This document shows, one piece after another, positions 1-58,989 of a stretch of DNA of 58,989 nt. Numbering within the stretch: position 1 is the first letter of the stretch; each line of letters begins with the position of its first letter. Origin of the DNA: Chloroflexota bacterium (lineage in GTDB: Bacteria > Chloroflexota > Dehalococcoidia > GIF9 > AB-539-J10); contig JBMCVZ010000001.1 in the NCBI GenBank assembly GCA_048621695.1, positions 1-58,989 of the forward strand, in the 5' to 3' direction. The notes under the pieces were generated by a model. The model did no database searches, was not told where the DNA came from, and saw only the letters and a list, made by a program, of their open reading frames with translations. The translations under genes were made by a program, and so were the position numbers.

Positions 1-313
1 AGGAGTAATATGGGTCGTTTGGCTCCCATAAGGCATAAGCATAGTAGTTTGGTTCGGCATAAGCTACGTCCGGTCTTTTCAGGTATTCTGTAACCTTTTC
101 CTGAACCTGCCCCTGGGGAATTTTAATTATCCTGAAAGGCTCTGCGTCTCCTTTGAATCCAACGATAATCTCATCCGGGGCATATTTTGTTTTGATTATA
201 TGAGGTTGGTGAAACTCCTTAATCTCCCCCTCGTCGGCGCTGGCTGGAATAACCCCGAATGTAAATAAAAGCGCCACGATTCCCACTATGGAAATAAGTT
301 TTTTCATTTTCAT
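1..313 (-). CDS. Subtilisin-like (S8) serine peptidase, N-terminal part only (runs off the window edge)
   Basis: It is absent from the ORF track because no stop lies in the window. The reverse complement of 313..1 reads MKMKKLISIVGIVALLFTFGVIPASADEGEIKEF...RPDVAYAEPNYYAYALWEPNDPYY. That gives a signal peptide, a propeptide-like stretch and the AEPN...PNDPYY junction typical of S8 peptidases. An AAGGAGAGG Shine-Dalgarno lies on the minus strand at 317-325. Confidence 0.55.
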   Translation of the reverse strand, partial: MKMKKLISIVGIVALLFTFGVIPASADEGEIKEFHQPHIIKTKYAPDEIIVGFKGDAEPFRIIKIPQGQVQEKVTEYLKRPDVAYAEPNYYAYALWEPNDPYYS

Positions 314-436
314 TGTCCTCTCCTTTTTCGTAGCTAATCTCCAGTACTAGCTCTTTTAAACGAGCTTTCGTCATCCTTAAGCTAACAATAGTAATGCTAC
401 TCTTCACATGGGGCGATGTCAAGAACCATTGGTGAT

Positions 437-1576
437 TTACACGGACTGCCAGCTCAGGAATGGATAGGTTTCCTGGGCAACTATGTTCCAGGTGTAGGCA
501 GGGTCAGCTGCACCTGGAGTGACGGCAGTTACATCCCATCCTGCCCCTGAGAAGGTGGTGATATCCCGCATTTCTGCCGTAGTCTTGCTCATTCCTCCGT
601 CGCTCTCTTCCATCCCGGAAGTTGCTATGTCCCAGAAGGAATTGCTGACAGTGCCATCGCGATTAGTTCCTACGAGACCGCCAACCCATATGCTGCCAGT
701 TACGCTGCCGATGGAATAAGAGTTACTTATGTTGCCCTGACTATATCCCACCAGACCACCGACATGCCACTCCCCAGTTACGCTGCCGGTAGCATAGGAG
801 TTGTGCACAATGCCCTGATTATCTCCCACCAGACCGCCGACATAGTCATCGCCAGTTGCGCTGCTTATGGAGTAGCAGCTGCTAACGGTGCCTCCCAAAT
901 TACCTCCCATTAGACCGCCGACAGCCCACTCGCCAGTGACACTGCCGTCGGAATAGGAGCTACTCACAGTGCCCTGAGAATCGCTAGCTCCTACCAGGCC
1001 GCCAACATCCCAGCGGCCGATCACCGTGACGGTGGAATAAGAATAACTGACATCACCGGCATTACCTCCCACCAGACCACCAACATAGTCGTCGCCACTC
1101 ACATTGCCGTCGGAATAGGAGTTGGTGACATAGCCCCAATTACCTCCCACCAGACCGCCAACAGCCCACTCGCCAGTCACCATGGCATTAACCACCCCGA
1201 TATTCTGGACGACGCCTTCTTCATCAACAGCACCGAAAAGACCCACCATGCTTTCGTCAGGGCGATTGATAAACACATCCCTTATCTCATAACCCCGGCC
1301 ATCGAAACTTCCGGTAAATCGATAGTCAGAAGTCCCGATTGGTTGCCAGCCCTTTCCCTGATTGGCTGCGTGACCGGCCAGTTCCGTATAACCGGCGCTG
1401 GTGGAATTGAGGTCGTTCATCAGAACATAATGGCCGTCCAAATTATATCTGATAGCGTGTAAATCATGCCAATTCCGTATTTCCGGGTAATCAGTGCCAG
1501 GACCGAGACCGGGATCGCATCCGACCATCCCTGCAATGAGAGCTATTCCGACCAAAAAGACGCTAAGCCTTGTCAT
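437..1576 (-). CDS. Secreted/lipoprotein GLUG-motif repeat protein
   Basis: The N-terminus MTRLSVFLVGIALIAGMVGC looks like a lipoprotein signal. The body has more than 10 reiterations of the pattern VGGLVG-x-N-x-G-x-V-x-(N/S)SY(S/A)-x-G-x-V-x-G, which is the GLUG motif pattern. Confidence 0.7.
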   Translation of the reverse strand: MTRLSVFLVGIALIAGMVGCDPGLGPGTDYPEIRNWHDLHAIRYNLDGHYVLMNDLNSTSAGYTELAGHAANQGKGWQPIGTSDYRFTGSFDGRGYEIRDVFINRPDESMVGLFGAVDEEGVVQNIGVVNAMVTGEWAVGGLVGGNWGYVTNSYSDGNVSGDDYVGGLVGGNAGDVSYSYSTVTVIGRWDVGGLVGASDSQGTVSSSYSDGSVTGEWAVGGLMGGNLGGTVSSCYSISSATGDDYVGGLVGDNQGIVHNSYATGSVTGEWHVGGLVGYSQGNISNSYSIGSVTGSIWVGGLVGTNRDGTVSNSFWDIATSGMEESDGGMSKTTAEMRDITTFSGAGWDVTAVTPGAADPAYTWNIVAQETYPFLSWQSV

Positions 1577-1824
1577 ATATATAAGACCCCAGTCCTCTCA
1601 AAATTATTAGGTTACCATGTATTGTATATCATACCCCACCCCCGCAAAGTCAACAGCCTTAAAGCCTTTGAAAATCTTACCCTGTGCCAATTTTTCCTGT
1701 CATCCGCAGGACCTTGAAGCTCTGTGTTAATCACATACCTCTTGATGAAGTTGCGAGGCTGACTCAAGTCAGCCTCGCATTAGAAAGGAGGAGGTGGAGT
1801 TGCAAGCACATGTATGCTGGGGTC

Positions 1825-2487
1825 TTAGGGCCCCGGCACGCCCTCGGGCAGGCCGGCCTCGTTGTCCTCACCGTTACCCGGTGGCACGCCATCGGGAGGA
1901 CCAGGTACGGAAGGTGTTGGTATTCCACCCAGTATATCTTCCAAGTGCTGCCGTACTTCATCTGCCATGCTGGGTATTTCAGAAGGGTCGACACCCATTT
2001 CCACTAGGGCGGTGACCGCCGCTCCGTGACCTGCTGCCGAAGCATTGATCGCTGCGGCTATGGCTGGCTGGGCTTGTTCTGGCACTTGCTCCCAGACATT
2101 CGCCAGCACTTCCAGGTGTATGGCAGTGGCTGCCGCTACAAGCTCTGCAGTGGTCTGGTTGTCTGTGCCAATCTGCTCCGCAATTTCGGCAATGATAGCG
2201 CCGTACTTGTCCGCGGTTGTGTTTAAGGCCTCTGTAGGTCCTTCTGCGGTCAGAACTTCCATCTCCCATATTCGCCTATCAGCGAAGTCCAGCTCTCGCC
2301 CTACCTTGGCAGCATCGTCTGCCGGCAAATTAAGTATCAGTCCCTCAATAGTCAGTTTTACCGGGTAAAGGGCATCACCAGGCAAACTATCCTGCGAAGC
2401 GTAAGCGGTACCCCCGGCGACAAGGGAAAGAGTCACCAAGATTGCGACAACGATACCCACCTTTTTCATCTTAAATCCTTTCTTCAT
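1825..2487 (-). CDS. Membrane-anchored DUF5667-like protein, paralog of the extracytoplasmic part of the adjacent anti-sigma factor
   Basis: It has an N-terminal TM/signal segment. ASQDSLPGDALYPVKLTIEGL...DFADRRIWEMEVL aligns with ASQGSLPGDTLYPVKAATEQL...GFANRRIVEIEAL of the 2845..4017 product. The C-terminal tail is Pro/Gly-rich. Confidence 0.55.
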   Translation of the reverse strand: MKKGFKMKKVGIVVAILVTLSLVAGGTAYASQDSLPGDALYPVKLTIEGLILNLPADDAAKVGRELDFADRRIWEMEVLTAEGPTEALNTTADKYGAIIAEIAEQIGTDNQTTAELVAAATAIHLEVLANVWEQVPEQAQPAIAAAINASAAGHGAAVTALVEMGVDPSEIPSMADEVRQHLEDILGGIPTPSVPGPPDGVPPGNGEDNEAGLPEGVPGP

Positions 2488-2801
2488 TTTAAACCTCCTT
2501 CGTACATTATTGGATTCATTTAGTTTTTATAACAAAACCATAATATTTACCATAGCAAACCTCCTCGCACGATTCGTTTGTTCTAACGAAACTGGAGCCA
2601 TTTTGTTACAAGCATAGCCTCATCTGACGCTGGGTCTTGGCAACGGGTCCGAACACCGGTCGTTTCGTCAGGGCACATCCACGCACCCGCCATATTCCAT
2701 AGTTCCAATTTGGCTGCCAGCTCCTCCCCCGAGGAGGACAACCTACCGTTCTGGAACCCATCCTCTGTATCACCTCGCAGCAGAGCGCTTTCAACCACGC
2801 C

Positions 2802-2835
2802 GGTGATGTGCCGCGCCACGCCGCGGCACATCACC
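2802..2835. repeat. Perfect 14-bp-stem inverted repeat (hairpin), 10 nt downstream of the anti-sigma gene stop
   Basis: The sequence is GGTGATGTGCCGCG-ccacgc-CGCGGCACATCACC. No U-tract follows on the minus strand, so it may be a stabiliser or terminator-like hairpin rather than a canonical intrinsic terminator. Confidence 0.4.
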
Positions 2836-2844
2836 TTCCTGCCT

Positions 2845-4017
2845 CTAGGGCCCAGGTGTCTCCGGTAATCCTGGTAGTTCCGGTAGTTCAGGAACCTCGA
2901 TACCCATGTCTTCCAATATCTCGACCGCCTCGTCATACCCCCTTATCGATACGTCCATCGCCCCTTCTATGGCTAGTTTGGCTTCGTCCGGCACCATGTC
3001 CCAGACGTCCGACAGTATGTCCAAGTGTATGAGTGTCGCCGCAGCTACACGCTCTGCCACCTCGGCTACGTCTTTGTCTAATTCCCGCGCAATTCCGGAA
3101 ATCTCTTCACCCGACTCTGCCATCGCCACGAACTGCTGCACGGCATTCTCCGCCTCTTCAATATCGCCCTCTTCGGCCATTGTCCGGGCCCTGTTCAACC
3201 TTTCTTCCCTGGCTTCCAAATTAATCTTTATAGCCGTCGCCGGCTCTTCCCAGGCCAGGGTCAATAGCGCACTCTCCTGTCCCATCAAGGACACCTCTCC
3301 TGCCCGCGTTATGGCCGCCTTTGCCTCCTCAGGTACTACGTCGCTCACCGCATCCAGCGCCGCAAGGTGCTTCGCTGTCGCCTCAGCCACCAACTCCGAT
3401 ACCTCCGCCGTGGACAGCCCTTTGCCTCTTGCTTCCTCTATGCTGTCCAGTGTCACACCCAAAGCATGGTCATATTTGTCCACAGCCAGATCCAGTTGCA
3501 CCGAACGCCCTGCTTCAACCAGGGCTTCAATCTCTACTATTCGCCTGTTGGCGAACCCCAGGCCCCGTTCCGCCCGGCCAACGTCGTCGCCCGGCAACCT
3601 CATTAGCAGTTGCTCGGTAGCGGCCTTCACCGGGTAAAGAGTGTCACCGGGCAGACTGCCCTGTGAAGCGTAGATCGTACCCCCGGCCAGGGCTAACAGG
3701 GCCAGTGCGATTGCGACAATCATACGCGCCATACTGAACCTACTTCTCTGCGGTATCTGATTGTTATAGCGAAACGATGGCCATCTTGTTACAGCCTGCC
3801 TCTCATGAATCTGCTCCATAAGCTGGTGCCGAGACCTTACCTTAAAGCCGGGAGAGGGATTGACATCTGGTGGTTCTTGAATTGCAAGAGCAATCCTCAG
3901 TAGCGGTTCCAATTGCTCACGCGCAGCTGGGTACCTCTCCAGACAGTCCTCGATGCTGGACCTGCCCGTCTTGATATCCTCGACACACTGTACAAGTATG
4001 TCTTCAAATTTTTTCAA
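2845..4017 (-). CDS. Anti-sigma factor (cytoplasmic N-domain, one TM, DUF5667-like helical ectodomain)
   Basis: It overlaps the upstream ECF sigma gene by 4 nt (ATGA). The N-terminus ILVQCVEDIKTGRSSIEDCLERYPAAREQLEPLL is typical of sigma-binding domains of this family. A TM segment (MARMIVAIALALLALAGG) is followed by the SLPGDxLYPVK motif. Confidence 0.6.
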   Translation of the reverse strand: MKKFEDILVQCVEDIKTGRSSIEDCLERYPAAREQLEPLLRIALAIQEPPDVNPSPGFKVRSRHQLMEQIHERQAVTRWPSFRYNNQIPQRSRFSMARMIVAIALALLALAGGTIYASQGSLPGDTLYPVKAATEQLLMRLPGDDVGRAERGLGFANRRIVEIEALVEAGRSVQLDLAVDKYDHALGVTLDSIEEARGKGLSTAEVSELVAEATAKHLAALDAVSDVVPEEAKAAITRAGEVSLMGQESALLTLAWEEPATAIKINLEAREERLNRARTMAEEGDIEEAENAVQQFVAMAESGEEISGIARELDKDVAEVAERVAAATLIHLDILSDVWDMVPDEAKLAIEGAMDVSIRGYDEAVEILEDMGIEVPELPELPGLPETPGP

Positions 4018-4586
4018 ATCTGTTGCACCTCCTTTTCCACGATTTTTCGGAGTTTGACCAGTGCCCGGTGCAAAATGACCCTGATATTCCCCTCTTTTTT
4101 GTTCAACAGAGAGGCAATTTCAGCGAACTCAAAACCCTCGATAAAACGCAGAATGACCACCTGTTGCTCGTCGCCCCGTAGCTGAAGAATTGCCCTCCGC
4201 AAACGCTGCTGCTCGAAACTGGCTTCAGCTGCATGCTCCGGGTTAGATGCTGGATCGCTAGCCAGAACTTCAACTTCGAGGTATGTCTTGTCTTTCTTGG
4301 TCCGGTAAAAATCTACCACCAGGTTGTGGCTGATGGTCATCAGCCAGGCAACGAATGGAGTTGCCTTTCTTTTGTACCTGTCAATTGCCTGCCATGCCTT
4401 AAAGAATACCTGCTGGGTCAGGTCTTCAGCGTCCTGTTCATTGCCTACCCGGTAATAAATGTGTCTATATACCCTATCGACATGCATGTCATACAGCCTC
4501 CCGAAAGCCTCAGCATCATGACCAATAGCTCTCTGGACCAATACGCCTTCATTTGATGTTGGTTCTTCAGAATAGTTCTGATTCAC
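4014..4586 (-). CDS. ECF (sigma-70 family group 4) RNA polymerase sigma factor
   Basis: Region 2 reads FGRLYDMHVDRVYRHIYYRVGNEQDAEDLTQQVFFKAW. Region 4 is an HTH (FEFAEIASLLNKKEGNIRVILHRALVKLR). The size is 190 aa. Confidence 0.85.
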   Translation of the reverse strand: MNQNYSEEPTSNEGVLVQRAIGHDAEAFGRLYDMHVDRVYRHIYYRVGNEQDAEDLTQQVFFKAWQAIDRYKRKATPFVAWLMTISHNLVVDFYRTKKDKTYLEVEVLASDPASNPEHAAEASFEQQRLRRAILQLRGDEQQVVILRFIEGFEFAEIASLLNKKEGNIRVILHRALVKLRKIVEKEVQQI

Positions 4587-4783
4587 CCCTTCGCCTCTTT
4601 CAACGAATAATCGGCTGAAATGTTACAGAAAGCCTGTTATTCAAGGGTTATTTGTCAGGAGCCTGTAGTAACTATGCCATGCCAGAGAGAGCACAATCAA
4701 GTTTGGAATTGCCACATATCCACTATAGACGATTGTTCAGTCGGGACTACTTATGAAGGCTCGGTAAACCACGGCTGACAACA

Positions 4784-5398
4784 TCATTTTACTTTCTTCT
4801 GTTGCCTGTCGTATATCATATCCTTGATTATGCCTTTGGACAGGATCTGTTTAATATCAGACAGATTACGAACCAGCATGAAAAGGTCGATAACCAGTAC
4901 ATAACGTACCAGCGGTAACGAGCCTTCAAACAACCAGGCAAACAGAGGCAACAGGCCAAATCCGATGAATAGAGCTGACATGAATTTACGGGTAGTAAAG
5001 AACGGAATGGCTATTATTGCCAGCGTAACAAGTATTGCCTCGGGGGCCAGCACGAAAAAAATACCCATAATGGTGGCTGAACCCCTGCCACCCTTGAAAC
5101 CTGCGAATACAGGAAAATTATGTCCTACCAGAGCGGCAAAACCAGTCCCTAAGGCCCAGAACTCCGAAAGGTTCAGAGCCTGGGCAATGAGTATAGCCCC
5201 CGCCCCCTTTGCGACATCAATGATAGCGACAAAAATACCTTCATGAGTACCAATTTGGCGCATGACATTAGCGGCGCCCATGTTGCCTGAACCGATGTTC
5301 CGAATATCTATGCCTTTCCTCGTCCGGGATACGATATAGGCTGTAGGAATAGAGCCTAAAAGATATCCGATGATTATGCTTGGAATACCTGGCAGCAT
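4784..5398 (-). CDS. plsY: Glycerol-3-phosphate acyltransferase PlsY
   Basis: The GSGNMGAANVMR and GHNFPVFAGFKGGRG motifs are present. The protein is polytopic and about 200 aa. Confidence 0.9.
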   Translation of the reverse strand: MLPGIPSIIIGYLLGSIPTAYIVSRTRKGIDIRNIGSGNMGAANVMRQIGTHEGIFVAIIDVAKGAGAILIAQALNLSEFWALGTGFAALVGHNFPVFAGFKGGRGSATIMGIFFVLAPEAILVTLAIIAIPFFTTRKFMSALFIGFGLLPLFAWLFEGSLPLVRYVLVIDLFMLVRNLSDIKQILSKGIIKDMIYDRQQKKVK

Positions 5399-5410
5399 GT
5401 CCTCACCCAG

Positions 5411-6286
5411 CTAAGTGGCGGATTGTCTGTCTCCAAACACACTAACAACGATGAGTCCAGGCCCTGTGTGTGTGCCGATAACAGGACTTGTACGCGAGAG
5501 GTAAATAGGAACTTGAGGATACTTCGCTTGAAGCCTCTGTATCAACCTGTTGGCCTCATCTAAGTCCGTGGCATACTCGACAGCTAACCCTTGGACGTTG
5601 CCGAAGCTTGTGACAAGGTTGTACAGGTGGTCTATCGCTTTAGCTCGGGAACGCTCTCGACCTAAAGGATACACCTCACCATCCTTCAGGCCGATGATTG
5701 GGTTTACCTTGAGTAATGAACCGAGAAAGGCTTGCGCTTTACCGATGCGTCCACCGCGTTCCAGATATTCAAGTGTATCGAAGGCAGCATACATATCTAC
5801 CCGGTGAATGGCTTGACGGGTCACATCCAGCACTTCATCAAGGCTAGCCCCACTTAGGGCTGATTTGGCGGCGGCAATTGCTATGAAACCCTGTGCCATA
5901 ACCGCCCATTGCGAGTCCAGGACCTCCACACGACATGGCTTCTTTGTTGACTCTGTGGCTTGCAACGCCGCCTGATAGGTAGCACTGAGCTTGGAACTCA
6001 AAGTGATAACCAGGATCTCCTTTGTTTTTTCGGCAAGTTTATTATATGCATCGGCAAAAGCTGCTGGTGGCGGCACAGATGTCGCAGGCAAAGCCTTGCT
6101 AGTCCTTAGTTTTTCGTAGAACTGGTCAGGACTCAGGTCGAGACCATCGCGATAGGCGTCGGTGCCAAAGCGGACAACAAGCGGAACCACTGTAATACCG
6201 AACTCCTCAGCCACCTGAGGGGGGAGGTCAGCAACACTATCAGTCACAATGGCTACATTAGGCACAGTAACTATCCTTTCCTCCAC
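5411..6286 (-). CDS. DegV family fatty-acid-binding protein
   Basis: It shows the VAIVTDSVADLP start, 291 aa length and overall DegV pattern. It sits 12 nt upstream of plsY, a lipid-metabolism pairing. Confidence 0.85.
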   Translation of the reverse strand: MEERIVTVPNVAIVTDSVADLPPQVAEEFGITVVPLVVRFGTDAYRDGLDLSPDQFYEKLRTSKALPATSVPPPAAFADAYNKLAEKTKEILVITLSSKLSATYQAALQATESTKKPCRVEVLDSQWAVMAQGFIAIAAAKSALSGASLDEVLDVTRQAIHRVDMYAAFDTLEYLERGGRIGKAQAFLGSLLKVNPIIGLKDGEVYPLGRERSRAKAIDHLYNLVTSFGNVQGLAVEYATDLDEANRLIQRLQAKYPQVPIYLSRTSPVIGTHTGPGLIVVSVFGDRQSAT

Positions 6287-6444
6287 GAGATGCGCCCGAC
6301 AATATCATTTTGCGGCCCCATGGGATTGAAATAGTCCGGCTCATCTGTAGATGCGGTACGGGTTGCTCGTAAACCACGGGAGGAAATAACACCACATCGT
6401 GGTGCGCTGCCAGGTTCAGAGGAGTCATTGGTCCAGCTATGATA

Positions 6445-6675
6445 TTATCTCCAGTCAGTTAGTTCGGCCTTTACCAGCATACTTCCCAGCGCAACTAACC
6501 AAAGTGATGAGGTGATTGCCAAGCCTAAAATCCACCAGCTCAATGTATTCTGCTGCTGGATATCGCCCATAATCATCATGGATAATAAATAAAGAAAGCC
6601 AATCCCAGCCGCTACTAACATAGAATGTGACACTACGCGCCATCCCTTTCGTGTTAGAAGCTTATTTAATATCAT
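6445..6675 (-). CDS. Small two-TM membrane protein, hypothetical
   Basis: There are two hydrophobic helices, and AAGGAGAG sits 4-5 nt upstream of the ATG. I recognise no family. Confidence 0.4.
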   Translation of the reverse strand: MILNKLLTRKGWRVVSHSMLVAAGIGFLYLLSMMIMGDIQQQNTLSWWILGLAITSSLWLVALGSMLVKAELTDWR

Positions 6676-6916
6676 CGCTCTCTCCTTCGCCTTCTATTGG
6701 TATTATACCCCACAGAGAATATCCTGAGAAGTAGGGAGAAACTTAGCTGGCATTAAAAGGTTGGTAAGTGCGGTCAAGCCTATCTTTCTCAACACTACAT
6801 TCTGCTGTCATTACTAGGACTGGGATTGCTGCATTCGCTCGCAAGGACGAAATCGACTTTATCGGCTCATAATAAGCCCCGCTTCCCAAATGGCTGTCGA
6901 TTGAGGTTTGGTTTTC

Positions 6917-7495
6917 TTACGATTTTAGGCGGTTAAGGTGACCTTGTAAAACTGAGCGGTAGCTTTGGTAAGTCCGGGAATCGAAGAGAACAAACACGAC
7001 ATCTTTGAGAGATGTCGCTTGCTTCTTAAGAAACGAAACGACGGTGCTTACCGCTATTTTTGCCGCTTCATCCACGGGATAGCCATAGGCGCCGGTGCTT
7101 ATGGAAGGGAAGGAGATGCTGGTCAACTTATTCTCGGTAGCCAATTTCAGGCACTCGGAATAAGCGCTCTCCAAAATCTCAGCTTCATTTCTGCCGCCAC
7201 CGTGCCAGACGGGACCAACGGTATGTATCACATAGCGGGCCTTGAGATTCCCTCCTGTGGTAATTACAGCTTTGCCTGTGGGCAATCTTCCTTGCTGGGC
7301 AACGATTTTCTTGCATTCCTCTAGTATTGCTGGCCCTCCAGCCCGGTGTATTGCCCCATCCACCCCTCCGCCACCCATTAAGCTGGAGTTGGCAGCATTA
7401 ACGATGGCATCGCTAGCTTGCTTGGTGATATCTCCCTGGATGACAGAAACCTTTGTTTTATTGACCGTCAATTCCATGGAACGGCGCACCTCCAT
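6917..7495 (-). CDS. Macro-domain protein (O-acetyl-ADP-ribose deacetylase / ADP-ribose binding, YmdB-like)
   Basis: The motifs are VIQGDITKQASDAIVNAANSSLMGGGGVDGAIHRAGGP and ISFPSISTGAYGYP. An alternative start at 7477 (MELTV) has a GGAGG upstream. Confidence 0.85.
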   Translation of the reverse strand: MEVRRSMELTVNKTKVSVIQGDITKQASDAIVNAANSSLMGGGGVDGAIHRAGGPAILEECKKIVAQQGRLPTGKAVITTGGNLKARYVIHTVGPVWHGGGRNEAEILESAYSECLKLATENKLTSISFPSISTGAYGYPVDEAAKIAVSTVVSFLKKQATSLKDVVFVLFDSRTYQSYRSVLQGHLNRLKS

Positions 7496-7678
7496 TTCTT
7501 ATCGAGGCTGTTAATTTTGATTCCCCGTAATTTGCGGGCATAGTGGTTTTCATCAGCACAAGCTTTTGAAGCCATGCAGGGCGGCATTTTTCATGCCGCC
7601 TCTTTCTGGCGCGGAATAAATTCCCGCCATACAAGGTTATACAAACACTCCTTGCTCTGTCGCCTAGAATGCACACGT

Positions 7679-7996
7679 TTAGTCGTGCCGATGAACCACG
7701 CCCACTATCTTCTCCACAGGAAGCACGAAAGCTACCCCGGTTCCCGGCTTGTCCAGTTCGCCGGCGTTGACGATTGCTTCAAGGATAGCATCTTTCTTGT
7801 CTGCATAGGTTATCGACAACACAATCTCCCTCTCTGGTTCGATGATGATTCCCAGAAATTTCTGTCTCTCGTGGACCCCCACTCCGCGACCCAGTATGAC
7901 GGTACCCCCTTCTGCCCCGGCCTGGCAGGAGGCCTCAAGGACTCTGTCGCCCCAGCCATTTCTGACAATGCTTACAATGAGAGCTATTTCCGCCAT
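7679..7996 (-). CDS. PII-like (GlnB superfamily) small regulatory protein, non-canonical
   Basis: It is 105 aa with a beta-alpha-beta pattern (IVSIVRNGWGDRVLEASCQAGAEGGTVILGRG...GVAFVLPVEKIVG). It begins 2 nt after the stop of the upstream DUF1538 gene. Confidence 0.65.
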   Translation of the reverse strand: MAEIALIVSIVRNGWGDRVLEASCQAGAEGGTVILGRGVGVHERQKFLGIIIEPEREIVLSITYADKKDAILEAIVNAGELDKPGTGVAFVLPVEKIVGVVHRHD

Positions 7997-7998
7997 AT

Positions 7999-8733
7999 TT
8001 ATTCCTCCTTTCTGCGTAGTTTAATGCGAACTATCAGTCCGAGCACCATAATGGTCAAGATAGGCGCCAGGGCTATTAAAGCTATTAGGCCAAAACCATC
8101 TATAATCGGGTCGCGTCCTTCAATTGCAGAGGCAATGCCGACAGCTATCGCCATAAGGAAGGTTACCGCCATCGGGCCGGTAGCTACACCACCGGCATCA
8201 AAGGCGATGGCGATGACACTCTTTTCGCTGAACCGGAGCATGCCTATAGCCAGCAGGTAACCGGGTATAATAATCCAGAGCAATGGAATCCCGTACACAA
8301 TTCTTGCCATCCCCAGGGCAACAAACAAGGCGACGCCGGAGGATATCGTATAGAGAACAATATTCTTGCGTATAGAGCCGGCTGAAGCCTCTTCAATCTG
8401 GTCGCCGAGTATGCGTACGGCAGGCTCCCCCCAGGTGGCCAGAAAACCCATCATGAGACCGAACGGTATTAAGGGCCATTGTACCCTGATAGCACCCAGA
8501 ATTTCACCCATGGACTGGCCGGCCGGGAAAAAGCCGATGCTCACACCCTGCAAGAACAGGGACAATCCTACTACGGCCAGTAGAGTTCCTTTAAGGAGAT
8601 TAAATACGTAGCTCCTTGGCAGCTTCAATACCAGAAACTGGAATATAATGAACAAGACCAGCAGCGGCAGCAAAGCCTTTATGACACTCAAAAAGATATG
8701 CCCGATTCCATCCCAGAGCATTAGCTCATTCAA
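7999..8733 (-). CDS. DUF1538 family polytopic membrane protein (copy 2)
   Basis: It has about 6-7 TM segments. It shares FDAGGVATGPMAVTF / FDSGGVTTGPMAVP and GFGLIAL motifs with the upstream paralog. The two genes overlap by 4 nt. Confidence 0.65.
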   Translation of the reverse strand: MNELMLWDGIGHIFLSVIKALLPLLVLFIIFQFLVLKLPRSYVFNLLKGTLLAVVGLSLFLQGVSIGFFPAGQSMGEILGAIRVQWPLIPFGLMMGFLATWGEPAVRILGDQIEEASAGSIRKNIVLYTISSGVALFVALGMARIVYGIPLLWIIIPGYLLAIGMLRFSEKSVIAIAFDAGGVATGPMAVTFLMAIAVGIASAIEGRDPIIDGFGLIALIALAPILTIMVLGLIVRIKLRRKEE

Positions 8734-9425
8734 TGCAGCACCATCCCCAGGACCATGACCCCGATTATAGGCCCGATTGAGGCCAGCCCGATTAAGCCGA
8801 AGCCGTCTGACAGGGCAGACCTTCCCGCCAGCACTGAGCTAAATCCCAGTCCCAGTGCCAGGATTATGGGCACCGCCATTGGCCCGGTGGTGACACCGCC
8901 TGAGTCAAAGGCCACCGGGACAAATTCAGCGGGAGTGAAGAAAGCCAGGATTAAGACGATAATATAGCCGGCTGCCAGCAGATACGCGATAGGAAAATTG
9001 AGTAGAATGCGGAGCATCGCCATGGCAACAAAGAAACCGACACCGATAGCGATGACGCCAATCAGAATATTCTCGGCAATAGCCCCCCGGGAGACCACAT
9101 CCACCTGCCCGGTCAGGACGATGACATCAGGCTCGGCGACTGTCGCGGCAAAGCCGATGAGAAAAGCAATCCCTATTATCAGGAATAGTGACTTCCGCTT
9201 GGGGAGTTCGGCACCGAGAGCTTTGCCCATCGTCAGGATTCCGATTTCAACTCCGACCAGAAAGAGTATCATGCCTGCGATAACCATTAGTGCCCCTATG
9301 ATGAACTGGAGAAAAAGGCGAGAGGGCATTTTAATAATGGCAAACTGGAGAATGACTACTGTCAGAACCAGCGGCAAAATCGCCGTGATAACTTCCAGCA
9401 CCCTGGCTTTAATATGGTTTCGCAT
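8730..9425 (-). CDS. DUF1538 family polytopic membrane protein (copy 1)
   Basis: It is a paralog of 7999..8733 with the same TM layout and the motifs TVAEPDV, FDSGGVTTGPMAVP and DGFGLIGLAS. Confidence 0.65.
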   Translation of the reverse strand: MRNHIKARVLEVITAILPLVLTVVILQFAIIKMPSRLFLQFIIGALMVIAGMILFLVGVEIGILTMGKALGAELPKRKSLFLIIGIAFLIGFAATVAEPDVIVLTGQVDVVSRGAIAENILIGVIAIGVGFFVAMAMLRILLNFPIAYLLAAGYIIVLILAFFTPAEFVPVAFDSGGVTTGPMAVPIILALGLGFSSVLAGRSALSDGFGLIGLASIGPIIGVMVLGMVLH

Positions 9426-9628
9426 AATTAATTATACCAAGGGTGTCAGTAACACCGAAAGAGCAAAGAGAGGTAGGTAAAGTGCCTGGTCAGGGTTGCT
9501 GTCTCGCGCCCCGGGTCTAGAGAAGAGATGTAAGGGAATTCCTAACTCAATAGCTAGAATTTCGTCCACAGCTTTATGATAATCAAGATGAAGGTCAAAT
9601 GTCAGAGCTTAAAAAGAAGGGAAAGTGC

Positions 9629-10717
9629 CTAGACGTTAAACAAGAAGGTAACTACGTCTCCATCCTGGATGATGTAATTTTTGCCTTCTGTCCTCAGCAG
9701 CCCTCTTTTTCGCGCCTCGGCTACATTGCCGCAGCTTTCCATATCACTGTAGCTGATAACCTCAGCTCGGATAAATCCCCTTTCCATATCGGAATGAATC
9801 TTTCCTGCCGCTTTCGGCGCTGGAGTTCCGCCGGGGATAGTCCAGGCCTTTAGCTCCGAGGAAACTGTGGTGAAGAAAGAAATCAGCCCCAAAAGACTAT
9901 AGGAAAGGTCGATAACCCGGTCGAGTGCTGGTTTACTCAGCCCCATAGCTTCACGGAATTCCTTGGCTTCAGTGTCGCTGAGCTGAGCTAGCTCCATCTC
10001 CAGCTTGCCGCAGAGGGCGACCACGGCAAACTGGGGGTAAAGGGAACTTATTTCGCCTTCCAATTGTGAAGCCTGTGATATTTGCTCCTCTCCTATATTA
10101 AGGACTACCAGCATGGGTTTGGCGGTAAGAAATTGATAGTTGGATAACATTTTGAGTTCTTCTTTAGCCAGGCCTTGTAGTCTTATTGGTATATCTTTCT
10201 CTAACTCCGTCTTCACCTTTTGAAGCAGAAGTTGCTCCTTTAAATAGGACTCCCGCTCTGCTGCTTTAGCTCCTTTCAAACTTGTCTCCAGTTTGTCAAG
10301 CCTTCTCTCCATAATAGCTAAATCGGAAATGGCGAGTTCTAAATCTAGGGAAGCTATGTCTCGTTTCGGCTCTATGCTCCCTTCAGGATGGGGAACCTTG
10401 TCATCTTCAAAAGCCCGGACTACCTGGAGCAGGGCATCAGCGGTAGTTAGATAGCTCAAGAATTCTCCCCCCGGTCCTTCTTTACCGAAGCCCTTGAGGG
10501 AACCGGCAATATCTGTGTAACTCACCTCTGCGGGAACAGTCTTTTTGGGCTGGAATATGCCTTCCAGCACTGATAATCGGGAATCGGGGACTTTAGCCAC
10601 GCCGGTATTGGGAGCCAGGGTAGGGGAATAAGCGGCAACTTCAGCCCTGCCTCTGGTCAGGGCATTAAAGATAGTCGTTTTGCCGCTCTTGGGTATGCCG
10701 ATAATGGCAACCTTCAT
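9629..10717 (-). CDS. ychF: Ribosome-binding ATPase YchF
   Basis: It has the P-loop GIPKSGKTTIFNALT, a coiled-coil insert, and the C-terminal TGS-like end EGKNYIIQDGDVVTFLFNV. The length is 362 aa. Confidence 0.9.
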   Translation of the reverse strand: MKVAIIGIPKSGKTTIFNALTRGRAEVAAYSPTLAPNTGVAKVPDSRLSVLEGIFQPKKTVPAEVSYTDIAGSLKGFGKEGPGGEFLSYLTTADALLQVVRAFEDDKVPHPEGSIEPKRDIASLDLELAISDLAIMERRLDKLETSLKGAKAAERESYLKEQLLLQKVKTELEKDIPIRLQGLAKEELKMLSNYQFLTAKPMLVVLNIGEEQISQASQLEGEISSLYPQFAVVALCGKLEMELAQLSDTEAKEFREAMGLSKPALDRVIDLSYSLLGLISFFTTVSSELKAWTIPGGTPAPKAAGKIHSDMERGFIRAEVISYSDMESCGNVAEARKRGLLRTEGKNYIIQDGDVVTFLFNV

Positions 10718-10793
10718 GATTATATCCTAGCATATTTTGCTTTGGGCGACTGATAAATAACATTCATTTGGCATTCCAGGCCTTTCTCCGGAT

Positions 10794-11165
10794 GTCATTG
10801 CGAGCCCTTCGTCTCTTGTCATTCTGAGTGTAGGGAAGAATCTTACTCCGCTCAGGGTAAACTCCGCGTGGCAATCTCATGTCCTTGACAGCCCCACCGG
10901 GATTGCTTCGGCACTGTCGTGCCTTGCAAAGACATGAAGTGGAGATTGCTTCGTCGGATAGGTCGGGACTCGCAATGGCGGAGCGGGGTGTCATTCTCAA
11001 CCGAAGCCCTGAGCGTAGCGAAAGGGCGGCGAAGAATCTAACTCCGCTCAGGCCTGCCCTGAGCCCAGTCGAAGGGGTAAGCTCCGCGAGGAATCCTTCG
11101 CATAGCTCAGAACGGTGTGTAGAGATTCTTCGTCATCCTGATGTATCGGGACTCCTCACAATGAC
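10794..11165. repeat. Cluster of REP/MITE-like short repeats (families A and B) in both orientations
   Basis: Family A units follow GTCATTGCGAG-N-CGAAGCAATCTC, and family B units follow GTCATTCTGAG...GAAGAATCT(T/A)ACTCCGCTCAGG. A units lie at 10901-10934 and 10943-10980, with an inverted unit at 11122-11165. A two-copy composite lies at 10818-10878 and 10989-11095. Confidence 0.8.
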
Positions 11166-11231
11166 ATTGCTAAGCGCTCCTTTTTGAGCTTCTGCTGGGA
11201 AAAGGTGGCGCTGTGATAGAATATCAGAGGG

Positions 11232-12224
11232 ATGCTCTACATTCTTTACGGTCGGGACGATTTCTCTCTAAATCAAGCTGTGGAGAAAATCAAAGTTAAC
11301 CTGGGCGACCGGGAAACGGTGGCGACCAACACCACCAGCTTAGAGGGAAAGAACCTAAATTTAAGTGAACTTAGAAATAAATGTAATGTTGCTCCTTTCT
11401 TATCTTCACATCGCCTGGTCATAGTTGATGGCTTATTAGGGCGCTTTGAGGTAAAGCCAGGTAAGCCACGGTCTGGCAGAAGCAAATCTAAAAATGGGCT
11501 GGGGGAATGGGAAGGTCTGGCTTCATACATCGGGCAAATGCCGGAAACAACTATGCTTATCTTGGTTGATGAGGAGGTGATGGGCCATAATCCTCTATTG
11601 AAGAAGCTTTCACCGTTAGCTGAAGTAAAAACCTTCCCTTTGTTGAAGGGCAAGGAATTGAAGGCCTGGGTGCGACAAAGGGTAAAGGAAGAAGGCGGCG
11701 ATATTACTCCCCAGGCCGTGAACTTGCTCGCTGAACTCATAGGTGGAGACTTATGGGCGATGAATGGTGAAATCCAGAAACTACTTCTTTATAGCCAGAA
11801 GCGCCCTATCAGCGAAGATGATGTTAGACAACTGGTAAGTCATGTCCAGGAGGCCAACATCTTTGCTCTGGTGGATGCAGTGGCTGAAGGGCGGACCGAG
11901 TTAGCCCAGCTGATACTGCATCGGCTGTACGATGACGGTGTAGCACCAACCTATATCCTGGTCATGATTACCAGACAATTCCGCTTGATAGCTCAAGCCA
12001 GAGACTTGGGAAAGGGTCTGTCCCGCCTGCAGATTCAGGATAGGTTGGGGTTGAAACAAAGCTATGTTGTAGATAAAACCCTTAGCCAGGCAAAGCTATA
12101 TGATTTTGAGGGCATAAAACGGGCTTATGACAAGCTTTTGGAAACCGACTTAGCCATTAAAACTGGCAAATATAGCGATAAATTAGCTCTAGAGCTCCTG
12201 GTAACCGAACTTGCCTGCCTATAA
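11232..12224 (+). CDS. holA: DNA polymerase III delta subunit
   Basis: The call rests on the 330 aa length, the N-terminus MLYILYGRDDFSLNQAVEKIK, and the C-terminal helical domain pattern of HolA. Confidence 0.75.
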   Translation: MLYILYGRDDFSLNQAVEKIKVNLGDRETVATNTTSLEGKNLNLSELRNKCNVAPFLSSHRLVIVDGLLGRFEVKPGKPRSGRSKSKNGLGEWEGLASYIGQMPETTMLILVDEEVMGHNPLLKKLSPLAEVKTFPLLKGKELKAWVRQRVKEEGGDITPQAVNLLAELIGGDLWAMNGEIQKLLLYSQKRPISEDDVRQLVSHVQEANIFALVDAVAEGRTELAQLILHRLYDDGVAPTYILVMITRQFRLIAQARDLGKGLSRLQIQDRLGLKQSYVVDKTLSQAKLYDFEGIKRAYDKLLETDLAIKTGKYSDKLALELLVTELACL

Positions 12225-12225
12225 T

Positions 12226-12304
12226 TCTCTCTCCTGGTGGGAGAGAGTTAGAGAGAGGGGGAAATTGACCCTCACCCAGACCCTCTCCCTTCGAGGGAGA
12301 GGGC
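12226..12304. repeat. Family C repeat (two GA/CT-rich hairpins)
   Basis: It contains TCTCTCC-tggtg-GGAGAGA and CCCTCTCCC-ttcga-GGGAGAGGG (12281-12303). A near-identical copy lies at 56031-56069. A reverse-oriented copy lies inside tsaD (54443-54497). Confidence 0.8.
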
Positions 12305-12547
12305 TTTATGCGAAGAGTGAAAGTCCTGAGCCCTATTGCTGTCACACTGAATTGACTGTCACTATACTTCAACCATTCATATGTGATTTGCTGAACACTT
12401 TGGCCACGGCACAGATGTTGCAAAGCCAATCTGAACGAGTCAATAAGCTGAGGTTTGATTTTTTACTTATCTCACAGCATACTGAAGCAGAAAAGGGTGT
12501 GTGGCAGTGAAGCGAGATTTGAAACTTAGTTTGGAGGTGGTGTTAAT

Positions 12548-13132
12548 ATGAGCGAGTCCTCTGAGCAAAGTCAGGCATTCACCCCTGTCCGCTATGAAAT
12601 AGTTATCACGGCGGAAGAGGCAATACTGGGAACCAAAAAGATACTTTCGCGGCAGGGTAAAAAGCTGGAGGTAAGTGTCCCTGCGGGAGTCAAAACCGGC
12701 AGCATAGTGAAGCTAGCCAATGCTCTGCAGGTAACCGACGGTCATCCCGGAGACATTTTGATTCGGATCAAGGTGAAAAAAGGGGAAATAGCTGCAAGGG
12801 TAATCGAGATTAACGATGATAGCTTTGAAGACGAGGTTTTGAAATGCAGTTTACCGGTCATGGTGGATTTCTGGGCACCCTGGTGTGGCCCGTGCCGGAT
12901 GATTGCGCCCATAACGGAGAAGCTGGCGAAGGAGTATGAAGGCAGGATGAAAGTGTGTAAGCTGAATGTGGATGAGAATCCCCAGACAGCTTCGAAATAC
13001 CGCGTCCTGAGTATACCTCAGATATTGTTCTTCAGGAATGGTGAGATTGTCGAGCAAAGCACTGGCGCAGTTCCTGAGTCTGTTCTTCAGTCAAAAGTGG
13101 AATCGGTATTACAGAAGCGACAGGCTCTTTAA
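12548..13132 (+). CDS. Thioredoxin with an N-terminal DnaJ-C-terminal-domain-like extension
   Basis: The C-terminal 105 aa is a canonical thioredoxin (VDFWAPWCGPCRMIAP...SIPQILFF). The N-terminal ~85 aa (AILGTKKILSRQGKKLEVSVPAGVKTGSIVKL...GDILIRIKV) matches the substrate-binding beta-sandwich pattern of the DnaJ CTD. A GGAGG RBS is present. Confidence 0.85.
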   Translation: MSESSEQSQAFTPVRYEIVITAEEAILGTKKILSRQGKKLEVSVPAGVKTGSIVKLANALQVTDGHPGDILIRIKVKKGEIAARVIEINDDSFEDEVLKCSLPVMVDFWAPWCGPCRMIAPITEKLAKEYEGRMKVCKLNVDENPQTASKYRVLSIPQILFFRNGEIVEQSTGAVPESVLQSKVESVLQKRQAL

Positions 13133-13260
13133 ATAGGCTAATGGAGTCCAGGTGTCTTTGCTAATGACTGGAAATCGCCGCTGAAAATACATCACAGACT
13201 GAGGCTATAATACCTAATGCATGGTAGGCTTAATCATTATTCTGTCCCTGGATTCTCGTC

Positions 13261-13402
13261 GAGATTGCTTCGCTCGCAACGGTCAGGTAAGCGAGTGTAA
13301 TTGACTGGCTTTTTTCACCCTCATCCTTCGATAACCTCAGGACAGGCTCTTAGTCCTCTGTCGTCGAACGGGAGGAGATTGCTTCGACGCGCTCGCAATG
13401 AC
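13261..13402. repeat. Family A (and B-like) REP units
   Basis: GAGATTGCTTCG-CTCGCAAC lies at 13261-13287 and GAGATTGCTTCGacgcgCTCGCAATGAC at 13375-13402. These units are absent from the paralogous upstream region of the intact activase gene. Confidence 0.7.
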
Positions 13403-13440
13403 ACAACGAGTTGCAGGAGAGGAGGCGCCTCTTTTAAGAA

Positions 13441-13680
13441 AGTGCGCTGTTTGCTACAATTGAGGCCAGCGTAGTGGGTTACCTTCTGGGGGAATATACT
13501 GGCTCTGGCAGAGTTGTTATCCCCAAAGAGCTTTATTGGATGGAATACAGAAACTCGCTGGCTCTTGACTACGGGTCACTTCACAGTTACACCGACATTG
13601 AAACTGTCATACAAAATGGAGGGCTTCGCCAGTCTGACCTTGAAATGCTGGGGTGCTCAACGAAGGGAATTAAGTTATGA
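13441..13680 (+). pseudogene. Decayed partial duplicate of the 5' UTR and N-terminal coding region of the activase gene at 16235
   Basis: 13441-13492 aligns with 16200-16252 (..GTTTGCTACAAT..). 13497-13620 aligns with 16413-16545 (GGCTCTGGCA-GTTATCCCCAAAGAGCT-TGGATGGAATACAG). 13617-13657 aligns with 16676-16716. The intervening activase segments are deleted. Confidence 0.7.
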
Positions 13681-15854
13681 ATCAATCAGAGTTTAAGCAC
13701 CATTTGACCGGGTATATAGCCCTGGGAGTGATGGTTCTAGTCACCAGCCTGTGGACATTCTGGGTCGTAAGAGCAATGTGTTACCAGGGGTGGTGGGACG
13801 CGTGGTACGTCCGCTTAATCTACTTAGCTCCGGCTATTGTGAGTCTGGGGTTGACATTAATAATGCTTGCACGACCCCGCGCAGGGGGCTCGTTGATTAT
13901 TGTCGTTGGTGGGGCTTTTACTGGCTGGTGGTGGCTCATCTCGGTCAATACCGGCCTGACCCTGAGTGATGCATTGGGCGTGCTGCCTTTCAGTGGTCTG
14001 TTCGTTGTCGCGGGAGTACTGTCTATTGTTGATGGTCACTACCGAAAGCGGTTGCGCTTCGAAGAAGGACGGTTGCCGTCAAAGGAGCGGCTCCCCCGCA
14101 AACTGCGCTACGTATTAGCCATCTCAATTCCGCTCGTGGTGGCTGTTGCTGCCTTAGTTTTAATTCCGCTCACTCAATTTCCTGAAATTGGTAATCAGCA
14201 GGACGGGACAGATGTTTACAGTGATAGTGACCAGTTTAGAAATACGTGTGTCCAATTTGTGCGCACAGTAGCTGAGAATCATCTTGATGGACAGCCCACA
14301 CAATACCCTGCGGAATTAGAAATTAAAGGCAATTGGGAGCTTGATATAACCATATATCACCAGGGAGAAATAAGAGGGGTTGGGGACTGTAAGGGTAAGA
14401 ACGAAATTTTATCCTTAACACTGGAAGAAGCCACGCGAAACGCACTAGAAGAAGCGCAACCGGAATTTACTAAGGAAGACCTTGAGGAGGTAAGATTTCT
14501 GGTTACTTTCTATTATCCTTCCCACTTCTTTACCCAAGTTGACAAGTTGTTTGAGCTTATACCTCGATTCGAGTATGACTATAGCCGTTCGTTTTGTCAC
14601 GATGACCTTCCATTTTCGTTTATAGAATATAGCGGGGAAGGGAAAGAACTTATTGAGGGCTTGGTCATAATACGCAGTGTGGATAAGGAATTGATGCTCC
14701 AGAAGATTGAACAGGGAAAAGAATTCTTAATCAGAGCAATGCATGAAGAAGAGTATGGTTTTTATAAAAGGTATGACACTTTAAATGATGACTTTGGGGA
14801 TAGGCTCCATACTGTGTATTCGGCTTCAATCATATATACGCTTTTGAAAATCTATGATTTCGACCAAGACGAACGGATATTGGAATATATACCGAAGTGG
14901 GGAGATTTCCTGCTTTCGATGCAAAGTAAAGATGAAGAAACGTATGGTGCATTTCATTATTCATACTATCCGGCAAGCGGCAAAAAACAATTGAGATTCC
15001 CTGTTGGTACCACAGCATTAAGCATATTCACGTTGTTAGATTTATACCAGCGAACGGGTGACTCTAGATATTTAGAATCGGCAAAGCTGGGTGGTGATTG
15101 GCTGACTACTATGCAGAAACCTGATGGTACTATGTACGCTCACAAAGTCCGATATGGGGAATGGCAATATGGTGAAAAAGAATCAATTCTTTATAATGGC
15201 CAAGTTCTTTCTGCACTTTCCCGGCTTTATAGAATTACCGGAGAGAAAAGATACTATGACAGTGCAGAAAGGATTGCCCAGCATTTCTCGGCAAGAGTTG
15301 AAGAAGAGGGTTGTTATCTGGGGGATGACTACCGCTGGAAAAACCCAATCTCAAGTGCCTGGATAGTGATGTCTTTGCTTGATTTCTACCAAATAAATCA
15401 AGAAGATTACTATAAGGACATGATTCTTAAATGCGGCGGCGAACTGGTGGAAAGACAAGCAAACGATGTAAATCATCCCCTCTACCATGGAAGCTGGCAC
15501 CGTGCGTATTCGACCAGTGGAAACGGCTGGCTAGCTGAAGTGATGATGGAAATGTACAGGTTTTGCCAGGAACAGAACGTGGACGGATGTGATAAATACA
15601 AAGAGGCAATAATAAGAGTGATACGATGGGTTATTCAGAACACATATTCGGAAGAAAATACCTTTTTCCTTAAAGAACCCGAGAAAGCAATAGGTGGTAT
15701 TTTCTGGAACTATGAGGATAGAGACGTTAGAACTGATTCGCTATGTCATGCCCTGAATGCGTATGCCGGCATGATGGACGGATGGGAAGAGGGAACGCTA
15801 CTTTCACTTCCAGAGAAGCCGATTGGAGTAACCTTGAGCCAGCTAAGAGGATGA
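13677..15854 (+). CDS. Membrane-anchored protein: ~5 N-terminal TM helices, a middle domain, and a C-terminal alpha/alpha-toroid (terpenoid cyclase/prenyltransferase-like) repeat domain
   Basis: The first ~170 aa are hydrophobic. The C-terminal ~400 aa carries repeats spaced ~55-60 aa apart: GDFLLSMQSKDEETYGAF, GGDWLTTMQKPDGTMY, CGGELVERQAN...GSWHRAY. The middle stretch ITIYHQGEIRGVGDCKG is faintly AMMECR1-like. The function is unknown. Confidence 0.6.
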   Translation: MNQSEFKHHLTGYIALGVMVLVTSLWTFWVVRAMCYQGWWDAWYVRLIYLAPAIVSLGLTLIMLARPRAGGSLIIVVGGAFTGWWWLISVNTGLTLSDALGVLPFSGLFVVAGVLSIVDGHYRKRLRFEEGRLPSKERLPRKLRYVLAISIPLVVAVAALVLIPLTQFPEIGNQQDGTDVYSDSDQFRNTCVQFVRTVAENHLDGQPTQYPAELEIKGNWELDITIYHQGEIRGVGDCKGKNEILSLTLEEATRNALEEAQPEFTKEDLEEVRFLVTFYYPSHFFTQVDKLFELIPRFEYDYSRSFCHDDLPFSFIEYSGEGKELIEGLVIIRSVDKELMLQKIEQGKEFLIRAMHEEEYGFYKRYDTLNDDFGDRLHTVYSASIIYTLLKIYDFDQDERILEYIPKWGDFLLSMQSKDEETYGAFHYSYYPASGKKQLRFPVGTTALSIFTLLDLYQRTGDSRYLESAKLGGDWLTTMQKPDGTMYAHKVRYGEWQYGEKESILYNGQVLSALSRLYRITGEKRYYDSAERIAQHFSARVEEEGCYLGDDYRWKNPISSAWIVMSLLDFYQINQEDYYKDMILKCGGELVERQANDVNHPLYHGSWHRAYSTSGNGWLAEVMMEMYRFCQEQNVDGCDKYKEAIIRVIRWVIQNTYSEENTFFLKEPEKAIGGIFWNYEDRDVRTDSLCHALNAYAGMMDGWEEGTLLSLPEKPIGVTLSQLRG

Positions 15855-16234
15855 GCCGTCTGGTAATACTATTAAACGATATTTTCAACGGCTAAATTCT
15901 CTCTATTACTGACTGCAAAAGAGCGCATCGTTAGAATATTCCTTACTGATCAGAAATTGACAACATAATCACATTACCCCAAAAGTGGGATCGTATGCCC
16001 ATACAGGTTAATGCTCAATGAAGAACTGGATGACACCTGCATTGGCTGGCAAACTGCCGTGCCCCGCTAGGTAGCTTGCTTACGCTCCACCAAGACAACT
16101 GTCCAACCAGGTAGTCCCTCCACCCTCGGTAGTATTATAGGAACATAATACCTGATGCGTAGCAAGCCTTATTTGTACGTTGTTAATGGGATTCGCAAGA
16201 AAGTGTGTTTTTTGCTACAATGGAGCGCCGAGCA

Positions 16235-19200
16235 ATGAATTATTTCCTGGGCGTAGATATTGGCTCTGTCAATGCCAAGCTGGCGCTCATAGATGAGAAC
16301 GCCAAGGTCATTCAGTTTGATACCGCGAAAGTAATCTCCGGCCCCAGAGCCGCAGTCAGCGCACTTATCGCCAGGCTGGGCGAGAGATTCAATCTCAAAG
16401 ATATTGTCGCCGCTGGTGTATGCGGCTCTGGCAAGGCTGTTATCCCCAAAGAGCTCAGCTGGATGGAATACAGCAGCTCACTGGCGATTGCCGCCGGGCT
16501 GCTTCACCGTTACTCCGACGTTAAGACTATTATACAGATCGGCGGCCAGAGTACCCTGGTGATAGAGCTGGAAGATGGCTTGAAGAAACCGTGGAATGTG
16601 GCATCCAATCCCCTTTGTGCTGCGGGCACGGGAAGATTCCTGGAGCAGCAGGCATACAGGATTGGTATCAGTATGGAGGACTTCGCCAGCCTGGCACTGA
16701 AATGCAAAGACACTCCCCCCAGGATAGCCGCCCGCTGCAGCGTCTTTGCCAAGACCGACCTCATTCACCTCCAGCAGAAGGGGGCACCTCTGGACGCCAT
16801 GCTCTACGCACTGTGTGAAAGCGTTGCCCGGATGGTTGCCTCTTTGAAGAAAGGGACTTTCCAGGAACCGGTCTGCTTTGTGGGTGGTGTTGCCGCCAAT
16901 CCCGCCGTGGCCAAATCCCTTAATGATATGATTTCTTCCAGAAACGGGCATCCCGTTGAGGTAATTATTCCCGAAGACTATCTTCACGTGGAGTCCCTGG
17001 GTTCGGCATTGCTGTCCATAGGGAAAACTTCCCAGGGGGTTATGCTGCCGGAAACGGACGTTAAGCAGCGCTATTTTGAAATGCCCAGGCTGGAAATTGT
17101 TGCCGTTCAGGACGGTAAGGATGGTCAGAGGATAGAAGAACCATGCGTTGGCTACCTCGGAGTTGATGTCGGTTCCACCAGCACCAAGGCGGTGGTAATG
17201 GATGAGTCCGGTACACGATTGCTGGGGAAGAATTACTTGATGACTGCTGGAAGACCGGTTGAGGCCATAAGGCAGGTCTTCAGGAACCTGCTTCGGGATG
17301 GTGCAGGCAAGGTCAAGATAGCTGGAGCTGGCGTTACCGGCTCGGGCAGATATCTGGTGGGCGGCTTCATCGGGGCGGACCTGATTAAGAACGAGATAAC
17401 GGCGCAGACCAGAGCTGCCGCTGAGTTGGACTCTGAAGCAGATATCATCGAGATCGGCGGCCAGGATTCCAAGCTGGTGATCAAGAGAAACGGAGTGGTC
17501 GTGGACTATCACATGAATAAAGCCTGTGCCGCCGGAACAGGAAGTTTCATTGACGAGCTAGCCGAGATGCTTGGCATTTCCGTGACCAATGGTCAGTTTG
17601 CAGACCTGGCATTTGCCGCCCCGCATACCATTGATTTGGGGACAAGATGTGCTGCCTTTATGGGGCAGGCGGTGTCCTCGGCACAGCAGGAAGGTGTGCC
17701 CCTGGAAATAATCACGGCCAGTCTGGCTAATTCTATAGCCAAGAACTATCTCTCCAAGGTGGTGGAGCATAGAAAACTGGGCGACAAGGTTATCCTCACT
17801 GGAGCGGTGTTCTACAATAAAGCTGTAGTTTCAGCCTTTCACCAGCAGCTTGCAGGTAAAACACTGACTGTTCCGGAGCACAAGGAAGTCAGCGGCGCCA
17901 TAGGCGCAGCCCTGCTGGCAAAGGAGGCCATGGTCGGTCAGGAATCGAAATTCAAGGGATTTCAGGAGGTTGTGGACAGCGAGTGTAAGCTTACTACGTT
18001 TGTGTGTAAGGGGTGTGACAACAACTGCACCATCACTCGCATGGAGATGCCCGGTGAAAAGCCCAGTTTCTATGGCAGCAGGTGCGACAAGTACGACGCT
18101 ATAGCCAGCCATGCAAAGCAAGAGACCTTCTTCGATAAGCGGGAACAGTTGCTCTTTCGAGAGTACAAAAAGGAGTCCGGCACAGGGCCGAAAGTGGGCA
18201 TTCCCAGAGGACTTCTGGTGTATGACTATGCTCCGCTACTTATCGGCTTTCTCAACGCACTGGATGCCAGGGTTGTCCTTACCAGCCAGACCAACAACGC
18301 AATTATGGACCAGGCCATCGAGCTAAGCTACACCGACAGCTGTTTTCCCATGAAGCTACTCCATGGACATGCGGCAATGCTCAAGGATACCGATTACATA
18401 CTCTACCCCTGTGCCATTCGCCTGGGTAGAAAGGATGGTGATGAGAGCCAGAAATATTCCTGTCCACTTGTCCAGGCCTCCCCGTTCATAATCCGCAATG
18501 TGCTTGACCTGGGTGAACGGCTGTTGATACCCATAATTGATTTCAGCTTGGGTGATGACGATGTGATAAAGAACCTTGCGGATGTTGCGGTGAAGATGGG
18601 GTTCAGCAGACAAAAAGGCAAGAAAGCAGCTCTGGCCGGATTTGAATCTCAGCGGAAGTTCGAGGCCGACCAGGCAGTGCTGGGTAGAGAACTATTGGAG
18701 CAACTGCACCAAGGCGACCAGTTGGGTGTGGTCCTCTTCGCCAGGTCTTATATGTCGCAGGATGCCGGGGCAAACTTGGGCATAGCGGAAAAGCTCGCTC
18801 AGCTTGGAGTGGTGCCCATACCGCTGGACTTCCTGCCCTTGAAGTCGGTAAATGCCAAGGACTACTCTGACCGTCCGTACTGGTTCTATGAGAACAAATA
18901 TATAGCCGGTGCCGAGATAACTGCGTCAGACCCCCAGCTTTATGGGTTGTGGCTGTCAAACTTCGGATGTGGTCCGAACTCCTTCATAATCCACATTGTG
19001 GAGGATATCATGGGGAATAAGCCTCTGGGACAGTTGGAGATAGACGAGCATGCTGCTGAGGCCGGTATAGTTACACGCCTCGAAGCCTTCGTCGATACCA
19101 TTCAAGGGTTTGCTCATTCTGCCCAGAAGGATGAAGCGCCACAAAAAGATATCTATCGTAGTGCATTTCCACCCGTCATTGATACCACCAAGACCTTTAT

Positions 19201-20371
19201 TATTCCCAGGATGGCGCCGCATATTGAGCTTGTAGGCGCACTTCTGGAGGGCAGTGGTTTCAGGGCAATTGTGCTTCCTGAGGCTAATGAACATAATCTA
19301 CTCTATGCCGATAAGGTAACTTCAGGCGTGGAATGTTTGCCCTATCGGGTAACCCTGGGTGACTTTCTTAGGTTCTGTTATGAAAATGGCACTGACTTGA
19401 AAAACGTCGAGGCAGTTATGGCCGGTGCGTATGGTCCCTGCCGCTTTGGGAAATATGCCCTGGAACAAATCAAGATATTCAGGGATGTGGGCATTGAAAT
19501 TCCCATACGGACCACTGTGTCGAATAATGCTTATCGGGATACTGAGATTAGCCCTCGTTTTGCGCGCCTCGCCTGGAAGGGCTGCGTGGCTATCGACTAT
19601 CTCCAAAAATCGCTCTGGCGCACCCGTCCTTATGAAAAGAGGCCGGGCTCGGCCGATGAACTGTTTGATGAATATCTTGGAAGAATTGTCAGTCGCGTCC
19701 GTAAAAAAGAAGGTTTCGACGATATCATGAGCCAGGCGAATCCTGATTTTAGGTCTCTAATTGACCCAGAACTACCCCGCAGGCCTCTGGTGGGCATCAA
19801 TGGTGAGATCTTTCTACGCTCCAACAGATTTAGCAACCAGGACCTGGTCAGGGAGTGCGAAAAGGCTGGACTGGAGGTCGTCGTTTCTTCCATAGGGGAA
19901 TGGATGAAATATATCTGCTACAGGCATGTTGAGGATGCTGTCCGGGACCGCAAATTCCTGAAGGCATTGATTAGCTATGTGATAAAGCGTGTCTGGGAAC
20001 ATGACGAGCATGCGGTAGTCAAACATTTCCAGAACTTGGTTGATGTGAGAGAACCGTCAACGGAGGAGGTACTGAGGTGGACAAGTGAGTGGCTTTCACC
20101 GAAATGCGGAAGTGAGGCAGTTCTCAGTATAGGTAGTGGAGTGGAATGGATGGAGAATCCTAAGTTTGCTGGTGTGATATCGGTAATGCCTCATGGCTGT
20201 ATGCCCGGTGGAATCGTGGCTGCCATGTCAGACAAGTTCAGTGCCTTGTATCGTAAGCCCTGGATCAATCTCACCTATGACGGTTTTGTGGAAAGCAATA
20301 ACCTTACGAAAATCAACAACTTTGCTGAGGTCATCAGATTTTGCAGCCAGGAAAGAAGAGATGACGCTTAG
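16235..20371 (+). CDS. Fusion of two BadF/BadG/BcrA/BcrD-type ATPase (2-hydroxyacyl-CoA dehydratase activase-like) domains with a DUF2229-type C-terminal region
   Basis: Two actin-fold ATPase modules begin at LGVDIGSVNAK and LGVDVGSTSTK, each with the cluster-bridging motif C(A)AGTG(R/S)F. They are followed by a Cys-rich linker (CKGCDNNC) and ~750 aa of dehydratase-component-like sequence. I prefer the ATG at 16235 (GGAG 9 nt upstream) over the track's 16205. Confidence 0.8.
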   Translation: MNYFLGVDIGSVNAKLALIDENAKVIQFDTAKVISGPRAAVSALIARLGERFNLKDIVAAGVCGSGKAVIPKELSWMEYSSSLAIAAGLLHRYSDVKTIIQIGGQSTLVIELEDGLKKPWNVASNPLCAAGTGRFLEQQAYRIGISMEDFASLALKCKDTPPRIAARCSVFAKTDLIHLQQKGAPLDAMLYALCESVARMVASLKKGTFQEPVCFVGGVAANPAVAKSLNDMISSRNGHPVEVIIPEDYLHVESLGSALLSIGKTSQGVMLPETDVKQRYFEMPRLEIVAVQDGKDGQRIEEPCVGYLGVDVGSTSTKAVVMDESGTRLLGKNYLMTAGRPVEAIRQVFRNLLRDGAGKVKIAGAGVTGSGRYLVGGFIGADLIKNEITAQTRAAAELDSEADIIEIGGQDSKLVIKRNGVVVDYHMNKACAAGTGSFIDELAEMLGISVTNGQFADLAFAAPHTIDLGTRCAAFMGQAVSSAQQEGVPLEIITASLANSIAKNYLSKVVEHRKLGDKVILTGAVFYNKAVVSAFHQQLAGKTLTVPEHKEVSGAIGAALLAKEAMVGQESKFKGFQEVVDSECKLTTFVCKGCDNNCTITRMEMPGEKPSFYGSRCDKYDAIASHAKQETFFDKREQLLFREYKKESGTGPKVGIPRGLLVYDYAPLLIGFLNALDARVVLTSQTNNAIMDQAIELSYTDSCFPMKLLHGHAAMLKDTDYILYPCAIRLGRKDGDESQKYSCPLVQASPFIIRNVLDLGERLLIPIIDFSLGDDDVIKNLADVAVKMGFSRQKGKKAALAGFESQRKFEADQAVLGRELLEQLHQGDQLGVVLFARSYMSQDAGANLGIAEKLAQLGVVPIPLDFLPLKSVNAKDYSDRPYWFYENKYIAGAEITASDPQLYGLWLSNFGCGPNSFIIHIVEDIMGNKPLGQLEIDEHAAEAGIVTRLEAFVDTIQGFAHSAQKDEAPQKDIYRSAFPPVIDTTKTFIIPRMAPHIELVGALLEGSGFRAIVLPEANEHNLLYADKVTSGVECLPYRVTLGDFLRFCYENGTDLKNVEAVMAGAYGPCRFGKYALEQIKIFRDVGIEIPIRTTVSNNAYRDTEISPRFARLAWKGCVAIDYLQKSLWRTRPYEKRPGSADELFDEYLGRIVSRVRKKEGFDDIMSQANPDFRSLIDPELPRRPLVGINGEIFLRSNRFSNQDLVRECEKAGLEVVVSSIGEWMKYICYRHVEDAVRDRKFLKALISYVIKRVWEHDEHAVVKHFQNLVDVREPSTEEVLRWTSEWLSPKCGSEAVLSIGSGVEWMENPKFAGVISVMPHGCMPGGIVAAMSDKFSALYRKPWINLTYDGFVESNNLTKINNFAEVIRFCSQERRDDA

Positions 20372-20453
20372 ATAGCCCTACCTCTTTTAAATTCTAGTAA
20401 ACTAGTACAAATCTCGACACAATTTCCTTATTATTGCGGGCTGTACCTTTGTA

Positions 20454-20552
20454 TCATTGCGAGCGAGCTGCCAGCCAGGGCCTGGCAGGAAGGAGTACGG
20501 CAATCCCTGCAGCTAAATTCTAAACCCTAATTTCTCAACTCTAAACAAATCC
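20454..20552. repeat. Family A unit (20454-20507) followed by family D low-complexity unit (20515-20552)
   Basis: The A unit is TCATTGCGAGCGAGC...GGCAATCCC. The D unit AAATTCTAAACCCTAATTTCTCAACTCTAAACAAATCC matches 55136-55173 at 34 of 38 positions by my count. Confidence 0.75.
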
Positions 20553-20667
20553 AAATACCAAAATTCAAACCTCTGAACTGTTTTAGGCATTCATATTTGG
20601 GCTCTGATATTGATTAGTATTTGGTACTTAGGATTTTGTATTCTTCTCTCCCATTAGACCTTCAACT

Positions 20668-22893
20668 TCAGGTATACTCGGGACCTCTGCCTCGCCGCCT
20701 TGTTGGCCATACCGCCAGCGCAACTGAAACCAGTACCAGCGAGGCTAATATGGCTGCCTTCTGCACTGGATTAGTGTTGACGGCTATGGCGCTTATGGCC
20801 ACGGCAGGCAACAGCCCGGCCCTCACCATTGGCTTCAGGCTGGGATGCTCAGTTATAAACTCAGCTATCGGTGGGCTGACTCTGTAATAGATGCCCACTA
20901 AAGCTTGTCCCAACGGGTCGGTCAGCAAGTATTCGTCCCTGAAATCACGGAGAATTTGTATTTCCTCAGCCATTGGCGTTCCGTAGGCTGCGGTGGCGAT
21001 GAAGCATACTTCAGGCACAGTGATGGTAAACTTAGCGTCTCTACCCACATCAAAGCCGATGGTCAACACTAGTTTTTCCCCGAAGCTCCCCAGCTTATCT
21101 GCCAGGTATGTAGCACTAAAGATGGTCAGATTTGCAGACGTGTCGGACATATCAGTCACGGTATAGTGGACGCCTTCCTCCAGAAGGTACTCATCATCAT
21201 CCACGATAGAGACTACTTCTTCGGCGCTACCCCAGGTGATGGTAGTTGACACATCATTCTGGTCAATGACGTCGTGATCGGCTGTTACCGGAAAGATGCT
21301 GGGCTGAACTCCAATAGGCACGATGGTGAAATTGACATCGGCACCAACGTCAAAGTCAATGGTCAGCTCTACGCTGTCCCCGATATCCATGTGCTTACCA
21401 TTAAGGTAAGGCTCCGCCAGGATGGTAAGCGTGGCCGTGTCTCCACTAGAAGTCAAAGTGTAGTCAGTGTCTTTTATTAGCATATAGTCATCATCATCCA
21501 CGATGGAAGTCAGGTTGTGGGCACTGCCCCAGGTGATTGTGGTTGTGGCATTGGTGGGACTGTCGAGGTCATATTCTTCTGTCAGCGGAGATACCTTCGG
21601 GTCAACTCCGACAGCTGTAATGGTAAAAGTGGCATTGGTACCGCGATCGAATTCTATGGTCAGCACCACTTCATCACCGATATCTGTGAGCTCATCTTTG
21701 AGATAATCGTCCAGGATGGTCAGCGTCGCCTCACCCCCGACGGTGTCCCCTTCCGTGTAATCAGTGTCTTTTATTAGCATATAGTCATCGTCATCCACGA
21801 TGGTAACTATGGGGGGCTCAGCAGTATTCCATATAATCGTGGTGCTAACATTAGCCCGATTATCTAGCTCGTAATCCTTTGCTTGCGGAGAGACCCCCGC
21901 ATTGGTTCCGGTAGCTGTGATGGTAAACGTGGCATTGCCTCCAACATCAAAGTCGATGGTCAGCACCACTTCATCACCGATATCTGTGAGCTCCTCTTCG
22001 AGATAATCGTCCAGGATGGTCAGCGTCGCCTCACCCCCGACGGTGTCCCCCACCGTATAATCATCCCCCCGATCCAAGTCATTGCCATTCTGAGTAATGG
22101 ATTCTATGTCAGAGGCACTACCCCACGTGATGGTGGTTTCGACATCATCCGGGTCCGGATCGTCGAGTTCGTAGTCGGCTGTTATCGGAGAGATAGATGG
22201 TTCAGTTCCGATTGCTGTGATGGTAAAAGTGGCATGTTCACCGGGATCGAATTCGATGGTCAGCACCACTTCGTCCCCGATATCTGTGAGCTCATCTTCG
22301 AGATAATCGTTCTGGATGGTCAGCGTCGCCTCACCTGCGACGGTGTCCCCCACCGTGTAGTCAGATCCCCTATCCAACTCGTGACCATTTCCAGTGATAG
22401 CAATATCATCTGGGTCGTCAGAGGCAATACCCCATGTAATGGTGGTTTGGACATCATCCGGATCTTCGAGGTCGTAGTCGCCTGTTGCTGGAGAGATGGA
22501 GGGCTGAGTACCAATTGCTGTAATGGTTAGTGAAGCAGCACCCACATCGAACTCGATGATTAGCTCGACGCTGTCCCCGATATCCGTGAGCTTGTCCTCC
22601 AGATAATTATTCAGGATGACTAGATGCTTGACGAGTACTATGTAGTCGTCATTTACGCTTATACCTTCGTCCAGCTCATTCTCGCCATCTCTAACCTCTA
22701 GTATATCCTCCGCGATGCCCCAATCGATAGTGGTTATCACTTCGGCTGGGTCGTCTAGGTCATATTCGAGCGTGTCAGGCGAGATGCTGGGGAATTCAGC
22801 TGCCGTCATAGGCACCGCCGTCGCCAAATTCAGGCCTAACGCCAACACTAGGACGCAAAAAATCTGTGTTATTGCTCTAAATTTTCCTCCCAT
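20668..22893 (-). CDS. Cell-surface protein with six tandem ~100-aa X2/Ig-like repeats and a C-terminal CFIATAAYG...TM anchor module
   Basis: The signal peptide begins at the ATG at 22893 (MGGKFRAITQIFCVLVLALGLNLATA) with AGGAGG 11 nt upstream. The track's 23028 start adds an unlikely 45 aa. The repeats have the form PSISP-x-DY(D/E)LD...TTITWG...DYT...ATLTI..DYL.DELTDIGDEVVLTIEFD.G..ATFTITA.G. The C-terminus is CFIATAAYGTPMAEEIQILRDFRDEYL... followed by a TM helix and RRRGRG. Confidence 0.75.
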   Translation of the reverse strand: MGGKFRAITQIFCVLVLALGLNLATAVPMTAAEFPSISPDTLEYDLDDPAEVITTIDWGIAEDILEVRDGENELDEGISVNDDYIVLVKHLVILNNYLEDKLTDIGDSVELIIEFDVGAASLTITAIGTQPSISPATGDYDLEDPDDVQTTITWGIASDDPDDIAITGNGHELDRGSDYTVGDTVAGEATLTIQNDYLEDELTDIGDEVVLTIEFDPGEHATFTITAIGTEPSISPITADYELDDPDPDDVETTITWGSASDIESITQNGNDLDRGDDYTVGDTVGGEATLTILDDYLEEELTDIGDEVVLTIDFDVGGNATFTITATGTNAGVSPQAKDYELDNRANVSTTIIWNTAEPPIVTIVDDDDYMLIKDTDYTEGDTVGGEATLTILDDYLKDELTDIGDEVVLTIEFDRGTNATFTITAVGVDPKVSPLTEEYDLDSPTNATTTITWGSAHNLTSIVDDDDYMLIKDTDYTLTSSGDTATLTILAEPYLNGKHMDIGDSVELTIDFDVGADVNFTIVPIGVQPSIFPVTADHDVIDQNDVSTTITWGSAEEVVSIVDDDEYLLEEGVHYTVTDMSDTSANLTIFSATYLADKLGSFGEKLVLTIGFDVGRDAKFTITVPEVCFIATAAYGTPMAEEIQILRDFRDEYLLTDPLGQALVGIYYRVSPPIAEFITEHPSLKPMVRAGLLPAVAISAIAVNTNPVQKAAILASLVLVSVALAVWPTRRRGRGPEYT

Positions 22894-23243
22894 GAGATTT
22901 TTGACCTCCTTCTTTCTTTGTTCCCTTATTTCTTTTGTTGACCAGTTCTCCTCTTCAGATATTTTTTCAAATACGCAGTGCCCTCTATGGGTAACCCCAC
23001 CAGTAATGTAGTCGTGTTTTTGCCTCAAAACCTCCGCAATGATCCGGGTCGTACTTAATGTCTAACCTACATTAAATTAATTATATCACCCCTGTACAGT
23101 CCTAACAATATAAAGGTGTGGTATGACGAAATTACATAAGCAAATTACGTCATATTTCTGAATAAAAATTAAGCTTGCGCTTTTCGTAAATGGATGTAGA
23201 AAGTGTCGTGATATTCCGGTTTCGTGATGTTAACGAAAGAATT

Positions 23244-23272
23244 TTGACAAATCGCGGTTTCCTTGCTATATT
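23244..23272 (+). promoter_or_regulatory. Sigma-70-type promoter candidate for the Wood-Ljungdahl operon
   Basis: The sequence is TTGACA-17 nt-TATATT, located 49 nt upstream of the acsE ATG in an AT-rich spacer. Confidence 0.5.
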
Positions 23273-23320
23273 GCACTGGTTTATCCAGGAAAATCAACCG
23301 GTAAATTGGAGGTACTCGAT

Positions 23321-24208
23321 ATGGTCATTATCGGAGAGAACATACATGTTATAGCTCAGGCAGTTTCCACAGCGATAAAGGAGAGAGAGGCCAAAGTAAT
23401 CCAGGATTTAGCTAAAGCCCAAACTGAAGCGGGAGCCGATTACATTGACTTGAATGTTGGCCCCATGAAGAAAGACCCTGAAGAAAATATGCAGTGGCTT
23501 GTCAACACAGTTCAAGAGGTTACCGATTTACCTTTATCCATAGATACTATGAATCCTGTAGCTATGGAGGCAGGGCTAAAAGCTTGCCGGAAGAGGCCTT
23601 TGCTTAACTCTGCTTCGGGAAAGACTAGCTCCAAGGAGCAAATGCTTCCCTTAGCTCAAAAATATAACTGCGATGTTGTGATTTCCGTGATGACGGACAA
23701 AGGAATGCCTCCAGATGTTGATTCTAAGATAGAGAGCATTATGGACACAGTGACCTATGCTAATGAATTGGGGATTCCTAACGAAGACATCTGGGTTGAC
23801 CCCATAATTCTTCCCGTAAGTACCGCCGGCGAAGGACAGAAGTTCGCTGTAGTCTGTTTGGAATTCATAAAGATACTCGAAGACGTTCTGCCCGAGATTA
23901 AATCAACTGTAGGGCTTTCCAACGTATCTAATGGAGTGCCCGCTGAACTCAGGCCGCTCCTTAACCGCACCTATATGGTTATGTTAGACAGAAACGGGCT
24001 TTATTCTGCCATCGCTGACCCTTTGGATAAGGAATTTATGGATTTGGTGAAGGGAAAGATGCCAGGAATAGTCGAACTTATTTATAAGACCATGGACGGT
24101 GAAGATATAGACCTCTCCTCCCTATCTCAAAAGGAAGTTGAATATGTTAAGACAGCCAAGGTTCTTACAGGAGAAAACTTGTACTCCGATGCCTGGCTTG
24201 AAAGTTAG
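23321..24208 (+). CDS. acsE: Methyltetrahydrofolate:corrinoid/iron-sulfur protein methyltransferase (pterin-binding TIM barrel)
   Basis: The motif is IGENIHVIAQAVSTAIKEREAKVIQDLAKAQTEAGADYIDLNVGP. The context is next to CFeSP genes. The ATG at 23321 follows the GGAGG at 23309-23313, and the track's 23306 start is a TTG inside the RBS. Confidence 0.85.
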   Translation: MVIIGENIHVIAQAVSTAIKEREAKVIQDLAKAQTEAGADYIDLNVGPMKKDPEENMQWLVNTVQEVTDLPLSIDTMNPVAMEAGLKACRKRPLLNSASGKTSSKEQMLPLAQKYNCDVVISVMTDKGMPPDVDSKIESIMDTVTYANELGIPNEDIWVDPIILPVSTAGEGQKFAVVCLEFIKILEDVLPEIKSTVGLSNVSNGVPAELRPLLNRTYMVMLDRNGLYSAIADPLDKEFMDLVKGKMPGIVELIYKTMDGEDIDLSSLSQKEVEYVKTAKVLTGENLYSDAWLES

Positions 24209-24218
24209 CACTCAGTTT

Positions 24219-24271
24219 GTCACCCTGAGCAATATCGAAGGGTCTAGGTTCTTCGCTACACTCAGAATGAC
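24219..24271. repeat. Family B palindromic element in the acsE-cdhD spacer
   Basis: The sequence is GTCACCCTGAG-N31-CTCAGAATGAC. Its termini are imperfect inverted copies of the GTCATTCTGAG word seen at 10818 and 10989. Confidence 0.7.
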
Positions 24272-24315
24272 AGGCGGGTTGTTGAATAACCTTGGAAAGT
24301 CAAGGAGGGTAATAA

Positions 24316-25221
24316 ATGGAATATAAAGCACCAGTTGAAGAGTATACCGGGGTAGTTAGAGAGGTAACTATCGGGAAGGGAAAAAAGAGCCTGAAGATTG
24401 GGGGAGAGAATATTCTCCCTCTTCATTTTTTTGACAAGGGGTCAAATCCCAATCCAGCAAAGTTTGCCCTGGAAGTTCTCGATATGGAACCTCAGGATTG
24501 GGCGGAACACCTGTTTCAGCCTTTCAAAGATGTTATATCCGACCCGGTAAAATGGGCCAAGAGATGTGAGGAACTCGGCCCTGATGCAGTGTTTCTGCGT
24601 CTTGCAAGCACCGACCCGGCAGTGAAGGATAGTTCTGCGGACGAAGCAGCGGCCTTGGCAAAAAAGGTAGCCGAGGCTATAAATATTCCTCTGATTATTT
24701 ATGGCTCCGGGGATGATAAGAAAGATGCCGAGGTCCTTCCTAAAGTTGCCGAGGCTTGCGATGGTATGAACCTCCTTATAGGACCGGTCCAGAAGGAAAA
24801 CTATGAGGTTGTGGGAAAGGCACTATTAGACCACGGACACAATGCTAGCGCACTAAGTCCTCTGGACATCAATTTGTTGAAGGAACTAAACGTAAAACTC
24901 TGTAAATTTTTCCCCGCTGAAAAGATAGTTATCGATCCTGAATCCGCAGCATTAGGTTATGGCATGGAATACAGCTTCTCTCTGATGGAAAGGGTGAAGC
25001 AAATTGGAATAATCACCAAGGATAATATGACGATGATGCCCATTATGGCTGACCTGGGGGGAGAGTGCTGGAAAACAAAACAGGCTAAGGAAAACGAGGA
25101 ACAAGGATTGCTCTGGGAAGGAATAACAGCCCTATCGCTTCTACTGGCTGGGGCAGATATCCTTGTCTTGCGACATCCCGAGACCTTGAATTTAATAAAG
25201 GAAACAACGGAGGTGAAGTAA
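24316..25221 (+). CDS. cdhD: ACDS delta subunit / corrinoid Fe-S protein small subunit
   Basis: The start MEYKAPVEEYTGVVREVTIGKG..LKIGGENILPLHFFD, the ~300 aa TIM-barrel size, and the position between acsE and cdhA support the call. An AGGAGGG RBS is present. Confidence 0.8.
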   Translation: MEYKAPVEEYTGVVREVTIGKGKKSLKIGGENILPLHFFDKGSNPNPAKFALEVLDMEPQDWAEHLFQPFKDVISDPVKWAKRCEELGPDAVFLRLASTDPAVKDSSADEAAALAKKVAEAINIPLIIYGSGDDKKDAEVLPKVAEACDGMNLLIGPVQKENYEVVGKALLDHGHNASALSPLDINLLKELNVKLCKFFPAEKIVIDPESAALGYGMEYSFSLMERVKQIGIITKDNMTMMPIMADLGGECWKTKQAKENEEQGLLWEGITALSLLLAGADILVLRHPETLNLIKETTEVK

Positions 25222-25223
25222 AG

Positions 25224-27533
25224 ATGGCAGTAGCGGAAAAAAAGTTGTCAAAAAAATTAGAGGAGATTCATGAGCGTATTAAGGCTGAGCTGCCATGGGA
25301 GCCAGTAGGTCCCACCCCCATGCCCGAGATGCCTGACCTCAGACAGTGGGACATGAGGTTATTAAAAACTTATGCGCCTTTTTACGCTCCATTCTGTGAT
25401 TTGTGTTGCTTTTGTACATACGGTAAGTGTGACCTCACTGAGGGAAGAAGAGGTGCCTGTGGTATTGACATAGCTACTCAACAAGCCAGGTTTGTACTTA
25501 TCGCATGCTTGATGGGATGTTCTGCCCACGCCGCTCACGGAGCTCATATTCTGGAATTCTTAATTGAAAGGCATGGCCCTGATAAAAAGATAGATTTGGG
25601 CGGATCAATCAATATCGAAGCACCTAATATAAGGACGGTCGTGGGCCTGAAGCCTGAGACCCTGGGAGACCTTCAAATAGCTCTAGACTATGTCTTCAAA
25701 GAAATTAGCCATCTTCTTGATTCTTGCCATACGGGGCAAGAGGGAAGCGCTCTAGACTACGAGTCTAAAGCATTGCACGCTAGCATGCTGGATCATGTGG
25801 GCATGGAAGCGGCTGATATCGCTCAAATAGTGGGATTCAATTATCCCACCTCACTTGCTGAGACACCCCTTGTTGAGATGGGTTGGGGGGCAATAGACAA
25901 GAGTAAGCCTGTAATTCTTGTATCGGGGCATAACCCTGCAACTTCGACGGTGGTAATTGACTACCTCAGGGAACACAACCTCGAAGACAAGGTTGAGGTC
26001 TGTGGACTTTGCTGCACCGCACTGGAAACAACCAGGTATTCGGACAAGGCTAAAATAGTTGGTCCTCTTTCCCGTGCGCTTTTCTTCATGAGAGCAGGCA
26101 TTGCCGATGTGATAATGACTGATGAGCAATGCATCAGGACAGATACGCCTCAGGAGGCAGCCAAGGTCGGTTCAGCACTTATCGCCTGTCTGGACAAGGC
26201 TATGTATGGACTTGAGGATGCCACTGAGCTGGATGCAGATGAGATAGTGAGGCGAATAGTGGATAGTAAAGAGCAATTCGCCATCCTGGACTCTCCCAAG
26301 GCAGCCGAGGTGGCAGTTAAAGTCGCCCTGGAACTAGCTCCCCAGAGAAAAAAGGAATGGGTAACAGAAGAAGAAGCCATAGAGCTGGCTAAGAAGTGCA
26401 CCGATTGCAAAATGTGTGAGCAGGTTTGCCCCAACCTTTTCAATATTGGTGCTGGCATAACTGAGGTCGCTAAAGGTAACTTTGACTTAATAAGACAGCA
26501 ATTCCTTAACTGTATTGGCTGCGGTAAATGTGAAGAGGAATGTCCCAATAATGTTCCTATCTTTAAGATAATGCAGACAGCAGCAAGCATGGAGACTTGG
26601 AAGTGCAGAGCTGGACGCGGTCCGGTTATGGATACCGAGATAAGAAACGTTGGTGCGCCTATAACTCTGGGCACAATCCCGGGAGTTATTGCCTTAGTAG
26701 GATGTTCTAATTACCCCGATATAGATGATATTGCTGATATGGTGGAAGAATTCGCCAAGAGAAAGTATATCGTGGTTCTCACAGGTTGTGCTGCCATGGT
26801 TGCCGGAATGAAAAAGGATGCTGATGGCAAGACAGTTTACGAGAAATACCCACCTGACTTTGATGGTGGCGGCGTAGTGAACATCGGCTCCTGTGTCGCC
26901 AATAGCCATATCTCTGGAGCAGCAATAAAAATAGCTAATATATTTGCGGCACTTCCCCTGAGAGGCAACTACGAGGTCATGGCCGATTATGTTCTCAACC
27001 GAGTAGGTGCCTGTGGAGTGGCTTGGGGAGCATATTCCCAGAAGGCGGCTTCCATTGGCACAGGATTTAACAGGCTGGGTGTGCCTGTTGTTTTGGGACC
27101 ACACTCCTCCAAGTATAGAAGGCTATACCTCTCCAGGAAGGAAGATGACGACTGGAAGGTAATGGATGCCAGGAAAAAGGAGATTGTGGATACCGTCGAG
27201 CCAGCACCTGAGCACCTAGCTTATGTTTGTGAGACCAAAGAGAAAGCTATGCCCATGATAGCCAAGCTTTGCATAAGGAGGAACGATACTCCCCAGGGGA
27301 GAGCGATAAAATTGAACCACTACATTTCCCTGTATAAGAAATATATTGGAGCCGGCCTTCCTGAAGATATTCAACTATTTGTCCGCAGGGACGCCGATAT
27401 TCCACTGGTCTATAAGAAAGAAGTGCGAGCACATTTACAGGAAATCGGCTGGCAGCCCAGGGAGCCTATTGGATTGCCTACCCTTATCGGCACTTATCCC
27501 ACTAAGGTTTCTGTGGATGCAGTAATACACTAG
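25224..27533 (+). CDS. cdhA: ACDS alpha subunit, archaeal-type Ni-CO dehydrogenase catalytic subunit
   Basis: It is 769 aa with the N-terminal Cys cluster CDLCCFCTYGKCDL. It carries the archaeal-type internal 2x[4Fe-4S] insert (CTDCKMCEQVCPN, CIGCGKCEEECPNN). It also has C-cluster region motifs (SGHN, GSCVANSH). Confidence 0.9.
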   Translation: MAVAEKKLSKKLEEIHERIKAELPWEPVGPTPMPEMPDLRQWDMRLLKTYAPFYAPFCDLCCFCTYGKCDLTEGRRGACGIDIATQQARFVLIACLMGCSAHAAHGAHILEFLIERHGPDKKIDLGGSINIEAPNIRTVVGLKPETLGDLQIALDYVFKEISHLLDSCHTGQEGSALDYESKALHASMLDHVGMEAADIAQIVGFNYPTSLAETPLVEMGWGAIDKSKPVILVSGHNPATSTVVIDYLREHNLEDKVEVCGLCCTALETTRYSDKAKIVGPLSRALFFMRAGIADVIMTDEQCIRTDTPQEAAKVGSALIACLDKAMYGLEDATELDADEIVRRIVDSKEQFAILDSPKAAEVAVKVALELAPQRKKEWVTEEEAIELAKKCTDCKMCEQVCPNLFNIGAGITEVAKGNFDLIRQQFLNCIGCGKCEEECPNNVPIFKIMQTAASMETWKCRAGRGPVMDTEIRNVGAPITLGTIPGVIALVGCSNYPDIDDIADMVEEFAKRKYIVVLTGCAAMVAGMKKDADGKTVYEKYPPDFDGGGVVNIGSCVANSHISGAAIKIANIFAALPLRGNYEVMADYVLNRVGACGVAWGAYSQKAASIGTGFNRLGVPVVLGPHSSKYRRLYLSRKEDDDWKVMDARKKEIVDTVEPAPEHLAYVCETKEKAMPMIAKLCIRRNDTPQGRAIKLNHYISLYKKYIGAGLPEDIQLFVRRDADIPLVYKKEVRAHLQEIGWQPREPIGLPTLIGTYPTKVSVDAVIH

Positions 27534-27565
27534 TAACAGGGAAAATGGCTTAAAAGGAGGAGAAA

Positions 27566-28117
27566 ATGAGTGCAGTAATACCACGGCATAGAGTAAATGT
27601 CTTGACGGGAATCAAATCTGCCAGACTGATCGAAGACCCCGCGGAGTATGCCACTCTGATTAAGAAGGCTAAGAGGCCACTTCTTGTGGTTGGTCCTCTA
27701 TTGCTGGCATCTACAGATGATGGCAAAATCCTTATGGAATATGCCCTGGATATCGCTGAGGCCTGCAATATTCCGATATGTTCAACAGCTCAGACTAAGG
27801 GGAAGATCGTGGAGTTGGGAGTACAGCCAGATTGCTTTTACGATGTAGTTGAGATAGCAAACGCTCTTAAAGACCCTGACTGGCAGGGAGTTAAGAAGGA
27901 AGGAAACCATGACCTGGTAATGTTTTTCGGTATACGGTCTGATCTTGGTAACCAGGGTCTTTCTACACTCAAACACTTCGCACCTCATCTAAAGACTATG
28001 ACGTTGTGCAAGCATTACTTCCCTCATGCCAACTACTCACTCCCTAATTTCAAGAAGGATGCGAAGTGGCTGGAGTTCTTAGAAGGATTGATAGCCAATT
28101 TAAAGAAAGGAGACTAA
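27566..28117 (+). CDS. cdhB: ACDS epsilon subunit
   Basis: It is a 183-aa protein directly after cdhA and before cdhC. That size and position match CdhB, which is known only from archaeal-type complexes. Confidence 0.7.
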   Translation: MSAVIPRHRVNVLTGIKSARLIEDPAEYATLIKKAKRPLLVVGPLLLASTDDGKILMEYALDIAEACNIPICSTAQTKGKIVELGVQPDCFYDVVEIANALKDPDWQGVKKEGNHDLVMFFGIRSDLGNQGLSTLKHFAPHLKTMTLCKHYFPHANYSLPNFKKDAKWLEFLEGLIANLKKGD

Positions 28118-28123
28118 AGGAAA

Positions 28124-29371
28124 ATGGAAGGCGAATTTCATGCAGATATAGGACCACAGTATGAAGGCGAGGTGATAAGGAAGGAAGACCTGTACATCGA
28201 GTTCGGTGGGCCAAAAGTAGCACATAAGTTTGAATTAGCAACAGTCAAAAGTCCTGATGAAATAGAGAATGAGAAAGTAGAGGTCATCGGCCCGGACATA
28301 GCTGATTTGAAACCTTACGATGCAGAAAAAGGCGGTGGCAGCTATCCTATTGGTATTCTGGTAGACGTTGCCGGAGGGGAATTGGACAAGGATGCCGAAG
28401 CCATCATTGAAAGAAGGATTCATATGTTCACCAATATGATTGAGGGTTGGTATCACATGAATCAGAGGCAGGATGTATGGATGAGGATAAATAAGGATGC
28501 CTATAAAAAGGGCTTTACTTCCCTGCGAGAACTGGGAGAAATTTATGTCTTGCTTTATACATCGGAAATGCCAATCATTGAGAGCATCCAGGTAACTATT
28601 ATCACCGATGAAAAGAAGATAGAAGAGCTTCTTCCCCACGCTTTGGAAGTTTATGCTGCCAGGGATGAACGTGCGAGGACCTTGAATGATGAGGATGTGG
28701 ATACCTTTTACGGCTGCGTTTTATGCCAGAGCTTCGCGCCAACGCATGTCTCTATCATAACTCCAAATAGAATTGCCAACTGTGGAGCGATAAACTGGTT
28801 CGACGGCAGAGCCGCTGCCAAGATTGACCCTGATGGGCCCATATTTGCCATACCAAAGGGAGAGCTTGTAGATTCGGTAAGAGGTGAATATTCAGGAGCG
28901 AATGCAGTTGAAGCTGAAAAATCTCTGGGAAACTACGATAGAGTATATCTCTATAGTGCATTTGAGCACCCCCATACATCTTGTGGCTGTTTCGAAGCAA
29001 TTGTATATTACATTCCCGAAACGGATGCCTTTGGAGTAGTGCATAGAGAATACAAGGGCGAAACTGTAATTGGAGAGACATTTTCCCATATGGCTGGTGA
29101 AACTTCTGGGGGAAAACAAATAGAGGGAAGATTGGGAACTGGACTGGAGCAATTGAGGTCTCCCAAGTTCATCCAGGCGGATGGTGGTCTGGCCAGAATA
29201 GTGTGGATGCCCAAGGAGCTAAAGGAAAGATTTAAAGATGCTCTGGAGGCGAAGGGACTCTACGACAAAATAGCCAGCGAGGATGACGCTAAAAATGTGG
29301 ATGAGCTTCTAGAGTTCTTAGAAAAAGCGGGCCATCCCTGGTTAAAAGGGGAAGTACAACTGCCAACATAA
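28124..29371 (+). CDS. cdhC: ACDS beta subunit (acetyl-CoA synthase, A-cluster), short archaeal-type form
   Basis: The motifs FYGCVLCQSFAPTHVSIITPNRIANCGAINWFDGRAA and HTSCGCFEA (Cys-Gly-Cys Ni site) are present. At 415 aa it lacks the long N-terminal domain of bacterial AcsB. Confidence 0.9.
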   Translation: MEGEFHADIGPQYEGEVIRKEDLYIEFGGPKVAHKFELATVKSPDEIENEKVEVIGPDIADLKPYDAEKGGGSYPIGILVDVAGGELDKDAEAIIERRIHMFTNMIEGWYHMNQRQDVWMRINKDAYKKGFTSLRELGEIYVLLYTSEMPIIESIQVTIITDEKKIEELLPHALEVYAARDERARTLNDEDVDTFYGCVLCQSFAPTHVSIITPNRIANCGAINWFDGRAAAKIDPDGPIFAIPKGELVDSVRGEYSGANAVEAEKSLGNYDRVYLYSAFEHPHTSCGCFEAIVYYIPETDAFGVVHREYKGETVIGETFSHMAGETSGGKQIEGRLGTGLEQLRSPKFIQADGGLARIVWMPKELKERFKDALEAKGLYDKIASEDDAKNVDELLEFLEKAGHPWLKGEVQLPT

Positions 29372-29375
29372 ATAT

Positions 29376-29421
29376 TAGTCAGTAGTCAGTAGTCAGCTAA
29401 CTGAAAGCTGAAAGCTGATAG
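29376..29421. repeat. Two back-to-back heptamer triplets in the cdhC-cdhE spacer
   Basis: (TAGTCAG)x3 lies at 29376-29396, then CTAA, then CTGAAAG-CTGAAAG-CTGATAG at 29401-21. The complementary word CTGACTA recurs at 55464-55477 and 56214-56230. Confidence 0.8.
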
Positions 29422-29440
29422 CTATCTAAGGAGGTTTGTT

Positions 29441-30811
29441 ATGCCGATTGCAGGTTCTGAGATTGTCAAAATGCTTCCCGGAAGGAGACCGTGTAAGGAC
29501 TGTGGCTTCCCTACTTGTTTTGCCTTTGCCATGAAGCTAGCATCAGGTGGAACCACTGTGGACAAATGCCCTTACCTCTCCGAGGAGACAAAAGCCAAGT
29601 TACTGGACCTTCTGGCGCCGCCGATAAAGCTTGTTACTATAGGCTCCGGGGATAAAGCGGTGAAAATAGGGAACGAAGAAGTGATATATCGACATGAGAA
29701 AACATTTGTCCATTCACCAGGCATCGCCCTCCTTATCTCAGATAAAGAAGACAAAGCCAAAATCGAGGAGAAAATAAGAAAGATAAAGGAATTGCAGTTC
29801 CCCTGGGTTGGCGTAAATCTAGAAGCTGACCTCTTAGCACTTCTTTTTGAATCAGGGGACAAGGACAAGTTTTTGGCTTTGGTTAAGAAAGCGTATGATT
29901 CAACGGACACGGGCGTAATCCTAATCTCGGAAGACATGGACGCCTTATTTGCTGCAAGGGATATATGTGCGGACAGGCGCCCACTTATTTACCCCATAAC
30001 CAAAGAAAACATCGATGAGGCCATTCCGAAGATTAAAGCAAATCTTACTCCCGTTGGCCTTCGTGGCCACAGTGTTGAAGAACTTGTCCCTCTAACCACC
30101 AAATTAAAAGATGCCGGGATTGAGGAACTTGTTTTAGACCCTGGCTCTAAGAATTTACTGGAGGCAATAAGAGACCAGACTTTTATCAGGAAGGCAGCGC
30201 TAAAGCAAGGTTTCAAGCCTCTTGGTTATCCCACTATTGGCCTTCCTTGCTTCATGGCCAAAGATGGGCTGAGGGAAATGCTAGTGGGCTCGACATTTAT
30301 AAATAAATGGGCCAGCATTATTGTCTTTTCTGATTTCGACCAGCATTCGCTGTTGCCTATTCTAGTGCAACGGCTTAACATCTATACCGATCCTCGTTTT
30401 CCTATGGCGGTGGAGGAGAAGTATTATGAGGTGGGAGAACCTGATGAATCCTCCCCGGTCCTTGTAACTTCGAACTGGGCTTTGACCTACTTCCTTGTCT
30501 CATCAGCTGTTGAGGCTACCAAAGTTCCTGCTTACGTTTGTGTTAAGGATGCGGAAGGACTTGGTGTCCTTACTGCCTGGGCGGCAGGTAAGTTTAGCGG
30601 CGATTCCGTAGGAACATTTATCAAGAAATGTGGCATCGAGGATAAGGTAAAACATAGAAAATTAGTTATCCCAGGGAAAGTGGCCAGAATCAAGGGTGAG
30701 CTTGAAGATGCTCTGGATCTTAAGTGGGAGATACTAATCGGTCCCCGGGAAACTACGGGAATAGGAGCTTTCCTGCCTGGGTTTGCTAAGCAACTTAAAG
30801 GCCAGTCCTGA
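29441..30811 (+). CDS. cdhE: ACDS gamma subunit / corrinoid Fe-S protein large subunit
   Basis: The N-terminal [4Fe-4S] motif is CKDCGFPTCFAFAMKLASGGTTVDKCPY. The length is 456 aa. An AGGAGG RBS is present. Confidence 0.85.
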   Translation: MPIAGSEIVKMLPGRRPCKDCGFPTCFAFAMKLASGGTTVDKCPYLSEETKAKLLDLLAPPIKLVTIGSGDKAVKIGNEEVIYRHEKTFVHSPGIALLISDKEDKAKIEEKIRKIKELQFPWVGVNLEADLLALLFESGDKDKFLALVKKAYDSTDTGVILISEDMDALFAARDICADRRPLIYPITKENIDEAIPKIKANLTPVGLRGHSVEELVPLTTKLKDAGIEELVLDPGSKNLLEAIRDQTFIRKAALKQGFKPLGYPTIGLPCFMAKDGLREMLVGSTFINKWASIIVFSDFDQHSLLPILVQRLNIYTDPRFPMAVEEKYYEVGEPDESSPVLVTSNWALTYFLVSSAVEATKVPAYVCVKDAEGLGVLTAWAAGKFSGDSVGTFIKKCGIEDKVKHRKLVIPGKVARIKGELEDALDLKWEILIGPRETTGIGAFLPGFAKQLKGQS

Positions 30812-30824
30812 GCTTGTCGAAGGA

Positions 30825-31316
30825 ATGATTACAGAGGAGCAAGCTAGCCAAGTAGTAGCTGATATTTTAAGCTCACATAAAAAAGAGAGGAAAAATTTAA
30901 TCCCACTATTGCAAGAGGTTCAGACAAGCCTGGGGTACCTACCCAGGGAAGCGATGCAAAAAATCGCTGGTTTCTTGGAGATGCCAGAGGTTGAGGTTTG
31001 GGGGGTTGCTACTTTCTATAATCAGTTTCGCTTTGTTCCGTTAGGAAAACGCCACACTGTGGTTTGTATGGGAACTGCCTGTCACTTAGCGGGGGGTAAA
31101 CTTATTTTGGATGCACTGGAACGCGAGTTGGATATCAAAGTAGGAGAGACTTCCGAGGATGGTAATTTTAGCTTGGAAAGGGTCGCTTGTATTGGATGTT
31201 GCATGCTTGCTCCCGTGATTGTAATAGGGGATAAAATTCATCCCAAAATGACTCCTTTTAAAGTGGAGGAGGCTTTAGTACCTTATAAACAAGAACCTCA
31301 GAACGAGAAGAGTTAA
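30825..31316 (+). CDS. NuoE/HydC-like [2Fe-2S] thioredoxin-fold subunit (copy 1)
   Basis: The motifs are LIPLLQEVQTSLGYLPREAMQKIA, VATFYNQFRF, CMGTACHLAGG and CIGCCMLAPV. I prefer the ATG at 30825 because the track start at 30783 overlaps cdhE. Confidence 0.85.
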   Translation: MITEEQASQVVADILSSHKKERKNLIPLLQEVQTSLGYLPREAMQKIAGFLEMPEVEVWGVATFYNQFRFVPLGKRHTVVCMGTACHLAGGKLILDALERELDIKVGETSEDGNFSLERVACIGCCMLAPVIVIGDKIHPKMTPFKVEEALVPYKQEPQNEKS

Positions 31317-31353
31317 GACAGACTCCTACGCCGCCTTTTTCTGTCTCAATCTC

Positions 31354-33267
31354 ATGTGTAGCATGGCTTTCGAGGAAATTAATAATCAAGCGAAGTCGGA
31401 ATGGGAAGCTCTGCAGAAAGGGAGCTATATCCTTATAGGTACAGCTACTTGTGGTCGGGCAGCGGGCGCCTTGGATGTAGTTGATGCCTTTAGCAAGGAA
31501 CTGGTGGGGAGGGGTCTGAAAGTCCCGATTATCCAGACTGGCTGCATAGAGTTATGCTATGCCGATCCCCTGGTTACTATATGTAAGCCCGATTCTCTTC
31601 GCGTCGTGTATAACAATGTAACTCCGGATGTTGTACCCCGCCTTGTGGAAGGCTACATTGTGGGCGATGACCCTTGCCTTGAGCTTGCCTTAGGCACACT
31701 TGAAGGAGACAGCGAAGAAGGTGTTTACATTCCAGAACTTCCCCGGTTTGAACATGAGCTTCGCCTTATACTGGGCCGCTGTGGCTACATTGATCCTGAG
31801 AACATAAACCACTATATCGCCAATGGTGGTTATAGCGGTTTGGAGAAAGCGTTAAAGATGCCGCCGGCGAAGATAATTGGAGAACTGAAGAAATCTGGGT
31901 TGCGAGGGCGTGGAGGGGCTGGATTTCCTACGCACCGGAAGTGGGAGCTATGCCGTAAGGCTAAAAGCAGGCCAAAATATGTCATATGCAATGCTGATGA
32001 AGGAGACCCCGGTGCTTTTATGGACCGGGTCGTTTTGGAAAGCGATCCGCATCAAGTTATTGAGGGCATGATTATTGCTGGCTATACCATAGGCGCTGGG
32101 CAAGGCTATATCTATGTCCGTGCTGAATACCCTTTAGCTATTGAACGTATCCAGATTGCCTTAAAGCAAGCCGAGGAGTTCGGTTTCTTGGGAGATAATA
32201 TCTTAGGTAGTGATTTTAGGTTTCACATCGAGATAGCAGCGGGAGCAGGTGCTTTTGTCTCTGGCGAAGAGACGGCTCTAATGGCAGCTGTTGAAGGAAA
32301 AATGAGCACGCCTAGGCCAAGACCACCTTATCCTGTTGAGCTTGGATTATGGAATAAACCTACCCTGTTAAACAATGTGAAGACCTTTGCTTATGTGCCT
32401 TTGATAATCAAGCGAGGGGGTGATTGGTTTGCCTCCATCGGCAGTGAGGGAAGCAAAGGCACGGCAGTGTTTACCCTGGCAGGCAAAGTCACCGATTCGG
32501 GATTGGCTGAAGTGCCTATGGGAACAACACTTCGTGAGCTTATTTATGATATCGGTGGTGGAATTGCTAAAGATAAACAGTTTAAAGCAGTACAGATAGG
32601 AGGACCCTCGGGAGGTTGTCTCCCCGAGACTTTGCTTGACATACCCATCGATTATGATTCCCTTCGAGAGGCTGGCTCAATGATGGGCTCAGGGGGTATG
32701 ATTGTCATGGATGAAGATAACTGCATGGTCGATGCCGCGAGGTTTTTTCTTGATTTCTCTACCAAGGAATCCTGTGGTAAATGCACCATGTGTCGCTTAG
32801 GCACTTTGCAGATGCTACACATTCTAGAGGATATCACGGCTGGTCGAGGTAAAATAGAGGATGTCGATCTTCTCCTCACGTTAGCCGAGGATGTCAAGAT
32901 AGGCTCGCTCTGCGGCCTAGGAAAAACAGCCCCAAATCCTGTCCTCACAACCCTGCGCTATTTCCGGGACGAATATGAAGCTCATGTCTTAGAGAAGCAC
33001 TGCCCTGCCAGAGTATGTCCTGAACTCACTGTATATTATATCCTTCCCGATAAGTGTGATAGAGCCTGTGAGCATTGTGTTTTGACCTGTCCCACAGAAG
33101 CAATTAAGGGTGGTAAAGGGGAAGTAAAAATCATAGACCAGGAAAAGTGCTCTAAGTGTGGTACATGCTTGGAAGTCTGCCCACCAGAGTATGATGCAGT
33201 GGTGAAGCTATCGCCTGTTAGCTCGCTGCCTTCCGAGAATTTATCTGAGAAGGGGGCTAAGAAATGA
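31354..33267 (+). CDS. NuoF/HydB-like NAD(P)H-binding FMN flavoprotein with N-terminal thioredoxin-like domain and C-terminal 2x[4Fe-4S] (copy 1)
   Basis: The motifs are GLRGRGGAGFPT, CNADEGDPGAFMDR, ESCGKCTMCRLG, and terminal ferredoxin motifs (CEHCVLTCP, CSKCGTCLEVCP). The length is 637 aa. Confidence 0.9.
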   Translation: MCSMAFEEINNQAKSEWEALQKGSYILIGTATCGRAAGALDVVDAFSKELVGRGLKVPIIQTGCIELCYADPLVTICKPDSLRVVYNNVTPDVVPRLVEGYIVGDDPCLELALGTLEGDSEEGVYIPELPRFEHELRLILGRCGYIDPENINHYIANGGYSGLEKALKMPPAKIIGELKKSGLRGRGGAGFPTHRKWELCRKAKSRPKYVICNADEGDPGAFMDRVVLESDPHQVIEGMIIAGYTIGAGQGYIYVRAEYPLAIERIQIALKQAEEFGFLGDNILGSDFRFHIEIAAGAGAFVSGEETALMAAVEGKMSTPRPRPPYPVELGLWNKPTLLNNVKTFAYVPLIIKRGGDWFASIGSEGSKGTAVFTLAGKVTDSGLAEVPMGTTLRELIYDIGGGIAKDKQFKAVQIGGPSGGCLPETLLDIPIDYDSLREAGSMMGSGGMIVMDEDNCMVDAARFFLDFSTKESCGKCTMCRLGTLQMLHILEDITAGRGKIEDVDLLLTLAEDVKIGSLCGLGKTAPNPVLTTLRYFRDEYEAHVLEKHCPARVCPELTVYYILPDKCDRACEHCVLTCPTEAIKGGKGEVKIIDQEKCSKCGTCLEVCPPEYDAVVKLSPVSSLPSENLSEKGAKK

Positions 33268-34031
33268 CCAAAACGGTTGCTATCGCAGGAAAAGGAGGTA
33301 CAGGTAAGACCACCATTGCTGCCTTATTAATCAAGCTACTTTCGCAAAAAGGGTTGGTGCTGGCTGTAGATGCTGACCCAAGTACGAATCTTAACCAGGC
33401 GCTGGGCTTGTCTCTGGAGGATAATAAGACTGTGGGCAGAATACGGGAAAAGATGACCGAGGATGTCTCTAAGGGTCGCTTTAGCCCCACCATTGCCAAG
33501 CAGGAATATCTATTTGGTGAGATAATGGAATCTTTAGTGGAGTCCAAGGGCTTTGATCTTTTAGCCATGGGACGTCCAGAAGGGCCTGGATGCTATTGTG
33601 CCTCTAATGAGTTTTTGCGCGTCTCATTAGATAAGCTAGTGAAAGATTATAAGTATAATTATATTGTTATGGACTGTGAGGCAGGCATGGAACACATTAG
33701 TCGCCAAACAACCAGGGATGTGGATGTATTGCTTATTATGTCTGACCCTACCATAAGAGGCATCACCACAGCTGCGCGTATGAAAGACCTCATTGGGGAA
33801 CTAAGGTCAAAGATAGACAAAGTCGGGCTTATAGTCAATCGTGTCAAAGGTGAGTTATCTCCAGAGATAAAAAAGGCAATCGATGAATCTGGCCTTCAGG
33901 TTATTGCACTTATACCAGAAGACTCTAATATGGCGGGTCTAGAAATGACGGGAAGACCCATCACTGAACTCCCCGGTGAATCTCCACTTCAATTGAAGGT
34001 CAAGGAGATGATTGACGGCTTGGGTTTATGA
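33264..34031 (+). CDS. cooC: CODH/ACS nickel-insertion ATPase CooC/AcsF family
   Basis: It has the deviant Walker A AIAGKGGTGKTT and the CxC metal motif (GPGCYCASN). It overlaps the nuoF-like stop by 4 nt (ATGA). Confidence 0.85.
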   Translation: MTKTVAIAGKGGTGKTTIAALLIKLLSQKGLVLAVDADPSTNLNQALGLSLEDNKTVGRIREKMTEDVSKGRFSPTIAKQEYLFGEIMESLVESKGFDLLAMGRPEGPGCYCASNEFLRVSLDKLVKDYKYNYIVMDCEAGMEHISRQTTRDVDVLLIMSDPTIRGITTAARMKDLIGELRSKIDKVGLIVNRVKGELSPEIKKAIDESGLQVIALIPEDSNMAGLEMTGRPITELPGESPLQLKVKEMIDGLGL

Positions 34032-34095
34032 TTGAGGAAATATCCTCCCGTGGTGGAGGATTTGCAAAAATAAGTCGAAAGGCAGGTAAGGACTT

Positions 34096-34959
34096 ATGGA
34101 TACAAAAGAATACCCGGCGATATGGTTGCAGACCGCTGGATGTACTGGGTGCTCAGTCTCTCTTCTCAACGTTATAAATCCCTCTATTAAAAATCTTTTG
34201 GTTGATGAAGTACTCCCAGGCAGTCATGTGAATCTAAGATTTCACCCTACTGTCATGGCGGGTTCGGGGGAGCCTGCCATCGAAGTTATGGTGGGTACTT
34301 CAGGGAAGAAAAAGGGAGGTTACATCCTGATTATAGAAGGGGCTATACCTACCGCTAAAGGTGGTATCCATGGAATCGTTGGTGAAAAGGATGGTAAGCC
34401 AATGACCATGAAATCATGGGTGGAAACATTAGCCAAGGATGCCCTGGCCGTCATTGCTTTGGGTAGCTGTGCTGCTTTTGGGGGAATTCCCGCTGCGTAT
34501 CCCAACCCTACCCAATGTCGCAGCGTCGGAGAGGTTGTTCAAGCCAAAGGCATCAGCACTCCGGTGGTAAATATCCCTGGTTGTCCACCACACCCTGACT
34601 GGTTTGTAGGCACAGTGGCAACCATCCTGCTTTCTAGTCTGCCCAAACCAGAGGATTTGGATGAACATAGTCGTCCTAAGGCTTTCTACGGGCAAACAAT
34701 CCACGAGAACTGTCCACGGCGAGCTTACTATGATGAAAACAAGTTTGCCAAGAAATTCGGCGAGCCCGGGTGTAATTATGAATTAGGATGCAGGGGGCCT
34801 ATAACCCACGCCGATTGTCCTCTGAGGTTGTGGAACAATAAAGTGAACTGGTGTGTTGGTTGTGGTGCCACTTGTATTGGCTGTACCGAGCCTGAATTCT
34901 TTGACATATCCCCGCTTTATGAAAAAGTGAGCGAAGCTGCTCTGCCAGAGGAGGTTTGA
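34096..34959 (+). CDS. [NiFe]-hydrogenase small subunit, cytoplasmic (no twin-arginine signal)
   Basis: The N-terminus is MDTKEYPAIWLQTAGCTGCSVSLLN. There are proximal, medial and distal cluster Cys motifs (GSCAAFGG, PGCPP, CPRRAYY..C..C, CVGCGATCIGCTEP). No RRxF leader is present. Confidence 0.85.
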   Translation: MDTKEYPAIWLQTAGCTGCSVSLLNVINPSIKNLLVDEVLPGSHVNLRFHPTVMAGSGEPAIEVMVGTSGKKKGGYILIIEGAIPTAKGGIHGIVGEKDGKPMTMKSWVETLAKDALAVIALGSCAAFGGIPAAYPNPTQCRSVGEVVQAKGISTPVVNIPGCPPHPDWFVGTVATILLSSLPKPEDLDEHSRPKAFYGQTIHENCPRRAYYDENKFAKKFGEPGCNYELGCRGPITHADCPLRLWNNKVNWCVGCGATCIGCTEPEFFDISPLYEKVSEAALPEEV

Positions 34960-34963
34960 ATCA

Positions 34964-36523
34964 ATGGGCAAGATCACAATTGATCCAGTAAGTCGTATTG
35001 AAGGACATCTTAAGGTGGAGGTCGTGGTTGAGGGTGGTAAGGTGAAAGAGGCCAAAAGTTCAGGAACGCTGTTCCGCGGCTTAGAGCTGATCATGAGAGG
35101 CAGGGATCCCCGTGATGCCCAGCGGATAGCTCAGCGTATCTGTGGAGTTTGCCCTACAAGCCATTCTACTGCCGCCGCTTTAAACCTGGATAGTGCTTTC
35201 GGCATCGCTGACAAAATCCCTGATAACGGAAGAACTATTCGTAATCTAATTCTGGGTGCAGCTCATATTGCTGACCACATCCTTCATTTCTACCATTTGG
35301 TGGCTCTTGATTATGTAGATGTGGCCAGGTTAGCAAAATACGAGGGGAATAATTCCACCTTAAACTCAATAAAAAACTTTATTGAACGAGGTGAATTAGG
35401 TCCTTTTGTACCTCGTTACGAAGGTGATTATCGGCTGCCGGATGAAGCTAATGAACAAGCAGTAGCTCACTACGTCTCGGCATTTGACATGCGTCGTAAG
35501 GGCCAGGAGATGCTTGCCCTGTTTGGCGGCAAGATGCCTCACAATATGGGCGTAATGCCAGGCGGAGTTGCCTCTATACCCACGGTTGATAATATGACAT
35601 CCTTCTTGTGGAGATTGAAGGAGCTTCAGGAGTTTATTGATAATGTTTACCTCCCCGATGTGCTGGCAGTAGCCCGGGTTTACTCGGATTACTTTGAGAT
35701 TGGCCACGGCTGCGATAATCTACTTGCTTATGGTTCTTATGAGCTGGATGGGAAAGAAGCTGACCTTACCAAGAGAAAAAGATTTTTTAAGCCAGGTATA
35801 ACCTCTACCAGTCTCAGGTTTAATGAATTTGATCCGGCTAAAATCACCGAGGAAGTGAAACATTCCTGGTATGCCAATTCTATCAGCGGCAAACATCCCT
35901 CCCAGGGAGATGTTGTTCTTGATGAAGAGAAGGAGGGAGCTTATTCCTGGCTGAAGTCACCTCGTTATGGTAAAGCAGTTTTCGAAGTTGGACCATTGGC
36001 CCGAATCATGGTCAACTATGCCAGTGGCGACCCGCGGGTCAAGAGCCTGGTTGATTCTGCCTTATCCCGGGCAGGCTTAACCCCCGGTAAGATGTTTTCT
36101 GTCATGGGGCGTAATCTTGCTCGAGCCTTGGAAACGAAACTCATAGCCGATGCTCTGGCAGACTGGGTTCTAGAGCTCAAGCCCGGTGAGCCAGCTTATA
36201 TAAGCTACGAACTCCCAGAAGAAGCCGCTGGAATGGGGCTGGTCGGTGCAGCCAGGGGTGCCCTAGGGCACTGGATAGAAATAAAGGAACGCAAGATTGC
36301 TAATTACCAGGTCATCACGCCTTCTACCTGGAATATTTCTCCCAAGGATGACGAAGACCAACCTGGACCCTTGGAGCAGTCTATGCTTGGAACTAGTATA
36401 AAGGATGAAGCTAATCCCTTTGAGATAGTGCGTATTGTGAGGTCTTTTGACCCTTGTCTCGCCTGTTCTGTACATTTGCTCAGTCCCAAAGGACATGACC
36501 TGGGGAAATTCAGGGTTTGTTAG
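34964..36523 (+). CDS. [NiFe]-hydrogenase large subunit (Cys-type)
   Basis: The N-terminal motifs are RIEGHLKVEV and QRICGVCPTSH. The C-terminal motif DPCLACSVH is followed by a 15-aa extension, the substrate for the maturation protease. Confidence 0.92.
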   Translation: MGKITIDPVSRIEGHLKVEVVVEGGKVKEAKSSGTLFRGLELIMRGRDPRDAQRIAQRICGVCPTSHSTAAALNLDSAFGIADKIPDNGRTIRNLILGAAHIADHILHFYHLVALDYVDVARLAKYEGNNSTLNSIKNFIERGELGPFVPRYEGDYRLPDEANEQAVAHYVSAFDMRRKGQEMLALFGGKMPHNMGVMPGGVASIPTVDNMTSFLWRLKELQEFIDNVYLPDVLAVARVYSDYFEIGHGCDNLLAYGSYELDGKEADLTKRKRFFKPGITSTSLRFNEFDPAKITEEVKHSWYANSISGKHPSQGDVVLDEEKEGAYSWLKSPRYGKAVFEVGPLARIMVNYASGDPRVKSLVDSALSRAGLTPGKMFSVMGRNLARALETKLIADALADWVLELKPGEPAYISYELPEEAAGMGLVGAARGALGHWIEIKERKIANYQVITPSTWNISPKDDEDQPGPLEQSMLGTSIKDEANPFEIVRIVRSFDPCLACSVHLLSPKGHDLGKFRVC

Positions 36524-36548
36524 TAAAAATTTAGAGGAAATTTAAGGA

Positions 36549-37028
36549 ATGGGAAAATTTGTTCTGGGAATAGGGAATGCCTTATTAAGGGACGAAGGGA
36601 TTGGTTGTCATGTAACACATGCATTAGAGGAAATCCCTCTAACTGATGTAAAAATAATGGATGGTGGCACGTGCCCTGACATATTGCAGTTTCTTGAGAA
36701 TACTGACAAATTGATCATAGTAGATGCTGTTAAGGGTGGGGGAACGCCTGGACAAATTTACCGTTTTCATCTTGAAGACATAACTCTGGAGCAAAAGCCA
36801 TGTCTATCTCTTCACGATGTGGGCTTGGTGGAAAGCTTTGTGCTGATGCAGCTTTGGCACCCGGATTTTATGGGGATAAGTGAAGCCGTAATTATTGGAG
36901 TCGAGCCCAGGGAGATAGACTGGGGATTAGAACTATCGCCGGAACTCCAAGGGAAAATGCCTCAAATAATAGATACAATTCTGGCAGAGCTGAATAATAC
37001 GAATCCTAAAGGAGAGGTAAAATGTTGA
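36549..37028 (+). CDS. Hydrogenase maturation endopeptidase (HyaD/HoxW family)
   Basis: The GIGNALLRDEGIG, DGGT and IVDA motifs are present. The length is 159 aa. Confidence 0.85.
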   Translation: MGKFVLGIGNALLRDEGIGCHVTHALEEIPLTDVKIMDGGTCPDILQFLENTDKLIIVDAVKGGGTPGQIYRFHLEDITLEQKPCLSLHDVGLVESFVLMQLWHPDFMGISEAVIIGVEPREIDWGLELSPELQGKMPQIIDTILAELNNTNPKGEVKC

Positions 37029-37672
37029 TTTCAGAGCAAAAACCTATAGAAGAAATCCTGAGCTATCTCGACGTGGATAAGGATATATTTCTCATTGGCT
37101 GTAAGGCTTGTGCTGAGGGATGGGGGAGTGGGGGAGAAAAACAAGTAGCAGAAATGGGGAAAAGTCTGCAGGAGCAAGGCAAAAATATTACAGGTTCAGT
37201 AGTTGTCGATATGCTGTGCGATAGAGCGTTAACCAAGTTGAAGCTCAGAACCTACAAAAAGGAAATTGCTGCTGCTGATTCTGTCCTGGTTCTGACCGAT
37301 GGGGCTGGAGTGCAGACTGTAGCGGAAGTATTGGATAAGGCAGTACATCCTGGTTGCAACACTCTGTCCTCAGGTGGTTCCCACGCCGAGTGGAAAGAAG
37401 CGGAGCGCTGCCTTGAGTGTGGTGATTGTATGCTGGAGTTTACTGGCGGCATTTGCCCCATTGCTCGATGTTCCAAGCATCTGCTCAATGGTCCCTGTGG
37501 CGGCTCACAAGATGGTAAATGTGAAGTTGACCCTGATATACCATGTGTCTGGCAGCAGATCATCGATCGCCTTACCAGACTAGGACAGCTTGATAAATTA
37601 GAGAGGCTTGTGACACCGAAGAATTGGAGCGTGAGCCTTACATCAGGGCCACCTGTGAAGAGGTTTCCCTAG
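37022..37672 (+). CDS. metV: Methylene-THF reductase small, Cys-rich subunit MetV (MTHFR C-terminal-like domain protein)
   Basis: The motif is CLECGDCMLEFTGGICPIARCSKHLLNGPCGGSQDGKCEV. It overlaps the protease gene by 7 nt and sits immediately upstream of metF. Confidence 0.8.
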   Translation: MLISEQKPIEEILSYLDVDKDIFLIGCKACAEGWGSGGEKQVAEMGKSLQEQGKNITGSVVVDMLCDRALTKLKLRTYKKEIAAADSVLVLTDGAGVQTVAEVLDKAVHPGCNTLSSGGSHAEWKEAERCLECGDCMLEFTGGICPIARCSKHLLNGPCGGSQDGKCEVDPDIPCVWQQIIDRLTRLGQLDKLERLVTPKNWSVSLTSGPPVKRFP

Positions 37673-37704
37673 ATGTGACTATGAGTTAAACAATTGGAGG
37701 CGTA

Positions 37705-38634
37705 ATGAAGACTAAAAGTAATTTGGAAATGGTTCTAGGGGCTGGACAGTTTGCAGTTACAGGTGAATTGGGACCGCCACAAAGCGCCGACTCTGAGACA
37801 ATTAGAAGAAAAGCGAAGATACTCAAGGGTCATGTAGACGCCGTTAATGTCACCGATGGCCAGACTGCAGTGGTGCGCATGTCATCTTGGGCAGCCTGTC
37901 TTATCGGTAAGGAAGAGGGTTTAGACCCTATTGTGCAGATGACTTGCCGTGACCGGAATCGTATTGCCCTTCAAATGGATATTTTAGGCATATCAGCACT
38001 GGGCCTCAATAATATGTTATGTCTCACGGGCGACCACCAGAAATTTGGCAATCATCCTACGGCCAAAGGTGTCTATGATCTCGATTCCATTCAATTTCTT
38101 AAGATGGTGAAGGACATGCGGGATGAGAGAAAGTTCCAGTGTGGCGAAGAGATGACGGTTGAGCCTCGCCTTTTCATCGGAGCTGCTGCCAATCCCTTTG
38201 CTGATCCCCTTGAGTTCAGGGCAGCACGCCTTGGTAAGAAAGTGGCGGCAGGGGCAGATTTCATCCAAACCCAGATTATCTACAATGTAGAGAAGTTCGC
38301 TGAATGGATGAAAATGGTACGGGACAGAGGATTACATGAGAAAGTAAAGATACTTGCTGGTGTTGCTCCCATAAAGTCAGTGGGTGCCGCAAAATATATG
38401 AAAAACAAAGTTCCTGGAATGGATGTGCCTGACAGCGTTGTTGAACGGCTCCAAGGAGTGCCTAAGGAGCAGGTGCCCAATGAGGGCATCAAGCTCTGCA
38501 TTGACATCATCAAGCAAGTACATGAAATTGAAGGTGTGGCGGGTATTCATCTCATGGCTATCGAATGGGAAGAAGTAGTGCCCGAAATAGTAGAGGCAGC
38601 TGGTCTTTTGCCCCGCCCCAAATCTGTACAGTAA
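37705..38634 (+). CDS. metF: 5,10-Methylenetetrahydrofolate reductase MetF
   Basis: It shows the MTHFR TIM-barrel pattern: FAVTGELGPPQSAD, AVNVTDGQTAVVRMSS, LCLTGDH, ADFIQTQIIYN. The length is 309 aa. Confidence 0.85.
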   Translation: MKTKSNLEMVLGAGQFAVTGELGPPQSADSETIRRKAKILKGHVDAVNVTDGQTAVVRMSSWAACLIGKEEGLDPIVQMTCRDRNRIALQMDILGISALGLNNMLCLTGDHQKFGNHPTAKGVYDLDSIQFLKMVKDMRDERKFQCGEEMTVEPRLFIGAAANPFADPLEFRAARLGKKVAAGADFIQTQIIYNVEKFAEWMKMVRDRGLHEKVKILAGVAPIKSVGAAKYMKNKVPGMDVPDSVVERLQGVPKEQVPNEGIKLCIDIIKQVHEIEGVAGIHLMAIEWEEVVPEIVEAAGLLPRPKSVQ

Positions 38635-39281
38635 TGAAAGATTCTAGTTCTTTATCAGACAGTCCCTGGGAACGGGGTTTCGATATCTCTTATAAGCTTG
38701 CTCGTGAGAGGCTGGCCAAAATCAATAATATAAAAGAGCAATGTCGCAAAAGTGGTGCTAGATATCTGGCACCCAACGAGATCGTTATTAATTATCTAAA
38801 TCAACCGTACCATATTACACTTCCCGACATTGATATATTACTGGAGGGCAGTGATGCGAAAGTCCCGCTGAGAGACAAAATCCTGATACTTCACTATTTC
38901 ACTGAAGCAAAGGGTAACCCGGCTGCTGGTAAATTGATTGCCTACAAACAGCTACCGGGAGGCATCAGTTATTTCCCGGCATTTTCCCGAAGAGCAATAA
39001 CTCCTCTTGTAAAGCACTTTGGCAAAAGTCCTGAGATGCTAATAAAGGCAGCGGCAAAGTTAGGAGGCCGCGAGACAGACTACGGGGATGTTTCTGTGAC
39101 CATTAATGCTTTCGACCATGTGCCCATAACCTTAGTGTTATGGAGGGGCGATGCGGAGCTGGCTCCCAATGGAAATATATTGTTCGATGCTAATATCTCT
39201 GATTATCTTTCCACTGAGGATGTAACTGTGCTTACCGAAACTCTTATCTGGAAGCTGGTGAAGGATATTCCATCTGCCTAA
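38634..39281 (+). CDS. DUF3786 domain protein
   Basis: The start MKDSSS... shares 1 nt with the metF stop (TAATG). The pattern ILILHYFTEAKGNPAAGKLIAYKQLPGGISYFPAF...GDVSV...VLWRGDAEL matches my memory of DUF3786, a family often found beside corrinoid and Wood-Ljungdahl genes. Confidence 0.6.
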   Translation: MKDSSSLSDSPWERGFDISYKLARERLAKINNIKEQCRKSGARYLAPNEIVINYLNQPYHITLPDIDILLEGSDAKVPLRDKILILHYFTEAKGNPAAGKLIAYKQLPGGISYFPAFSRRAITPLVKHFGKSPEMLIKAAAKLGGRETDYGDVSVTINAFDHVPITLVLWRGDAELAPNGNILFDANISDYLSTEDVTVLTETLIWKLVKDIPSA

Positions 39282-39508
39282 CCAAATACCTAATAAACTT
39301 GCGCTATCGCTTTGACGCGAAATTAACAATCCCGATGTCTATATTTGCGTTAGCGTCCCAATTTATGATACAGTCCAAGCCTTGAAGCTACTCTCTGGAA
39401 ATTGGTTGGTCGGAAATTTTGAAGGCAACTGTTTCAAACTCTGGGCTTTCCCTCTCCAAGGTCAAGGTGACATAATGTGCCTTATGTTCGTTGAGAAAGG
39501 AATAGGCA

Positions 39509-42500
39509 ATGACTGAAGAAGGCATAATTACATTGAATATTGATGGTAAGAACATAAAAGCTAGGCAGGGGCAGACGATATTGGAGGCTGCCAGAAACTC
39601 AGGAATCTACATTCCCAGTCTTTGTTACTATCCCGGTATAAAACCGCTACCCCAAGTAATTCCTGATGCGGCTTGCCAGCTTTGCGTAGTGGAGACAAAC
39701 AACAATATCGTGCTCTCCTGTGTTACTCCCGTCTCTGAGCGAATGGTAGTTAAGACAAAGACGCCAAAGTTACAAGAACTACAGCAGAAGAAATTGCTTG
39801 TCATTTTAGCTAGACAACCTGCAGATATCTGCTTTGAAAAAAGAAACTGCGAACTTCAGAAAGCCATCGACTATATCGGTTTAAAGGAGATACCTGTCCA
39901 TGTTTCCAGGTCTTTAGCTACTTTAGAGGATAATCCTTTCTTCGCTCGTGATTCAAGCTTTTGCATTTTATGCCATCGCTGTCTTCGGGTCTGCGATGAG
40001 ATAAGAGGACTAGGGGTGATCGAACCTGCCTTTCCATGTTACAAAGCTTGTCCTGCTGGTATAGACGTTCCTCGTTATATTCGCCTTATTGCCAAAGGGA
40101 GACCAAGCGCTGCCTTAGCAGTGATAAGAGAAAAGGTTCCCTTTCCTGCTGTATTGGGTAGAGTATGCGCTGCCCCATGCCAGAAGGAATGTCGGCGTGG
40201 CCTAGACGTGGATGAAACATTACAAATAAGAATTCTTAAGCGCTTTGCCGCTGACAATGGTGATGATAGCTGGAAAAAACAAGCAAAGTCCCTTCCACCA
40301 ACTGGCAAAAGCATAGCGGTAGTTGGGGCGGGACCAGCAGGGCTTACCTGTGCTTATTATCTGGCCAAGCTAGGACACAAGGTAACTGTATTTGAAGCTC
40401 TCCCCGAGCCCGGTGGAATGATGAGAGTGGGGATTCCGGAATATCGCCTTCCGCGGAATATACTCAGCGACGAGATTCGAGAAATTGAGATGGCGGGTGT
40501 GGAAATCAGACTGAACACTCGGGTCGAGTCCTTAGACTCCCTTTTTGAACAGGGATACCAGGCGATTTTTCTAGCCATCGGTGCTCACCAAGAAATGAAG
40601 CTGGGGGTAGAAGGAGAAGGCGTGCTTGGGGTAATTGGGTGTGTTGAATTCCTTCGCCGGTTTAATCTTGGAGAGGAAGTGGAGCTGGGGGATAGGGTAG
40701 GGGTGATTGGTGGAGGAAACGTTGCCCTAGATTCTGCACGCACTGTTATACGGCTTGGCGCTAGGAGAGTGACCATTTTCTACCGCAGGACAAAGAACGA
40801 GATGCCAGCCCAACTAGAAGAGATAGAACAAGCATTGGAGGAGGGAGTTGAAATCATCTTTCTCGTTGCTCCTTCGAAGATTTTCAGAGAGAATGATGAC
40901 CTGAAGCTGGAGTTGATCCGCATGGAGTTAGGAGAGCCTGATGCTAGTGGCAGACGCCGACCTGTTCCGATTAAGGGCACTGAGTTTATCGCTGAGCTTG
41001 ATACTTTAATTGCTGCCATTGGCGAACAACCAGATGTTCCTGCGGGCTTCCAGGTCGAAGTAAAGCGGGGGAATATTTTGAAGGTCAATGAAGACCTAAG
41101 CACGAGTCGAGAGGGCGTTTTTGCTGGAGGTGATTGTGAGAGTGGCCCAGCTTTGGTCATCGATGCTATTGCAGCGGGAAGAAAGGCAGCTCAGTCCATT
41201 GACCGTTATCTTGGTGGCAGAGGGGATATTACAGAGCATCTGGTGCCTGCCGAGGAGGCAATGGCCTGGTTAGAAGATATATCTACAGGAGAAAAATTGG
41301 CTACCATTTCTTATCTTGCGCCACAGACACGCATTGATGGTCTTTCTGAAGTGGAGCAGGGAATGAATTGGGAGACAGCCGTTGCCGAAGCTCAACGCTG
41401 CCTCCAGTGCCATGCTATTGCCCCCTTAAATGAGCGAACACTTCGCGAGGTCGACTGCAAATTCTGCGGTGCCTGCGTTGATTCTTGTCCTACTAATGCC
41501 CTTGTTGATTTGGCTACTCGCGGGCTGGCGGAGCCTGACCGTGTAGTTACCACAATTTGTCCCTATTGTGGTGTTGGCTGCCAGTTAAATCTTCTGGTCA
41601 AGGATGAAAAGATAATAGCTTCCACCCCTGATCCAGATGGTGTGGCTAATCATGGGCAGGCATGTGTTAAAGGTCGCTTTGGCATCGCCGAGTTCGTCCA
41701 TCATCCCGAGAGGCTGACCACTCCCTTGATAAGAAAGAATGGGGAGTTGAAAGAGGCATCCTGGGAAGAAGCACTGGAACTGGTGGCTAAAAAATTGAAG
41801 GGTTACACACCAGCTGAAGTAGGCATCATCGCCTCAGCAAAGTGTACCAATGAAGAAAACTATGTCATGCAAAAATTCGCTCGAGCAGTGCTGGGTACTA
41901 ATAATGTTGATCACTGCGCTCGGCTATGTCATGCCCCTACAGTGGCTGGCCTGGTGCAGAGCTTTGGCAGTGGAGCAATGACTAATTCAATCAATGAAAT
42001 TGGCGACGCCGCTTGTATTTTGGCTATCGGCACTAATACTACAGAAGATCATCCTGTGATTGGGCTTGAGGTGAAGAGAGCAGTAAATAATGGCGGGAAG
42101 CTCATCGTGGCCAACCCCCGCCAGATTGACCTGTGCCACTTCGCCAGCCTCTGGCTGCAGCATAATCCCGGCACAGATGTCGCCCTGCTCATGGGGATGA
42201 TGCGGGTTATAGTAGATGAGGGATTATTGGACTCGGCCTTTATCAAGGATAGATGTGAGAACTTCGATGCTTTCAAGGAGTCGCTAAAAGATTTTGACCT
42301 TGATACTGCTGAGCAAATTACTGGCGTGCCACAGGACAAAATAATCGAAGCTGCCCGTATTTTCGCCACTAATAGTCCTGCCACCATACTTTATTCCATG
42401 GGCATTACTCAGCATTCTCACGGCACTGACAACGTGCTGGCTACCGCCAATCTGGCAATGCTCACCGGCAATATGGGCAAGCCTTCAACCGGGGTCAATC

Positions 42501-43558
42501 CACTCAGAGGTCAGAACAATGTACAGGGTGCCTGCGATATGGGTGCCTTGCCTAATGTCTATCCTGGCTATCAATCAGTGGCCGATCCAGCTATTAGAGA
42601 GAAATTCGAAGCTGCTTGGGGCTTCGGATTACCACCATCCCCAGGGTTAACCTTAGTTGAGATTTTCGATGCCGCATACCGCAAAGAGATAAAGGCGATA
42701 TATCTGGTTGGTGAGAACCCGGCATTAAGTGACCCTGATACCCAGCATGTCTGGGAGGCGCTGTCTCGGCTTGATTTCTTTGTTGTTCAGGATATATTCC
42801 TTTCTGAGACAGCAAGACTTGCCCATGTTGTCTTGCCAGCGGCGAGTTTTGCTGAAAAGGATGGCACCTTCACTAACACCGAACGCCGGGTACAGAGAGT
42901 GCGGAAAGCTATCCAGCCCGTAGGCGATTCCAAACCTGACTGGTGGACCGTCTGCCAGTTGGCCAAAAAGTTGGATGCCAAGGGCTTTGACTACAGCCAC
43001 CCATCTGACATAATGGAGGAAATTCGCAATCTTACGCCCAGCTATGGTGGGATAGGTTATCAGAGATTAGAAAATGGTGGACTTCAGTGGCCTTGTCCTA
43101 TTGATGACCATCCAGGCACGCCGATATTACACACGAATATTTTTGTTAAAGGGAAGGGTAGATTCATACCACTAAAATACATCCCTCCTGAAGAGGTGCC
43201 AGATGAAAACTATCCTCTGATTCTCACCACAGGACGCAGCCTGTATCATTTCCACACTGGCACCATGACCCGCAAGGTGGCTGGACTTAACATTATAGAG
43301 CCTGAAGGGGTAGTGGAAATCAGCCCTCAGGATGCTTCGAAACTCGGTATAGATCAAGGGGGCAAGGTAAAAGTTATCTCTCGGCGTGGTGAAGTTATCA
43401 CTAAAGCTAAAATAACTGAAACAATGCCACCCGGCTTAGTGTTCATGGCTTTCCATTTCGCCGAAAGTGCTGCTAATATCCTCACCAATCCCAAGCTCGA
43501 CCCGGTGTCCAAAATTCCCGAGCTCAAAGTCTCAGCAGTCAAAGTTGAGAAACTGTAG
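39509..43558 (+). CDS. Formate dehydrogenase alpha subunit (Mo/W-bis-MGD, Cys-type) with a GltD/SfrB-like FAD/NAD(P)H module inserted in its N-terminal ferredoxin region
   Basis: Residues 1-170 carry a [2Fe-2S] site (SLCYYPG..CQLC..C) and one 4Fe-4S motif (CILCHRCLRVC). Residues ~177-570 are GltD-like (CPAGIDVPRYIRLI, VAVVGAGPAGLTCAYYLAKLGHKVTVFEALPEPGGMMRVGIPEYRLP, VIGGGNVALDSA, VFAGGD). These are followed by CKFCGACVDSCP, CPYCGVGCQL, the active-site region HCARLCHAPT, and a standard FdhA end (KVSAVKVEKL). Confidence 0.85.
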   Translation: MTEEGIITLNIDGKNIKARQGQTILEAARNSGIYIPSLCYYPGIKPLPQVIPDAACQLCVVETNNNIVLSCVTPVSERMVVKTKTPKLQELQQKKLLVILARQPADICFEKRNCELQKAIDYIGLKEIPVHVSRSLATLEDNPFFARDSSFCILCHRCLRVCDEIRGLGVIEPAFPCYKACPAGIDVPRYIRLIAKGRPSAALAVIREKVPFPAVLGRVCAAPCQKECRRGLDVDETLQIRILKRFAADNGDDSWKKQAKSLPPTGKSIAVVGAGPAGLTCAYYLAKLGHKVTVFEALPEPGGMMRVGIPEYRLPRNILSDEIREIEMAGVEIRLNTRVESLDSLFEQGYQAIFLAIGAHQEMKLGVEGEGVLGVIGCVEFLRRFNLGEEVELGDRVGVIGGGNVALDSARTVIRLGARRVTIFYRRTKNEMPAQLEEIEQALEEGVEIIFLVAPSKIFRENDDLKLELIRMELGEPDASGRRRPVPIKGTEFIAELDTLIAAIGEQPDVPAGFQVEVKRGNILKVNEDLSTSREGVFAGGDCESGPALVIDAIAAGRKAAQSIDRYLGGRGDITEHLVPAEEAMAWLEDISTGEKLATISYLAPQTRIDGLSEVEQGMNWETAVAEAQRCLQCHAIAPLNERTLREVDCKFCGACVDSCPTNALVDLATRGLAEPDRVVTTICPYCGVGCQLNLLVKDEKIIASTPDPDGVANHGQACVKGRFGIAEFVHHPERLTTPLIRKNGELKEASWEEALELVAKKLKGYTPAEVGIIASAKCTNEENYVMQKFARAVLGTNNVDHCARLCHAPTVAGLVQSFGSGAMTNSINEIGDAACILAIGTNTTEDHPVIGLEVKRAVNNGGKLIVANPRQIDLCHFASLWLQHNPGTDVALLMGMMRVIVDEGLLDSAFIKDRCENFDAFKESLKDFDLDTAEQITGVPQDKIIEAARIFATNSPATILYSMGITQHSHGTDNVLATANLAMLTGNMGKPSTGVNPLRGQNNVQGACDMGALPNVYPGYQSVADPAIREKFEAAWGFGLPPSPGLTLVEIFDAAYRKEIKAIYLVGENPALSDPDTQHVWEALSRLDFFVVQDIFLSETARLAHVVLPAASFAEKDGTFTNTERRVQRVRKAIQPVGDSKPDWWTVCQLAKKLDAKGFDYSHPSDIMEEIRNLTPSYGGIGYQRLENGGLQWPCPIDDHPGTPILHTNIFVKGKGRFIPLKYIPPEEVPDENYPLILTTGRSLYHFHTGTMTRKVAGLNIIEPEGVVEISPQDASKLGIDQGGKVKVISRRGEVITKAKITETMPPGLVFMAFHFAESAANILTNPKLDPVSKIPELKVSAVKVEKL

Positions 43559-43596
43559 GCACTTTATAAATAATAGCATTGCGATGCACCAGAGCC

Positions 43597-45123
43597 TCAG
43601 GTGTAGCAGAAGGGAAACAGCCTCTTAGGCTGCTCTAAACTATTGCTCTGATTATAAAGCTTTGTCGGCGTTTTGATTATTATTTGGGTGCCCTTTCCTA
43701 TTTGGGAGCTAACTTCAAGTTCTCCACCTATTAATTGGGCTCGTTCTACCATACCGGTGAGCCCCAACTTACCTCGACTGGCAAAATCACTTAGCTGCCG
43801 GGGAAGCTCAAAACCCTTGCCATTATCGCTAATCGTTATTCTGACCTCGTTTTCCCGGTATTCCATCGTAATGCTGGCTTGGGATGCCTCAGAATGGCGG
43901 TGAATATTATTTAAGGCTTCTTGAACAATGCGGAACAGAACTAGCTGTGTTTCTGGAGGGAGTGGTGGGACGGCATCTGCTTCGACCTGGATTTCGATTC
44001 CACTAAAGTTATGTGTTTCCTCAGCCAGCCATTTGATAGCCGCCAGCAAACCTAAATCATCCAGAATGCCTGGCCTGAGAGCCTGAGCATAGTGCTTAAT
44101 GCTTTGATAGGTTTGCTGGGACAGTTCATGTAGTTTCTCCAACTCATTTCTCAGCTCTTGAGGCAAATATCTCTCAGATTTAGCGGCAAGGTTATCTACG
44201 CCATGTGTTAGAAGCAATATTTGTTGAGAGGTGTCGTCATGAAGTTCACGAGCAAGGCGTTTCCGTTCTTCCTCCTGAGCTTGCAGAACCTGCCTGAGGT
44301 AGAACTGCACATTATCCTGTAATTTTCTCTCTTCGGTTATATCACGAGCCATATTCTGAAAAGCTTTGGGCTTGCCATCGCTAACAATAAGACGAGTGGA
44401 TAATTGAAAGATTGCTTCAGAGCCATCTTTTTTGATTGCCCGCTGCTCATAGCGGTGTTCCATAGCTTCGCCTCTCAATAGCCTATCTCTCACCTGTCTC
44501 GCTAAAGGCACTGCCTGTGGGGTAAGAAACTCGCGGACATTTTTGCCTGTAAATTCTGAAACCGAGTAGCCCGTGAGCCTTTCGCAGGCTTTATTGGCCA
44601 AAATGATATTGCCCTCTATATCGTGAATCCAGATAGCATCGCTGGCGTTAGCAAATAATTCCTCATAGTTTTGTTGCGACAATTCCAGATTCTTTATAGC
44701 CTCTTCTAATCTACCTTGCCGCTGTTTATCTTGATGGTAGGCTGCCATAAGTGCAATGGCTAAAGCGCCAATAACAAGGCTAGCAAGGCTTTCCAAGAGC
44801 GCATCTCCTAGATTAGGGCAAATCAAAAAGGTGCGAAGTAACATTACCAAAGCGCTTGATAGCCATACTGCGGCGCCCCCGATTATTCCCAGTGTCCAGC
44901 CTGCATATACTACTAACAAGAGATAAAGAAGTCGCTCCAAACTGTGCCGTAAAAGCTCTAGATCTGCGGGCACCGAGACCTCACCCAAGAAAGGTATTTG
45001 AAAAAGGAGCTGCGTAAAATGAGATATGGTTAGGAGAATGAACAAAACGATAATAATCCAGAGGTGTGGGTTTCCTAACCTCGGAGTTTGTCCTCGGTAT
45101 TCTCTAAGGTAACTAATCCCCAT
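43597..45123 (-). CDS. Sensor histidine kinase (membrane N-terminus, PAS, HisKA_3 H-box, HATPase)
   Basis: It has 4-5 TM helices, a PAS-like region (NASDAIWIHDIEGNIILANKACERLTGY), the H-box ERKRLARELHDDTSQQI, and N/G boxes (EALNNIHRH, DNGKGF, GLTGM). The start overlaps the regulator gene by 49 nt, so an internal alternative start is possible. Confidence 0.85.
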   Translation of the reverse strand: MGISYLREYRGQTPRLGNPHLWIIIVLFILLTISHFTQLLFQIPFLGEVSVPADLELLRHSLERLLYLLLVVYAGWTLGIIGGAAVWLSSALVMLLRTFLICPNLGDALLESLASLVIGALAIALMAAYHQDKQRQGRLEEAIKNLELSQQNYEELFANASDAIWIHDIEGNIILANKACERLTGYSVSEFTGKNVREFLTPQAVPLARQVRDRLLRGEAMEHRYEQRAIKKDGSEAIFQLSTRLIVSDGKPKAFQNMARDITEERKLQDNVQFYLRQVLQAQEEERKRLARELHDDTSQQILLLTHGVDNLAAKSERYLPQELRNELEKLHELSQQTYQSIKHYAQALRPGILDDLGLLAAIKWLAEETHNFSGIEIQVEADAVPPLPPETQLVLFRIVQEALNNIHRHSEASQASITMEYRENEVRITISDNGKGFELPRQLSDFASRGKLGLTGMVERAQLIGGELEVSSQIGKGTQIIIKTPTKLYNQSNSLEQPKRLFPFCYT

Positions 45124-45758
45124 TGTAATCCTTTGACTATTGCCTCACTGCGTGAGGCAACATTCAATTTGTTGAAGATATTAGTTAGGTGAGCTTTGAT
45201 AGTGCGCTGGCTGAGAAACAATTTTTCTGCTATCTCTTTGTTGCTCATTCCCGACGTGACTAAATTAAGTATCTCTGATTCCCGCTCACTCAGTAGGTCC
45301 GACGCCTTGTGCTTCCCAGCTGGCGCTGTTGTAGCTCGCTTTAGCAATTTGGCGATAATTTTGGGGTGGAGCACTGATTCACCTGATCTTATGGCCCGAA
45401 TAGCCCCAACCAAATCACGCCCCCTAGCGCTTTTCAGCAGATAGCCGGCAGCTCCGGCATCAAGTAATCCCAGTACATACTCGTCATCATCATAAGCAGT
45501 GAGGACTAGAATGGCTGTGTCAGGAGCAGACTCTTTGATCTTTCTGGTGGCTTCAATTCCATTGAGTTTGGGCATGACAATGTCCATCACCGCTACATTG
45601 GGCTTCAATTCTGAGGCAAACTTGACTGCTTCCTCGCCATCACCGACCTCAGCCACAACTTCTATGTCCTCCTCACCCTCTAGTGCTCGATGTAGGGCTT
45701 CACGCACCAAAGGGTGGTCGTCAGCAATCAAGACTGTTAACTTGTCTCTTGTTCCCAA
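45075..45758 (-). CDS. NarL/LuxR-family response regulator
   Basis: The receiver domain is VLIADDHPLVREAL...VAVMDIVMPKLNG. The C-terminal HTH is LSERESEILNLVTSGMSNKEIAEKLFLSQRTIKAHLTNIFNKL. Confidence 0.9.
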   Translation of the reverse strand: MGTRDKLTVLIADDHPLVREALHRALEGEEDIEVVAEVGDGEEAVKFASELKPNVAVMDIVMPKLNGIEATRKIKESAPDTAILVLTAYDDDEYVLGLLDAGAAGYLLKSARGRDLVGAIRAIRSGESVLHPKIIAKLLKRATTAPAGKHKASDLLSERESEILNLVTSGMSNKEIAEKLFLSQRTIKAHLTNIFNKLNVASRSEAIVKGLQWGLVTLENTEDKLRG

Positions 45759-45925
45759 TTTTCCAACTTGTCGAACCCATTATAAGCTCATGTGCACTTT
45801 AGGGCAAGCAGACTGCCCTTTTGGACGTAACTAAAATACTACTGCCAACTGTAACCTATGGACGATGGCTGACAATCAAGCAATTGCTAGACTTAGTTTA
45901 AAGCAAGAGGAAAGGATGGATAAGG

Positions 45926-46210
45926 ATGACTAAATGGATTCCAGTAACAAATGAAGAGGTTAAGGAAGGGGTTGTGTCAGAGAGAAGGGATTTACTCGCT
46001 GTTTTAAAGAGAGCGGCTAACGAATCGGAATTCTTGGCGCGATTAGCTGAGAATCCTCACGAGGCTCTAAAAGAGTATTACTCTTTGACTAACGAGGAGA
46101 GAGCTGCCTTAGCCAGCGGGGACATCAGGAAAATAGAATCATGGGTAGGTAAGCTAGATAAAGAGCTAGCTACCTGGCTGTGGTGCCGGCTATCTCAAGA
46201 GAAATGGTGA
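45926..46210 (+). CDS. Small helical protein, free-standing paralog of the C-terminal extension of the downstream FdhA
   Basis: It is 94 aa. Residues ~23-94 (LLAVLKRAANESEFLARLAENPHEALKEYYSLTNEERAALASGDIRKIESWVGKLDKELATWLWCRLSQEKW) align along their full length with the last 70 aa of the 48674..51637 product. The RBS is AAGGA. Confidence 0.6.
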   Translation: MTKWIPVTNEEVKEGVVSERRDLLAVLKRAANESEFLARLAENPHEALKEYYSLTNEERAALASGDIRKIESWVGKLDKELATWLWCRLSQEKW

Positions 46211-46225
46211 GTAGTGAGGTATGAA

Positions 46226-46735
46226 ATGGTGAATCATTCGGCAGTAGAAGACACTCAGGCGCTACTTGGGCGAGAGACGGTGATGCAAGAGCGCCTAAGC
46301 GAAATTCTATCCTCCTACGATGGTAAGAAAGAGGAGCTTATTCCTATCTTGCAGCAAGCGCAGCAGGCTTTTGGTTATCTGCCAGAGACGATAATGAAAA
46401 AAACAGCTAAATTCCTCAAACTGCCAGAAAGCACCGTCTTTGGGGTGGGCACATTTTATGCTCAATTCAAGCTTGTTCCAACAGGGAGAAACATTGTCAG
46501 GGTTTGTCGCGGCACTGCCTGCCATGTACGTGGCAGTGCACAGATACTTGGCGAAATAGAAAAGCAATTAGGCATTAGTGCAGGTGAAACTACGCCAGAT
46601 CTTGAATATTCGCTAGAGACGATAGCCTGCTTTGGTTCGTGCGCACTGGCACCAGTTGTGGTTACTAACAGCAAGGTGCATGGGAGGATGACGACTTCCA
46701 AGGCAAGGGATATGTTAAATAAGGAGGAACAGTGA
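46226..46735 (+). CDS. NuoE/HydC-like [2Fe-2S] subunit (copy 2)
   Basis: The motifs are LIPILQQAQQAFGYLPETIMKKTA, VGTFYAQFKL, CRGTACHVRGS and CFGSCALAPV. The start is uncertain among 46214, 46226 and 46283. Confidence 0.85.
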   Translation: MVNHSAVEDTQALLGRETVMQERLSEILSSYDGKKEELIPILQQAQQAFGYLPETIMKKTAKFLKLPESTVFGVGTFYAQFKLVPTGRNIVRVCRGTACHVRGSAQILGEIEKQLGISAGETTPDLEYSLETIACFGSCALAPVVVTNSKVHGRMTTSKARDMLNKEEQ

Positions 46736-48642
46736 GTTTCGAAGAAATCAAGAGCCAAGCTATACTGCAATGGGAAGCAATGCAGCAAAGCGAGAAAACT
46801 CGTATTTTAATTGGCATGGGAACTTGTGGGCGAGCAGCTGGTGCTGACGATATACTTGATGTTCTTAACCAAGAGTTAGCCCAGCAACATATTCAAGCTG
46901 ATATTCTTAAGGTTGGTTGCATCGGTCTTTGTTATGCTGAGCCCTTGATCGAAGTAATAAAACCAGGCATGCCTGGTGTCTTTTACGGCGATCTAACCCC
47001 CGAAATTATAGCTGAGATCGTCAAGGACTACTTAATTGACGGCAACCCTCGTCCTGAGTTAGCTTTGGGCACTCGTGGAGAAGGGACATTAGATGGTATT
47101 CCCAGGCTTTTTGAATTGCCAGTACTTAAACCTCAAGTGCGTATCTCTTTGCGCAATTGTGGAAATATCGATCCTGAAAGTATAGACCATTATATTGCTA
47201 ATGGTGGTTATGAAGGTCTGGCCAAGGCGTTGAGAATGAACCCCCAGGAAGTGATTGATGAGATAAGAAAATCGGGGTTGCGAGGTCGTGGTGGGGCTGG
47301 CTTTCCAACAGGAGTTAAATGGCAGTTCTGCCACGATGCTCCCGGTAATATCAAATATGTGATATGTAATGCTGATGAGGGGGACCCAGGGGCATTTATG
47401 GATCGAGCGCTTCTTGAAGGTGATCCGCATGCTGTGTTGGAAGGAATGCTCATTGGTGCTTATGCTATAGGTGCGACTGAAGGGTACATTTATATCCGAG
47501 CCGAGTATCCGCTAGCAATCCAAAGGTTACGGACTGCTATTAAGCAAATGGAGGAATATGGGTTATTAGGTGACGATATTATGGGCTCTGGCTTTAGATT
47601 CCATATCAAAATAAAAGAAGGAGCTGGGGCCTTTGTCTGTGGTGAGGAGACAGCGTTGCTGGCTTCTATTGAGGGCAAGAGGGGAATGCCACGGTCTCGT
47701 CCTCCTTTCCCTGCTGTCTCTGGATTATGGGGCAAGCCTACTAACATCAATAATGTGGAGACTTGGAGCAATGTCTCAGCTATTTTCCCGAAAGGTGCCG
47801 AATGGTATGCCGGCTACGGTACAGATAAGAGCAAGGGAACCAAGAACTTTTCTTTGGCAGGCAAAATTGTTCGCACTGGGCTTATGGAAGTCCCAATGGG
47901 AATTAGCTTGCGTGAGATAGTATATGACATAGGTGGGGGCATTCCTGGAGGGAAACGCCTTAAAGCAATCCAGACCGGAGGACCATCGGGTGGTTTCATA
48001 CCCGAGCGTTTGGTAGACCTGCCAGTCGATTACGAATCTCTGGCCGAGGCAGGGTCGATTATGGGCTCAGGTGGGATGGTAGTAATAGATGAGGGTACTT
48101 GTATGGTTGATATGACAAAGTTCTTCCTCACCTTTACCCAAGCTGAGTCATGTGGCAAATGCATACCATGCCGGTGGGGCAATAAACAAATCCTGGACAT
48201 ACTAGAGGATATAAGCAAAGGAAGAGGCAGGTCCGACGATATTGGATTGCTTCAAGAATTGGCGGAATCCGTCAAAGATGGTTCTTTATGCGGTTTAGGA
48301 CAAACTGCTCCTAACCCGGTTCTTACTAGTATCCGTTACTTCCGAGACGAGTATGAAGAGCACATCTTTGAAAAAAGCTGCTCGGCGCTTCACTGCCAAG
48401 CTCTTATATCTTACTACATTCTTCCTGACAAATGTAATGGCTGTATGATTTGTGCCAGAAACTGTCCTGTCCAAGCAATTGAGGGCAGCAAACGGATGGT
48501 GCATGTTATTGATCAGCATAAGTGCACAAAGTGTGGGAATTGCTTAGATGTCTGTCCATCTAAGTTCAGTGCGGTAGTTAAAGTTGCCGGGAAGCCTTTG
48601 GATATCCCTGAGAAGCCTATGCCTATAGCTGCCGAGGCTTAA
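46732..48642 (+). CDS. NuoF/HydB-like NAD(P)H-binding flavoprotein (copy 2)
   Basis: It has the same architecture and motifs as 31354..33267 (GLRGRGGAGFPT, CNADEGDPGAFMDR, ESCGKCIPCRWG, 2 terminal ferredoxin motifs). It overlaps the nuoE-like stop by 4 nt. Confidence 0.9.
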   Translation: MSFEEIKSQAILQWEAMQQSEKTRILIGMGTCGRAAGADDILDVLNQELAQQHIQADILKVGCIGLCYAEPLIEVIKPGMPGVFYGDLTPEIIAEIVKDYLIDGNPRPELALGTRGEGTLDGIPRLFELPVLKPQVRISLRNCGNIDPESIDHYIANGGYEGLAKALRMNPQEVIDEIRKSGLRGRGGAGFPTGVKWQFCHDAPGNIKYVICNADEGDPGAFMDRALLEGDPHAVLEGMLIGAYAIGATEGYIYIRAEYPLAIQRLRTAIKQMEEYGLLGDDIMGSGFRFHIKIKEGAGAFVCGEETALLASIEGKRGMPRSRPPFPAVSGLWGKPTNINNVETWSNVSAIFPKGAEWYAGYGTDKSKGTKNFSLAGKIVRTGLMEVPMGISLREIVYDIGGGIPGGKRLKAIQTGGPSGGFIPERLVDLPVDYESLAEAGSIMGSGGMVVIDEGTCMVDMTKFFLTFTQAESCGKCIPCRWGNKQILDILEDISKGRGRSDDIGLLQELAESVKDGSLCGLGQTAPNPVLTSIRYFRDEYEEHIFEKSCSALHCQALISYYILPDKCNGCMICARNCPVQAIEGSKRMVHVIDQHKCTKCGNCLDVCPSKFSAVVKVAGKPLDIPEKPMPIAAEA

Positions 48643-48673
48643 GTATTTTGTTAGTATTAAGGAAGGTGCCACG

Positions 48674-51637
48674 ATGAGTGCAATCGTTACAACCAAGGTT
48701 GAAGAAAAGGACATAGCCACCATCAGGCTGACTATTAATGAACAGGGAGTCGAAGCGGAAAAGGGAGTCACTGTACTTGAGGCAGCACTGAATGCTGGTA
48801 TCTATATTCCCACGCTATGTTATGATCCTGACCTCAAGCCCTATGGAGGTTGTCGGCTCTGCACGGTTGAGATTGAAGGAATGCGGGGCTTGGTCAGCTC
48901 GTGTACCACGCCAGCAACCGATGGTATGGTGGTACACACCGAGACAGAACGAGTAAATCGGTCACGCCGTATCACCATGGAGCTTATTATCGCTAATCAC
49001 CACGGCGATTGTCTAACCTGTGCCAAAAACCAAGACTGTGAGCTACTTAAGATTGCTCGATATCTAGGCATGGAACAAGAGCATATTGACCGTCTGAGAA
49101 AGGGCACTCAAGTGCTTCCTATGGATAAAAGCCATCCGGCATTTATCCGTGACCCGAATAAGTGTATTCTTTGTGGCAGGTGCGTGCGAGCGTGCCATGA
49201 AATAGCTGTCGTTGGCGCCATTGACATGGCCTTCCGGGGCAATTCTGCAAAGGTAGCCACCTTTGGTGATAAACCGATTGTCGAGTCTATCTGCAAGTCC
49301 TGCGGGGAATGTGTTGCCCGATGTCCTACAGGAGCATTGATACCCAAATGGGAAAAATTACCTGCTAAAGAAGTTAAAACCATCTGTCCCTACTGTGGAG
49401 TCGGCTGCTCCATCTACTTAGGTGTTCGTGATAATAAGATTGTTTCCGTGCGAGGTGACCCCGAGGGTCCAACTAACAAGGGCAGCCTGTGCGTTAAAGG
49501 GCGCTGGGGATACGATTTTGTTAGTCATCCAGAAAGATTAACAGCGCCCCTTATCCGATTACCAGGCGTTGCCCGGCAAGCAGGTCACAACGGGAAAGTG
49601 CAAGAAATCTTCCGTGAAGCTAGCTGGGATGAGGCTCTTAAGCTGGTGGCAAACAAGCTACTTGAACTCAAGCATGGTCACGGAGCAGATAGTATCGCTA
49701 CCTTAAGCTCAGCTAAGTGCACCAATGAAGATAACTATGCTATGCAGAAATTCGTTCGCTCTGTGATTGGGACTAATAACATTGACCATTGTGCTCGGTT
49801 ATGCCATGCCTCTACTGTCGTTGGGGGTATCGCTGCCTTCGGTCAAGGGGCAATGAGTAATTCTTATTCCGATTTTGAGAAGACCGGACTTTTCTTCGTC
49901 ATCGGCTCTAACACTACGGAATGCCATCCAGTTATTGGCGCAATAATTAAGAGAAGAGTCAAGTTTGACGGAGCTAAGCTTATTGTGGCTGACCCGCGCT
50001 CTACGGAGCTTGGCGAATATGCCACTGCCAAGCTTGTACACAAGCCAGGGACAGATGTTGCCCTTATCAACGGACTAATGCATGTTATCATTAGAGATGG
50101 CCTTGAGGATAGGGAATTTATCCGAAAGCGCACTGAAGGTTTTGAGGATATGCGCCAGCTTGTGGAACGATTTACTCCTGACGTGGTAGAGGCCATAACG
50201 GGGGTTCCCAAAGCTGATTTGGAAGCGGCCGCCCACCTTTTCGGTGCGGCGAAAAGCGCTTGTATCCTCTACGGAATGGGTATCACCCAGCATACCACCG
50301 GCACAGATAATGTTAAAAGTGTGGCAAATTTGCTGCTACTGACCGGCAATATTGGCAGGGAAGGCACGGGTTTCAGCCCTCTTCGGGGCCAAAACAATGT
50401 GCAGGGTGCTTGCGATATGGGTGCCTTACCTAACGTCTATCCCGGCTATCAAAAGGTTGATGATCCTGCTGTGAGAATGAAGTTCGAAACTGCTTGGGGA
50501 GCTAAATTGAGCGACCATACGGGGCTGACAGTTACCGAAGTGGCTAATGCTATACTCAGGGGAGACATTAAAGGACTCTATGTCATGGGTGAGAATCCTA
50601 TGTTAAGTGAACCTCACCTTGAGCATACCAGGCAGGCAATGGAGAAACTCGAATTCCTGGTAGTGCAAGATATCTTTCTCTCCGAGACTGCTTGGTTAGC
50701 TGACGTTGTTTTCCCAGCTGCTGCCTACGCTGAAAAAGATGGAAGCTTTACCAATACTGAGAGGCGAGTTCAGAGAATAAGGCGGGCCCTTATGCCGCCC
50801 GGGGAAGCAAAGGCTGACTGGGAGATTATATCTGCTTTGGCGAAAAAGATGGAAAAACCGTTTGACTACCAGAGTGCCAGCCAGATTACGGAAGAAATTG
50901 CCTCCCTGACTCCTATTTATGGTGGTGTCCTTTTCGACCGCCTTGACAATGGCAGTTTGCAGTGGCCTTGCTTGGATACCGCACACCCTGGAACGAAATT
51001 CCTTTACCAGGATGGGTTCGCACGGGGACGGGGCAAATTCCATGCTGTAGACTACGCACCACCGGCAGAATCGATATCCAAAGGTTTTCCGCTGGTTCTC
51101 ACTACAGGACGGGTGCTGGAACATTGGCACACCGGCACCATGAGTCGTCGCTCTAACGTACTCAGTGAACTTAACCCTAACGGTGTAGTTGAAATGAGCC
51201 CCAGCGATGCATTGAAGCTTGGCCTTATTGAGGGAGATTCAATAGTAGTTGCCTCAGAGAGGGGTCGATTGGAGGCACCATTGCATATTACGGAAGAGCT
51301 ACCTCCTGGAGTCGTCTTTATGCCCTTCCACTGGCATGAGGCGGCAGTGAATATCCTTACCAATGATGCTCTTGACCCAGTGGCTAAGATTCCGGAGTAC
51401 AAAGTCTCTGCTGTAAATGCTGTATTAGCGGTGCTCGATAGAGCTGCCCAGGATAATGCCTTTCTGGCTCGACTAGCGGAAAATCCCGCAGGGGCTCTGA
51501 AAGAGTACGAACTGACAGCGGAAGAAAAAGCTGCGCTGATGAGCGGAGACATACGCAAGATAGAATCATGGCTGGGCAAGCTGGATGAGCGCCTTAAGAC
51601 GTGGCTTATGCTGCGATTATCTCAAGAGAAATGGTAG
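48674..51637 (+). CDS. fdhA: Formate dehydrogenase alpha subunit (NuoG-like N-terminus, Mo/W-bis-MGD, Cys-type) with a 70-aa C-terminal extension
   Basis: It has a [2Fe-2S] site (TLCYDP..CRLC), a His-ligated cluster motif (HHGDCLTCAKNQDC), 2x4Fe-4S, CPYCGVGCS, and the active site HCARLCHAST. The normal end ..KVSAVNAV is followed by an extra domain encoded at 51425-51634. Confidence 0.9.
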   Translation: MSAIVTTKVEEKDIATIRLTINEQGVEAEKGVTVLEAALNAGIYIPTLCYDPDLKPYGGCRLCTVEIEGMRGLVSSCTTPATDGMVVHTETERVNRSRRITMELIIANHHGDCLTCAKNQDCELLKIARYLGMEQEHIDRLRKGTQVLPMDKSHPAFIRDPNKCILCGRCVRACHEIAVVGAIDMAFRGNSAKVATFGDKPIVESICKSCGECVARCPTGALIPKWEKLPAKEVKTICPYCGVGCSIYLGVRDNKIVSVRGDPEGPTNKGSLCVKGRWGYDFVSHPERLTAPLIRLPGVARQAGHNGKVQEIFREASWDEALKLVANKLLELKHGHGADSIATLSSAKCTNEDNYAMQKFVRSVIGTNNIDHCARLCHASTVVGGIAAFGQGAMSNSYSDFEKTGLFFVIGSNTTECHPVIGAIIKRRVKFDGAKLIVADPRSTELGEYATAKLVHKPGTDVALINGLMHVIIRDGLEDREFIRKRTEGFEDMRQLVERFTPDVVEAITGVPKADLEAAAHLFGAAKSACILYGMGITQHTTGTDNVKSVANLLLLTGNIGREGTGFSPLRGQNNVQGACDMGALPNVYPGYQKVDDPAVRMKFETAWGAKLSDHTGLTVTEVANAILRGDIKGLYVMGENPMLSEPHLEHTRQAMEKLEFLVVQDIFLSETAWLADVVFPAAAYAEKDGSFTNTERRVQRIRRALMPPGEAKADWEIISALAKKMEKPFDYQSASQITEEIASLTPIYGGVLFDRLDNGSLQWPCLDTAHPGTKFLYQDGFARGRGKFHAVDYAPPAESISKGFPLVLTTGRVLEHWHTGTMSRRSNVLSELNPNGVVEMSPSDALKLGLIEGDSIVVASERGRLEAPLHITEELPPGVVFMPFHWHEAAVNILTNDALDPVAKIPEYKVSAVNAVLAVLDRAAQDNAFLARLAENPAGALKEYELTAEEKAALMSGDIRKIESWLGKLDERLKTWLMLRLSQEKW

Positions 51638-51652
51638 CTCCTACTATCATTT

Positions 51653-52261
51653 CTATTCTCTCGACCATCTCCTCTCGGCTGCCAGCTTCCTTGCCCTGCC
51701 CAGATCAGCCTGGCTATTTACGTTGAAAAAGCTTAAGTGCTCAGGGTCAAATCTATTGATCTCGTCCTCTTCAACGTATTTCACCTTTACCTTGCTATAA
51801 AGCTTTCTAATCCTCTGTTCATCTTGCTCAAGTAGCCCGCGGATGGGAATTAAACAATTCTTGGAATAAACCGCGCAAAGGGGCTCCAATTTATTCTTTG
51901 TCCGCGGAACAACGACATCAAATATAGAACAAACTCGGGCCATATATTCAAGCAAGCCAACGCTTAGAAATGGTGTATCACAGCCAACAACGATAGCCCG
52001 CGAACCAGATGAGGCCATTAGACCCGAGTAAATGCCCGTAAGCGGACCCTTTCCAGGATAAATATCGGCCACTGTTTTTGTCCTTACAGCCGAGGAGCAG
52101 GGAATTGCTTCGCCATGAGCAGTCGCTATGATGATTTCTGTGCTGACTGTAGCAAGGCGGTCGATCACCCATTGGATAAGAGTCTTACCGTCAATAACTT
52201 GAAGCGCCTTGCTTTGACCGAGCCTCGAACTTTTACCACCGGCGAGAATAATAGAAGTCAT
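51653..52261 (-). CDS. mobA: Molybdenum cofactor guanylyltransferase MobA
   Basis: The motif is MTSIILAGGKSSRLGQSKAL...DGKTLIQWVIDRL. The ATG at 52261 is preferred over the TTG at 52267. It is convergent with fdhA. Confidence 0.85.
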   Translation of the reverse strand: MTSIILAGGKSSRLGQSKALQVIDGKTLIQWVIDRLATVSTEIIIATAHGEAIPCSSAVRTKTVADIYPGKGPLTGIYSGLMASSGSRAIVVGCDTPFLSVGLLEYMARVCSIFDVVVPRTKNKLEPLCAVYSKNCLIPIRGLLEQDEQRIRKLYSKVKVKYVEEDEINRFDPEHLSFFNVNSQADLGRARKLAAERRWSRE

Positions 52262-52435
52262 ATCCAAAACGCCTGAAATACAAAGCTACGCTAGCATACT
52301 GGACAGCATCAGGCAAGCCGTTGTTGCTTGCGTAATCTTTCCTTCTCTATTAGAATACTAACATAGGCACATGAAAAACCTTTACTGCAGGTTTCTAGCC
52401 AAATCGAGATAGGTAGTTTTCCATAACAGACCATC

Positions 52436-52900
52436 ATGGAAAAATTTTACAAGATAAAAGTAAAAGAGGTAATGATACCCGTGAATGATACCCCATTTAT
52501 TAAAGAGAATGCGGTTTGGGCGGACTTTTTTACCAAGCTCTCCCTTAGGGCACACGCATGGGTGGTTGACAATATTAAGGACATGAAAGTGGTGGGGGTA
52601 GTAACGGAACACGATATGCTGCGTTGTATTATTCCTCCTGGAGAGAAGAAAGTGAAAATATTCGGAATTCCCAGGGCTGAGATATTGCATAAAGAAAGTG
52701 TAGTTCAGGACGTTATGACACATAATCCTGTTGTGTGTTCGCCGGAAGAAACTGTGGCTGACGTTTTGAAAAAGTTTTCCTCCTTTGATATCCGCAGATT
52801 AGCAGTTGTGGATGAAAATAAAAGACTCTTGGGAGAAATAACAATCCAGGTCCTGGTGAAAGAATACAGACATAAGCATAAGTTCATGAACATGGTATGA
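52436..52900 (+). CDS. CBS-pair domain protein
   Basis: It has two CBS repeats (VKEVMIPVN..., VQDVMTHNPVVCSPEETVADVLKKFSSFDIRRLAVVDENKRLLGEIT). It overlaps the downstream antiporter gene by 4 nt. Confidence 0.8.
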   Translation: MEKFYKIKVKEVMIPVNDTPFIKENAVWADFFTKLSLRAHAWVVDNIKDMKVVGVVTEHDMLRCIIPPGEKKVKIFGIPRAEILHKESVVQDVMTHNPVVCSPEETVADVLKKFSSFDIRRLAVVDENKRLLGEITIQVLVKEYRHKHKFMNMV

Positions 52901-54063
52901 ATATCTATGTGCTTGTCGCTCTAATTCTCATACTTGGATTTATACTCGGCAAGATATTACGCAAACTACGTTTAACAGAAATTCTAGCATATATCCTCGC
53001 GGGTATTATCATAGGACAGGTTCTGAATTTCACCCCACCCGAACAATTCACTACCATTATCACCGGAGTCACACTTGCTCTTGTAGCCTACATAATAGGA
53101 CTGAGTTTCTCCTTCATTTTTCTAAAAAGAATGGGAAAGCAACTGGTCATCATATTGATTGTGCAGGTGTTCATGACTTTTATTGCGACATTGGCTTTTG
53201 TGTATCTATTAACGAGAGATCTCCCGCTTTCCATCATTTTGGGTTCGCTTGCTCCTGCCACTGCTCCGGCAGGAACAATAGCAGTTTTCAGGGATTTAAG
53301 GGCAAAGGGAACACTTACGGACCTGACTATTGCTCTTGTGGGACTGGATGACGCGCTTGTCATACTTATTTATTCTGTGGGGATTCGGTTGACAAAGATG
53401 TCATTGGGCGCAGAGGCAAGCACTTCCTTCTCCTTTGCTAACCCATTATGGGAAATTTTTGGTGGCTTGGCACTGGGAGCGGCAATTGGAGTTGCTATTT
53501 CCTACGTCATGAAGAAAATACATCTCTCTTCTGACAATATCTTCCTTATTTCTATCGCGGCTGCTATTCTCTGTTGGGGTCTTGCGGAAATGATTGGAGT
53601 TTCGGCAATTCTCACATGTATGGCCTTAGGAACCGCCGTGATTAACCTAAATGTCCAAATCGGCAATCGCTCAAACGAATTAGTAGATAATATCATGACG
53701 CCGGTATTTGTTTTATTTTTCGCTGTTATTGGTATGCAGATGGAATTCTCACTTTTTACTCTCATGTGGCCGCTTATAATCGTGTATGTTGTTGGTAGAA
53801 GTATTGGCAAGATAGCAGGGTGTAGCCTTGGAGCTGCCATATCAAGGTCTGAGCCAAAAATTAAGAAATATCTTGGCCTTGCCATGCTAGATCAAGCAGG
53901 TGTCGCCATGGGTCTTGCTTTCCTGGCAGCTCAAGCATTATCAGGGTATGAACTCGGAGGCACAATAATCACACTTATGGCGACCACAACGGTAGTTCAT
54001 GGACTCATTGCACCGCCTCTAATACAATATGCTGTTAGGAAGGCAGGAGAAGGACGTATATAG
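52897..54063 (+). CDS. Cation:proton antiporter (CPA family Na+/H+ or K+/H+ exchanger)
   Basis: It has about 11-12 TM helices and resembles the Na_H_exchanger family (LRLTEILAYILAGIIIGQ, LGSLAPATAP...). The length is 388 aa. Confidence 0.75.
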   Translation: MNIYVLVALILILGFILGKILRKLRLTEILAYILAGIIIGQVLNFTPPEQFTTIITGVTLALVAYIIGLSFSFIFLKRMGKQLVIILIVQVFMTFIATLAFVYLLTRDLPLSIILGSLAPATAPAGTIAVFRDLRAKGTLTDLTIALVGLDDALVILIYSVGIRLTKMSLGAEASTSFSFANPLWEIFGGLALGAAIGVAISYVMKKIHLSSDNIFLISIAAAILCWGLAEMIGVSAILTCMALGTAVINLNVQIGNRSNELVDNIMTPVFVLFFAVIGMQMEFSLFTLMWPLIIVYVVGRSIGKIAGCSLGAAISRSEPKIKKYLGLAMLDQAGVAMGLAFLAAQALSGYELGGTIITLMATTTVVHGLIAPPLIQYAVRKAGEGRI

Positions 54064-54069
54064 TAGTCC

Positions 54070-55086
54070 ATGAAAATCCTGGGTATTGAAACCTCCTGTG
54101 ATGAAACTGCTGCTGCCGTAGTGGAGAACGGCAGCAAAGTTATCTCCGATGTTGTATCTTCACAGATAGACATTCATGCTCGCTATGGCGGCGTAGTCCC
54201 CGAGGTCGCCTCAAGGCAGCACCTCCTCGCTATTATCCCTGTTATCAGCCAGGCAATGACCGAAGTCTCCTGGCAGGATATCGATGGTATTGCTGTGACT
54301 TTCGGCCCGGGGCTGGCCGGGTCGCTGTTGGTCGGTGTTAATGTGGCCAAGGCAATCGCCTTGGCTAAAAGATTACCTATTACCGGGGTTAACCATCTTG
54401 AGGCACATATCTATGCTAATTGGCTGGATTTCTCACTTGAGTCCTCTCCCTCGACGGGAGAGGGAACGGTGAGGGTGAATTGCAAAGTGAAATTCCCCTG
54501 CCTCTGCCTCGTTGTCTCCGGTGGACACAGCGATTTAGTATTGATGAAGGGACATGGGCAATTTGAGAAATTGGGACGGACCCGGGATGACGCTGCTGGC
54601 GAAGCCTTTGACAAAGCGGCTAGAATCCTGGGCCTGGGCTACCCCGGGGGTCCAGCTATTGAACAGGCAGGTCTCTCTGGAATCCCTTGCTTGCCTCTCC
54701 CCCGAGCCTGGCTCAAAGAAAGCCATGATTTCAGCTTCAGCGGCTTGAAAACCGCTTTGTGGCATCTTGTTCACAAAGGAGGAGTCTCAGTGCCTAACGC
54801 TGCAGCAAGCTTCCAGTTGGCTATAGTCGATGTTTTAGTTTCCAAAACAATTGAGGCAGCAAAGCAAATGAAGGCGGAGCAAATTTTGCTGAGCGGTGGG
54901 GTGGCAGCCAATGAGACGTTAACTCAACATTTCCTTGACAATTCGCCAGTCCCGGTTCTTATTCCCCCTCCTCGTTTATGTACAGATAATGCAGCTATGG
55001 TGGCCGCTTGTGGCTATTACCGCTTCCAGGCTGGCAAGATAAGCGGTTATGACCTGGATGTAATGCCCAGCCTCAGCCTTGGTTAA
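54070..55086 (+). CDS. tsaD: tRNA N6-adenosine threonylcarbamoyltransferase TsaD
   Basis: The motifs are [51 protein letters not shown] and GYPGGPAIE. It contains an in-frame repeat-derived insert (see findings). Confidence 0.92.
54443..54497. repeat. Family C repeat copy lying in frame inside tsaD
   Basis: CCTCTCCCTCGACGGGAGAGGGAACGGTGAGGGTGAATT...ATTCCCC matches the reverse complement of 12250-12304 (CCCTCTCCCTCGAAGGGAGAGGGTCTGGGTGAGGGTCAATTTCCCC). It encodes ..[19 protein letters not shown]... Confidence 0.75.
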
Positions 55087-55135
55087 CCCCTTTAATTTTG
55101 AGGCGTGAAGGAATCCCCTCCTTCACGATCATAGG

Positions 55136-55173
55136 AAATTCTAAATACTAATTTCTAAGCTCTAAACAAATCC
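55136..55173. repeat. Family D low-complexity unit (second copy)
   Basis: AAATTCTAAATACTAATTTCTAAGCTCTAAACAAATCC matches 20515-20552 at 34 of 38 positions. Confidence 0.75.
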
Positions 55174-55973
55174 CTTCAAAATGCAAAGATAAAAGTGCAA
55201 AATGACAGAGCAACAGTAAATAGAAAATTGAAATGCAAGAAGCAAAGACAGTGGTAGTAAAAAGAATCCAGAATCCGGTAGCCACCGGGGAAATTTTTTT
55301 AAACGCCGAATTCTGGCTACTAACTACCAGTTTCTAAATTTTCCGGCAGGACTATTTGGCTATTTTCTACTTTATTCAACCGTACTCATTTTGCCTTTGG
55401 ACCCGGGCTGGAAATCCCTTTTCCTAGGACTTGGGGGCTATAGCAGGAAAACCTTTTGAATTTTGACTACTGACTGCTGGTTTCCCGCTTTGGTACTTTT
55501 TGGTGATAGACAGGCTGTAGAGCTTCTATTAACATTTTAATAGGTGTACAAACCTCCCCCTCTTAAGATAGGAGGGGTCAGGTCCCAACTTTGTCGAGAA
55601 TGCTCGATAAAATCGGCCGGAGTTACGAATTCCCCTCTTAAGGTAAGAGGGGTTAGGGGAGTTATGAATTCGTGAAGGAATACTTTCCTTACAGGATAAC
55701 CAGTCTAGGGAGTAACAAATTGGAGAAGGACGGAAAACGCCTCCAGAATCAAGTCGTAACTCTTAAAACGGCAATCGAGGAGGCGATAAGCAAGGGGCAA
55801 AAATCCATGGACGGCCTTAGCGATATTTCAAGGTCCAGGCTGGTTTCCAATAAGGATGTTGTCCTCACCCACATGAACGCAGGTTCGGAGGTTGTCGGCT
55901 AGGTCGACGGCTTTTTGAGCTTACGCCCAGTATTCCTCCCTTACGTCGGAATAGGCTCCGCAATCGCCTTGTT

Positions 55974-56069
55974 GTCATTGCGAGGAGTCCCGATGAATCG
56001 GGACGACGTGGCAATCTCACCTTATAGTTCTCTCTCCCCTGGCGGGAGAGAGTTAGAGTGAGGGGGATT
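55974..56069. repeat. Family A unit (55974-56018) followed by family C unit (56031-56069)
   Basis: GTCATTGCGAGGAGTCCCGATGAATCGGGACGACGTGGCAATCTC is close to the reverse complement of 11122-11165. TCTCTCCCCTGGCGGGAGAGAGTTAGAGTGAGGGGGATT is close to 12226-12264. Confidence 0.8.
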
Positions 56070-56181
56070 TCGTTTGTCATTTGGATTTTGACATTTGAGT
56101 CTTTTCAGTCTTTGCATTTTAACTTGTCATTTTTGTTTTTTGTCTTTGATTTTTAATATCGTTCAGGATTTGATATCACCT

Positions 56182-56230
56182 ATCTCTAATCTCTAATTCC
56201 TAATTCCTGCCTCCTGACTACTGTCTACTA
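56182..56230. repeat. Heptamer-periodic low-complexity tract
   Basis: The tract reads ATCTCTA-ATCTCTA-ATTCCTA-ATTCCTG-CCTCCTG-ACTACTG-TCTACTA. It contains the CTGACTA word complementary to the cdhC-cdhE spacer heptamer. Confidence 0.65.
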
Positions 56231-56596
56231 GTTTTCTGAACGTGCTTATCGAGCCGCAGAGGTAGCGGCTGCCTATTAAGCAGCGGGCCGCTGGTTCGGA
56301 TCTCTCCAGGGACGCCACTAAGTCAGGCAAAGGAACCGCTTTTCTAGGTAACCGACAACTCAGGTAACAATCTGACGAAGTGTTTATGAGCGAACTTTTT
56401 TGACTTCCACAATCCAATATGTGAGGGCAAGAAAACCTTCACAGCATAGTTTATATCCCGAGTAATTCTCCTCTGGGTCTAACGGACGAGCGCATTTATT
56501 CGCGTATAGGTTTCCCATTCACCGCCTAAGTTCAGCTTACATTGTTAGCCTGCTATATTAAACTTGCATAATTCACTATATATTTACAGTACCTAC

Positions 56597-56625
56597 TTGA
56601 CAAATGACTAACCATGTGTTATACT
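56597..56625 (+). promoter_or_regulatory. Near-consensus sigma-70 promoter for the island genes
   Basis: The sequence is TTGACA-17 nt-TATACT, followed by AGGAGG (56641-56646) and the ATG at 56654. Confidence 0.5.
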
Positions 56626-56653
56626 TACATTAGTATGTTCAGGAGGTATCAAC

Positions 56654-57328
56654 ATGGTTACTATATCAAGCCTTCCGCAGATATTAACTCCAGACGAGAT
56701 AGCCGATTATCTGAAAGTAAGTTCCAATGCTGTTCTGAAAGAATTGGAGGGTGGATACCTGAGAGGATTTAAAATAGGCTCAGAGTGGCGTTGCACTGAT
56801 GTGGCGTTGCTAGATTATATAGGAAAGAACGTAAACTCGTTATTGATTAATAGGGGAGCTTCAAAAGAACTTGAATGTGAGCCAACCAGCTTCACGGAAA
56901 TTGGAGAATTCGACTACCAGTGGCCTCTTGCGAGTGAGCATTTTGAAAATGGATATGAAACCACATGTAAAATTAACGGTCGTACATATACATTCAAAAT
57001 TGGCTTTACTGATCGAAAAGCAGCAGGGCAAATGCGCCGTCGCGTTGTGGTATGGATAGATAACTGGCCTTTGGTCGAATTTGCTGGAAGCAATAACTAC
57101 GAATCTGATGGGTTACTTGCCAGCGTTATTAAGGTTGAAGGCGGAAAGCAGCTTCGCCCATCAGGAAAAATGCCTGATGAATATAAAGATTTTCATATTG
57201 CAAAGTATGATTCCATAGTGCAAGGGCCATATGCCAGCCGAAACTTGGCGGTCATAGTGTCAAAAGATGACCTGGAATCAATGCTTCATCATGCAATCAT
57301 TAGAGCGAAATTGAAGAACCGCATATGA
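56654..57328 (+). CDS. Excisionase-family (MerR-like) HTH protein with an uncharacterised ~150-aa C-terminal domain
   Basis: The N-terminus LTPDEIADYLKVSSNAVLKELEGGYLRGFKIGSEWRCTDVALLDYI follows the excisionase/HTH_17 pattern. I do not recognise the remainder. Confidence 0.6.
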   Translation: MVTISSLPQILTPDEIADYLKVSSNAVLKELEGGYLRGFKIGSEWRCTDVALLDYIGKNVNSLLINRGASKELECEPTSFTEIGEFDYQWPLASEHFENGYETTCKINGRTYTFKIGFTDRKAAGQMRRRVVVWIDNWPLVEFAGSNNYESDGLLASVIKVEGGKQLRPSGKMPDEYKDFHIAKYDSIVQGPYASRNLAVIVSKDDLESMLHHAIIRAKLKNRI

Positions 57329-57396
57329 TCCGTATAGAAAATTAATGATTGCACGTATCGTGAAGTTGACGAAAAAGAGATTTTGAGGGAGAAGCC

Positions 57397-58011
57397 ATGG
57401 AAAATGAATTATCCAATATGGATATAGCGTTATTTGCTCTCTATAAAAAGGGGGGTGTTTCTCAGAAAGTTCACACGGAAGAGGTCGCGTGGGAAGCATA
57501 CCAACTCGCAAAAGAAAGATTCTCGTGGAGATTGCTAAAATTCAGACAAATGGGATTTCCGGATAAAACGCCGGTACGCTTTGCTTTAGAACAGGCGAAA
57601 AAGAAAGAAAATGGCAAGCTTGTTTCTGGTAGATCAGGCGGTGATGCTGGTGGAGAACTAGAAGGTTGGTGTTTTACTTCGCAGGGAGCAATTTGGATTA
57701 AAGAAAATGAAACGCGTATCTCAGAAAATTTAAAGCAAAAAGTACCAAATGTACCCAAACGCGAAGCAGAACGATTTATAAAGAAAATAAAAATCGATGC
57801 CTTCTTTAGATACTTTCAAGAAAAAGGGAATTTGGACGAGGCGTCGCAATATATGTTTACTGATATGTTAGTTTGCGCTCCAGATGCATCTAAAAAAATT
57901 ATAAGGCAGAAATTCGAACAATTGTATTCTAATGCCGAATTAGTTAATGATTTAGAAATACTGGATTTTCTAGGGGCATGTAAGGGAAAATTTAACGATT
58001 TAGTCACGTAA
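57397..58011 (+). CDS. Hypothetical protein (possible N-terminal winged-helix)
   Basis: It is a clean ORF with a GAGGGAG RBS and a Lys/Glu-rich composition like its neighbours. No family is recognised. Confidence 0.45.
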   Translation: MENELSNMDIALFALYKKGGVSQKVHTEEVAWEAYQLAKERFSWRLLKFRQMGFPDKTPVRFALEQAKKKENGKLVSGRSGGDAGGELEGWCFTSQGAIWIKENETRISENLKQKVPNVPKREAERFIKKIKIDAFFRYFQEKGNLDEASQYMFTDMLVCAPDASKKIIRQKFEQLYSNAELVNDLEILDFLGACKGKFNDLVT

Positions 58012-58028
58012 CCAAAAGGAGGCTGAAA

Positions 58029-58955
58029 ATGAAGTTGGGTGTTCCTATCGATGTTAAGATTACAACAAGGCATTTTGCTTTCAGTAGGCAGTTTGCTATT
58101 AGAGATGTTTATGATGCGCTTGTTGAATTAATAACCAATTCAGATGACAGTTATCACCGGTTATATAAAAAACAGCTTAGAGGTGACGATGGAGGGCCTA
58201 TTTTAATCGAGATTTGTGAACAGAGGAAAGGAGAATCTTCTTCAATAATCATCTATGATAAGGCTGAGGGAATGACATTAGAGACCATGAGTGAAAAATT
58301 CGGTGATGTTGGTAGTCGCCGCAGCGAAGAAGGTGATAGAGGATTCATGGGTAGAGGTGCTAAGGATTGTACTGAGTTGGGTGGAATGATTATTGAATCT
58401 ATAAAAGAGGGGAAATATTATAAATGTGAATTGACTACTAAGCCTCAGTTTATCCCTTGGGAAAATGCTAGAAGTGTTAACAAAGAAATGAGAGAGAGAT
58501 TAGGTATTGAGCGAGGAAATGGTACAGTAATTAGATTACAAATCGAGGCACAACATAGAATTCCACATGTGGCAACGATAATGCGGGATTTACCATGGCA
58601 TTATGCATTAAGAGATATTTTGTCTGAATATAGCCCAACTAAGCTTTTGATTAGAAATTCAAATGACCCGAGGATGAAACCAGAGAAAATTGTATATAGG
58701 CAACCTGTGGCAGAATTGGTATGTGATGAAAGTTTTATAGTCCCGAGTTATCCGCAAGCAAAAGCAAAACTTAAGATTTGGAGAGCCAAGGAACCATTTG
58801 AGGATCCGAGTGAGCGTTTCAGACGATCTGGTTTATTGATCAAAAGTGAGAGAGCAATTCATGAATGCAGCCTTCTTTATTCCGGGTTGGAAAAAGAGCC
58901 TTATGCAAAAAGATATTTTGGAAGATTAGAATGCTATTGGACTGCACCCCTATGA
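58029..58955 (+). CDS. GHKL-superfamily (Hsp90/MORC/HATPase_c_3-like) ATPase
   Basis: The N-box is DALVELITNSDDSY, the G1 box is IIYDKAEGMT, and the G2-like motif is RGFMGRGAKD. An AGGAGG RBS is present. The stop lies only 34 nt before the window end, and 308 aa is short for this family. Confidence 0.6.
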   Translation: MKLGVPIDVKITTRHFAFSRQFAIRDVYDALVELITNSDDSYHRLYKKQLRGDDGGPILIEICEQRKGESSSIIIYDKAEGMTLETMSEKFGDVGSRRSEEGDRGFMGRGAKDCTELGGMIIESIKEGKYYKCELTTKPQFIPWENARSVNKEMRERLGIERGNGTVIRLQIEAQHRIPHVATIMRDLPWHYALRDILSEYSPTKLLIRNSNDPRMKPEKIVYRQPVAELVCDESFIVPSYPQAKAKLKIWRAKEPFEDPSERFRRSGLLIKSERAIHECSLLYSGLEKEPYAKRYFGRLECYWTAPL

Positions 58956-58989
58956 CTGGACAGATAAGGTTAGGAGAGGCTGGCGGGGT

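Follow-up and report, generated by a model that had tools for sequence, protein, structure and literature searches.

Introduction

From bacteria to plants and animals, ATPases of the GHKL/MORC type are increasingly recognised as engines of immunity. To our knowledge, most of the bacterial branches predicted in 2008 have never been named or tested. The genomes of Dehalococcoidia are small, and few defences are known in them. Among the closest described systems, MORC and paraMORC1-5 are prokaryotic GHKL+S5 ATPases of predicted restriction-modification (R-M) operons (Iyer, Abhiman & Aravind 2008, PMC2292703). Tiamat (TmtA) and the GHKL-Shedu protein VcSduA are single-protein GHKL/GHL defences (bioRxiv 10.64898/2026.09.30.754977; PMC12137116).

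In this study, we analysed a three-gene cassette at the end of a 58,989-nt stretch of Dehalococcoidia DNA (the window), which is the entire contig C1 of a MAG that is 58% complete. The third gene encodes part of a GHKL ATPase and the second its partner, designated O2. Compared with the published description of MORC/paraMORC (PMC2292703), the ATPase has the same N-terminal GHKL domain, transducer/S5-type domain, and family-specific C-terminal extension. Both show a sporadic, laterally mobile distribution with occasional linkage to a DNA methylase, and both may be ATP-driven engines that loop or clamp DNA. In contrast to MORC/paraMORC, the window system lacks a conserved partner of the SFII helicase, HNH, Vsr, or restriction-endonuclease-fold type and has a 205-aa winged-helix protein as its obligate partner. 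Its C-terminus is also distinct, in that a coiled coil precedes Ig-like domains and the end is helical, and the match to HATPase_c_3 is below the cut-off. The neighbourhood typical of MORC/paraMORC, an SFII helicase and/or an endonuclease together with a methylase, was not found.

Like Tiamat and VcSduA, the window family has a GHKL/GHL ATPase at the start of a large, putatively defensive protein, and this ATPase is proposed to govern an activity directed at DNA. Unlike them, it needs a separate partner gene. Tiamat carries DUF3684 and a C-terminal PD-(D/E)xK domain, and VcSduA (Shedu type I-D) a C-terminal DUF4263, whereas Pfam scans of full-length relatives of the window ATPase found neither DUF3684 nor DUF4263, and the PADLOC model of Tiamat was not matched.

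Results and Discussion

A low-GC cassette with its own promoter

The initial annotation described a low-GC island with its own promoter, strong ribosome-binding sites (RBSs), and three genes on one strand, and all of these features were present. The GC content was 39.4% at 56380-58989 and 48.1% at 1-55086, and the cassette segment ranked second lowest among 282 sliding 2.6-kb windows. The GC3 of the cassette genes was 0.30-0.38, compared to 0.52 for tsaD. As shown in Table 1, the three open reading frames lie on the plus strand; the third was called at 58029-58955 (308 aa), and its stop codon is 34 nt from the contig end, as first reported. The RBSs are AGGAGG, GAGGGAG, and AAGGAGG. A promoter scan placed TTGACA-17-TATACT at 56597-56625, with 11 of 12 positions matched and a TG extension, although promoter-like sites were no more numerous than in shuffled sequence.

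Table 1. Features at the right end of the window.
Feature	Coordinates	Strand	Description
Left junction zone	55939..56366		Same-genus synteny ends at 55938; repeats here
Cassette leader	56367..56653	+	Promoter (-35 at 56597-56602, -10 at 56620-56625) and RBS
Gene 1	56654..57328	+	224 aa; HTH_17 at residues 11-58 and a conserved ~150-aa domain
Gene 2 (O2)	57397..58011	+	204 aa; N-terminal winged helix, C-terminal helical domain
Gene 3	58029..58937	+	First 303 codons: GHKL ATPase and most of the transducer; intact gene 753 aa
IS3-family end	58938..58989	-	Terminal TGGACTGCACCC and last 12 transposase codons (PRQPLLTLSVQS and stop); contig breaks inside the element

To the left of the cassette, same-genus relatives align as far as 55938. 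Repeats dispersed throughout the genus follow at about 55973-56089 and 56198-56377, and these match many contigs of many genomes of the genus. We also searched the left edge for a tRNA, a tmRNA, or an att site. ARAGORN and Rfam found none, and the tRNA-like words at 56240-56310 fall within a genus-dispersed repeat.

The cassette is mobile and accessory

We found an intact 3.9-kb copy of the cassette, 96.7% identical, on another uncultured Dehalococcoidia contig (L104), where it lies behind fumarase genes and thus at a different site. Further copies were present at other sites in L106 (85.5% identity) and L129 (81%). Homology begins at 56367 for L106 and at 56242 for L104, and the DNA common to the copies is exactly the promoter and the three genes. 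In L104, L106, and L129, the common DNA ends about 10 nt past the stop codon of the ATPase gene and is flanked by housekeeping genes. The GC content of the cassette was 39%, compared to 48-51% in both hosts. As the initial annotation had proposed, we compared the locus with relatives lacking the island: a protein search found the ATPase in none of 36 same-genus genomes, and a DNA search found the cassette in none of 40. Together with the low GC and the copies at other sites, this shows that the cassette is an accessory, horizontally acquired, and mobile segment, as had been suggested.

The pairing of the ATPase with O2 is conserved across more than 15 phyla, with up to 79-80% identity across phyla; a Thermodesulfobacteriota copy shares 79% identity with the ATPase. 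With dN/dS at 0.07-0.27, the cassette genes are under purifying selection, as functional genes are. The family is widespread, selectively maintained, and moves between phyla. It is missed by annotation pipelines because Pfam, NCBIfam, and PADLOC contain no model for it. No copies were found among cultured phages or in plasmid collections. The ATPase also has homologues in giant-virus MAGs, which lack the partner; the ATPase can thus serve outside phage defence.

The ATPase gene is cut by an IS3-family element

The initial annotation judged the module likely incomplete because of the window edge. The module is incomplete; the cause, however, is an IS3-family insertion between codons 303 and 304 rather than the edge alone. 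The ATPase fragment is 99% identical in amino acid sequence to the intact L104 copy through Y303 and then diverges, and homology stops at 58937/8. The 308-aa reading frame therefore comprises 303 native codons and 5 codons from the inserted end. Over the tail at 58938-58989, 49 of 52 nt match G066:C12:917-968, and the same end was found in G065, G016, G018, and G020. A full copy of the element in a same-genus genome (L113) encodes OrfA (HTH_Tnp_1) and OrfB (rve), the latter ending in PRQTLPTLSVQS and a stop. The terminal TG adjoining OrfA/OrfB and the transposase C-terminus running into the element end are as in the IS3 family; 52 nt are visible here, and the contig end hides the other end and the target-site duplication.

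These results show that the ATPase gene was cut at 40% of its length. The window cassette is a recently inactivated copy, and since the C-terminal 60% of the ATPase has been removed, the system in this genome is most likely dead. For the window genome the message is thus a smaller one, that of an IS-broken and probably inert copy.

We considered whether an artefact of assembly, or sequence from a minority variant, could account for the truncation. In that case the organism would have a complete gene, and the assembler would have attached the IS end at the edge of a repeat in its graph. In favour of this, the contig stops just 52 nt into the repeat, as graph tips commonly do. The MAG has a completeness of 58%, and its other contigs did not yield the remainder of the ATPase gene. 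The expected right flank (DUF2851, groES/EL) and further copies of the IS end were likewise not found in the MAG. However, the junction coincides precisely with the conserved TGG... terminus of the element seen in four other copies, and the 52-nt overlap requires reads that link codon 303 to the IS end. Moreover, an rve transposase also interrupts a homologue in an Omnitrophica MAG. An artefact therefore seems improbable, and we retain the IS3-family insertion. A natural split gene with a shared 308-aa break point was rejected as well: L136 carries a 1-nt frameshift, and L016 a stop codon and a frameshift.

The ATPase and its winged-helix partner

The third gene had been read as encoding a GHKL ATPase, which both motifs and fold confirmed; the protein resembles the MORC/paraMORC ATPases. 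Residues E33, N37, D77, A79, G81, R104, G105, G110, K112, G165, and T166 were invariant in sets of 13 and 28 sequences. Motifs I (ExxxN), III (the G2 lid), and IV (GT) were found, and motif II (DxGxG) reads DxAxG. The Pfam match to HATPase_c_3 (PF13589) scored 20.5 bits against a cut-off of 25, and full-length relatives scored 15-21 bits. The AF2 model (pLDDT 84) shows a Bergerat fold and, after it, a transducer/S5-type domain; a coiled-coil hairpin, Ig-like beta domains, and a helical end complete the chain. Intact family members have 750-770 aa. In Foldseek searches, the best structural matches to the N-terminal module (residues 1 to about 400; E 1e-10 to 1e-8) were HtpG/TRAP1, the GyrB 43-kDa fragment, and SMCHD1 (PDB 1y4s, 4ipe, 3zkd, 6mw7). 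Identity to these was 9-14% with low TM-scores (0.2-0.5), and the C-terminal halves are unrelated; unlike these proteins, the window gene behaves as an accessory cassette and not as a housekeeping gene. The ATPase also gave Ig-like structural matches and full-length giant-virus homologues. A sequence profile of its C-terminus matched the PDB at chance level only.

O2 is a conserved partner encoded upstream of the ATPase: of 67 loci, at least 50 have its gene immediately 5' of the ATPase gene. The O2 family comprises 1436 representative clusters at 50% identity. The winged helix suspected in the second protein was supported by the predicted structure (AF2, pLDDT 92, pTM 0.87). Its matches were of PadR/MarR/Rio2 type and not significant, and the O2 sequence profile against the PDB gave chance-level matches alone. 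Profile searches that included full-length relatives recognised no nuclease or other effector domain.

Gene 1 heads several kinds of cassette

The first gene had been described as an excisionase-family HTH fused to an unrecognised 150-aa domain. The HTH and the unmatched domain were both found, and the excisionase assignment did not hold. HTH_17 (E 2e-6, barely above the Pfam cut-off) was the sole domain recognised, the C-terminal domain of about 150 aa matched no family, and the sequence profile of gene 1 had only chance-level matches in the PDB. More than 155 homologues, each of about 223 aa, were collected; their alignment contains 29 invariant columns, and dN/dS was 0.10-0.27. Excisionases of the Xis/AlpA type have about 60-80 aa, compared to 224 aa for gene 1 with its conserved C-terminal domain. 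The initial annotation had suggested looking for an integrase bounding the low-GC segment: no PF00589 match was found on the contig, and no integrase travels with the cassette.

In Dehalococcoidia, the gene-1 family heads three further kinds of cassette, each with a large protein and a convergent DNA methylase, and the large protein is GHKL-like in at least one of them. In six other contexts, the family precedes a large protein and a convergent D12 or N6_N4 methylase. The gene-1-family protein is always first in the operon, and the -35 region CTTGACAA is invariant in all 8 aligned upstream regions of the family, which cover four cassette types. Two relationships examined here were rejected. 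Between the window ATPase and the 923-aa and 835-aa sister-cassette proteins, the G1 box alone aligned, without significance, and the small c0 protein, whose profile also matched the PDB only at chance level, proved unrelated to gene 1.

It is very improbable that the segment is the edge of an integrative element with gene 1 as its excisionase and the integrase beyond the contig end. Gene 1 does have HTH_17 and excisionase-type matches, and one of the sister cassettes (L130) has a Phage_integrase gene and a D5 primase nearby. However, five of six intact gene-1-family contexts have no adjoining integrase, and this contig has none; the DNA common to L104, L106, and L129 stops just after the ATPase gene amid housekeeping flanks, and gene 1 carries its extra domain and always heads its operon. 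Since the family and its invariant promoter also head methylase-linked cassettes, gene 1 reads as a controller-type transcription regulator that may act at its own conserved promoter.

This arrangement resembles that of Type II R-M controller (C) proteins, with an HTH gene at the operon head, its own conserved promoter, and, in the sister cassettes, a large 'restriction' gene and, converging on it, a methylase. Unlike C proteins, which have an Xre-type HTH, gene 1 has HTH_17 (MerR/excisionase-like) and the highly conserved extra domain; the methylase is found in the sister cassettes and not in the O2-ATPase cassette, and promoter binding by gene 1 is a prediction. As a regulator, the shared head would offer a handle on how Dehalococcoidia control toxic restriction-type genes. 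The regulator reading comes solely from position and promoter conservation, and the large conserved C-terminal domain could act otherwise. Putative operator words, TTGCATAA / TTACA(T/G)(A/T)A (also TTACATAA), occur around the -35 element.

A candidate defence module

Assignment through PADLOC had been proposed and gave no match: a search of PADLOC-DB v2 with the three proteins of the cassette and with full-length relatives had 0 matches at E <= 0.1. The ATPase and its partner reached the cut-off of no Pfam, NCBIfam, or PADLOC family, and no cassette component matched a defence model in these collections. Because all window-type copies examined carry no methylase, the cassette is not a classical R-M system. 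The candidate defence module of the initial annotation remains the best reading and corresponds to no known system, so that defence is a role we infer. The cassette is probably a restriction-like defence module that is named in no database.

In such a module, O2 and the 753-aa ATPase would be the working pair, and gene 1 would regulate them from its own promoter. By analogy with the MORC, paraMORC, MutL, and GyrB engines, the ATPase may dimerise on ATP and clamp or loop DNA chosen by the winged-helix partner, and invading DNA held in this way would be restricted. In this genome, the IS3-family element landed within the ATPase gene.

The absence of a recognisable nuclease would also suit a mobile cassette without immunity, that is, a MORC-like module that compacts or silences DNA, or one that serves mobile DNA through addiction or maintenance, with the winged-helix protein as loader. 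SMCHD1- and Hsp90-like folds are clamps and not nucleases, the giant-virus homologues do without the partner, and genomic contexts vary. On the other hand, the cassette moves by itself, with no integrase or replication genes, and searches of plasmids and cultured phages gave no match; the gene-1 family elsewhere heads methylase-linked, restriction-like cassettes. We consider a role outside immunity unlikely and favour restriction-like defence. More tentatively, the partner and the 750-aa GHKL/Ig ATPase could form an undescribed immunity system, a MORC-like, ATP-driven DNA clamp with no recognisable nuclease and with full-length relatives in giant viruses of eukaryotes. In Dehalococcoidia, its regulator-promoter head could be a portable unit swapped among at least four unrelated restriction-type cassettes, each with a large protein, two of which are demonstrably GHKL-type.

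We also examined the genes next to the family at other loci. Among 149 neighbours, N6_N4_Mtase occurred three times and N6_Mtase and Eco57I_C twice each, and no helicase family was among the 25 most frequent of 135 neighbour families. Most neighbour families were singletons, housekeeping genes included, so enrichment for defence islands is weak. Some neighbours nevertheless suggest a link to restriction: PIN, Fic, methylases, and recombinases occur at other loci, the O2-ATPase pair of L002 has an N6_N4 methylase immediately 5' of it, and in a relative (G001) the site 3' of tsaD carries Abi_2 and an Eco57I-type R-M gene.

Results

The region near the right end of the contig had initially been annotated as a low-GC island of three genes with its own promoter and ribosome-binding sites. 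The promoter and three same-strand ORFs were recovered (table below), and each ORF was preceded by a Shine-Dalgarno sequence. The GC content of this cassette was 39.4%, compared with 48.1% for the remainder of the contig, and ranked second lowest among 282 same-size sliding windows; GC3 of its genes was 0.30-0.38. The dN/dS values of 0.07-0.27 across the cassette indicate that purifying selection acts on all three genes. The contig is part of a 750-kb MAG with a completeness of 58%, and the nearest database matches by name gave uncultured Dehalococcoidia as the host group.

Features of the cassette, its left flank and the ATPase model
Feature	Position	Strand	Description
Short repeats	55134-55249, 55973-56089, 56198-56377		dispersed
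76-aa ORF	55672-55902		3' of tsaD
tRNA-like words	56240-56310		part of one dispersed repeat
Promoter TTGACA-17-TATACT	56597-56625		upstream of the three ORFs; promoter scan
Gene 1	56654-57328	+	224-aa ORF
Gene 2 (partner)	57397-58011	+	204-aa ORF
Gene 3 (ATPase)	58029-58955	+	308-aa ORF as read
GHKL and transducer domain	to ~residue 310		L008 AF2 model
Loop NPxLIIDPNRxxGLxRDHPF	after transducer domain		L008 AF2 model; conserved
Two-helix coiled coil	residues 350-407		L008 AF2 model; then flexible linker
All-beta region	residues 427-665		matches Ig-like/Big_2 domains of phage tail proteins
Helical end	residues 669-757		listed with invariant R651, W654, H668, Y674, E695

The module had been considered incomplete at the window edge. 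The ATPase is indeed short against the 750-770 aa of full homologous ORFs, and the cause appears to be an insertion, not merely the edge. The protein parallels its homologues up to ...YFGRLECY (codon 303) and thereafter reads WTAPL-stop; from 58938 to the contig end, 52 nt are alien to the gene. In these terminal 52 nt, 49 positions were identical to a sequence in the same-genus genome G066, and the element end, TGGnnTGCnCCCCTATGA..., also borders copies in G065, G016, G018 and G020. The complete element in G065 encodes OrfA (HTH_Tnp_1) and an OrfB with HTH_21 and rve whose C-terminus reads ...PRQTLPTLSVQS-stop; the minus strand of the contig tail encodes PRQPLLTLSVQS-stop. As the tail matches both the element end and the transposase C-terminus, these results indicate that an IS3-family element was inserted between ATPase codons 303 and 304 in the antisense orientation. 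The assembly break falls within the IS repeat, and the remainder of the ATPase gene was not found elsewhere in the MAG; a minority variant or an assembly-graph artefact was considered an improbable source of the truncation. The IS3-family insertion is recent, since the surviving part of the ATPase shares 99% protein identity with an intact copy. The window copy of the cassette is probably inactive.

In an Omnitrophica MAG (L003, 1668-4168), an rve_3 transposase gene in the opposite orientation likewise cuts a homologous ATPase short, to 450 aa, and a second, different HATPase_c_3 gene comes after it. Several other family members carry frameshifts or stops that split the gene, either close to where the transducer domain ends or beyond it (L136 ~1150-1180, L016 ~7600-7740, L002 ~5529-5551); these may be sequencing errors or real decay.

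A mobile or defence module had been proposed, and its mobile, accessory part was supported by copies at other sites. The same three genes were found in L104, a 77.6-kb ENA contig from an uncultured Dehalococcoidia, at 96.7% nucleotide identity over window 56242-58938 and with an intact ATPase of 753 aa. Other versions occupied different sites in L106/L107 (85.5% identity) and L129 (81%, near uvrB). The DNA common to the copies runs from ~290 nt 5' of gene 1 to ~10 nt beyond the ATPase stop, which delimits a unit of exactly the promoter and three genes, about 3.9 kb. GC in the L104 cassette was 39% vs 48-51% in the flanks. The ATPase was not found in 36 same-genus genomes by protein search, and the partner and ATPase genes had no DNA match in 40 same-genus genomes. 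These results demonstrate that the cassette forms a discrete unit that is both mobile and accessory. A bounding integrase was sought, and no tyrosine integrase was present on the contig; no tRNA or known RNA was found at the cassette edge. In L104, fumarase genes precede the cassette, and its immediate 3' neighbours are an HD/HD_assoc (dGTPase-like) gene and a ParE toxin pair (6369-8306).

The synteny of relatives (CBS-domain gene, transporter, tsaD and the conserved 76-aa ORF) stops at 55938. Beyond the equivalent point, G063 and G004 carry DUF2851 and groES/EL. In G001, Abi_2, an HsdR_N-like gene, a Type I S-subunit-like fragment and a 1061-aa Eco57I-type enzyme are located 3' of tsaD (L103, G001:C89, 2400-10500). 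The tsaD-downstream site varies among relatives and is a hot spot for defence genes. The 76-aa ORF, which has no Pfam family, is syntenic in many same-genus genomes at 82-85% nucleotide identity. The short repeats near the left edge look MITE/REP-like and are scattered through the genus, where many genomes carry them on many contigs.

Gene 1 had been read as an excisionase. More than 155 proteins of 221-231 aa make up the gene-1 family, the named ones all from Dehalococcoidia, and the alignment contains 29 invariant columns; the HTH is conserved and, more strongly, the C-terminal ~150-aa domain. Eleven independent contexts were inspected. Gene 1 heads the partner-ATPase pair in four (the window, L104, L106/107, L129). 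In three (G004 (L101, G004:C3), L130, L138), it heads a protein of 916-923 aa, and a D12 (Dam-type) methylase gene is convergent; in three more (L131, L132, L137), the protein has 777-836 aa and the convergent methylase is N6_N4. In L133, gene 1 is joined to a methylase fragment. The 916-923-aa protein was HATPase_c_3-like in G004 and L130, below the Pfam curated cut-off in our own scan; for L138, no Pfam hit is recorded. The 777-836-aa proteins belong to no family. The L130 cassette sits within a mobile element with an integrase. The large proteins of these sister cassettes look like undescribed restriction enzymes. An invariant -35 CTTGACAA and similar surrounding words were present in all eight upstream regions aligned. 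Gene 1 and the conserved promoter at the cassette head have the same layout as controller-regulated restriction-modification (R-M) systems, and by this analogy we infer that gene 1 may set expression of a potentially toxic downstream gene. These results indicate that gene 1 is a probable regulator head and not an excisionase.

ATPase relatives were encoded in 244 stretches (one genome per species). The best 80 of these came from Thermodesulfobacteriota (79% identity), Dadabacteria, Nitrospirota, Planctomycetota, Acidobacteriota, Chloroflexota and others, and also from Patescibacteria, Bacillota, Bacteroidota and Bathyarchaeia. The partner lay directly 5' of the ATPase in at least 50 of the 67 loci with enough flank; loci without an adjoining upstream partner were the most divergent ATPase branches. 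The pair was preceded by c0, a helical protein of ~75 aa, in 17 of 48 loci, and elsewhere the upstream gene varied (e.g., RHH/wHTH proteins, PIN toxin, N6_N4 methylase). As gene 1 was absent from 80 representative loci of other phyla, this head is a lineage-specific replacement of c0 and other upstream genes. Clustering at 50% identity divided the partner family into 1436 clusters for matches with E <= 1e-3 and into 957 at the stricter limit of E <= 1e-10. A check for known defence families with PADLOC gave no match above threshold for the ATPase, partner or c0, nor did Pfam, NCBIfam or PHROGs, and the pair's family was not found in plasmid and cultured-phage collections. In IMG/VR, the pair was on three large viral contigs, and the ATPase alone, without the winged-helix partner, was on eight giant-virus MAG contigs (L118-L122, L124, L125, L127). 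Hokovirus and Yasminevirus proteins (BFVD A0A1V0SGC9, A0A5K0UA26) matched the ATPase model from end to end, with Foldseek E-values of 2.5e-33 and 7e-29.

The ATPase structure was an AF2 model of L008 (758 aa, pLDDT 84), the closest intact relative. Its fold and the invariant motifs agree with the proposed GHKL ATPase. The ATP-binding motifs are all invariant in the family; therefore, an active ATPase is expected. The winged helix suspected in gene 2 appeared in the partner model (pLDDT 92, pTM 0.87) as an N-terminal domain of PadR/MarR/Rio2 type, with TM-scores of 0.5-0.6 over ~100 residues and fold-search E-values that were not significant. The C-terminal helical domain of the partner had no match. 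Nowhere could a nuclease fold or motif be recognised.

Discussion

The observations of the initial annotation were confirmed and its interpretation was partly supported. New in this study are the IS3 disruption, the exact cassette boundaries with a second insertion site holding a near-identical copy, the regulator head common to four cassette types, and the giant-virus relatives.

The folds, motif conservation and gene linkage are shown here. The mechanism is a proposal modelled on GyrB, MutL, Hsp90 and MORC: on binding ATP, the GHKL domains would dimerise and thereby close a clamp. The coiled coil, Ig-like and helical regions may form or gate this clamp, and the winged-helix partner may supply DNA recognition or loading. 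Since the cassette has no methylase, foreign DNA would be told apart by features such as modified bases, topology or free ends rather than by host methylation.

The link of the cassette to restriction is circumstantial. Methylases accompany the gene-1 family in its other cassettes, the pair's operon in L002 has a methylase fused into it, and a relative uses the tsaD-downstream site for Abi and R-M genes. Neighbours of the pair include PIN, Fic, DUF2130, recombinases and R-M genes; the 149 neighbours in the census fell into 135 families, with many housekeeping functions, and gave a weak defence signal.

A full-text literature search found no paper on the partner-ATPase family. Tiamat (DUF3684 plus PD-(D/E)xK) and GHKL-Shedu VcSduA (DUF4263) were ruled out by domain content and PADLOC. 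The closest known concept is MORC/paraMORC, GHKL+S5 ATPases that radiated within operons predicted to encode R-M systems (PMC2292703). The pair resembles MORC/paraMORC in its module type, its patchy distribution and the looping role proposed for it. It lacks their conserved helicase or endonuclease, and its own partner and C-terminal architecture differ.
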